Shown here: one piece after another, positions 1 through 33,271 of the stretch
Layout of the letters: the number at the start of each line of letters is the position of its first letter
How positions within the stretch are numbered: the stretch's first letter is position 1
Assembly: GCA_004298405.1 (NCBI GenBank)
Contig: SCSL01000037.1
Location: 1-33,271, forward strand
Direction of reading: 5' to 3'
DNA length: 33,271 nt
From: Patescibacteria group bacterium
Lineage (GTDB): Bacteria > Patescibacteriota > Patescibacteriia > UBA9934 > GWF2-40-263
Position numbers and translations under genes: made by a program
Notes under the pieces: model-generated
What the model was told of the DNA's origin: nothing
Seen by the model: the letters and a program-made list of their open reading frames with translations, nothing else
The model's database searches: none

Positions 1-63
1 GTCCTTGAGTTGCCCAACCGTATCGTGAGCAACCATGGACAGGGGTCTGCCTATGTTTTTCAT
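1..63 (-). CDS. Probable 5' end of a gene running off the window edge (MKNIGRPLSMVAHDTVGQLKD...)
   Basis: ATG at 63-61, open to position 1, divergent from the glmS-like ORF across an AT-rich 47-nt gap. Too short to identify. Confidence 0.35.
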   Translation of the reverse strand, partial: MKNIGRPLSMVAHDTVGQLKD

Positions 64-110
64 GAGAATAGTATCTCATGGAATACAGTTTTAGTATAGA
101 TTAGTGAGGG

Positions 111-1013
111 ATGGTATTAGTTGGGGAGTATCTTCTGGAAGAGGTCGCGGGGATTCCAGTCGAGGTCGAGCTCGCGAGCGAGTTTCGGTACCGCAAACCC
201 TTGTTAACGACGCGCACGGCTGTGCTTGCTATTTCGCAATCCGGGGAGACAGCCGATACGCTGGAGGCAGTGCGGGAAGCCAAGCGGAAGAATGTGTTGG
301 CATTGGGACTTGTGAATGTCGTTGGTTCCTCGATTGCCCGGGAGACCGATGCGGGCGTCTACAACCACGCTGGTCCAGAAGTGGGAGTTGCATCGACCAA
401 AGCGTTTGTGAGTCAACTCACGGTGCTCTCGCTCATTGCCGTGTATCTTGGGCAACTTCGAGGGATAGGCATACGCGGTCATGAGATTCTTGCGGGACTT
501 GCCGAACTTCCAGATCAAGTTCGAGAAATTTTTGGTCAGCGTGAACAGATCACAACCATCGCCTCGACGCTGAAAGATGCCCAACATTGTTTATTCCTGG
601 GCCGAACGTTCCATGCGCCGATTGCCTATGAAGGGGCACTCAAACTCAAAGAGGTGAGTTACCTTCACGCAGAAGGATACTCGAGTGGGGAGATGAAACA
701 TGGTCCGATTGCGCTGATCAACGAAGGGTTTCCCTGCGTGGTGCTGTGCCCGCAAGACGAGATGTTTGAAAAGAATTGGTCAAATATTCAAGAGCTTCGA
801 GCACGGGGAGCAAACATCATCGCCATCACCACCGTGTATTCAAGGGAACCGTTACTGGTTCAGAGTCAATTTGCCGTGCCTCAAACTCACAAGATTCTCC
901 AGCCGATTCTTTCCACGATTCCGCTTCAACTTCTCGCGTATGAAGTCGCTGTTGCTCGAGAGATAGATCCAGACAAACCTCGAAATCTCGCCAAGAGTGT
1001 GACGGTTGAGTAA
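111..1013 (+). CDS. glmS: GlmS C-terminal isomerase (SIS) region only, N-terminally truncated; possible pseudogene
   Basis: Motifs ASEFRYR, SQSGETADT, GPEVGVASTK, EGALKLKE, HAEG, KHGP and the C-terminal PRNLAKSVTVE. In-frame TGA at 105-107; no glutaminase domain. Confidence 0.85.
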   Translation: MVLVGEYLLEEVAGIPVEVELASEFRYRKPLLTTRTAVLAISQSGETADTLEAVREAKRKNVLALGLVNVVGSSIARETDAGVYNHAGPEVGVASTKAFVSQLTVLSLIAVYLGQLRGIGIRGHEILAGLAELPDQVREIFGQREQITTIASTLKDAQHCLFLGRTFHAPIAYEGALKLKEVSYLHAEGYSSGEMKHGPIALINEGFPCVVLCPQDEMFEKNWSNIQELRARGANIIAITTVYSREPLLVQSQFAVPQTHKILQPILSTIPLQLLAYEVAVAREIDPDKPRNLAKSVTVE

Positions 1014-1036
1014 GTGTCTAGGTGAGGATAACCAGA

Positions 1037-1065
1037 TTGACAAAAAGGGGTTTTTGTGATAGCAT
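1037..1065 (+). promoter_or_regulatory. Sigma70-type promoter
   Basis: TTGACA (1037-1042), 17-nt spacer, TGn-TAGCAT (1060-1065). Confidence 0.65.
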
Positions 1066-1069
1066 GAAG

Positions 1070-1100
1070 GCGCTTCCTAGCAAGGGAGCGCTTTTGTTTT
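1070..1100 (+). terminator. Intrinsic terminator-like hairpin
   Basis: GCGCTTCCT-AGCA-AGGGAGCGC followed by TTTTGTTTT. Confidence 0.6.
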
Positions 1101-1156
1101 CTGGCCTTTTAGCTTATTTCATGCCCAGTGCCGACTTTAGGAGGAAGGCGCTGGGT

Positions 1157-1780
1157 ATGAAGAATAAGACCACCAAACAATTGAAACGACTTTGGGAAGA
1201 AGATGTTGCGTATTCCCGCACCGTTACGACGGCCTTGTATCAGGTATGGGTTCGTATTGAGAAGATGTTTGCCCCGGTTCGTCGCCAAGCACCAAGCTTC
1301 TCATTGGTTGCCTTTGCTCTGGTCGTAGCCACGTATGTCTTTTTTCCCAAGCTCGCGAATGCGGACATGGAGTTTGAGGACATGGGACTTGGTTCAGAAA
1401 CGGTTTCGATGATTATTGGTTCAATGCAAAATGAAACGAAGGAGTACGGACGTTTGCCTGTTTCCCATGATGCTCCAGCTCGCCGTCATTACACGATTCC
1501 TTTGACGGCCTATACTTCAGAGGTGGGTCAGACGGACGATACGCCTTGTATTACCGCCTCAGGACTCGACGTGTGTGAGCGCGACATGGAAAACATTGTG
1601 GCGGCGAACTTCTTGCCACTTGGAACTCGCGTGAAGATTCCGGAACTGTATGGAGATCGCGTCTTCTATGTGGAGGATCGTATGAATGCACGATATAACT
1701 ACAAAATGGACATCTGGATGAAAAATCTCACCGACGCCAAAACGTTCGGTGTGAAGTACGTCACCATCGAGGCGTTCTAA
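1157..1780 (+). CDS. Membrane-anchored 3D-domain protein (MltA/3D-type peptidoglycan lytic enzyme)
   Basis: One TM segment, then TAYTS...TDDTPCITASG...VAANFLPLGTRVKIP...VEDRM...MDIW, typical of 3D domains. Start uncertain (ATG 1121 or 1157; AGGAGG at 1139-1144). Confidence 0.8.
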   Translation: MKNKTTKQLKRLWEEDVAYSRTVTTALYQVWVRIEKMFAPVRRQAPSFSLVAFALVVATYVFFPKLANADMEFEDMGLGSETVSMIIGSMQNETKEYGRLPVSHDAPARRHYTIPLTAYTSEVGQTDDTPCITASGLDVCERDMENIVAANFLPLGTRVKIPELYGDRVFYVEDRMNARYNYKMDIWMKNLTDAKTFGVKYVTIEAF

Positions 1781-1821
1781 ATTGATAAAACCCGCAAGCT
1801 TTGCTATTCTCGTGCCGTAGT

Positions 1822-1896
1822 GGCCACGTGGCGAAGTGGGAACGCAGGGGTCTGCAAAACCTCGATGAGCCGGTTCAATCCCGGCCGTGGCCTCCA
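1822..1896 (+). tRNA. tRNA-Cys(GCA)
   Basis: Acceptor GGCCACG/CGTGGCC, anticodon loop CTGCAAA, T arm GCCGG-TTCAATC-CCGGC, encoded TCCA. Upstream TGn-TATTCT. Confidence 0.95.
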
Positions 1897-1925
1897 CAAT
1901 TTTTTATCAACTTTCAAAAAACAGC

Positions 1926-2366
1926 TTAAGCTGTTTTTTGGATTCGCTCGAGAACTTCGAGGAGGGGTTCTTTTGTGAGGGTCTTGCCAACAGTGAGAAC
2001 GAGTCGAGCACGGACGTCGTTGTGTAATCCCTCGATGAAATCGTTGATGCGTGGTTCCGGGACGGTTAGAATAAGTTCCTCGAATTCTTGTTTTTGGAGT
2101 CGTCGGTGGAGTTCCTCAGCTAAGAGCTTGGCAAAGCGGCGTTCAGATTGGTCTTCGAGCTTTTCGTCCATTTCTGCAAAGTGACCTCCACCAGAGTTTA
2201 CACCCGAGGTCCGGTCGTTTCCGTCCTTTGATGCATGGTCGACGTGGATTTCTCCTGCCTCAGTCGATTTTCGATCCTGGAGAAGAAAGAATCGAGCATG
2301 TTCATTATCGCACACAGCCAGGAGGGTAGATTTTTCGTAAGCATGGAGCGGTTCGGGGATTTGCAT
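1926..2366 (-). CDS. Host-attachment (AtsE-like)/baeRF-family small protein
   Basis: LLAVCDNEHARFF at the N-terminus, RRFAKLLAEEL...FEELILTVP, and a C-terminal KTLTK pattern typical of this family. Confidence 0.65.
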   Translation of the reverse strand: MQIPEPLHAYEKSTLLAVCDNEHARFFLLQDRKSTEAGEIHVDHASKDGNDRTSGVNSGGGHFAEMDEKLEDQSERRFAKLLAEELHRRLQKQEFEELILTVPEPRINDFIEGLHNDVRARLVLTVGKTLTKEPLLEVLERIQKTA

Positions 2367-2436
2367 AGGGCGGAAGGGTTAGAAGGACTAGAAGAAGAGA
2401 GGGGAATTTGAACGTTTGTATTATAATGGTTCTTGT

Positions 2437-2988
2437 ATGGAAGAGAAAACATGGCAACATGAAATTGTTGATTCAATGCGCGAGATTGTTTTTGGTCTTG
2501 AAGATTCACTTGTCTCCACACTGGGAGCTATCACAGGGATCGCTGTGGGAACGGGAAGTCAGTATATCGTGATTCTTTCTGGTCTCGTGCTGATCGCCGC
2601 AGAAGCGACTTCGATGTCCGCCGGAAGTTATCTTTCCACAAAGCACGCACGCGAGGCAGAGATTTTATTCCACCAACGCAAAGGACTCGAGATTCATGTG
2701 GAAGCGTCTCATCCTATTCGTGCGGCTATTGTGATGGGCGTTTTTTATCTACTTGGCGGAATTGTCCCGCTTGTACCATATTTTTTACTTCCTGTTGGTC
2801 AAGCGGTTATTCCAGCGATCGTGGTTACCGCTGTTACCCTATTCTTGGTTGGTGCATGGGCGGCATCATTTACCAAAACATCAAAAATAAAAAGTGGCAT
2901 TGAGATGACTCTTGTTTCACTTGCGGCCGCCACCATCGGATATGTGATTGGTCGGGCAGTTGCTGTCTCTTTCGGAGTGGAGGTATAG
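2437..2988 (+). CDS. VIT1/CCC1 family Fe2+/Mn2+ transporter
   Basis: REIVFGLEDSLVS, AEATSMSAGSYLS and GGIVPLVPY motifs; about 5 TM helices. TATAAT 9 nt before ATG 2437. Confidence 0.9.
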   Translation: MEEKTWQHEIVDSMREIVFGLEDSLVSTLGAITGIAVGTGSQYIVILSGLVLIAAEATSMSAGSYLSTKHAREAEILFHQRKGLEIHVEASHPIRAAIVMGVFYLLGGIVPLVPYFLLPVGQAVIPAIVVTAVTLFLVGAWAASFTKTSKIKSGIEMTLVSLAAATIGYVIGRAVAVSFGVEV

Positions 2989-3200
2989 TGGAGCATATGG
3001 ATGGGGTCAAGCAATTACATCTTGGCGAGCACTATGATGAGTGCGATGTATGCTCGTCTCCTATCACTGATTTGAGTCTGGCGTTCACGACCGAATATGG
3101 TGGCAAGGTTTTGACGTTTTGTACGGAAAAGTGTTTCAAGAGATATCTCGAAGATCCAGCGCTGTACGCCGAGTTCGAAGGGGATGAGGGGCTTGAATAG
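2988..3200 (+). CDS. Small YHS/TRASH-like metal-binding protein
   Basis: CDVC...YGGKVLTFCTEKC...YLEDPALY. GTG start overlaps the VIT1 stop. Confidence 0.7.
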   Translation: MEHMDGVKQLHLGEHYDECDVCSSPITDLSLAFTTEYGGKVLTFCTEKCFKRYLEDPALYAEFEGDEGLE

Positions 3201-3213
3201 CCCCTCATTTTTT
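3184..3213 (+). terminator. Intrinsic terminator overlapping the YHS stop codon
   Basis: ATGAGGGGCT-TGAAT-AGCCCCTCAT plus T-run. Confidence 0.65.
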
Positions 3214-3232
3214 GTTATCCTCGCAGGACGCT

Positions 3233-4435
3233 ATGAATCGTGAAGTGTACCTGGATCATGCCGCCACAACTCCAACCCATCCTGCTGTACGCGAGGCCAT
3301 GTTGCCGTATCTGGGAGAGAAGTTTGGAAATCCATCAAGCTTCCATGGAGTTGGCAAAACCGTAAAGGACGATGTGGATCATGCGCGTGAGCGTATCGCT
3401 CGGGTGTTGAATGTGCGAGCCGATGAGATCCTTTTTACTTCTGGTGGGACAGAGTCCGACAATCTGGCGATTCTTGGGTACGCGCGCATGAACCAGATGC
3501 AAGGGAAGCATTTGATTACCACATCGATTGAACATCATGCGGTTCTTGAGACCATGATGCATCTCCAAAAAAAGGAGAATTTTGAAGTAACGTACTTGGA
3601 GCCTGATCGCGACGGCCTTGTGACAGTTGCGCAAGTAGAAGGCACCCTGCGAGAGGACACGATTCTCGTCTCGATCATGTATGCCAACAATGAAATCGGC
3701 ACGATCGAACCCATCGCACAGATTGGCAACATGATCCAGAAGTGGCGCGACGTTCACAAACGTCCCGTACTCAAATTCCATACCGATGCCTGCCAAGCGT
3801 CAGAGTATCTGGATCTCAACGTGGAAAAATTGCATGTGGACATGATGACGCTTAATGGATCCAAGATGTATGGACCAAAAGGCATAGGACTCTTGTATGT
3901 GAAGCGGGGAATGAAACTTGAGCCGCTCCAGTTTGGGGGCTCACAGGAAAGATCGTTGCGTCCTGGAACCGAGAATGTGGCGGGGATCATTGGCATGGCA
4001 ACCGCTCTTGAGCTTGCTCAAACGGATCGCGAGAACGAAACGCAACGCCTGGTTCCATTACGCGATCGACTCATCAAAGGCATTCACTCGTCGATTTCAA
4101 AAACGCGTCTCAACGGTCACCCAACGATTCGCCTTCCTAACAACGTGAACATTTCGATCATGGACATCGAGGGCGAGGCGCTCATCTTGTATCTTGATGC
4201 ACAAGGCGTGTCTGCCTCCACCGGAAGTGCGTGCACGAGTGCATCATTAGACCCGAGTCATGTGATCTTGGCACTGGGTTTGCCCTACGAAGTCGCGCAT
4301 GGATCCCTGCGACTCACCCTCGGTCGGTCGACCACCCAAGAAGACATCGATTACGTTATTCAGATCCTCCCGCCCATCGTCGAGAAACTCCGCTCTATTA
4401 GTCCTGTGAGGGTGGATGAGAAATACTTCGCTTGA
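3233..4435 (+). CDS. iscS: Cysteine desulfurase, IscS/NifS type
   Basis: YLDHAATTP, GNPSS, FTSGGTESDN, IEHHAV, NNEIG, HTDACQ, PLP-lysine GSKMYGPKG, catalytic STGSACTS. Confidence 0.95.
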   Translation: MNREVYLDHAATTPTHPAVREAMLPYLGEKFGNPSSFHGVGKTVKDDVDHARERIARVLNVRADEILFTSGGTESDNLAILGYARMNQMQGKHLITTSIEHHAVLETMMHLQKKENFEVTYLEPDRDGLVTVAQVEGTLREDTILVSIMYANNEIGTIEPIAQIGNMIQKWRDVHKRPVLKFHTDACQASEYLDLNVEKLHVDMMTLNGSKMYGPKGIGLLYVKRGMKLEPLQFGGSQERSLRPGTENVAGIIGMATALELAQTDRENETQRLVPLRDRLIKGIHSSISKTRLNGHPTIRLPNNVNISIMDIEGEALILYLDAQGVSASTGSACTSASLDPSHVILALGLPYEVAHGSLRLTLGRSTTQEDIDYVIQILPPIVEKLRSISPVRVDEKYFA

Positions 4436-4447
4436 AAATATTTTCTT

Positions 4448-4482
4448 AGGGGCTTTAGCCCCGTCACGCCGCTAAAGCGGCT
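4448..4482. repeat. REP-like doublet 1
   Basis: AGGGGCTTTAGCCCCGTC plus inverted ACGCCGCTAAAGCGGCT, between iscS and the scaffold gene. Confidence 0.85.
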
Positions 4483-4515
4483 AGGAAGATAAAACAAGAA
4501 AAGAATCAAAATTGT

Positions 4516-5187
4516 ATGACCCACAAGCAAGAACCCGTAAAAGGAACTCAGGGCGACGTGACGACCGCAGACCATGCGAAGTCTTGGTTTTATACCGATG
4601 TCGTAAAGGATCATTTTTTTCATCCCCGTAATTTCATGCACGACGACGCACAAGAGGGGGAGTATAATGCCATCGGAAAGGTTGGCTCTCCAGCGTGCGG
4701 CGATGAACTGCGAGTTTGGATGAAGGTTGACCCAACAACGGAAAAGATCACCGACTTTCGTTGGAAGACGTTTGGATGCGGCTCTGCCATTGCCAGCACG
4801 TCCATGGCCAGTCTGATGGTAACAGAGAATGGAGGTATGACTCTGGAATCAGCACGCAAGCTAAAACCACAGGACATCATGGAACGCTTAGGCGGACTTC
4901 CTCAGCGAAAATTTCATTGCTCCGTGTTGTGTGATAAAGCCTTGCGCGACGCGATCAACGACTACTACCGCCGCTCAGAACAGTTCGATAAGATCATCGT
5001 CGAGGCCTCTCGTATCATTGATCCGATCTCAAAAGTCACAGATCACGATATTGAGGAAGCAGTACTCGAGGGCGCACACACCCTTGAACTCGTCCAACAA
5101 AAGACCAAGGTTGGTATCGGAAATCCCGGCTGTCTCCCTGCCGTCGAAGAACTCATTCGATTCTACAAAGAAAAATATTTTGGATAA
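4516..5187 (+). CDS. Fe-S scaffold: IscU/NifU N-terminal domain plus degenerate BFD-like domain
   Basis: HFFHPRN, GSPACGD, TFGCGSAIAS, KFHCSVL (three scaffold Cys). C-terminal VTDHDIEEAVLEGAHTLELVQQKTKVG resembles BFD. Confidence 0.9.
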   Translation: MTHKQEPVKGTQGDVTTADHAKSWFYTDVVKDHFFHPRNFMHDDAQEGEYNAIGKVGSPACGDELRVWMKVDPTTEKITDFRWKTFGCGSAIASTSMASLMVTENGGMTLESARKLKPQDIMERLGGLPQRKFHCSVLCDKALRDAINDYYRRSEQFDKIIVEASRIIDPISKVTDHDIEEAVLEGAHTLELVQQKTKVGIGNPGCLPAVEELIRFYKEKYFG

Positions 5188-5191
5188 TGCT

Positions 5192-5461
5192 ATGCCAAGA
5201 ATTCGCGTGATGGTCGATCCAGACCTTTGCATCGGTGCCGCGTCCTGCGTCACCATCGCTCCGGAAACATTCCAGCTTAATGAAGAAAATAAGGCGTGGG
5301 TATTTGATCACGGACAAGAACCTGAGGGTCATACCTATGAGCGTTGGCTGGAGGTTACAGATGACGAGAAAGAAAATGTCATTCTCGCCGCGCAATCTTG
5401 TCCCACGCTCGCCATCTTCATTTTCGACGAGGAAGGAAAACAGTTGTTCCCAGAAGTTTAG
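5192..5461 (+). CDS. Single-cluster ferredoxin, probably [3Fe-4S]
   Basis: VDPDLCIGAASC...AP...AAQSCPTLAI; Ala at the second Cys position of CxxCxxC. Confidence 0.85.
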   Translation: MPRIRVMVDPDLCIGAASCVTIAPETFQLNEENKAWVFDHGQEPEGHTYERWLEVTDDEKENVILAAQSCPTLAIFIFDEEGKQLFPEV

Positions 5462-5532
5462 ACGGGGCTGAAGCCCCTAAGAAGATTTTAAAGTCTCAAA
5501 GAAGACTTTTTCACAGCCGCTTTAGCGGCGTC
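5461..5532. repeat. REP-like doublet 2 (CGTC ends outward, long spacer)
   Basis: GACGGGGCTGAAGCCCCT (5461-5478) ... AGCCGCTTTAGCGGCGTC (5515-5532); spacer hairpin AAAGTCT/AGACTTT. Confidence 0.85.
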
Positions 5533-5537
5533 GAGTC

Positions 5538-6722
5538 ATGAAATATTTTATTATCGGTGGAGGCGTTGCGGGAACCACCGCAGCTGAAGAGCTACGCAAG
5601 CGCGATGCCTCTTCCGAGATCACCATTCTTTCAGAAGAACACCACCCACTTTACTCGCGGGTGCTTTTGCCTCACTACATTAAAGGCAAGATTCCGCGTG
5701 AGCGTGTGTTTTTGAAACGTGATACCTGGTATGCGCAACAGAACATTGAGTGGATTGATGGGGTTCTTGCGACTCATCTCGATGGGAGAAATAAATTTGT
5801 CGGCGGAAGTGACGGACGAGAGTATTCTTACGACAAACTTCTCATTGCAACCGGAGGAGAGACGCGTTCCATCGAAGAAGACCTTCGAGGGGTTTCTTAC
5901 TGCCGCACGCTTAACGACGCCGATCAGTTCCTCCAGCTCCTAACCGAACAAGGGAAAACAACACGTGGTGCTGTGTATGGTGGTGGTTTCATTGCTTGCG
6001 AGTACATCAATTTTTTCGCACACTTCCAGATTCCCATCACGCTTGCGCATCGCGGTGAACATTTTTGGACGCGCAACCTCTTACCTGAGACCGGAAAATT
6101 GATTGCCAAACATCTCATTAAGAACAACGTGGATCTTCATCCGAATTCAATACTCGAGCGGCTTGAGGGCGACAAAGAATTAGAAGGCTTCGTGACGAGC
6201 ACGGGTCGATACGCGGCGACGATTTTAGGCATTGGGATCGGCATCGAGCCGGATTTTTCCTGGATACGTGAGGCGGGTGTTGAGGTTGGAACAGGCGTGA
6301 AGGCAAATGAGTTTCTTGAGACGAATATTCCAGACGTGTACACCGCGGGCGATATTGCGGAGTTTGATGATCCAATCACTGGTCGACAACTTCAAATCGG
6401 CAACTGGATGAACGCCATGACCCAAGGTCGCATTGTTGCCAAGTCCATGAGCGGGGAGCGAACCAGTTTTCAAATAGTAAGTTCTTACGCAACAAACGTG
6501 CTGGGTCTAGAGATCATTTTTGTGGGTGACGTTGAGCGGGCGGCGGCTGAGGAGATTCAGGTGATCGGTTCGATTGAAGAGGGGGGAATCACGCAAGTGT
6601 TTGAACGAGATGGTCGAGTTGTAGGCGGTGTGCTTATTGGTCGAAACACTGATCGAACCCCGATCACAAAGGCGATTCAAGAGAGGAGATCTTTTCGTGA
6701 GATTTCTTCATCTTTTTCATAG
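5538..6722 (+). CDS. FAD/NAD(P)H-dependent oxidoreductase (ferredoxin/rubredoxin reductase family)
   Basis: IIGGGVAG, YSRVLL, YDKLLIATG, VYGGGFIACE, TNIPDVYTAGD. Confidence 0.9.
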   Translation: MKYFIIGGGVAGTTAAEELRKRDASSEITILSEEHHPLYSRVLLPHYIKGKIPRERVFLKRDTWYAQQNIEWIDGVLATHLDGRNKFVGGSDGREYSYDKLLIATGGETRSIEEDLRGVSYCRTLNDADQFLQLLTEQGKTTRGAVYGGGFIACEYINFFAHFQIPITLAHRGEHFWTRNLLPETGKLIAKHLIKNNVDLHPNSILERLEGDKELEGFVTSTGRYAATILGIGIGIEPDFSWIREAGVEVGTGVKANEFLETNIPDVYTAGDIAEFDDPITGRQLQIGNWMNAMTQGRIVAKSMSGERTSFQIVSSYATNVLGLEIIFVGDVERAAAEEIQVIGSIEEGGITQVFERDGRVVGGVLIGRNTDRTPITKAIQERRSFREISSSFS

Positions 6723-6759
6723 CCGCTTTAGCGGCGTCCCGGACGGGGCTAAAGCCCCT
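6721..6759. repeat. REP-like doublet 3
   Basis: AGCCGCTTTAGCGGCGTC-CCG-GACGGGGCTAAAGCCCCT; its first AG completes the reductase TAG stop. Confidence 0.85.
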
Positions 6760-6787
6760 TAGAAAAGAAGAATACAGCAGGACAAGA

Positions 6788-6816
6788 TTGACAAAATCAA
6801 GAAAATCGAGTAAACA
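6788..6816 (+). promoter_or_regulatory. Sigma70-type promoter candidate
   Basis: TTGACA, 17-nt spacer, TAAACA (imperfect -10). Confidence 0.5.
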
Positions 6817-6866
6817 AAGACCTTCTTCTATGTGCGGCATACGCCAATCAAAGATGAAGGTCTTTT
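6816..6866 (+). terminator. Hairpin with short U-run
   Basis: AAAGACCTTC (6816-6825) pairs with GAAGGTCTTT (6856-6865). Confidence 0.5.
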
Positions 6867-6917
6867 CGTACCTTTCACCTCAACCTGCGGCCGTGTCCGC
6901 ACATGGGAGACCAAGTC

Positions 6918-9218
6918 ATGGCTTCGTCACTTTATCGACGACTGACCGATCCTGTCGTCCGTCGTGTTGTCGAGGAAATCGCCGAGAGGGCGATCCGCGA
7001 AGAAGCGGCGTCAGGTAGCGGTGGTAATGAGAATGCGATCGCCAAGCGGTTTTTCCGTTTGGTCTTTGGCAACGATTCGCCTGTCCGACAGGTGATCAAC
7101 GCGCTTCCCGGCGGACGTTACACTCCTCATGTTGGTCTCACGCTCGTGGCGGAGTATCTGCGCGAGCGTGCCGACCAGCTCCTTCCAGGTGACACCAGAC
7201 CGGTTGTTCGTAGTCTCCGCGAAGTGCTCCGTCATGTCGCTCCCACCCTGGAAGGGGTTGGCGACGCGGCGGCGGACGTCCTGGAAACGCGGATCGATGC
7301 GAGCATCGACGCCGCGAAGGCTCCCTCAGGTGTGGCCGGTGCCCCCAAGGGAGTTCTGGACAGATGCCGTATCTGGTACGTGGACGGCAGAACCGTCCTC
7401 ATCATCCCCCTGATCCAGAATGATGTCGCCAAGCCCGACGCGTTTGGTGACCCGATTCCGCAGGGCTTGGCTCCTGACCTCATGGCTCGCTGGCTGAGCG
7501 AGGAGTTCACCAAGCAAAGGACCAAGCAGGTTCCTAATCCCAACGGAAAGGGCACTCGCGAGGTACCGATCCCTCCGACCAAGCGACAGCTTACCGGGGA
7601 GGTCGGCCTCAAGGTCTGCATGAGCCTCATCGGAGGTCCGGCGGGCATCACGCGCGAGCAGTTCGAGCTCCTCCAGAAGCTTCTCACTCCAGAGGGTTCC
7701 TGGGAGTCCCAGATCAGCCCACGGGTTCACGTTGTTCTCTCGTGGCTGATCGATGTCCTGTCCTTCGTTCCTCTGACCCTCACTCCTCTTCAGCGGCAGG
7801 AGATCGAGGATCTCGTCCAAACGCTGAGGGCTCGCAGGACGGATCCTGAATGGGTCAACCAGCGGCTGGGGCGTTTCGAGGATGAGGTGAAGAAGTTCCC
7901 GCTCAACCGGGGCCGCTCCTACAACGATGCGGACATTGCCCGCATCCGCGTTCTCGTCGCCCGCATCCGCGACGAGATCGACGTTACGCTGGGAGGAGAG
8001 CAGTCGGTTACCACCCAGGTCCGCAAGGGTCTGGCCATGGTGCCCGAGGTTCTCACCCGCGTGCGGGAGGTTCTGCGCGATTCGGCGCCGTGGCTTTCCA
8101 CGGGCGCCTGGGTGTGGTTGGCCGCGCTCATCGCGGCAGTCATCCTCCTGCTCATCGGCATCCTCGCGCCAGTGGGCGGAAAGGTGGAGGTTGACTCCCT
8201 CGTCCCTGTGGGCGTGATGTTCGGCTCACTGTTGAGCGCGCTTCTGGTTCTTGGTGTATCTTGGCGGCCGCTTCTGGCGACCGGCATCATCACTGGCTTC
8301 CTGATCTACGCATCAGCAGGTGAGTCTTCCACTGCTGTCGTTGCCCTGTGCGCGGTCGCGGGTGGAATCCTCGGATTTATCATCACCTGGCCGGTTCCAT
8401 TCCTCCAGGTGTTCATGAACATCATCCGCGGGATTTTCCCCGGTCAGGCCTCCGGTCTCACGGAAGAATCCCTCAAGAGTGTCGGGCGAAGGATTGCCGC
8501 CTTCTCCCTGTGTGTGGGCGCGGGCATACTGCCGCTTGCAGTCTGGCTCGAGTTCTCGTTCTTCTTCCGGATTCTGATTGTGTCCCTGGGGGGTCTGCTC
8601 CCCATCGGGATCATGTTCGGCCTCAAGGAGACGGGAGCAGAAGGTACCTACGCCGCCGAGACGCTGGCGCGCAAGGCGCTCCTGCGGGTGAACACGGTCT
8701 TCGGAACCCTGGTGATTCCGGTGGTCGTCGCGGCCGGGCTCTGGACCGTCTATAGTGGGTCTCACAAGTCGGACAAGACCACTCCCATCACCGGACCGGC
8801 ATTCATGAGTAAGGTGGTCGACGAGTCCATCGCTGGAGCCAAGGCAGGTGCACAGGCAACGGGTCCCTGGTTCTCGGGGCTTGAGGTGTGGCACTACGCG
8901 CTTGCCGCGGGCGTACTCCTCGTCCTCCTCTTCCTCCTGTTTGGAGGATCCAAGCAGAGTGGAAGCAGTGACCGTTTCTCGGCACTTTCCTCCGTGCTCC
9001 TGGGCGCCCTCTTCGTTGGGCTTCTGGTGGGCGGAGGCATGATGGTCCTTGAAGGGCTGGACAAGATCGGGAGCTGGTTCGAAGATGATCCAGCGCCGGT
9101 CTCGGCTCCCGTGCAGGTTCAACAGTCCCCTCCCAAGGTCAAGAAGCCCACCCGTAGGGAGCTTTGCGACCAGGGGAGGATCGACTTCCAGACCTGTCAG
9201 GAATGGGGCTATAAGTAG
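6918..9218 (+). CDS. Large GC-rich hypothetical membrane protein (soluble N-half, multi-TM C-half)
   Basis: About 766-aa ORF; GGGAG upstream of ATG 6918; roughly 10 hydrophobic segments after residue ~395; C-terminal C-x8-C. No family recognised. Confidence 0.75.
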   Translation: MASSLYRRLTDPVVRRVVEEIAERAIREEAASGSGGNENAIAKRFFRLVFGNDSPVRQVINALPGGRYTPHVGLTLVAEYLRERADQLLPGDTRPVVRSLREVLRHVAPTLEGVGDAAADVLETRIDASIDAAKAPSGVAGAPKGVLDRCRIWYVDGRTVLIIPLIQNDVAKPDAFGDPIPQGLAPDLMARWLSEEFTKQRTKQVPNPNGKGTREVPIPPTKRQLTGEVGLKVCMSLIGGPAGITREQFELLQKLLTPEGSWESQISPRVHVVLSWLIDVLSFVPLTLTPLQRQEIEDLVQTLRARRTDPEWVNQRLGRFEDEVKKFPLNRGRSYNDADIARIRVLVARIRDEIDVTLGGEQSVTTQVRKGLAMVPEVLTRVREVLRDSAPWLSTGAWVWLAALIAAVILLLIGILAPVGGKVEVDSLVPVGVMFGSLLSALLVLGVSWRPLLATGIITGFLIYASAGESSTAVVALCAVAGGILGFIITWPVPFLQVFMNIIRGIFPGQASGLTEESLKSVGRRIAAFSLCVGAGILPLAVWLEFSFFFRILIVSLGGLLPIGIMFGLKETGAEGTYAAETLARKALLRVNTVFGTLVIPVVVAAGLWTVYSGSHKSDKTTPITGPAFMSKVVDESIAGAKAGAQATGPWFSGLEVWHYALAAGVLLVLLFLLFGGSKQSGSSDRFSALSSVLLGALFVGLLVGGGMMVLEGLDKIGSWFEDDPAPVSAPVQVQQSPPKVKKPTRRELCDQGRIDFQTCQEWGYK

Positions 9219-9227
9219 AACAAACTC

Positions 9228-9256
9228 GCGGCTATCTTCAGAGATAGCCGTTTTCT
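9228..9256 (+). terminator. Intrinsic terminator
   Basis: CGGCTATCT-TCAG-AGATAGCCG-TTTT. Confidence 0.75.
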
Positions 9257-9257
9257 A

Positions 9258-9305
9258 TTGACGAAATGGGCAAAATATGCTATTTTGTCCCGTTCTTTCA
9301 AAACT
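9258..9305 (+). promoter_or_regulatory. Promoter followed by a boxA-like motif
   Basis: TTGACG, 17-nt spacer, TGn-TATTTT (9281-9286), then GTTCTTTCAAAACT (9292-9305). Confidence 0.6.
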
Positions 9306-9322
9306 AAATCTCGGAGGAAGCA

Positions 9323-9838
9323 ATGAGATACAGCATCCCGTTCCTGTTCATGGTCGCGGTCGTTGCCCTTGCGGGTTGTACGACCCTTCACCACCAGGAC
9401 CCGAAGACGGGTCTGGAAGTCACCTACACCGGCCCTGCCAGCGACGCGGTCGAGCTGGTGCACGCGACCGACCCCCGTCCTTTCGAGATGGCCCAGCAGG
9501 CCATGGAAGAGGGGATGGTGACGAGCCTGGCACGTGACGCGGACGGCGATGTTCGCTTCCAGGCCGGGTACCCCTACTCCGGCTACTCGCTCGGCGGCAA
9601 CGTCGGCGGGTATGCCCAGGGGAATGTGGGGTTCGTTCCCGGTCAGGGATTCGTGGTCGGCCCCCCGATCTCGACCCTGCCCCCGCTCTCTACCCAAGTG
9701 GTGGTGGGCGTTTCCGCTCAGACTGGTGACGGGGCGATCGTGCCCTGTCCCAAGGATCGCAAACCAAGAACCGTTGCCGAGCAGGCCGCATGCGCCCTGC
9801 TTAGCGCCAAGACGGCTCTTGAGCGGTCAGACGATTGA
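9323..9838 (+). CDS. GC-rich hypothetical lipoprotein
   Basis: Signal peptide with lipobox LAGC; GGAGG RBS; Gly/Tyr-rich middle; C-terminal Cys pair. Confidence 0.75.
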   Translation: MRYSIPFLFMVAVVALAGCTTLHHQDPKTGLEVTYTGPASDAVELVHATDPRPFEMAQQAMEEGMVTSLARDADGDVRFQAGYPYSGYSLGGNVGGYAQGNVGFVPGQGFVVGPPISTLPPLSTQVVVGVSAQTGDGAIVPCPKDRKPRTVAEQAACALLSAKTALERSDD

Positions 9839-9886
9839 GGTCGGACGGGGGAATAGGCTCTCGTTCGACTAAAGGTCTCGCTTCAC

Positions 9887-9928
9887 AGCCACTTTAGTGG
9901 CGTTGTACTAGACGGGACTGAAGTCCCT
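9887..9928. repeat. REP-like doublet 4 (compensatory variant)
   Basis: AGCCACTTTAGTGGCGTT ... GACGGGACTGAAGTCCCT, enclosed by CTTCACAG/CTGTGAAG (9881-9934). Confidence 0.8.
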
Positions 9929-10006
9929 GTGAAGTCCGGGACTGAGTTAACGAGTTCCATTCCCAAAATAGGCGGGGTCCCTTGACCTCGCTAAACCAGG
10001 AGTCCG

Positions 10007-10894
10007 ATGATGAAGTTCTTCCCCATTTTCCTCTCCCTCCTCTTCCCCCTCCCCACCGTGGCGCAAGACGCGCAGGTCCTGACCGTCCAGCAGATACTGG
10101 ATCAGTGTCGGGATCAGTGGGGGGACCGCACCTCCGCCGTGGCGCAGTGCGTCACGAGCCTCCGCCTCGCCGCGGGTGAGTCGCGGGACAGGCAGATCGT
10201 CGCCCGCTTGGGCGAAGGCGAAGAGCGCGACGGGGAAATCCTCGAGCGCATCGACGCCCTCGACAAGAAGGTCGACAAGCTCGCTTCTCGACCGACCCAG
10301 GCCACCCAGCCTGCCCCAACCGCTCCGGTGGTGCAGACCGCACCGACCACCTCGGTCGGCGGCGTGATCTACGGCCGCACCGCCGTTGTAAACTGGACGC
10401 CCGTGGTCCAGCCGACTGTGGTGTCGATCCACTCCCTCACAGGGATGGTTCCCGACACGCTTCATCTCACTGACCTCGACCACCCCACCGCCCGTAGGGA
10501 TTGCGGCGGCGTGGGCGCTCCCCTGGTGGTCTTCTTCGACCACGGCGTGCCGGTGGGCAACATCTTTGCCCCAGCGGGAGCTCCCACAGGTTTCGTCGAG
10601 GTCTACTGGGACCGTCAGAACGACGGAACCCCAGACGGCACCGTCTGGGCGCTGGATCTCGCGAGCCAGAGCGATGTCTGGATCACGTGGGGTCTGAAAA
10701 ACGACCTCACAATCCGGTACCTCCGACCCGGAGGTCAGATCGCGGTGCAGGGTCTCCCTCTGCAAACGGTCTACCACCCAACCGTTCGCGCCGAGGCCTC
10801 CGCCTCCGGTTCGATCGGGTGCAAGAGGTGGGACGGAGCCCGTCGTGGTGGTCACCAGACCATCTCGGCCGGGAGTCTCGAACAGATATGGTGA
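10007..10894 (+). CDS. GC-rich hypothetical secreted protein
   Basis: AGGAG RBS, signal peptide, short coiled-coil (LERIDALDKKVDKL), Pro/Thr linker, beta-rich C-domain. No family recognised. Confidence 0.75.
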   Translation: MMKFFPIFLSLLFPLPTVAQDAQVLTVQQILDQCRDQWGDRTSAVAQCVTSLRLAAGESRDRQIVARLGEGEERDGEILERIDALDKKVDKLASRPTQATQPAPTAPVVQTAPTTSVGGVIYGRTAVVNWTPVVQPTVVSIHSLTGMVPDTLHLTDLDHPTARRDCGGVGAPLVVFFDHGVPVGNIFAPAGAPTGFVEVYWDRQNDGTPDGTVWALDLASQSDVWITWGLKNDLTIRYLRPGGQIAVQGLPLQTVYHPTVRAEASASGSIGCKRWDGARRGGHQTISAGSLEQIW

Positions 10895-10909
10895 CCCTAT
10901 ACGAAAACG

Positions 10910-11014
10910 GACCCTGGTCCTCGTCGAAACGCAACGCGCGTTCCGTCGAGAGGCCAGGGTCTTTCGATTTGCATAACAAAAAACTCGACCCTTTTGGACC
11001 GAGCTTTTTATTTT
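10910..11014. terminator. Two hairpins between convergent genes
   Basis: GACCCTGGTC.../...GGCCAGGGTC (10910-10961) plus TTT; imperfect AAAAAACTCG...CGAGCTTTTT hairpin. Confidence 0.55.
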
Positions 11015-11018
11015 GTAA

Positions 11019-11405
11019 CTACGAACCAGAAACTTCGGTAAGAGCCTCGATGACGAAGGCGGCAATCGCGTAGGCGGCGACAATGATCACCAGCCCAATG
11101 ACCGATTGGGAAAGAAGTTTTTTGGCTTTTTTCACTTTGTCATCCTCTCCTGCTGATGTGAGGTAAAGGAAACCGGCATAGACAACCAGAACAACGAAGA
11201 TGATACCCAGAACCGAGAGCAGGACTTTAATGATGTTTCCGATAAGCTCGGGCAGGTCATTCGTGGTTGCGTCTGTTCCGATGGCTGCTCCAACACTTTC
11301 AAGATCTGTTTTTGCATCAGAGAGCTGGGCAAGAGCTGTTGCTGGGAGTAAAAGCACGGGAAGGGTCGCGAGCCATGCGCTGGCTTTGAGAAAAAGTTTT
11401 TTCAT
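11019..11405 (-). CDS. TrbC/VirB2-like pilin (CPR type)
   Basis: Signal peptide ending ALA, then IIKVLLSVLGIIFVVLVVYAGFLYLTSAG...KVKKAK...SVIGLVIIVAAYAI. Confidence 0.85.
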   Translation of the reverse strand: MKKLFLKASAWLATLPVLLLPATALAQLSDAKTDLESVGAAIGTDATTNDLPELIGNIIKVLLSVLGIIFVVLVVYAGFLYLTSAGEDDKVKKAKKLLSQSVIGLVIIVAAYAIAAFVIEALTEVSGS

Positions 11406-11435
11406 AGATTGGGAGTGAATAAAAAGTGGGTTTGA

Positions 11436-11864
11436 TTAAGGGGTGGGTACAGCGGCCTCTGAGAGGGCAGTCACGACGTAACTTGTTATGGCATAAGCAC
11501 CAACAATGATGATGAGACCAATGATGGAACTCGTGAGCATCCCCTTTGCTTTTTTGATTTTGTCCGTATCACCTGTCGCAGTCATGTACAGAATACCTGC
11601 GTAGACTGTGATAATGAGAAAGACGATGCCTGTAGCCGCCAGCAATGTGCGGATCATGTTTCCAACGAAGTTGGGTAGTCTGAGCTCTGTTGAGTAGGTA
11701 GTTCCGGCGGCTGCGTTGAGTCCTTGCGTAATTGTGCCAGTAGCACTCGCATCTTCCGTTGTTCCTGTTGTTTGTGCAAAGCTCTGCTGTGGAGCAAGAA
11801 GAAACAGCGCGCTAACCATCACTGCTGTGAGGATCCCAAAGAACATCGGTCGAGATAAAGTCAT
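11436..11864 (-). CDS. TrbC/VirB2-like pilin (CPR type)
   Basis: YAGILYMTATGDTDKIKKAK...IIGLIIIVGAYAI. Start placed at MTLSRP. Confidence 0.85.
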   Translation of the reverse strand: MTLSRPMFFGILTAVMVSALFLLAPQQSFAQTTGTTEDASATGTITQGLNAAAGTTYSTELRLPNFVGNMIRTLLAATGIVFLIITVYAGILYMTATGDTDKIKKAKGMLTSSIIGLIIIVGAYAITSYVVTALSEAAVPTP

Positions 11865-11944
11865 AGAGTATTTGGGTTCACATAAAGGCACGAAGCTCGT
11901 ACCCTTATGCGAACCCCCATCGATAGCGATGGGGGTTAACGGTT

Positions 11945-12391
11945 CTATCCCCCTGCCGGTGTTGATGATCCAGATGTTGCAGTGATGATTGATTCGACGA
12001 CGAAACTGGCAATCGCATATGCCGCAATGACGATTACTAGACCAATGACTCCAGAAAAGATATATTGCTTTGCTTTCTTTGTCCTTTCTTCATTTCCACC
12101 AGAAGTGATCCATTTGAATCCACCCAAGAGAGTGATGACAACCGCAACGACCCCAAGGAATCCCAGGGCGATACGGATGATCCGTGCAATGGTATCGACC
12201 AGATTCGCCTCACCTAATCCTGCGGTCGCCGCAAACTCCTCTCCCGTGTTCTCACCACCGAATAGTTCGTCGGCTGTGAGCGCTTGCGCGGAGACACCAT
12301 GTACTCCCATCAGAGCAATGGCACAAAATGAGAGAGCCATCACCGCTCCAAGGAAATATCCCAGGTGCTTTTTAGTAAGAATGTTTGTCAT
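11945..12391 (-). CDS. TrbC/VirB2-like pilin (CPR type), probably the major one
   Basis: GGFKWITSGGNEERTKKAK...GVIGLVIVIAAYAI; strong GGAGGTG RBS; own upstream region. Confidence 0.85.
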   Translation of the reverse strand: MTNILTKKHLGYFLGAVMALSFCAIALMGVHGVSAQALTADELFGGENTGEEFAATAGLGEANLVDTIARIIRIALGFLGVVAVVITLLGGFKWITSGGNEERTKKAKQYIFSGVIGLVIVIAAYAIASFVVESIITATSGSSTPAGG

Positions 12392-12532
12392 AGACTTCAC
12401 CTCCCTTCGTAATAATCCTCCCGCCTATCTTGGCAAGGAAGAGCAAAGAGTTAGGAAATTTATTGAGTTAAAAATATGTTCTTAGCTATTTTACCGACTT
12501 TTTTGGGTTTCGGACATGGAGATATCCACAAA

Positions 12533-12593
12533 TAGGTGGTTAGAGCATTAGAGCGTTAGGGGATTAGGTTTTTTCTAACCACCTAGTACTCTA
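12533..12593. repeat. 8-bp-period TAG/CTA inverted tandem array
   Basis: TAG at 12533, 12541, 12549, 12557, 12565; CTA at 12575, 12583, 12591. Perfect IR TAGGTGGTTAGA/TCTAACCACCTA. Confidence 0.7.
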
Positions 12594-12923
12594 ACCAACG
12601 GTTCCGCTTTCAAGCGCGGACACGATCGCTTTGACAATTGCGTAGGCTCCAACAATGACGACCAGACCCAATGACGCCCACTTCATAACCTCCTTTCCTT
12701 TTTTTACATTGTCCGGCACTCCAGCGGAGATGAGCCAGAGGAATCCACCGTAAACGAACATCAAAAGCGCAACCGAACCGGTAATGCCTAGGACGGTTTG
12801 GATAAGACGACCAATGACCTCATTGATGTTCGTTGTCTCCAAAGGATTTGTGAGCACCGCGGCAGAAGCGAGAGATGGAAGAAGAACCAAGAATGCAATG
12901 AGGGAGAAAAAGATGTGAGGCAT
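12591..12923 (-). CDS. TrbC/VirB2-like pilin (CPR type)
   Basis: MPHIFF... signal, LTNPL, YGGFLWLISAGVPDNVKKGK...WASLGLVVIVGAYAIV. Starts 1 nt after the upstream stop. Confidence 0.85.
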   Translation of the reverse strand: MPHIFFSLIAFLVLLPSLASAAVLTNPLETTNINEVIGRLIQTVLGITGSVALLMFVYGGFLWLISAGVPDNVKKGKEVMKWASLGLVVIVGAYAIVKAIVSALESGTVG

Positions 12924-12924
12924 A

Positions 12925-13647
12925 CTAGTCTGCATAAAAATATTCAAGTTGGCAGCATTGGACGCTTTCGTCTCCAGGGCAGAGATTTTTTGAGCATAAT
13001 CCATATTGGTACGGATTTCCTTTATCACTACTTTCCGGAAAAGTGTCTGTGTCAATGCAGTCGTAATAATGAAGTGTTGTAAAGATTTCATCCTCACCTT
13101 TCACAGCGTCTGGATAAGTTTGTCGACATTTGCTCTCGCATCCGTGCTCTGTACAGGTTGAGTTCAGATCACATTCGACTCCGAGGGTATCCGTTCCTGT
13201 GCAGGCCTTGTAATTGCTTTCGACAGCCACTGTCCCATATCGCAAGGCTCCTTTGAGCGCGTAAATTCCCAGATAGGAAAACATAACGATGAGGAGACCA
13301 ACCGTGGAGACGGTCATGAATTTTTTCCCTTTGCTGACCATGTCTTTGTTTCCAGCAGAGGCAAGCCAAAAGAATCCTCCGATAATGTACATAAGCAAAA
13401 CGACTCCTCCGATAATTCCAACTACGTAGTTTCCTACGTTTACAATGACAGTGAGAATATCATTGAGCGTACAGTCACCTAAGTTTCCACAGCCTTCAGA
13501 AATTCCTTTCATAAACGGTCCTACTTCTGACTCCGAGCAAGTGGAAGCTCCTCCAGACGGACAGATGTTGGAATTATAGGCGGCAAAGCTTGCCTTTGGG
13601 AGAAGGATGATCGTCAATAAGAGACAAAAGAGCGCGAGGCGTTTCAT
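12925..13647 (-). CDS. Pilin-domain protein with Cys-rich extensions
   Basis: Core GGFFWLASAGNKDMVSKGK...VGLLIVMFSY, flanked by Cys-rich regions ending LCPGDESVQCC. Confidence 0.8.
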   Translation of the reverse strand: MKRLALFCLLLTIILLPKASFAAYNSNICPSGGASTCSESEVGPFMKGISEGCGNLGDCTLNDILTVIVNVGNYVVGIIGGVVLLMYIIGGFFWLASAGNKDMVSKGKKFMTVSTVGLLIVMFSYLGIYALKGALRYGTVAVESNYKACTGTDTLGVECDLNSTCTEHGCESKCRQTYPDAVKGEDEIFTTLHYYDCIDTDTFPESSDKGNPYQYGLCSKNLCPGDESVQCCQLEYFYAD

Positions 13648-15017
13648 AGACTTTGGTTCACTTTGTTTTGTGCGTCTTTGAGAGCTCGCTCCTGATCTGC
13701 CCCTGCAATGAAGTCATCGATCAAATCCAAGAGCGCTTCTTCTGCTACGGATGCGTTTGAGCCCTTATACCAAGATTCAGCGGTAAGGGTTTGTCCTGCA
13801 AAGATGGAAAGGACTTCATCCTCCAGTTGTGAATTGATGAGACTGCGTAAAGCGGCAGGTTTGTTTGCTTCCTCCAGGTAGCTTGTGACTTGCTCTTCGC
13901 TTGCCGCAAATTGCACGAAGTCCCATGCCCAATCGCCCGCATCGGTGGACTTAGCAACAGTTTCTACCCAGTAGTTGGCATAATTAACCGTCTTGCCTCC
14001 ATCAATTTGCGGGAGAGGAGAAACAGCGAAATTCAATTTAGAATTGCCCGCACGAATCAGGTCGTAGTGGTACGAGTAGCCAAAGAAAAACGCTGTGTTA
14101 CCAGATGTGAACGCATCAAATGAGGCTGGCATATCCTCGTTCCAGGTGTAGACCGCTTTGAGGGGATTGGCGAAGTCTGTGTAAAACCGAACGGCTTCTC
14201 CTCCCAAAAATCCTGCATCTGTCTCTTGGGCAAACGCTACGCGACCTCGCGAGTCCGTCATCTGTGTGCCATTTTGCATCATGAGGATCGAGAGAAGATC
14301 AAAAGCGCGTTCGACATTTCTGCTCGTTCCAATCGCGGCTCCAGCCTGGACAATGGTATCGCTCGTGTTGATCTGCGTGAGTTGTGTGACTTGGTCTTGA
14401 AATTGGGTCCAGGTGGTTGGAGGCTCAGGGATTCCTGCGGCGTTCAAAAGGTCTTTGTTGTAAAAAAGAGCCAGTGAATCCATTCCTAAAGGTAGGCCAA
14501 AAATACGATCCTCAGCCTCTGCCTTGCTGTTTGCTTTGTAGGAGCGCAGGACATCCTCTACAACAACATCCACATAATCACTCTTGAGGGCGCGTTCAGA
14601 CATAGTCGGTTCCTCTTGAACTGTGTACACGGTTTCCTTTTTGATCGTACCGCGTGTTTCTGAGTAGGGAATCGTGAGCGAATCTGGTATGGGCTGGATC
14701 AAACTTTCGTATTTTCCAAGCCAGGTATTATGCAGGGAAAAAATGTCCGGTCCTTCTCCTTCGGCAAAGGCGCGGATAAGTTCGTCTTCGTACTCGTCAT
14801 ATCGCAGTTCACGATAGGAGAAGGAGATATTAGGATGGAGGGCTTTGTACGCACTCATGATTCCGCTCAACGTGCTGTCATCATCAAATACACGCCAGAT
14901 GGTGAGGGTCACTGGGGTGGTCGCGAGTTTTTCTGCCGTACTTGATCCACCACAACCGGCCCCCAATAGGATGATTGGGAGAAGCAGGATCGCGATAGAT
15001 CGACGAAAAGACGTCAT
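13644..15017 (-). CDS. Extracellular solute-binding lipoprotein (sugar ABC SBP family 1), no permease nearby
   Basis: Lipobox LLGAGC; GEGPDIF; GLPLGMDSLALFYNKDLL; PPTTW. Confidence 0.85.
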   Translation of the reverse strand: MTSFRRSIAILLLPIILLGAGCGGSSTAEKLATTPVTLTIWRVFDDDSTLSGIMSAYKALHPNISFSYRELRYDEYEDELIRAFAEGEGPDIFSLHNTWLGKYESLIQPIPDSLTIPYSETRGTIKKETVYTVQEEPTMSERALKSDYVDVVVEDVLRSYKANSKAEAEDRIFGLPLGMDSLALFYNKDLLNAAGIPEPPTTWTQFQDQVTQLTQINTSDTIVQAGAAIGTSRNVERAFDLLSILMMQNGTQMTDSRGRVAFAQETDAGFLGGEAVRFYTDFANPLKAVYTWNEDMPASFDAFTSGNTAFFFGYSYHYDLIRAGNSKLNFAVSPLPQIDGGKTVNYANYWVETVAKSTDAGDWAWDFVQFAASEEQVTSYLEEANKPAALRSLINSQLEDEVLSIFAGQTLTAESWYKGSNASVAEEALLDLIDDFIAGADQERALKDAQNKVNQSL

Positions 15018-15892
15018 AGCGTTTTACACGTTTGTTTCAAATAGCGTTTGAAGTCATTTCCTGTCTCATCATGTTTGAGACCAAGTTCGACTTGGGCCTT
15101 GAGAAATCCGAGTTTGTTTCCGCAGTCGTAGCGCGTACCTGCGAATTTACATCCGTAGAGGGCCTTTCCCTGGTTGATTCGAGTGATAAACGCGTCAGCG
15201 AGTCGGATTTCCCCATCTTTTCCTGCGGCTTGCTTGGGTAAGATATGAAAAATTTCTGGGGTCAGGATGTATCGGCCGATCACAATGAGGTCTGAAGGAG
15301 CCTCTTTTTCGGCTGGTTTTTCGACGAAGCGATCAATCTGCCAAACGGAAGGCTCCACCCGCTTTCCTCCGATCACACCGAATCGTGAGACTTCACTTTT
15401 AGGAACTTTTTGCAGAGCCATCACGGGGTCGCCATACGTTTCGTACACGTCCATAAGTTGACGCAAGGCTGGACGATGGTCGTTGTCGATGATGTCGTCA
15501 CCAAACAGCACGGCAACAGGTTCATGTTTATCAATGAAGGGGAGAGCCGCGAGTACGGCGTGGCCATCTCCAAGCGGTTTGGTCTGGCGCACAAAGGCGA
15601 AGTGGGCGAGCCTTGCGATTTTTTTCACGACATCAAGTTCGCGATTTTTCTTTTTCTGCTCAAGTCGGTACTCAAGCTCGAAGTTGCGATCAAAGTGATC
15701 CTCGATGGCGCGCTTTCCGATGGCAGTGACGAAGATAATTTCTTCGATCCCGCTTGCAACCGCCTCCTCGACGATGTACTGGATGACGGGTTTGTCGACA
15801 ACGGCGAGCATTTCTTTTGGTTGGGCTTTGGCCGCGGGAAGAAATCGAGTCCCCATGCCAGCGACGGGGATAATGGCTTTGCGAATTTTCAT
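15014..15892 (-). CDS. galU: UTP--glucose-1-phosphate uridylyltransferase
   Basis: KAIIPVAGMGTRFLPA, KEML, DKPVIQY, RQTKPLGDGHAV, VEKP, GRYIL, DCGNKLG. Confidence 0.95.
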   Translation of the reverse strand: MKIRKAIIPVAGMGTRFLPAAKAQPKEMLAVVDKPVIQYIVEEAVASGIEEIIFVTAIGKRAIEDHFDRNFELEYRLEQKKKNRELDVVKKIARLAHFAFVRQTKPLGDGHAVLAALPFIDKHEPVAVLFGDDIIDNDHRPALRQLMDVYETYGDPVMALQKVPKSEVSRFGVIGGKRVEPSVWQIDRFVEKPAEKEAPSDLIVIGRYILTPEIFHILPKQAAGKDGEIRLADAFITRINQGKALYGCKFAGTRYDCGNKLGFLKAQVELGLKHDETGNDFKRYLKQTCKTL

Positions 15893-15947
15893 AGTTCGAT
15901 AGACTCACTACTTCAGTACGTGACCCATTGTAGCGCAAAAACAGGAA

Positions 15948-15974
15948 GAAAAAAACGCTCCGGTGTGGAGCGTT
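15948..15974 (-). terminator. Intrinsic terminator
   Basis: Minus strand AACGCTCC-ACACC-GGAGCGTT plus T-run. Confidence 0.7.
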
Positions 15975-16057
15975 CAATCACGAGACAAGAAGTAGGTCAC
16001 GATCAGGATCATGAGCAGGATTCCTCCCACAAGGATCCACGTGCGAGGATCAAGCAT
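15974..16057 (-). CDS. 27-aa single-TM peptide MLDPRTWILVGGILLMILIVTYFLSRD
   Basis: ATG 3 nt after the MgtE stop; fills the gap exactly to the terminator; one hydrophobic helix. Below the ORF-track cutoff. Confidence 0.6.
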   Translation of the reverse strand: MLDPRTWILVGGILLMILIVTYFLSRD

Positions 16058-16060
16058 AGA

Positions 16061-16648
16061 TCAGGAGAGAAAGAAGAAGCTCGAGACAATTCCGTAGATA
16101 GCAATGCTTACCGCATCTTGGATGACGGTCGTGATGGGACCTGCTCCTACCGCAGGATCTGTTTTGAGATCAGAGAGGAATTTCGTCGTGCACAAAGCGA
16201 TGATGGGCGCCAGGAGGATCGCAAAGAACGTGGAAACACCGACACTCCATGTCAGTCGAGAATCATCGAACCACCATGAGATGACTCCTGCGGAAGTAAG
16301 ACCAAAAAGTGCTCCGGCGATAATTCCAACGGCGCCTTCCTTTATCAAGTAGCGGTGAAAGGAAGCTTTCCCAGATTTGAGGTCGCGTGAATAGATGGTT
16401 TCTGTTTGGGTACCGATGGCGTCTGCCAAGTAAACAATGAACGGAATAAAAAAAGCGACATGGACATTCGCCGTAAGAACTTCTTCAAATCGTGACGTGA
16501 GAAACGAGATTCCGATTCCCAGAAAAAGACCAATGACCAGAGTTGGAAGTCGTAATCGAAGCAAGAGCGAGACAGACTCTGTATCATCGTCGGCGTACAG
16601 GGTTTTGGGTTTGTGGTTGAACATAGATTGAAGGATCACTCTTCTCAT
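16061..16648 (-). CDS. MgtE-family Mg2+ transporter, membrane domain only
   Basis: RLRLPTL, FFIPFI...ADAIGTQT, DPAVGAGPITTVIQD; no CBS or N domains. Confidence 0.85.
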   Translation of the reverse strand: MRRVILQSMFNHKPKTLYADDDTESVSLLLRLRLPTLVIGLFLGIGISFLTSRFEEVLTANVHVAFFIPFIVYLADAIGTQTETIYSRDLKSGKASFHRYLIKEGAVGIIAGALFGLTSAGVISWWFDDSRLTWSVGVSTFFAILLAPIIALCTTKFLSDLKTDPAVGAGPITTVIQDAVSIAIYGIVSSFFFLS

Positions 16649-16672
16649 GATACATTCTGCGCGGCAATCTTA

Positions 16673-16819
<147 letters not shown>

Positions 16820-16847
16820 AAGACGTATCCTCTTATTAGACAACTGT

Positions 16848-17462
16848 TCATGATCTTTGATAAATGATCGACCTCGCCATTTCGATAAGCTCGCCGTCCG
16901 TTGGATGGTCGCCGTCGGCGGCGATGAGTAGGAGATGGTTTTCCAGTTGCGCGATGAGGTGGCGTGAGATTTCACAGCGGTTTGGGAGATCGTCCTCGTA
17001 GTCGATGCATCGTGTGCGGGTATCGACCGTTTGAATCCAGACAGATGTTTCTGGATCGAGCTTCACTTCTTGGGTTGGGTAGATGTGGGTGGCGAGGTAC
17101 TGGGTCGAGTTCATCCCGGGGAAGTAATCGATCTCTACAAATCGCCAACCATCTTTTACAAAGACTGCCACGACAGACCCTTCTGGAATCTCATTGTGCG
17201 CGGATGTATAGATTCCTGCGGCAAAAAGTTCTGCGCCGAATGTTTCTAGTGGAAGATCGACAACAGCATCAAGTGTTTCAAGATCGTCTAAGACTACGAG
17301 AGCCTGGGTTATTGGCAAGAGCGACCGCTGTGAGTCATCGATCCAGTTTAAAAAACGCATGAACACAAATACGACGAGGATCGCCACAGCGAGCCATGTG
17401 AGGTATTTGAGGTTTACAGGTTTAGCTTCGCGATGTCTTCGAAGTAGACGCAGGCCGAGCAT
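16848..17462 (-). CDS. Hypothetical membrane-anchored protein
   Basis: N-terminal TM, acidic soluble domain with a Cys pair, C-terminal ELIEMARSI. Start uncertain; ATG 17462 overlaps the ligase end. Confidence 0.65.
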   Translation of the reverse strand: MLGLRLLRRHREAKPVNLKYLTWLAVAILVVFVFMRFLNWIDDSQRSLLPITQALVVLDDLETLDAVVDLPLETFGAELFAAGIYTSAHNEIPEGSVVAVFVKDGWRFVEIDYFPGMNSTQYLATHIYPTQEVKLDPETSVWIQTVDTRTRCIDYEDDLPNRCEISRHLIAQLENHLLLIAADGDHPTDGELIEMARSIIYQRS

Positions 17463-18831
17463 AAGCAAAGATGATAGCGAGAAGAATCCACGTAAGGATT
17501 GCGAGATCGTTTTTGAAATAAGGGACATCGACTAGACCGTGGATGGTCATCTGGAGGAGGGCGAGAAAAGCAATGGTTGATGAGAAGGTAGCCCCAGGCT
17601 TTCCTGCCCCCCGAAGCTTTAGCGAAGGGGGGAGCTTGGGCGCGACTCGCCGAACGATAATCAACGCAAGAAGTACAAACGCGATGACCCCGAGCAGTCC
17701 CAGCTCGACCCAGATGTTCAGGATGATGTTGTGTGGGTACTGAAAGATCTCAAAGTGAGTTGCCTTGTGATATGGCTCCATGACGATGGGATAGCCAGAA
17801 AGGCCTGCTCCCAAGAACCAGTGATCACGCAATAAGTCGACGGTTTCACTCCACTGGGATAGACGGACTTCACCGGAATAGTCTTGAAGGGTGAGTTTGG
17901 AGAGGAGGGGAGGGGTTAGGAGGGTTAGAAGGGTTAGGAGGACTAGAAGGATAAGACTGATGGATCTCGTCCGACGGTGTACAAGACTGGCAACAAGGAG
18001 AGTTGCGATGATCGATACGATGGCGGCTTCGGACTGGGCAAGGATGATGGAGATGGAGGAGAGACCAGCGACTGCTATCCAGAAGAAATTCAAAGGGGCT
18101 TTAGCCCAGTCCGAAACGCCGCTAAAGCGGCTGAGAAGAGAGAAGAGGTGCTTCTCAGGGGCTTCAGCCCCGTCAGTGACGCCACTAAAGTGGCTAAGAA
18201 GAGTCGTGATGCCGATTATCACGATCGGTCCCAGGAAAAGTCCAAGGGCATTAGGATAATCGAAAACGCTTGTGACACGACGTTCGATATCCCAGGGGAT
18301 GGGAAGACCCATGCCAGTAAGCCATTGAAGGATGGCGACAAGGGAGAGGATCAGGGCACTAACCCCAAGAGCAACGAATAACTGTTCGGCGAGGGTCCCC
18401 CCCCTGCCCGAGGGTCGTTCGACTCTGAGCTCACGGTCGAAGAGGGGGTTAGGGGGGGTGGGAGCATGCTTAAGCTCGTATCGTACGACGAAGAACAACA
18501 GAATTGGTTCAAGGAAGTAGGCTTTCCAGACACCTAACGCGGCGGTCATGTCGGGAGCGACGAAGACTGAGATAGTTGCGACGAGAAAGACGAACACGAT
18601 TGTTGCGGCAACCCACTCCTTGGGAATGGGTGGAACCGGAGAACGTCGTACCATCCATACAATCAGAAACGTCACGACGAGAAGTTCGAGCAATGTCGTA
18701 GGGATTCCAAAGATTTCTGTTCGCAGGAGATAGCTCGGCAATACTGCCACAAGCACAAACAGCCCCTTATGCAGGTCACTCCATGTAAGAACAGCGAACG
18801 CGGCAGTGAGAATGAGGAGGATTGGAAGCAT
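17422..18831 (-). CDS. O-antigen ligase-like (Wzy_C/WaaL) glycosyltransferase carrying in-frame repeat insertions
   Basis: RVTSVFDYPNALG, SGEVRLSQW, FLGAGLSGY, YPHNIILNIWVELGLLG, HGLVDVPYF; multi-TM. Confidence 0.9.
   Translation of the reverse strand: MLPILLILTAAFAVLTWSDLHKGLFVLVAVLPSYLLRTEIFGIPTTLLELLVVTFLIVWMVRRSPVPPIPKEWVAATIVFVFLVATISVFVAPDMTAALGVWKAYFLEPILLFFVVRYELKHAPTPPNPLFDRELRVERPSGRGGTLAEQLFVALGVSALILSLVAILQWLTGMGLPIPWDIERRVTSVFDYPNALGLFLGPIVIIGITTLLSHFSGVTDGAEAPEKHLFSLLSRFSGVSDWAKAPLNFFWIAVAGLSSISIILAQSEAAIVSIIATLLVASLVHRRTRSISLILLVLLTLLTLLTPPLLSKLTLQDYSGEVRLSQWSETVDLLRDHWFLGAGLSGYPIVMEPYHKATHFEIFQYPHNIILNIWVELGLLGVIAFVLLALIIVRRVAPKLPPSLKLRGAGKPGATFSSTIAFLALLQMTIHGLVDVPYFKNDLAILTWILLAIIFAYARPASTSKTSRS
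17603..17632. repeat. Palindromic element inside the ligase CDS
   Basis: CCTGCCCCCCGAAGCTTTAGCGAAGGGGGG, translated as PPSLKLRGAG. Confidence 0.6.
17915..17950. repeat. 9-bp tandem repeat inside the ligase CDS
   Basis: TAG at 17917, 17926, 17935, 17944. 17928-17949 matches intergenic 2373-2394 at 21/22 nt. Confidence 0.7.
18094..18195. repeat. REP-like doublets 5 and 6, tandem (63-nt period), inside the ligase CDS
   Basis: Monomers at 18094-18111, 18115-18132, 18157-18174, 18178-18195. Translated LLSHFSGVTDGAEAP.../LLSRFSGVSDWAKAP. Confidence 0.9.
18395..18462. repeat. Nested palindromic elements inside the ligase CDS
   Basis: Outer C-run...AGGGGGTTAGGGGGGGT resembles 25887-25918; inner TTCGACTCTGAGCTCACGGTCGAA (18418-18441). 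Confidence 0.7.
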
Positions 18832-18836
18832 AGTTT

Positions 18837-18896
18837 GACGCCACTAAAGTGGCTTTGAATTTCTTATATGAAATTCATAGGGGCTTTAGCCCCGTC
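18837..18896. repeat. REP-like doublet 7 (CGTC ends outward, long spacer)
   Basis: GACGCCACTAAAGTGGCT (18837-18854) ... AGGGGCTTTAGCCCCGTC (18879-18896); spacer hairpin TGAATTTC/GAAATTCA. Contains the flippase stop. Confidence 0.85.
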
Positions 18897-20304
18897 CGGG
18901 AAGAAGCACTTGTAGGTCTTTCATCGTGACTGCCTTAAGGGCGAACAATACGACCGTGTAGACACCACCACCAACAAGCAAATCAACGAGAACGTGAGCG
19001 TCGAGCTTTACCAGTACAAGGTACATGATCGTCGAGGCGATGAGAGCTTTGAATAGCACTGTAAGGTTGGGGAGAGCGTGAGATGTTTTGAAGACAACGA
19101 AAAATGTCAGCAGAGCGATGAGGGCTTCCGAAAGAAGAGTCACGCCTACGGCTCCCCACATTCCGTACGGCGGAATGTAGAGGAGATATCCAACAATCGC
19201 GACGATAGCGACGGACACATACCCCCATGTCATGACACGCTGTTTGTTGAGTGCAACCACAAGATGACCATAAAGAGTTCCGAGGAATACCCAGATCAAG
19301 GCAACGATGAGCCAGGTCAGAATCGGACCTGAAGCTGTAAAATCCGGACCGGCAATGAGAGCCATGAGTTCAGATGAAACAAGTTGTGCGCCCACGACGA
19401 CTGGGAGAACAACCAGAACAAAGAGATCAAAGATTCGTGCAACGCGAATCCGGAATTCTTGTACCTGCCCTGAACTCCACATGGCCACCAACGACGGGAG
19501 GACAATCCCCATCAGCATCGTTGGTAGAACCGTCATGACATCCAAGATGCGATACGCGGCGCCGTACAACCCTACTTCCGTCTGGTCACGGAAATACGCT
19601 AGGAACAAAATGTCACCTTTGAGGTACAGCAGGTTAAAGATAATAGACACCGCGATCGGCCAAGAATGGGTAAGGATCAACGTCCACTGCGACCACTCAA
19701 ACAAGGGTCGAATTTTTACGAACGGACTGGCCAGTTGCACCATCAGGATGAGCCACACCGCATTGGCGATCACCATCGCAAACACCATTTCCACCACGCC
19801 TGGTGAGGTGAAAGCGAACAAGGCGACAAGACCCAAGAGCACGGCGCGATTTACCAGCTCAGCCAACGCCGCACGCCACATGGCTTCGTGGCGCTGAAAG
19901 ACACCGACTAACATCGACGCGCCTCCCATAAGGAAGTACGCAAGCGCGCCGACCAAGACAGCCGAGCGGATTATTGCGGACCAAGGAAATACCAGAACAA
20001 GCAGGGGAGCCAGTGAGAACAGGATAAATCCCGTGACGAGTCGGAGTCCGAAAAAATTTCCCACAATGCGTGCTTCGTCGATGCCGGGTTTAGAGATCAT
20101 CACGATGAGCGTCAGGGTGAGGCCAAAATCAACAACCACGCCAAACAGTTGAAGATAGGTGGTGGCCGTCGTGAATTCCCCGAAAGCGGAAATTCCAAGG
20201 GCTCGTGTCAAAATGGCAACAGAGACAAGCCCAATCAAGATCGAGACGATTTTTCCCAGAAGTTGCACGGAAAAATTAGAAGCAATAGAGCGCGCCGTGG
20301 TCAT
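18886..20304 (-). CDS. Wzx/PST-family polysaccharide flippase
   Basis: IASNFSVQLLGK, LTRALG...FG, DFGL, EVGLYGAAYR, YGMWGA; 12-14 TM. Confidence 0.9.
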   Translation of the reverse strand: MTTARSIASNFSVQLLGKIVSILIGLVSVAILTRALGISAFGEFTTATTYLQLFGVVVDFGLTLTLIVMISKPGIDEARIVGNFFGLRLVTGFILFSLAPLLVLVFPWSAIIRSAVLVGALAYFLMGGASMLVGVFQRHEAMWRAALAELVNRAVLLGLVALFAFTSPGVVEMVFAMVIANAVWLILMVQLASPFVKIRPLFEWSQWTLILTHSWPIAVSIIFNLLYLKGDILFLAYFRDQTEVGLYGAAYRILDVMTVLPTMLMGIVLPSLVAMWSSGQVQEFRIRVARIFDLFVLVVLPVVVGAQLVSSELMALIAGPDFTASGPILTWLIVALIWVFLGTLYGHLVVALNKQRVMTWGYVSVAIVAIVGYLLYIPPYGMWGAVGVTLLSEALIALLTFFVVFKTSHALPNLTVLFKALIASTIMYLVLVKLDAHVLVDLLVGGGVYTVVLFALKAVTMKDLQVLLPGRG

Positions 20305-20331
20305 AATAGAGAAAGTGTATCACAAATCCCG

Positions 20332-20360
20332 TTGACGAGACCCTAAAAAAATGATAATCT
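20332..20360 (+). promoter_or_regulatory. Sigma70-type promoter
   Basis: TTGACG, 17-nt spacer, TGn-TAATCT. Confidence 0.6.
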
Positions 20361-20373
20361 GTAAGCAGAAAGT

Positions 20374-22278
20374 ATGCATACGTTCCTCTTGAAGGTCTCT
20401 CCTATCGCTCCCTCAAGAGCCGCGAGTAATTCGCTGGTTGGATTTGCCCTGCTCCTAGTTGTGGGGGGGCTTTTTTGTTTACCAATGGCGGCGCAGGCAG
20501 CTCCAAAGAATGGGTTTGAGGCGTTGCAGATTTCCGTCCCCCCATCTGGATTCGTGATGGAGCCGGGAGAAACTCAGGAAGTTCTTCTCACGTTTAAGAA
20601 CATCGGGACAAAGACTTGGACAAACTCTGGAAGTGCGTATGTTTCGATCTACACGTACGACCCCAAGTACCGTGTGAGCGATTTCAAGACCGACCATTGG
20701 ATCGATTACACACAAGCGGCTTTGTTGAAGGAATCGAGTGTTCCGGTTGGGTCTATCGGATCAATCTCTCTGGTACTGAAGGCTCCAAAGTCTGAAGGAA
20801 CGTATGAGGAGACGTTTCATCTCGCGGCAGAAGATGTTGCTTGGATTCCTGGCGGGGAATTTACCTTGACAATCAATGTCACGGACGAGGAAGAAGAGGA
20901 ACCGAGCATTGGTTCGCAAGATCTTTCGTTGGAAAATCCTCTGAGTGATGGGGAGGCATCACCGGAAAGCAATGGATTGTCTGCGACTGTGCTCTTGCGT
21001 TCCGAAAAGTCTGTCGAAGCGCAAGCGGGTGAAGTGATTCCCTACAAAGTCGGAGTCAAAAACACAGGAACCGTTACCTGGGGGACGCGCGAGATTGTGA
21101 CAACTGGCTACTCGATCGCGAGTGTGGACACAGCTCACGCGTCGTGGGTGAGTGATACACAACTCGTGATGAACACGGCGGGAAGCGTGAAACCAGGAGG
21201 CCTTGATCTTCTCGCCTTCACATTCACCGCCCCCACATCAAACGGATCGCATACTATCCGTTATCAAATGGCAGTCGACGATACCGTGATTCCAGATTTT
21301 TATATCGATATTCCTGTGGAAGTGACCGGTGGTTCCCCAGAGATCATCGACGATGAGGTAACAGTGGAAGAAGGGGATGTGAAATCAGACCGAATGATCG
21401 ACGAGCCGATCGTGCGAATCGGGTTGCTCACCATCGACGAGGAAACGGATTGGGTGACAGAGATTAGCTGTGACTCGACGTGGAAACTGGTCGACAGTGA
21501 AGGTGGGCTTCTTGGGGAGATGGAAGAGGACGAGATGGTACGAGCGTTTTACAAGAACCAACGCTATTACTTTAATCGAGGGAGGGGAATCGAGGAGACC
21601 TATAAGTATTTGCGATTCGAGCCCGACGACGAAGACGCCATCTGCACGATTGAAAATTTTGATCGTCGAGAAACGCGTGGAGCGTCCTATGCGCTCAACC
21701 AGTTTCGAGACACACTCGAACTCCAGTACATTCCTTACAAGGACGAAGTCTGGGTCATCAACGAACTGCCCATCGAAGAGTACTTGTATGGATTGGGAGA
21801 AACGTCCAATGCCTCACACGAAGAATTTAAGAAGTCGCTCATTACCGTGGCTCGCACCTATGCCCTGTACCACTGGGAACGAAACACCAAACACAATGGC
21901 TATTTTCACATGAACGCGTACGCGGATGATCAAGTCTACTTTGGCTACGAGTACGAAAAAAATAATCCGCTGATTCGGGAGGCCGTCGAAGATACACGCG
22001 GCGTAACAGTCAATTATGACGGGCGAACCGCACTTACTCCCTACTTTTCGCGCTCAGACGGTCGCACGCGATCCTGGAGTGAAGTCTGGGGTGGATCGGT
22101 TGCCTGGCTCATTGGAGTTGAGGCTCCGTGTGATAAAGAACGAGGATACACACTGTGGGGACATGGCGTCGGAATGGGCGCGACCGAGGCATTGTGCATG
22201 GCCAACAATGGCGATGATTGGGGAGAGATTTTGCACTATTTTTACACAGATATTGATTTAACAAAACGATGGGACTAA
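20374..22278 (+). CDS. Secreted SpoIID/LytB-domain lytic transglycosylase with two NBR1-like Ig domains
   Basis: Two KNxGTxTW Ig-like repeats; VINELPIEEYLYGLGE, ARTYA, DQVY, YFSRSDG, GHGVGM, EILHYFY. Confidence 0.85.
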   Translation: MHTFLLKVSPIAPSRAASNSLVGFALLLVVGGLFCLPMAAQAAPKNGFEALQISVPPSGFVMEPGETQEVLLTFKNIGTKTWTNSGSAYVSIYTYDPKYRVSDFKTDHWIDYTQAALLKESSVPVGSIGSISLVLKAPKSEGTYEETFHLAAEDVAWIPGGEFTLTINVTDEEEEEPSIGSQDLSLENPLSDGEASPESNGLSATVLLRSEKSVEAQAGEVIPYKVGVKNTGTVTWGTREIVTTGYSIASVDTAHASWVSDTQLVMNTAGSVKPGGLDLLAFTFTAPTSNGSHTIRYQMAVDDTVIPDFYIDIPVEVTGGSPEIIDDEVTVEEGDVKSDRMIDEPIVRIGLLTIDEETDWVTEISCDSTWKLVDSEGGLLGEMEEDEMVRAFYKNQRYYFNRGRGIEETYKYLRFEPDDEDAICTIENFDRRETRGASYALNQFRDTLELQYIPYKDEVWVINELPIEEYLYGLGETSNASHEEFKKSLITVARTYALYHWERNTKHNGYFHMNAYADDQVYFGYEYEKNNPLIREAVEDTRGVTVNYDGRTALTPYFSRSDGRTRSWSEVWGGSVAWLIGVEAPCDKERGYTLWGHGVGMGATEALCMANNGDDWGEILHYFYTDIDLTKRWD

Positions 22279-23333
22279 TTCGTCGAATAGGACTTCTGGG
22301 ACTGATAACCGCCGCAATCCCTGCGGCGGTTTTGGCACAGGAGGATCCGCTCGAACAGATTTATTTACAACGTTCTGATCTTCAAGTTGCTTTTGATCCA
22401 AAAACAAAGCAGGCGATTCCGGGGACGGCGGCGGGGTTCCTTCTTGACCTTGAAGACTGGGCAATCCAGTACGGCTGGATGGAACATGAGGAGCTTGTCT
22501 CGTATGGACCAGAGCAGGGAGATGGTGTGCCCGTGCGAGTCGATGCAAGTGAGATTGAGGCGTCGATCGAGTCAGTTGCCTATGTCGTCATGGATCGTTC
22601 GACAGGCAAGATCCTTACGGTTAAAAACGAGAATAAAGTCTGGCCGATTGCGAGTCTCACCAAGCTGGTGACCTCTGATGTTGTCTTAGATTATGAGATT
22701 TCCATGGATCAGGTTGCCGATGTTCGTACGACCGACGATGTGGGAGGAGCGAAGCTTTACGTTGAGGACGGCGACCTATTCTCTGTTCAAGATCTTTTCT
22801 ACGCGACGCTTGTTGCCAGTGCCAACAATGCCGCCAATGCGCTTTCGCGTACGACCGGTTTGTCACGCGCGGAGTTTCTTGAAGAGATGAATGCGCGTGC
22901 GCAAGCGCTCGGGCTCAATCAAACAGCCTTCGTCGATCCCACCGGTATTGAGCTTGGAAATGTTTCAACGGTGCGTGAAATGACGCGGCTCGCTTCGGAC
23001 ATTCTTCAACGCGATGAGATGAGGCGTTTCACGTCGACGTACACGAAGTACATTACGGATCTGACACAAGAGACTCAGAAGAAAATGACAAACACGAATT
23101 GGATGCTTTGGAAATCAGAATATGATGACCTGTATGTGACAGGGGGAAAAACGGGATACTTGGATGAGTCAGGCTGGAACCTTGTCGTTACGCTCAGACC
23201 CATGCAGGGAGATGCGGATACAGAGTTACTCATCGTCGTATTTGGTGCGCCATCTCGAGAAACTTCTTTTGAAGATGCCAATGCGCTTGCCGACTGGGCA
23301 TGGGAGGTTCATGAATGGCAAAAACAAAACTAG
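22269..23333 (+). CDS. Peptidase S11 D-Ala-D-Ala carboxy/endopeptidase
   Basis: SxxK (ASLTK), SxN (SANNA), FVDPTG, GKTGY; signal peptide. Confidence 0.9.
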   Translation: MGLIRRIGLLGLITAAIPAAVLAQEDPLEQIYLQRSDLQVAFDPKTKQAIPGTAAGFLLDLEDWAIQYGWMEHEELVSYGPEQGDGVPVRVDASEIEASIESVAYVVMDRSTGKILTVKNENKVWPIASLTKLVTSDVVLDYEISMDQVADVRTTDDVGGAKLYVEDGDLFSVQDLFYATLVASANNAANALSRTTGLSRAEFLEEMNARAQALGLNQTAFVDPTGIELGNVSTVREMTRLASDILQRDEMRRFTSTYTKYITDLTQETQKKMTNTNWMLWKSEYDDLYVTGGKTGYLDESGWNLVVTLRPMQGDADTELLIVVFGAPSRETSFEDANALADWAWEVHEWQKQN

Positions 23334-23358
23334 AGATCATGGAAAAACTTAGGATGTT

Positions 23359-23994
23359 TTATGCGGCCAGGTTTTTACACCGGAAAAGTTTCGTCCGAAT
23401 CGGATAGAGGAAGAACACGCCCAGGAGACTCACGGTTACCACCACAACAATGAGCGATTTGTAGCCGATGGTTGTCGCAAAGATTCCTCCTAATGAGGCG
23501 GCAATGGCAGAACTGAAGTCGACGAGGGTGAAGTAGATGCCCCATTCTGTTCCCTCTCGAGTCTTATCAATGTGTCGGGTGAAGATAGCCATATAGGAAG
23601 GGAACGTGAAGGCAAGAGCCACGCCATAAAGAAATTGCACGGCGTACAGTTGGAGGGGCGTATGAATGAAGAGATAGAGGATAGGAATAATGGCGCCAGC
23701 AAGCGAACCAAAAAAAATGAACTGGAAATCGTCATCTTCGCCGCAGACGCGATCAATGATCGCCGCCGCGGGGATTTGTAAGACACTTTTGGTCACGAGA
23801 AAAATAGAAGCGGCCGCTCCTGCGACGGCTGCGTTCCCGCCTTCGATGAAGTCTACGATGAAGAGGGCAAAAATAGGTCCCAAAAGCCCGAGAGCGCCAA
23901 TCCAGATGACATCCGAAAGGATAAGGCATCGGATGACAAGATTCATGTTTTTCAGGAGGTATTCGCGGATATGCACTGAACGTTTTGCGGGCAT
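23359..23994 (-). CDS. Half-size (about 6-TM) MFS transporter
   Basis: GLLGPIFALF, LYAVQFLYG, FTRHID...EGTEWG; 211 aa. Confidence 0.8.
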   Translation of the reverse strand: MPAKRSVHIREYLLKNMNLVIRCLILSDVIWIGALGLLGPIFALFIVDFIEGGNAAVAGAAASIFLVTKSVLQIPAAAIIDRVCGEDDDFQFIFFGSLAGAIIPILYLFIHTPLQLYAVQFLYGVALAFTFPSYMAIFTRHIDKTREGTEWGIYFTLVDFSSAIAASLGGIFATTIGYKSLIVVVVTVSLLGVFFLYPIRTKLFRCKNLAA

Positions 23995-23996
23995 AC

Positions 23997-24578
23997 CTAT
24001 TTGACCACACTTTTTACTTTTCCCTGCGCGACCGCTCCAAGGGAGCTGAGCCGCCGTTTATCCTCTTCCACAAGACGAGTAATAAGTTCTTTCACGTGTT
24101 CTGGATCGTCGATATTTTTAAAGTGAAATCGTCCCTTCTCTCCTGCTGTTTGTACGTATACTTGTCCATACGTAAAAATTGTTTGGAGAATACCGTGAAT
24201 TTCAGCCGTCGTATCCTGAACGGCCGCCAGGTCTAGTTCTGAGGCGGTGCGATTGAAAAGTCCTTCTTGTTCAATGTTGATGATTCGTTCGTTGGTGATG
24301 ATCCAGGTATCCAAGTAGTAATCGGTGAATTCAAGAAAAGCCACGAGCCAGATAGAGAGGAAGTAGATACTTCCGATGATGGCGAGGAATGGACCGATCA
24401 CGGGATGCGCAAGCCAATCCGCGACCGTCTTTTCAAAATAGAATCCAATCGCAAGGGGGATGCTCAGAAGCAAAAAGAATGCGCTTCCAATTGCCAAGAG
24501 GGCAAACCAATGCCGACGCAAAAAAAGGATAACATGTTCATCGGGTCGTTGGTTGGGGAGATGGTCAAGCCGCATCAT
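23997..24578 (-). CDS. Membrane protein with bacterial PH (bPH_2) domain
   Basis: LRRHW, two TM, WIITNERII...GLF...VQD...YGQVYVQTAG. Confidence 0.8.
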   Translation of the reverse strand: MMRLDHLPNQRPDEHVILFLRRHWFALLAIGSAFFLLLSIPLAIGFYFEKTVADWLAHPVIGPFLAIIGSIYFLSIWLVAFLEFTDYYLDTWIITNERIINIEQEGLFNRTASELDLAAVQDTTAEIHGILQTIFTYGQVYVQTAGEKGRFHFKNIDDPEHVKELITRLVEEDKRRLSSLGAVAQGKVKSVVK

Positions 24579-24859
24579 AGGGCGGGGAAAAGTGTTTCAT
24601 CGGAAAATGTTGCCGCGTCATTCAATGAGATGGGGAGCGTCCAGTCGTATTCCATCAGAAGCATGGTTGAACCTGCCACAAGAAGAATCGTTCCTCCGGT
24701 AAAAATTGTGATAATGAGGTAGAGACCAAAGCCATACACACCGTATCGAACCAAGTGGTAGATGTTGAAGAGGCTGTAAAGGAGATAAAACAACATATAT
24801 GCCCCAAACACAAAGAGAAATACATAGATCGGAATGTGGATGTTGGGAATGTCAAACAT
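24575..24859 (-). CDS. Small hypothetical membrane protein
   Basis: Two TM, FNIYHLVRYG motif; stop overlaps the next start. Confidence 0.7.
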   Translation of the reverse strand: MFDIPNIHIPIYVFLFVFGAYMLFYLLYSLFNIYHLVRYGVYGFGLYLIITIFTGGTILLVAGSTMLLMEYDWTLPISLNDAATFSDETLFPAL

Positions 24860-24866
24860 ACTACTG

Positions 24867-25877
24867 TTATGTTATCACATGTTTGTATCCATGTTCGGTT
24901 ACCACACGTCCACGCGGTGTGCGGGCGAGGAACCCAATTTGGATAAGGAACGGTTCATGGACGTCCTCGATCGTTTGGACTTCTTCTTGGGTAGCCGCCG
25001 CAATGGTTGAGAGACCCACGGGGCCTCCGCCAAATTTTTCGATGATGGTGGTGAGGATACGCCGGTCCGTTTGGTCGAGCCCCATGTGGTCGACGGTAAG
25101 TTTCTTGAGAGCCTCCTCACAAAGAGATTCTGAAATCTGTCCGTCGCTTCGAACTTCTGCAAAGTCTCGCACACGTCGCAGGAGACGATTGGCAATGCGA
25201 GGCGTTTTGCGGGAACGTGTTGCGAGAATGTCGATGGCCTGTGGGTCGATGGCGGTTCCCAAGAGATAGGCACTTCGTTTTACAATTGAACCAATATGTT
25301 CATCCTCATAGAAGTTGAGATGGTGGGTCACACCGAATCGGTCGCGCAGAGGTCCTGTGAGTAGGGAGAGACGTGTCGTGGCGCCAATCAAGGTGAAGCG
25401 CTCAAGGTTGAGTCGCAGGGTGCGCGCGGTTGGACCCTTACCCACGATGATATCTAAGGCGTAATCCTCCATGGCTGGATACAGAATTTCCTCGATCGTT
25501 TTATTGAGGCGATGAATTTCGTCGATAAACAGAATGTCACCGCGACCAAGATTTGAGAGGATCGCGGCCAGATCACCGACACGCTCGAGTGCTGGTCCAG
25601 AGGTTACGCGTATCTGTGAGCCCATCTCATGGGCGATGATGTGAGCGAGAGTGGTCTTCCCAAGACCAGGGTTCCCGTAGAGCAGGACATGCTCGATCGG
25701 TTCCTGACGCTTTTTGGCGGCTTCGATGAAGATCGAAAGGTTTTCCTTGATGTCGTCTTGACCGACAAAATCCTGAAGGGTCTGTGGTCGCAACCCAACC
25801 TCAAACTCCCGCTCCTCATTTGGGGCCTCGGTTGCCACGATTCGCTCTGGGATCTCCATTTCTTCACGTTCGATCAT
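24867..25877 (-). CDS. ruvB: Holliday junction branch migration ATPase RuvB
   Basis: [62 protein letters not shown]. Confidence 0.97.
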
Positions 25878-25886
25878 ACTCCGGTT

Positions 25887-25918
25887 CCCCTCCTTTTTAA
25901 GGAGGGGCTAGGGGTGGT
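25887..25918. repeat. Palindromic element just upstream of ruvB
   Basis: CCCCTCCTT-TTT-AAGGAGGGG-CTAGGGGTGGT. Confidence 0.65.
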
Positions 25919-25956
25919 TACGAGTCCATTATGCCTGCGACCGAGTTCGTGAGCAA

Positions 25957-25990
25957 ATAAAAACACTCTTGATCCCAAGAGCGTTTTTAT
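25957..25990 (-). terminator. Terminator after tRNA-Leu
   Basis: ATAAAAACACTCTTG/CAAGAGCGTTTTTAT; the single mismatch is G-U on the minus strand. Confidence 0.75.
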
Positions 25991-26076
25991 TGGTGGGCCG
26001 GGAGGGGATCGAACCCTCATGAGGTTTCCCTCACGACATTTTAAGTGTCGAGCGTATACCATTCCGCCACCGGCCC
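25991..26076 (-). tRNA. tRNA-Leu(TAA)
   Basis: Acceptor GGGCCGG/CCGGCCC, anticodon arm CGACA-CTTAAAA-TGTCG, variable arm, GTTCGATCC, ACCA. Confidence 0.95.
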
Positions 26077-26082
26077 ATTTGT

Positions 26083-26556
26083 TTATCCTCTTCGTTTGTT
26101 TCTGCCACGATGCGTTGGTTTTAAGCTATGGCAGTTTGGGCAGAGAATTCGTAAATTCACCAACCGGTTGTCATGCTTATCTCCATTGACGTGGTCTAGT
26201 TCCAATGGGATTCTCCCATCTTCTGATTTTTTTGCCCAGCCGCATTCTTCACACCTCACTTTTTTTAGACCTACTCGAAAAAGTCTTTTTTTGAGCTTGA
26301 AACTTTGATAGAGGCTTCCTTTGACCAAAACATCATCAAGCGACTGGACATACCTATTTGGATGTCTAAGTCCTCGAGACCAAGCCCTTCCTTTAAAGTG
26401 ACTAATATCAATCTTGAGTTCAGCAAGGTAACGTTTTATCTGATCGTAGTTTCCTCCTGCTGGAACCAAGCCAAGCTTTTCAATCACTTGTCTAAAACTG
26501 ATTGATTCCTTTGCAGCCTTTATTAGTGCGGGATTTGTCCACTTCTTTTTTCTCAT
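26083..26556 (-). CDS. HNH endonuclease (free-standing, homing-like)
   Basis: CEECG...LELDHVNGDKHDNRLVNLRILCPNCH; basic helical N-domain; visibly more AT-rich than its neighbours. Confidence 0.9.
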   Translation of the reverse strand: MRKKKWTNPALIKAAKESISFRQVIEKLGLVPAGGNYDQIKRYLAELKIDISHFKGRAWSRGLRHPNRYVQSLDDVLVKGSLYQSFKLKKRLFRVGLKKVRCEECGWAKKSEDGRIPLELDHVNGDKHDNRLVNLRILCPNCHSLKPTHRGRNKRRG

Positions 26557-26592
26557 ATGGTACAGGCAATTGTATCATATAAATTAGGTTCC

Positions 26593-26614
26593 TATACCAT
26601 TCCGCCACTCGCCC
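26593..26614 (-). pseudogene. 5' stub of a tRNA-Leu-like gene
   Basis: GGGCGAGTGGCGGAATGGTATA, 20/22 identical to the first 22 nt of the tRNA-Leu (26076-26055). Confidence 0.8.
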
Positions 26615-26644
26615 ACACGGGAAAAGGGTAGCAAAGAAGCGGCT

Positions 26645-27394
26645 TTACGCCAAGGTTCGGTGATGGGCTCGTTTCTGTTTTAGTCGTTTTTTGTCTGTAG
26701 GAGAGAGTTTCTCCGTCGCATACGAAAAGGTAATCGCCGGGAGCTCGAGGACATGAGATTCGAGGAACGTGAGGGTTTCGCGCGGCCAGAGTTTGTGCGC
26801 TTCACGCAATTGCCAGCCCACGCCTTTTTGGACATAGAGATCTTTGTCCTGGAGGAGCGGCTCGATGAGAGACAAGACGACTCTGCGTGAAGGAGGACTG
26901 CGTCGAGGACTTGCGTAGTAGATGGTCGAGACGACCGAAGCGCGACGCTTCCATGGGTTCGTTGAGCGATTCCATTGTTGAAGTATTGGTTCAATCAGCG
27001 TTCCGTGTTGTTCATAGAGAATCGACACCAACTGGCAGAGTTGGTCGGCATGCGCCCAGTTTTCGATGCGCTCCATCCATCCTCTGAAGATACGGAAATG
27101 TTTTTGGGTGAGCGTCGACGACTTCCATCGGTAGTAGATGAGCGGCAGGCTCATGACGTCATGGAGCTTTGTGTGGTTCCAGATCTGATTCCAAATTTCG
27201 AGAATCTCCTTATCTGTTTTGTCGTAGAAAGAAAATCCATCACGGACGAGCCGGTTGAGGTCAGGCATCCGCACGGCAAGAAACTTCAGATTCGTTCTGG
27301 TGATCGGCTGGAAGGACGCTTTGTAGGGCGCGTCGACCGGAAGTTTACGGACGCGCGCTTCGACCTCATGGAGGGGGTTTGCTTGACGAGGCAT
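26645..27394 (-). CDS. DNA alkylation repair protein (AlkD-like)
   Basis: FLAVRMPDL, IENWAHADQL, WNRSTNPWKRR, DKDLYVQKGVGWQLRE, YATEK. Confidence 0.85.
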   Translation of the reverse strand: MPRQANPLHEVEARVRKLPVDAPYKASFQPITRTNLKFLAVRMPDLNRLVRDGFSFYDKTDKEILEIWNQIWNHTKLHDVMSLPLIYYRWKSSTLTQKHFRIFRGWMERIENWAHADQLCQLVSILYEQHGTLIEPILQQWNRSTNPWKRRASVVSTIYYASPRRSPPSRRVVLSLIEPLLQDKDLYVQKGVGWQLREAHKLWPRETLTFLESHVLELPAITFSYATEKLSPTDKKRLKQKRAHHRTLA

Positions 27395-27419
27395 ATCGAT
27401 ATGCAAAAATGGGATCACT

Positions 27420-28250
27420 ATGTTATTTGAGACAGCCAAAGACGTTCTAGATTGGTACCAGAAAGGGGATCGCGTGATCACCAAGTCTTTTATCGATGGA
27501 GTTCCATGGGGAGAGATCAAGAGGCATCCCATCGACGAGAAATTTTTTCCGGTTCTTTTGTACATGCGTGATATCGAGACGATGACGACGCGGTATTTTG
27601 ATGAACTCATGAAGAGTGCGACAGGGAAGGAGCTGGTCATTCGTCAGTTCATGGAGCAGTGGGCGACAGAGGAACCAGTGCATGGCCAACTGCTCAGTCG
27701 ATTCTTGGAAGAGGCCGGTTGTCCTCAAGAAAAAGACTGGAAGCAAAAAGGGTTTGACGGACTCACACTCTCGTACCGATTACGGAGCAAGATTCAAGAA
27801 TGGATCACGCTTCCGTTTGGGAAGAACTTTACGAGCGTGCACATGAGCTGGGGCGCCATTCACGAGTACTCAACACTCACAGGATACAGACGGTTATGGG
27901 AGCTGGCGAAACACCCGATCCTTGAGTACATCCTCAAAGCCATTGCTCGAGAGGAGGCCAAGCACGCGATGTTTTACTGGAGTGTGGCTCACATCCAGTT
28001 AAAAGACTCACCATTTCGTCAACAACTTGCGCGATATCTCATCGAGAAGTTTTGGAAGCCCGTTGGGGAAGGAGTGAAGACCCAAGCCGAGAGTAATGTC
28101 GTTATCCGTACCCTGTTTTCTGGAAAGGATGGGGTCGAGCAGATTCGTACCTACGTGAATAATCGTATAGCTCAACTTCCAGGATTCGAGACGTTTACCC
28201 ATGTAACTGAGCGTATCGGGCGGACGTCCCTGAACCACTCAATGATTTAG
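27420..28250 (+). CDS. Ferritin-like diiron protein (acyl-ACP desaturase-like)
   Basis: DIE...WATEEPVH...IHEYSTLTGY...IAREEAKH: two E...ExxH sets. Confidence 0.75.
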   Translation: MLFETAKDVLDWYQKGDRVITKSFIDGVPWGEIKRHPIDEKFFPVLLYMRDIETMTTRYFDELMKSATGKELVIRQFMEQWATEEPVHGQLLSRFLEEAGCPQEKDWKQKGFDGLTLSYRLRSKIQEWITLPFGKNFTSVHMSWGAIHEYSTLTGYRRLWELAKHPILEYILKAIAREEAKHAMFYWSVAHIQLKDSPFRQQLARYLIEKFWKPVGEGVKTQAESNVVIRTLFSGKDGVEQIRTYVNNRIAQLPGFETFTHVTERIGRTSLNHSMI

Positions 28251-29979
28251 TCACTTTTTTTAAAGCCGCCAAGAAACCCTTGAGCGGTTTTGTGTTGAGG
28301 ACATCCGCTTTAGTCGCCCATCCCCGCCGCGCTTGGGCAATGCCGTACTCGAGATTCTGGAAATGCGAGGGGTCGTGGGCGTCCGAGTTGATAACGAGTC
28401 TTACTCCTGCCTTGATTGCTTGGCGCACATGAGTTTCGTGAAGATCGAGTCTTGCTGAGCCATTCACTTCCAATGCCACATGGTACTCATGGCAGGCGCG
28501 GATCACGCGATCCATGTCCAGTTCATAGCCTTTGCGTTTTGCAACGATGCGGCCGGTTGGATGGAAGAAGATGTTCACGAGGGGGTGCTTGAGTGCCCGG
28601 ATGATGCGCTCGGTCATGTCTTCTTTGTTCATGGTTGTGTTGGAGTGAACCGAAATGGACACGATGTCGAGGGTTTTGAGGATTGTGTCGGAGAGATCCA
28701 GGCGTCCATCTTTGAGCACATCACACTCGGTGGACTTGAGGATGGTGAAGCCTCGGAGGTTTTTGTTCAGTCGGTCGATTTCGTGGCCTTGTTGACGCAG
28801 ACGTTTTTCGTCCAGCCCATGAGCGATGGTCAGTCCTTTTGTGTGATCCGTCACAGCCATGTACGAGAGGCCGCATTCGCGAGCGGCGTGTGCCATTTCT
28901 TCGATCGAACCGTTCCCATCAGACCAGTCTGTTTGCACCTGAAGATCACCTTTGAGGGAGCCGTAGGGGATAAGCGTCGGGATTTTTTTGTGGGCGGCGA
29001 CTTCGATCTCGTCGCCACCAACTCGAATTTCTGGCGGGATGAATTGGAGACCGAGGTGCTTGTAGACTTGTTCCTCCGTGCGGCTGGTCACTCGAGTTTT
29101 CCCTTTAAAGAGTCCGTGCTCAGAGAGCTTCATCCCTTTGCGCTTGGCTCGTTCTCGCAAAAGGATGTTGTGCTCACGTGATCCAGTGAAATGCACAAGG
29201 GCGGCGCCATACTCGTCGGGTTTCAAGATGAGCAGATCGCCTTGGAGGCCGTTCACGTAGCGCACCATCAATTTGTTTGGACCTTCCTCTAGCACTTCAT
29301 CGATTTTGCGCAGGGCTTTGAACACTCGCACAAGTTCTGTTGGTTTTGAGGTTGTTGCAAGTAGGTCGATGTCACCGATTGTTTCCTTACAACGACGAAG
29401 CGAACCAGCGATGTCGATGTGGGTGATACCAGAAGTTGTCTTGAGTTTGTCGATAAGACCACGCGCATATGGGAGGACATCATGGATAATGCGTCGTCCC
29501 TCGTCGTCCTTGAGGTAGGCAATCCCGCGCAGGATTTTGTCCTGACTTTTTTTGCCCATGCCGGGGATCGAGGCAATCTTGTTTTGTTTGGCTGCTCGTT
29601 CGACATCCGCAATCGTCTTGGTCTTGAGCGCACGATACAGTTTGAAAACCGTTTTGGGACCGACATCTTGAATACGTGAGATGCCGAGCATGTCGAAGGG
29701 GTACTTCTTTTTGAGTTTGTCGTAGACGTCGAGTTTACCGGTCGCGAGGAGTTCTTCGATCTTGGCTGAGAGGTCTCTACCGACGCCTGGAATGTCGTCG
29801 ATGCACTTCACCCCACACTGCTTGTAGAGGTCGGCAAGCTCACCACGGATGCCAGCGATTCCTTCCGCAGCGACCTCGTAGGCTTGTGGCTTAAAGGCAA
29901 CATCTTGTGCTCGAAGATAGAGCGCGATTTCGCGAAAAATGTTGATGACGTCACGATTCGTTACTTTTTTTCGTGGCAT
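28195..29979 (-). CDS. polX: DNA polymerase X with C-terminal PHP domain
   Basis: HhH motifs, AGSLRR, GDIDLL, HFTGSREHN, IPPEIR, TDH, HPTGR, NSDAH. Confidence 0.93.
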   Translation of the reverse strand: MPRKKVTNRDVINIFREIALYLRAQDVAFKPQAYEVAAEGIAGIRGELADLYKQCGVKCIDDIPGVGRDLSAKIEELLATGKLDVYDKLKKKYPFDMLGISRIQDVGPKTVFKLYRALKTKTIADVERAAKQNKIASIPGMGKKSQDKILRGIAYLKDDEGRRIIHDVLPYARGLIDKLKTTSGITHIDIAGSLRRCKETIGDIDLLATTSKPTELVRVFKALRKIDEVLEEGPNKLMVRYVNGLQGDLLILKPDEYGAALVHFTGSREHNILLRERAKRKGMKLSEHGLFKGKTRVTSRTEEQVYKHLGLQFIPPEIRVGGDEIEVAAHKKIPTLIPYGSLKGDLQVQTDWSDGNGSIEEMAHAARECGLSYMAVTDHTKGLTIAHGLDEKRLRQQGHEIDRLNKNLRGFTILKSTECDVLKDGRLDLSDTILKTLDIVSISVHSNTTMNKEDMTERIIRALKHPLVNIFFHPTGRIVAKRKGYELDMDRVIRACHEYHVALEVNGSARLDLHETHVRQAIKAGVRLVINSDAHDPSHFQNLEYGIAQARRGWATKADVLNTKPLKGFLAALKKVTKSLSGSGTSARYAQLHG

Positions 29980-30055
29980 AGCATCTTTAGTATAGCAGTC
30001 GCGTGGTCTTGCCACGAGCGGGATCGGGTGCTAAACTTTTGTTCGAAATTCAACT

Positions 30056-30130
30056 GCGGGTATAGCTCAGTGGTAGAGCGTCTCCTTGCCAAGGAGAAGG
30101 TCGCGGGTTCGAACCCCGTTGCCCGCTCCA
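30056..30130 (+). tRNA. tRNA-Gly(GCC)
   Basis: Acceptor GCGGGTA/TGCCCGC, anticodon arm TCTCC-TTGCCAA-GGAGA, GTTCGAAC, TCCA. Confidence 0.95.
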
Positions 30131-30164
30131 ACAAAAAGATCTGACATGTTCAGGTCTTTTTGTT
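30130..30164. terminator. Bidirectional-looking terminator
   Basis: AACAAAAAGATCTGA-CATGT-TCAGGTCTTTTTGTT. Confidence 0.75.
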
Positions 30165-30203
30165 TGTGTTGAGCGGTGAAACGAGTCTCGAATACATGAC
30201 CTT

Positions 30204-31292
30204 CTAACCTGCTTGGAGCTGTCGAACTTTTTCAGTGCCCACAGAGTGCCCAAACATTGCATTTGGAGTGTCCAAAACGGCAACAGCATCGTGCAATGTA
30301 TGAGGGGCAAGGTGAGCGTATCGTTCGGTCATGACAATGCTTGAGTGACCAAGGAGTTGCTGGACGTGACGCATAGGAACATTCTTCATCACGAGTTGTG
30401 AGGCAAACGTGTGGCGCAAGCCGTGCCAACCGATCTTCTCGATTCCTGTTCGACTACACAGGCGCCACAAGCCGCCCTCTGCCTGCTTGGGAGTTACTGG
30501 CTTCCCGTCTTCTTGATGGAACACGAGACCTCTGGGTTCTCTCATCTGGAACAGGAGATCATCCAGGGAAGGGCTCATGGGGATCGACCGACTCTTGTGA
30601 CTCTTGGGAGATGTCACCTCGCCACGGACAATCGCACGCCGGACATGGACGAGGTGTTCTGCGAAGTCCACGTCCTCCCATTGAAGGCCTAATAATTCTC
30701 CCAAGCGCATACCAGTGAAGAGTCCCACAACAACCATGCTGCGCCAGTAGAGCTCTGTGAAGTCACCACAGAGCTTGTGGCATTCATCCTGTGACAGGAA
30801 ACGAATCTTGGAAGGAGGGACTCTGAGACATTTGATAACAGGGATGGTCTCAAGCTCTCCCCATTCAATCGCACTGTGCATGAGCTTCTTGAGAACCGTG
30901 AGTTGATTGTTGATCGTCTTTGGATGTGCACCTGTAGCCTGGTGCGAGCGTTTGTACTGTTCAATGCTGTGCGAGGTGATTTCGTCGAGGCTCATCGCTC
31001 CAAAGAAAGGAATCAGATGAAGACGCAGAATTGTCTCCTTGCTTTGTTGCTCTGAACACTTGTTGTTGGTCACGACGTACGTCTTGAACCATTCTTTGGA
31101 GAACTCCTTGAAGGTTCGTTTGGTCACCGCGGCTAGTTCGTCGATGGATTCTCCCGAGAGAAGCTTCTGTCTCAGGAGACGCTCAAACGCCTCTGCTCCA
31201 CGTCTGGAGTTTTCAGGGCTCTTGCGACGATACCGTTCACGCATGAAACGAAAGTCGGCATACCAAGCATCTCTAATTTTTCGTACCGCCAT
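30204..31292 (-). CDS. Tyrosine integrase
   Basis: N-terminal arm-binding-like WYADFRF, SAM-like domain, TGMRLGE, PKS, HGLRHTF, LGHSS, RYAH (R-K-H-R-H-Y intact). Confidence 0.95.
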   Translation of the reverse strand: MAVRKIRDAWYADFRFMRERYRRKSPENSRRGAEAFERLLRQKLLSGESIDELAAVTKRTFKEFSKEWFKTYVVTNNKCSEQQSKETILRLHLIPFFGAMSLDEITSHSIEQYKRSHQATGAHPKTINNQLTVLKKLMHSAIEWGELETIPVIKCLRVPPSKIRFLSQDECHKLCGDFTELYWRSMVVVGLFTGMRLGELLGLQWEDVDFAEHLVHVRRAIVRGEVTSPKSHKSRSIPMSPSLDDLLFQMREPRGLVFHQEDGKPVTPKQAEGGLWRLCSRTGIEKIGWHGLRHTFASQLVMKNVPMRHVQQLLGHSSIVMTERYAHLAPHTLHDAVAVLDTPNAMFGHSVGTEKVRQLQAG

Positions 31293-31506
31293 ACTCATGC
31301 TCATTTATGGCTTCGATGCGACAACTTTGGAGGTACTCGCAGATATCCGCTTGGTCGAACCGCAAACCGCTACGGGTCTTGTAAAACCGCACCAAACGTC
31401 TATCCACGAGCCTATAAACCGCACTCTGCGAGATCCCCAGCCATTCCATGACATCGGATACCCGCAAAAGCGGTTGAGGCCTCTGTTGTCCATGCGAAGC
31501 CGCCAT
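31273..31506 (-). CDS. Excisionase-like HTH protein
   Basis: LLRVSDVMEWLGISQSAVYRLV...VRFYK...LRFDQADICEYL; overlaps the integrase start. Confidence 0.85.
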   Translation of the reverse strand: MAASHGQQRPQPLLRVSDVMEWLGISQSAVYRLVDRRLVRFYKTRSGLRFDQADICEYLQSCRIEAINEHEYGGTKN

Positions 31507-31673
31507 ATTTAGTTGTGAATGAGCATCTGTCCGAGAACGGTCTTTCAACCGCATGGGCAATGCTCATTCTACGTGTTGTTGCTGTTTGAATCTACCGTTT
31601 AGGAATGAAGTTTCTAAAACAAGGTGAAGTTTCGGTTATGTTCAAAAATTTGTTTTCCCCATCATAGGAATTC

Positions 31674-32159
31674 CTAAAAAGGAAGATTTTTTATGTGCTC
31701 CACAATTTCATTCTGTTCTTTTAACTTTCTTTCTCTTTCGTTCCCTTCAACTTCACTAGCTTCAGTTAAGTTCGATTGAGACTGTAGAGACGCTGGGTTC
31801 CCAGGTTCTTTCCAAGAAGGAGGGGGTGGAAAATCGCTTGGTTTAGCAGAGCGAGTATCGAGCCTTTGATATTTGTTCCAGTTTGGATGTGAGATGTATT
31901 CACCATTTTCATTTGAGTAAAACTCGATCAAGCCAACTTCTGCGATCCGATCTCTCATCCTCGCAATCTTCACATGCCCGATCTTGTCGTCATAGAAGAG
32001 TTGACGGCGCAGATACTTAGCATCACCTCGTAATCGTCCCTCATAATCACCTAGAGTGATCATTCCGATATACAGCAAGCGTTCTAAGGGCTTCAGTTGG
32101 TTCAATTGATCGGAGACCCAAATCTTGGTATGGATCATCCGCTTGTTTGGCATGGACAT
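31674..32159 (-). CDS. Phage-type replication initiator-like N-terminal winged-helix protein
   Basis: KRMIHTKIW...RLLYIGMITLGDYEGRL...GLIEFY...PNWNKYQ pattern; short, no obvious C-terminal domain. Confidence 0.65.
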   Translation of the reverse strand: MSMPNKRMIHTKIWVSDQLNQLKPLERLLYIGMITLGDYEGRLRGDAKYLRRQLFYDDKIGHVKIARMRDRIAEVGLIEFYSNENGEYISHPNWNKYQRLDTRSAKPSDFPPPPSWKEPGNPASLQSQSNLTEASEVEGNERERKLKEQNEIVEHIKNLPF

Positions 32160-32220
32160 ATTCGACTGAGGTGATTGTCGTTGGAGTGACTACTTTAATT
32201 CAACAATGGATGCAATCGTC

Positions 32221-32466
32221 TCAGCACACATCATACAAACCTGACTTCAACCTCTTTATTGCCGAGATGAAACTTCTCGCTCCGACTTGAGGATCGTTTT
32301 CTAAGCGAAACCGTTTGACGATTTCTGATAGATCCCCTGAACTTGTAAGAATGAAAAAACATCGGCGGCTGCCTTCACGTCTAGAAATATCAACAAGCCT
32401 TACGCCGTGTGCGATGGCGAAGGCTGCGAGGTAAAAGTCTGATATCTCAATCCTTTCATTCTGCAT
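32221..32466 (-). CDS. DUF5659-like small protein
   Basis: SDFYLAAF...L...R...FF...FISAIKRLKS pattern, recalled from CPR island proteins. Confidence 0.6.
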   Translation of the reverse strand: MQNERIEISDFYLAAFAIAHGVRLVDISRREGSRRCFFILTSSGDLSEIVKRFRLENDPQVGARSFISAIKRLKSGLYDVC

Positions 32467-32534
32467 AATCAAAAATCTATGCCCATTAAGCATAGATCTG
32501 TTCGTCAGTCCGATACGATCGGATTGAGTCCGAT

Positions 32535-33155
32535 TTATGTGGAGAAGTACATTGAGCTCAATTCCCAAGCCTTTTGCTTCGAGTGGAACTTGAACAACTC
32601 CCCTCGCTCAAACTTCGAAGTGTCCTCAATGGCATAAAAGGCTCTTCTAACCTGCGCTGGATTCCAGTTGAAACGTCGTATAACCTCGTCCAAAGAAATT
32701 ACCTTCTGTGATCGTTTTGACCAGATATATTCCATGAGCTGCCTAGGGTGCTTACCTATCGTGAGTGTCGCTCTGTTTGTACCATCAATATCAATGACAC
32801 CATTTCCCTCATCCCAAAAAATTCCTGTTTCAGACTGTCTGGGTTTGTATGAATCATCATTCTTCGCTCGACCGTACTCCTCGTCAATCTGCAAAGAGTA
32901 GTGCATCAACTTTGCGTTGTTTGGAATCGAAAACTCATATTGCCCACTCTTCTTGATTGGTCGTCTCTCAAAAACGATAAGACCATCCGCATCAAGTCGT
33001 TCCATAGCGCGTCTCTGGCGGTCTTTATCGAACCCTGACATTTTGATCGAGGTCTTCAAAGGTAGTTTGAAGTCATGCGTGTATGACTTCATGCGTGAGA
33101 GCACGGAATGCATCTCAATCACATCCTGCCTCTCATGCGGTATTTTCATTCTCAT
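32535..33155 (-). CDS. Hypothetical protein, possible winged-helix regulator
   Basis: AMERLDADGLI and QLMEYIWSKRSQKVISLDEV resemble wHTH elements. Start uncertain (ATG 33155 or TTG 33206). Confidence 0.55.
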   Translation of the reverse strand: MRMKIPHERQDVIEMHSVLSRMKSYTHDFKLPLKTSIKMSGFDKDRQRRAMERLDADGLIVFERRPIKKSGQYEFSIPNNAKLMHYSLQIDEEYGRAKNDDSYKPRQSETGIFWDEGNGVIDIDGTNRATLTIGKHPRQLMEYIWSKRSQKVISLDEVIRRFNWNPAQVRRAFYAIEDTSKFERGELFKFHSKQKAWELSSMYFST

Positions 33156-33271
33156 ACCATCCCCAATTAACCTATACACATTGTTCAACAATCCATTGGT
33201 AGCCAACGAGCCTCTGTAATGCGTCAGAATCGTTGATGAGCTCTTGGATGGTACGTTCTATCACCTCGTTT

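Follow-up and report, generated by a model that had tools for sequence, protein, structure and literature searches.

Free-standing homing endonucleases are already known from the tRNA regions of phages T4 and T5. In the excerpts that describe it, the T4 enzyme SegB targets a motif conserved among tRNA genes and promotes inheritance of the tRNA genes around it (PMC2330249). Its target is given there as the T-psi-C motif common to many tRNAs, without isotype preference (PMC2330249; PMC13096335), and expression of the endonuclease was proposed to be reduced when tRNAs are processed out of the primary transcript (PMC2330249). Passages on CPR bacteria report that insertions in their rRNA genes carry homing endonucleases (PMC11270868).

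The locus described here lies in a Patescibacteria group bacterium with a genome of 1.0 Mb (GCA_004298405.1), within positions 1-33,271 of contig SCSL01000037.1. This whole stretch of 33,271 nt is referred to below as the window.

Architecture of the HNH/tRNA-Leu locus

On the minus strand, alkD is followed by a promoter-like box, a 22-nt tRNA stub, a 36-nt spacer, an HNH gene, a 6-nt gap, tRNA-Leu(UAA) and a terminator (Table 1). The original prediction, made from the letters of the window, had placed the box, the stub, the spacer with its TGaTACAAT, the HNH gene, the gap, the tRNA-Leu(TAA) and the terminator exactly where we found them. The neighbouring genes encode a bPH_2 protein, RuvB, AlkD, a di-iron protein and PolX; for several kb around the HNH/tRNA-Leu unit there is neither an integrase nor a transposase or phage gene, in keeping with the claim that no integrase or transposase is adjacent. 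One contig from run X1 covers 26042-27300 with zero differences, and the gene order is identical in a second sample, X2, and in an independent assembly, L156. The architecture is genuine and no assembly artefact.

Table 1. Features of the locus, with positions in the window.
Feature	Position	Strand	Basis or remark
alkD-like DNA alkylation repair ORF, upstream flank	26645..27640	minus	Pfam DNA_alkylation 1.3e-32
Promoter-like box TGcTACCCT	26625..26633	minus	read in sequence; conserved in relatives
5' stub, probably of the former resident tRNA-Leu(UAA), GGGCGAGTGGCGGAATGGTATA	26593..26614	minus	10 nt past box
Inverted repeat, 5' arm GGTATAGG	26591..26598	minus	overlaps stub end; equals tRNA D-loop sequence
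AT-rich spacer, 36 nt, between stub and HNH ORF		minus	contains TGaTACAAT (26569-26577)
Extended -10-like TGaTACAAT, candidate for HNH gene	26569..26577	minus	read in sequence; inside inverted-repeat loop
Inverted repeat, 3' arm CCTGTACC	26559..26566	minus	2 nt ahead of HNH start codon
HNH endonuclease gene, 157 aa	26083..26556	minus	Pfam, phrog_10822
6-nt gap, HNH stop codon to tRNA 5' end	26077..26082	minus	read in sequence
Intact tRNA-Leu(UAA)	25991..26076	minus	ARAGORN (taa); Rfam tRNA 57.6 bits
Terminator-like hairpin and T-run, resident downstream flank	25955..25988	minus	
ruvB, downstream flank	24867..25877	minus	Pfam RuvB_N 4.1e-79

The TGcTACCCT motif has two matches in the window against 0.4 expected, and the box also stands 10 nt ahead of the tRNA-Leu start in four relatives that lack the HNH gene (G001, G003, G004 and G007). 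This promoter-like box therefore appears to be resident and to have originally served the resident tRNA-Leu gene. The original prediction had likened its placement to that at tRNA-Cys; this likeness was approximately borne out, the tRNA-Cys box reading TGcTATTCT with 10 nt after it. The second box, TGaTACAAT, is a candidate promoter for the HNH gene, and equivalent TGnTAnAAT boxes occur in loci of the same type, such as L102, L098, L112 and L156. Because a sigma-70 consensus scan of the window flagged neither TGcTACCCT nor TGaTACAAT, the promoter status of both rests on sequence reading together with conservation in relatives. The gap between the HNH gene and the tRNA is too short to hold a separate promoter. 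The terminator scan listed the hairpin on the plus strand only; the hairpin region is homologous to the sequence that follows the tRNA in G003, G004 and G007. On the other side, the alkD flank shares 78% nucleotide identity with G001 and G003.

The HNH ORF is free-standing, as it lies outside any intron or intein and the tRNA is continuous. Pfam returned HNH_3 at 25.1 bits (cut-off 24.8) and HNH at 23.3 bits (cut-off 21.4); only HNH-type domains were found and a GIY-YIG catalytic domain was absent. The phrog_10822 profile of phage HNH endonucleases matched with an E value of 2.9e-42, aligning residues 1-156 with profile positions 3-157 of 245, while NCBIfam gave a single sub-threshold row for the ZorE HNH domain. 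The protein consists of an N-terminal three-helix domain, a linker and a His-Me finger of the form CxxC...DH..N..CxxCH. Across 62 homologs, the catalytic and zinc residues, including the two CxxC zinc pairs, are invariant (C102, C105, D121, H122, N134, C139, N141, C142 and H143). A structure model was predicted with a pLDDT of 85.7, in which residues 80-157 match the folds of the ZRANB3 HNH domain (Z 5.7) and EcoKMcrA (Z 5.1), and the N-terminal domain resembles HTH domains (Z 3-4). A Foldseek search of the PDB yielded no match at E <= 0.001, and a profile search of PDB sequences gave weak McrA rows only. We assign the 157-aa protein to the HNH / His-Me finger endonuclease family from its sequence and predicted model.

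Empty sites, stubs and linkage to tRNA-Leu

The HNH gene was found in none of the eight same-genus genomes searched, and tRNA-Leu(UAA) is near ruvB in all six congeners from which the tRNA was recovered. In G001, G003, G004 and G007 the site is empty and flanked by the same promoter box and downstream terminator. Specifically, G001 has alkD, the same box (ctttgctacccttttcccgcgt) and a single tRNA-Leu(UAA) at the position of the stub, starting with GGGCGAG and ending with CTCGCCC, just as the original prediction had expected of HNH-less relatives. That prediction would have been contradicted by a relative combining the GGGCCGG tRNA with the stub: G003 has such a tRNA without a stub, and none of the HNH-less relatives has both. 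The HNH gene is thus polymorphic for presence and absence at an otherwise homologous locus. Contigs from two further runs contain empty-site-like joints at 26593 and at 26077.

The stub comprises the acceptor 5' strand, the D-stem and the D-loop, and equals the first 22 nt of the tRNAs of G001, G006 and G008 (22/22) in the same register after the box. It agrees with the intact tRNA at 20 of 22 positions; the two mismatches fall at acceptor positions 5 and 6, so that the stub strand GGGCGAG is unable to pair fully with CCGGCCC, as had been claimed. Exactly two copies of the 16-mer GTGGCGGAATGGTATA are present in the 1.0-Mb genome, and none of a reversed-pattern control. The intact gene, besides which the genome yielded no other tRNA-Leu(UAA), has the acceptor GGGCCGG/CCGGCCC and the anticodon stem CGACA/TGTCG. 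It is 77-81% identical to the tRNAs of the six congeners, all of which have the stem GGGGA/TCCCC, and the differences include every one of the five anticodon-stem pairs as well as the variable arm and the T-loop. Its best matches lie outside the genus (G011, G014 and G055; 84-85% identity). L156 also has the CGACA/TGTCG stem, with a variable arm and T-loop unlike those of the congeners. By these comparisons the intact tRNA-Leu(UAA) is of a foreign allele type. The tRNA body beside the HNH gene is of non-genus type, and the stub and outer flanks are of genus type; from such a mixture of markers, the flanking tRNA appears to have been co-converted with the HNH gene.

The insertion appears to be old and vertically inherited, since L156 shares the same stub and junction at a synonymous divergence that is saturated (pS 0.72). 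Between the two loci, the dN/dS ratio is 0.034 for the HNH gene and 0.028 for ruvB; by this measure the HNH gene is under strong purifying selection, on a par with ruvB. Such constraint exceeds what the classical invade-and-decay course of homing predicts and leaves room for a host function. Sample X2 contains a related strain that shows 3 differences across 653 nt of the tRNA, the HNH gene and the spacer (25927-26579), 31 differences and 6 gaps in 381 nt on the ruvB side, and 28 differences in 743 nt on the alkD side. This pattern hints at a recent conversion tract, but the hint is slight, since the differences are clustered and the contigs short.

The family numbers at least 561 loci in species-representative genomes and 2787 proteins. 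The taxon labels of many records appeared unreliable. An evenly drawn sample of Patescibacteria had a full-length HNH copy in 24 of 401 genomes (about 6%). The original prediction had expected homologs to share the stub/HNH/tRNA arrangement. Indeed, the gene immediately downstream, in the same orientation, is tRNA-Leu(UAA) in 80/80 genome loci and 79/80 metagenome loci, the contig of the remaining locus coming to an end, and full stubs accompany 7/80 and 7/76 loci, respectively. The same tRNA is directly downstream in all three order-level homologs and in 16 of the 23 loci of the even sample; two further loci of the 23 stand 5-6 nt before tRNA-Leu(CAG), and three have no called downstream tRNA. 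The HNH stop codon falls inside the tRNA gene in 44/80 loci and elsewhere at most 37 nt before it. The unit occurs in unrelated genomic contexts, and no conserved partner gene was found beside HNH. Sister HNH families adjoin tRNA-Ser(UGA) and tRNA-Thr.

A tRNA-Cys gene lies within 200 nt upstream in 44/80 HNH loci. Among the HNH-less relatives of G108, tRNA-Cys stands 3-118 nt upstream in 13 of 14 tRNA-Leu(UAA) loci, one of the 14 being truncated by the start of its contig. The usual empty site of the family is accordingly the short spacer between tRNA-Cys and tRNA-Leu. Stubs recur at solitary tRNA-Leu genes. All full stubs end 48-60 nt ahead of the HNH start, and the acceptor arm is unlike that of the linked tRNA in 12 of the 14 stub loci; the independent recurrence of such mismatched stubs points to repeated invasions. 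Searching the three order-level homologs for the stub gave no match at <=6 mismatches in 22. A degenerate stub-like piece was recognised in L005 by eye only, and another, upstream of the HNH-less tRNA of G036, was dropped once it was recognised as an ORF end and a terminator. The Cys/Leu spacer as usual home, the age and vertical descent of the insertion, and an inverted repeat at the stub end (see below) refine the picture drawn by the original prediction.

The anticodon stem varies with the HNH gene. The CNNCA form is present in at least 126 of 159 HNH-linked tRNAs and, within the even sample, in 15 of 21, the other six HNH-adjacent tRNAs there being without it. Scored by pattern, it occurs in 14/24 genomes with the HNH gene and 22/377 without, an association with a Fisher p of 1.7e-10 when relatedness is ignored; the 22 HNH-less carriers include G011 and G014. 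In its D-arm, the linked intact tRNA has the same sequence as HNH-less alleles, and recognition of the D-arm alone would therefore be insufficient for self-immunity. We consider CNNCA/TGNNG probably to be an immune allele; the association could alternatively reflect an enzyme that prefers CNNCA alleles as targets. Beside 20 HNH-less tRNAs of CNNCA type, tblastn at E <= 10 detected no decayed HNH remnants and returned two spurious short rows only. Some HNH-less loci of CNNCA type have enlarged Cys-Leu spacers of 55-140 nt.

An inverted repeat surrounds the candidate HNH promoter. Its two D-loop-like arms stand inverted at a distance of 19-21 nt; when the upstream region in the window was searched without bias, ATGGTATAGG/CCTGTACCAT, with a 24-nt loop, came out as the best stem. 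L156 has kept the 5' arm, and its inter-arm loop has diverged. Family-wide, the arms pair at 74.6% against 29-44% in slid controls, a signal visible only with a motif-anchored register scan; when best stems were sought without bias, only 15 of 84 loci scored above the 95th percentile of shuffles. Covariation was modest (0.204 vs 0.150, with the register picked among three spacings). In a comparison aimed at telling action as RNA from action as DNA, G-T pairs showed no enrichment relative to C-A mismatches when the true spacing was used (0.79 vs 0.74 per occurrence). Conservation of both arms explains most of the pairing. The homing endonuclease I-TevI binds a target-like operator over its own promoter and so represses itself. 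By analogy, the inverted repeat is most likely a target-like operator for autorepression; I-TevI is a pure analogy for such a use of the D-loop-like repeat, which here has two inverted arms.

Probable origin of the locus

We think it probable that a free-standing HNH homing-endonuclease gene, moving as a cassette with its own tRNA-Leu(UAA), overwrote the resident gene and left the stub behind. The strongest competitor treats the HNH gene as domesticated, or as never having been chiefly selfish, and kept for some service to the cell with its co-transcribed tRNA-Leu(UAA), with the stub as the fossil of one old acquisition. Possible variants include an anti-nuclease or anti-phage tRNA whose variant anticodon stem escapes a tRNA-cleaving toxin, and a regulator of tRNA-Leu expression acting through the inverted repeat. 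Such a host-beneficial module would account for constraint equal to that on ruvB across a saturated synonymous distance and an identical L156 junction; it also fits the arrangement that forces co-transcription of the tRNA, the distinct anticodon-stem allele that accompanies HNH and, in the passages describing them, the anti-defence role of phage SegB/tRNA modules (PMC13096335). It is rendered rather unlikely by the patchy occurrence of the gene among the sampled genomes and its absence from the eight congeners, the independent recurrence of acceptor-mismatched stubs, the lack of a conserved partner gene, and the presence of phage homologs in tRNA arrays, where they are annotated as homing endonucleases.

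Purely local or integrative histories fare much worse. The 20 of 22 bases shared by stub and tRNA would be expected from a partial tandem duplication of tRNA-Leu with an unrelated HNH insertion between the copies and ordinary mutation since, and short duplications commonly accompany insertions. Such a history is very improbable, given that the stub is the genus allele and the complete tRNA is unlike those of all six congeners, that the HNH/tRNA unit recurs in unrelated contexts, and that most stubs elsewhere are likewise acceptor-mismatched to their linked tRNA. Transfer RNA genes are classical integration sites, and the resulting islands are flanked by partial tRNA duplicates, which would suit the remnant of an integrative element or prophage attached at tRNA-Leu whose integrase was later lost. 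We give this no better chance than the duplication: the insert is merely ~540 nt, the duplicated part is the 5' rather than the 3' end of the tRNA, integrase, transposase and phage genes are absent for several kb, and synteny with relatives extends along both flanks as far as the stub and the tRNA end. The least credible reading makes the stub and the downstream tRNA one gene, interrupted by a group I or other intron or split in two. It draws on tRNA-Leu(UAA) being a classical host of the bacterial group I intron, and is countered by a downstream tRNA that is complete and continuous, by a stub acceptor strand unable to pair with the tRNA 3' end, and by the intron search, in which no family reached its gathering score (best weak row, group-II-D1D4-3, 17.8 bits vs 32).

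Under overwriting by a mobile HNH/tRNA-Leu cassette, the ancestor would have had a solitary genus-type tRNA-Leu(UAA) between alkD and ruvB, with a GGGCGAG/CTCGCCC acceptor and a GGGGA/TCCCC stem, as comparisons suggest. This resident gene would have suffered a break that was mended with foreign donor DNA, on the right by way of homology in the 3' part or end of the tRNA and on the left by joining at the D-loop, where the cassette holds the D-loop-like 5' arm of the inverted repeat. In the product, the inverted repeat with the HNH promoter, the HNH gene and a complete foreign tRNA would be joined to the resident promoter and tRNA bases 1-22, and the foreign tRNA would now be the sole UUA decoder of the cell. 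The N-terminal three-helix domain may read conserved tRNA-Leu gene sequence from the D-arm to the anticodon-stem region, and the HNH domain may nick or cut HNH-less alleles near the D-stem/anticodon-stem junction. Flanking conserved tRNA genes would serve as homology arms across species, namely tRNA-Cys with tRNA-Leu in the majority of Patescibacteria and, at solitary sites, tRNA-Leu with the D-loop mimic; the cassette's CNNCA/TGNNG anticodon-stem allele would be carried along. Because the HNH-tRNA distance is 0-10 nt or the two overlap, transcription of the essential tRNA must pass through the HNH gene, and loss of the element is thereby tied to loss of tRNA expression. The tight junction would also let RNase P processing limit HNH expression. 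A broader proposition is offered only tentatively, namely that the HNH family, with ultra-conserved tRNA genes as homology arms usable in any species, overwrites essential tRNA-Leu(UAA) genes throughout the phylum with its own immune CNNCA/TGNNG allele. The D-loop mimic would then be the left arm wherever tRNA-Cys is missing, giving rise to a stub, and would also act in self-repression.

Comparison with known systems

Full-text literature searches did not turn up any account of an element of this kind that is fixed in cellular chromosomes, bound to one isoacceptor and spread phylum-wide. Replacement of a sole essential tRNA gene would directly connect selfish DNA with how the sequences of the translation apparatus evolve in genome-reduced bacteria, and would offer a natural explanation for horizontally replaced tRNA genes. 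It would also represent integrase-free mobility with only about 25-85 bp of universally conserved homology, in a compact system built on a 157-aa enzyme for which a target at the D-stem/anticodon-stem junction, an immune allele and an operator are all predicted. The ~6% census and the sister families at tRNA-Ser and tRNA-Thr suggest that parasites of tRNA genes form a general class in Patescibacteria that has been overlooked. If the broader proposition of phylum-wide overwriting is true, the sequence of an essential Patescibacteria tRNA is shaped by a selfish nuclease and not by translation alone; the sister HNH families at tRNA-Ser(UGA) and tRNA-Thr may act likewise, and the swapped allele might also protect against tRNA-cleaving toxins.

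As in the published passages on T4 SegB, a free-standing endonuclease gene is lodged among tRNA genes and would co-convert its neighbours, and the tight HNH/tRNA junction suggests processing-limited expression of the endonuclease, similar to what was proposed there. The resemblance is functional, not familial, as SegB is a GIY-YIG enzyme and the Patescibacteria family is HNH. Moreover, SegB is a phage gene, whereas the HNH family resides in cellular chromosomes across a bacterial phylum; its tie is to tRNA-Leu, mostly the UAA isoacceptor, with a D-loop mimic, in contrast to the absence of isotype preference described for SegB. The SegB passages describe neither a stub nor a promoter inverted repeat.

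Closer in sequence is hegA of phage T5, named F-TflIV in its record annotation, which shares 43.8% identity over residues 64-156 by tblastn, with residues 1-63 unmatched. It lies behind two tRNA genes, and its CDS of 684 nt is longer than the HNH gene here. In Citrobacter phage Maleficent, a homolog ends 1 nt before a tRNA-Leu gene. Phage genes of the T5/Maleficent type sit in large tRNA arrays, and neither replacement of a host's sole essential tRNA gene nor a stub was seen for these phages. The insertions in CPR rRNA genes, as described in the available passages, are alike in that homing-type endonucleases invade highly conserved RNA genes in the same phylum; those are intervening sequences inside the rRNA genes, whereas the HNH gene is free-standing, lies outside the mature tRNA and would restore the gene by a whole copy. 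Judged by these comparisons, the HNH/tRNA-Leu element is a chromosomal, isoacceptor-specific variant of the homing endonucleases of the T4 and T5 tRNA regions.

Architecture of the site and its counterparts in the genus

As originally noted, the HNH gene is located between a 5' piece of tRNA-Leu (the stub) and a complete tRNA-Leu gene. This order was backed by three independent sources: a contig of sequencing run X1 spanning 26042-27300, sample X2, and the separate assembly of L156, a metagenome contig of a related species. Compared with bases 1-22 of the complete tRNA-Leu(UAA), the stub has mismatches at acceptor positions 5 and 6 only; therefore, as had been noted, its acceptor strand cannot pair fully with the 3' strand CCGGCCC. 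The 1.0-Mb genome holds exactly two occurrences of the stub's 16-base core, a single copy of the HNH gene and, among its 48 tRNA genes, one tRNA-Leu(UAA). No recombinase was found among the genes near the HNH site, bearing out the earlier reading that no integrase or transposase is adjacent.

Features of the HNH/tRNA-Leu site in the window
Feature	Position	Strand	Basis or remark
alkD-like gene	27640-26645	minus	Pfam DNA_alkylation 1.3e-32; stop codon opens interval 26660-25950
Box TGcTACCCT	26633-26625	minus	By reading
Stub GGGCGAGTGGCGGAATGGTATA, 22 nt	26614-26593	minus	By reading; 10 bases past box
AT-rich spacer, 36 nt	TGaTACAAT at 26577-26569	minus	By reading
HNH ORF, 157 aa	26556-26083	minus	Pfam HNH_3 and HNH, scores barely over curated cut-offs
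Complete tRNA-Leu(UAA)	26076-25991	minus	ARAGORN; Rfam tRNA 57.6 bits; 6 bases past HNH ORF
Hairpin with T-run, then 38-nt repeat	Between tRNA-Leu(UAA) and ruvB; repeat at 25885-25922	minus	
ruvB	24867-25877	minus	Pfam RuvB_N 4.1e-79

Eight same-genus genomes (completeness 68-100%) were surveyed for empty sites: the entire interval was used as the query of a DNA search, and tRNA calling and reading came next. The HNH gene was absent from all eight. A tRNA-Leu(UAA) gene near ruvB was recovered in six, none of which had a stub. In one of these, G001, the end of alkD, the box (ctttgctacccttttcccgcgt) and tRNA-Leu(UAA) follow in direct succession; the tRNA starts with GGGCGAGTGGCGGAATGGTATA (22/22 identity to the stub) and has the 3' end CTCGCCC. 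G001 is thus the anticipated HNH-less relative with one tRNA-Leu starting GGGCGAG at the stub position. The acceptor is as in G001 in G006 and G008, GGGCCGG in G003, and GGGCTGG in G004 and G007. All six congeners share the anticodon arm CAGGGGA CTTAAAA TCCCC; that of the window tRNA is CTCGACA CTTAAAA TGTCG, and its variable arm and T-loop are also unlike theirs. Overall, the window tRNA is closer to those of other genera (G011, 85% identity; G014, 84%; the HNH-linked G055, 84%) than to those of the congeners (77-81%). The terminator and spacer 3' of it are again homologous to G003, G004 and G007.

Based on this comparison, the outer flanks and the stub are resident, and the spacer, HNH gene and tRNA body are not. 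Sequence comparison shows, then, an HNH gene that is present or absent at one and the same locus among relatives, and a foreign tRNA-Leu(UAA) body behind a resident-type stub, as expected had the cassette's own copy displaced the resident tRNA-Leu.

The tRNA genes of the genus have an upstream motif, CTTTGCTAYYCT, followed by ~10 nt to the tRNA start. The motif stands before tRNA-Cys in the window (1803-1821) and before tRNA-Leu in G001, G004 and G007; it probably represents the -10 region of tRNA promoters in this lineage, differing from TATAAT. The 38-nt palindromic repeat (AACCACCCCTAGCCCCTCCTTAAAAAGGAGGGG...), which shortly precedes the start of ruvB, resembles a REP or MITE belonging to the genus: the genome itself has 13 copies with ≤5 mismatches, congeners have dozens with 90-100% identity, contig depth is about tenfold higher over it in four runs, and it is often trailed by CCGGA.

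Linkage of the HNH family to tRNA-Leu and the usual insertion site

At E ≤ 0.001, 2787 of 2804 candidates are relatives of the HNH protein, and species-representative genomes have at least 561 tblastn-confirmed places. The best 80 of these loci (L042-L121) carry Patescibacteria titles from many classes, a few MAGs being labelled otherwise. A same-strand tRNA-Leu(UAA), the linkage sought in the suggested survey of homologs, was present in all 80, starting -8 to +64 nt from the end of the protein match, and in 79 of the best 80 metagenome loci, the contig of the 80th ending first. It is likewise downstream in all three homologs of the window's order (52-62% identity). Of these 80 genome loci, 44 have an HNH frame that stops only within the tRNA gene, 13 of them at its position 47. 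The stop is at positions 34-37 in five loci; in at least L005, the anticodon TAA is itself the stop. With such a stop, cutting at the 5' end of the tRNA would deprive the HNH message of its stop codon.

In an even sample of the phylum, 24 of 401 genomes had a full-length HNH copy (E ≤ 1e-40). Excluding the window's own, 23 loci were placed: tRNA-Leu(UAA) starts -3 to +25 nt from the protein-match end in 16; tRNA-Leu(CAG) is 5-6 nt downstream and tRNA-Leu(UAA) ~60 nt upstream in two; tRNA-Leu is ~60 nt upstream, with no tRNA called downstream, in three; a contig end cuts one; and one is a divergent copy without tRNA-Leu. The comparison shows an HNH family that is patchy across the phylum and tied to tRNA-Leu genes.

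Some loci have other arrangements. L241 (G395) and L248 (G083) have the order tRNA-Cys, tRNA-Leu(UAA), inverted repeat, HNH and, 5-6 nt on, tRNA-Leu(CAG); in the HNH-less relative G408, 4 nt separate tRNA-Leu(UAA) from tRNA-Leu(CAG). In three loci of one family, L240 (G369), L243 (G433) and L244 (G134), the repeat and then HNH come after a tRNA-Leu, and no tRNA is called beyond HNH.

A tRNA-Cys(GCA) lies ≤200 nt upstream in 44 of 80 genome and 39 of 80 metagenome loci. Among HNH-less relatives of the carrier G108, tRNA-Cys stands 3-118 nt, mostly 15-20 nt, before tRNA-Leu(UAA) in 13 of 14 loci, the contig start cutting the 14th. The site usually found empty is therefore the short spacer between tRNA-Cys and tRNA-Leu, and it is there that HNH is seated. 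Full-length stubs occur in 7/80 genome and 7/76 metagenome loci by a strict pattern, which the window's own stub type escapes and of which two matches are doubtful. Every stub ends 48-60 nt ahead of the HNH start, and the acceptor arm is unlike that of the linked tRNA in 12 of 14. Stubs with mismatched acceptor arms thus recur on comparison, as the proposed survey for a stub/HNH/tRNA architecture had envisaged. By reading, stub-bearing loci are mostly without a nearby tRNA-Cys, so at a solitary tRNA-Leu the left junction lies inside the resident tRNA, of which the first 22-26 bases remain. L096 has the order tRNA-Cys, 6 nt, stub, HNH.

The tRNA allele and constraint on the HNH gene

The window tRNA has a CNNCA/TGNNG anticodon stem. 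This stem occurs in at least 126 of 159 HNH-linked tRNA-Leu(UAA) genes and in 5 of 31 HNH-less tRNAs (two clades); in the even sample, it occurs in 15 of 21 HNH-adjacent tRNA-Leu(UAA) genes. The stem pattern, blind to two carriers with A at tRNA position 7, matches 36 of the 401 genomes: 14/24 HNH carriers versus 22/377 others (Fisher p = 1.7e-10, relatedness uncorrected). Several HNH-less CNNCA genomes share a genus or family with carriers (e.g. G294 with G192 and G323; G335 with G415). Most simply, the tRNA body would be converted along with HNH and persist after HNH loss, in which case CNNCA would probably be the immune allele. The window, with a GGGGA-stem genus, a genus-type stub and a CGACA stem beside HNH, fits co-conversion. 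Conceivably, the same association could also arise the other way round, with CNNCA alleles as the enzyme's preferred targets. The D-arm is identical in linked and unlinked tRNAs, so it cannot alone confer immunity.

In the L156 species, whose flanking genes have 75-79% DNA identity to the window, the box is kept, the stub has one change (GGTCGAG...), the arms are the same and the tRNA has the CGACA stem. The HNH proteins are 87% identical, with pS 0.72, pN 0.080 and dN/dS 0.034 for HNH; the values for ruvB are 0.74, 0.087 and 0.028. Therefore, the insertion is older than the split and vertically inherited, and the protein is strongly constrained. By this comparison, the HNH gene is under purifying selection, which speaks for a working enzyme. 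The constraint exceeds what a fixed selfish gene should have and in this respect favours retention for a host function, which we nevertheless consider unlikely.

The 3' part of alkD is unaligned to the window at L156 positions 1870-2424, where a 143-aa ORF distinct from alkD is found on the other strand; that species may have lost alkD or had it replaced. A related strain in X2, covering window positions 25576-27300, has 3 differences in 653 nt over the tRNA, HNH and spacer, and 4-8% differences in the adjoining parts of ruvB and alkD, clustered (24 listed in 26797-26985). This pattern, from short contigs, may reflect either a mosaic or a conversion tract of recent origin.

The inverted repeat, the HNH protein and known systems

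Most loci have AATGGTAnACGC, ~20 nt and GCGTnTACCATT before the HNH start. The first arm is tRNA-Leu D-loop and 3' D-stem sequence; it is the stub's end in stub-bearing loci and stands alone after tRNA-Cys. A register scan anchored on the first-arm motif only, present in 64 of 84 loci (71 occurrences), found ≥8/9 positions paired in 7, 9 and 4 of 66 occurrences at spacings of 19, 20 and 21, and in 0-2 at each of 37 other spacings. In a 62-locus alignment, the arms pair in 74.6% of cells versus 29-44% with the partner slid, and covariation is 0.204 versus 0.150 in shuffles (reached by 0/500), taking the best of three spacings per locus, which somewhat favours pairing. G-T pairs are not enriched relative to C-A mismatches; therefore, the repeat may act at the DNA level. 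Most loci have a -35-like TTGnnn in the loop and a TGnTAnAAT box past the second arm. In the window type, a -10-like box is within the loop and the start codon is 2 nt past the second arm. L156 shares both arms with the window, while the loop has diverged. The repeat is a putative target-like operator for autorepression, its first arm doubling as the left homology arm. I-TevI is autorepressed through a target-like operator.

The protein model (pLDDT 85.7) has a three-helix N-terminal domain (residues 1-50), weakly like helix-turn-helix DNA-binding domains (Z 3-4), a linker, and an HNH finger similar to the HNH domains of ZRANB3 (Z 5.7) and McrA (Z 5.1). Across 62 homologs, two CxxC pairs and a D-H...N...N/H motif do not vary. 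The protein matches phrog_10822 over its whole length (2.9e-42), and relatives occur in 254 phage records. T5 hegA (annotated F-TflIV), which two tRNA genes precede, has 43.8% identity over residues 64-156; the Citrobacter phage Maleficent homolog lies between tRNA-Ser(UGA) and tRNA-Leu(UAG), ending 1 nt short of the latter.

HNH genes flanking tRNAs seem to be a general habit of the phylum. A more distant family (L008-L011 in G024, G043, G026 and G032; ORFs of 153-176 aa, 30-38% identity over the HNH domain) is directly ahead of tRNA-Ser(UGA) in 4/4, with a 2-6 nt gap or 15-nt overlap, and has tRNA-Ser(GCU) immediately upstream in three. A small family with an N-terminal Cys-rich CxxC...CSNKCQ motif (L260-L265 in G304, G383, G219, G315, G333 and G394; 130-216 aa) adjoins tRNA-Thr (UGU, GGU or CGU) in 6/6, 25-60 nt after or 0-53 nt before.

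In the mechanism we propose, the HNH enzyme would cut tRNA-Leu genes near the D-stem/anticodon-stem junction, flanking tRNA genes would act as homology arms, the CNNCA allele would be immune, and the repeat would be the operator. The tRNA would be co-transcribed with the HNH gene, and RNase P processing would limit HNH expression, which parallels a proposal by the SegB authors for tRNA-region endonucleases (PMC2330249).

No description of such a chromosomal HNH/tRNA-Leu element was found in openly searchable full texts; subscription journals and supplements may differ. For CPR bacteria, only homing endonucleases inside rRNA-gene insertions came up there (PMC11270868). Among known systems, T4 SegB and the T5 F-Tfl endonucleases come closest; they are free-standing homing endonucleases of phage tRNA regions. 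SegB is described as recognising the tRNA T-psi-C motif and taking tRNA genes along (PMC2330249), and its association with tRNAs as widespread in phages without isotype preference (PMC13096335). In contrast, the HNH cassette is chromosomal, belongs to a tRNA-Leu-specific family spread over a bacterial phylum, displaces the cell's only gene for an essential tRNA, and bears a D-loop mimic.
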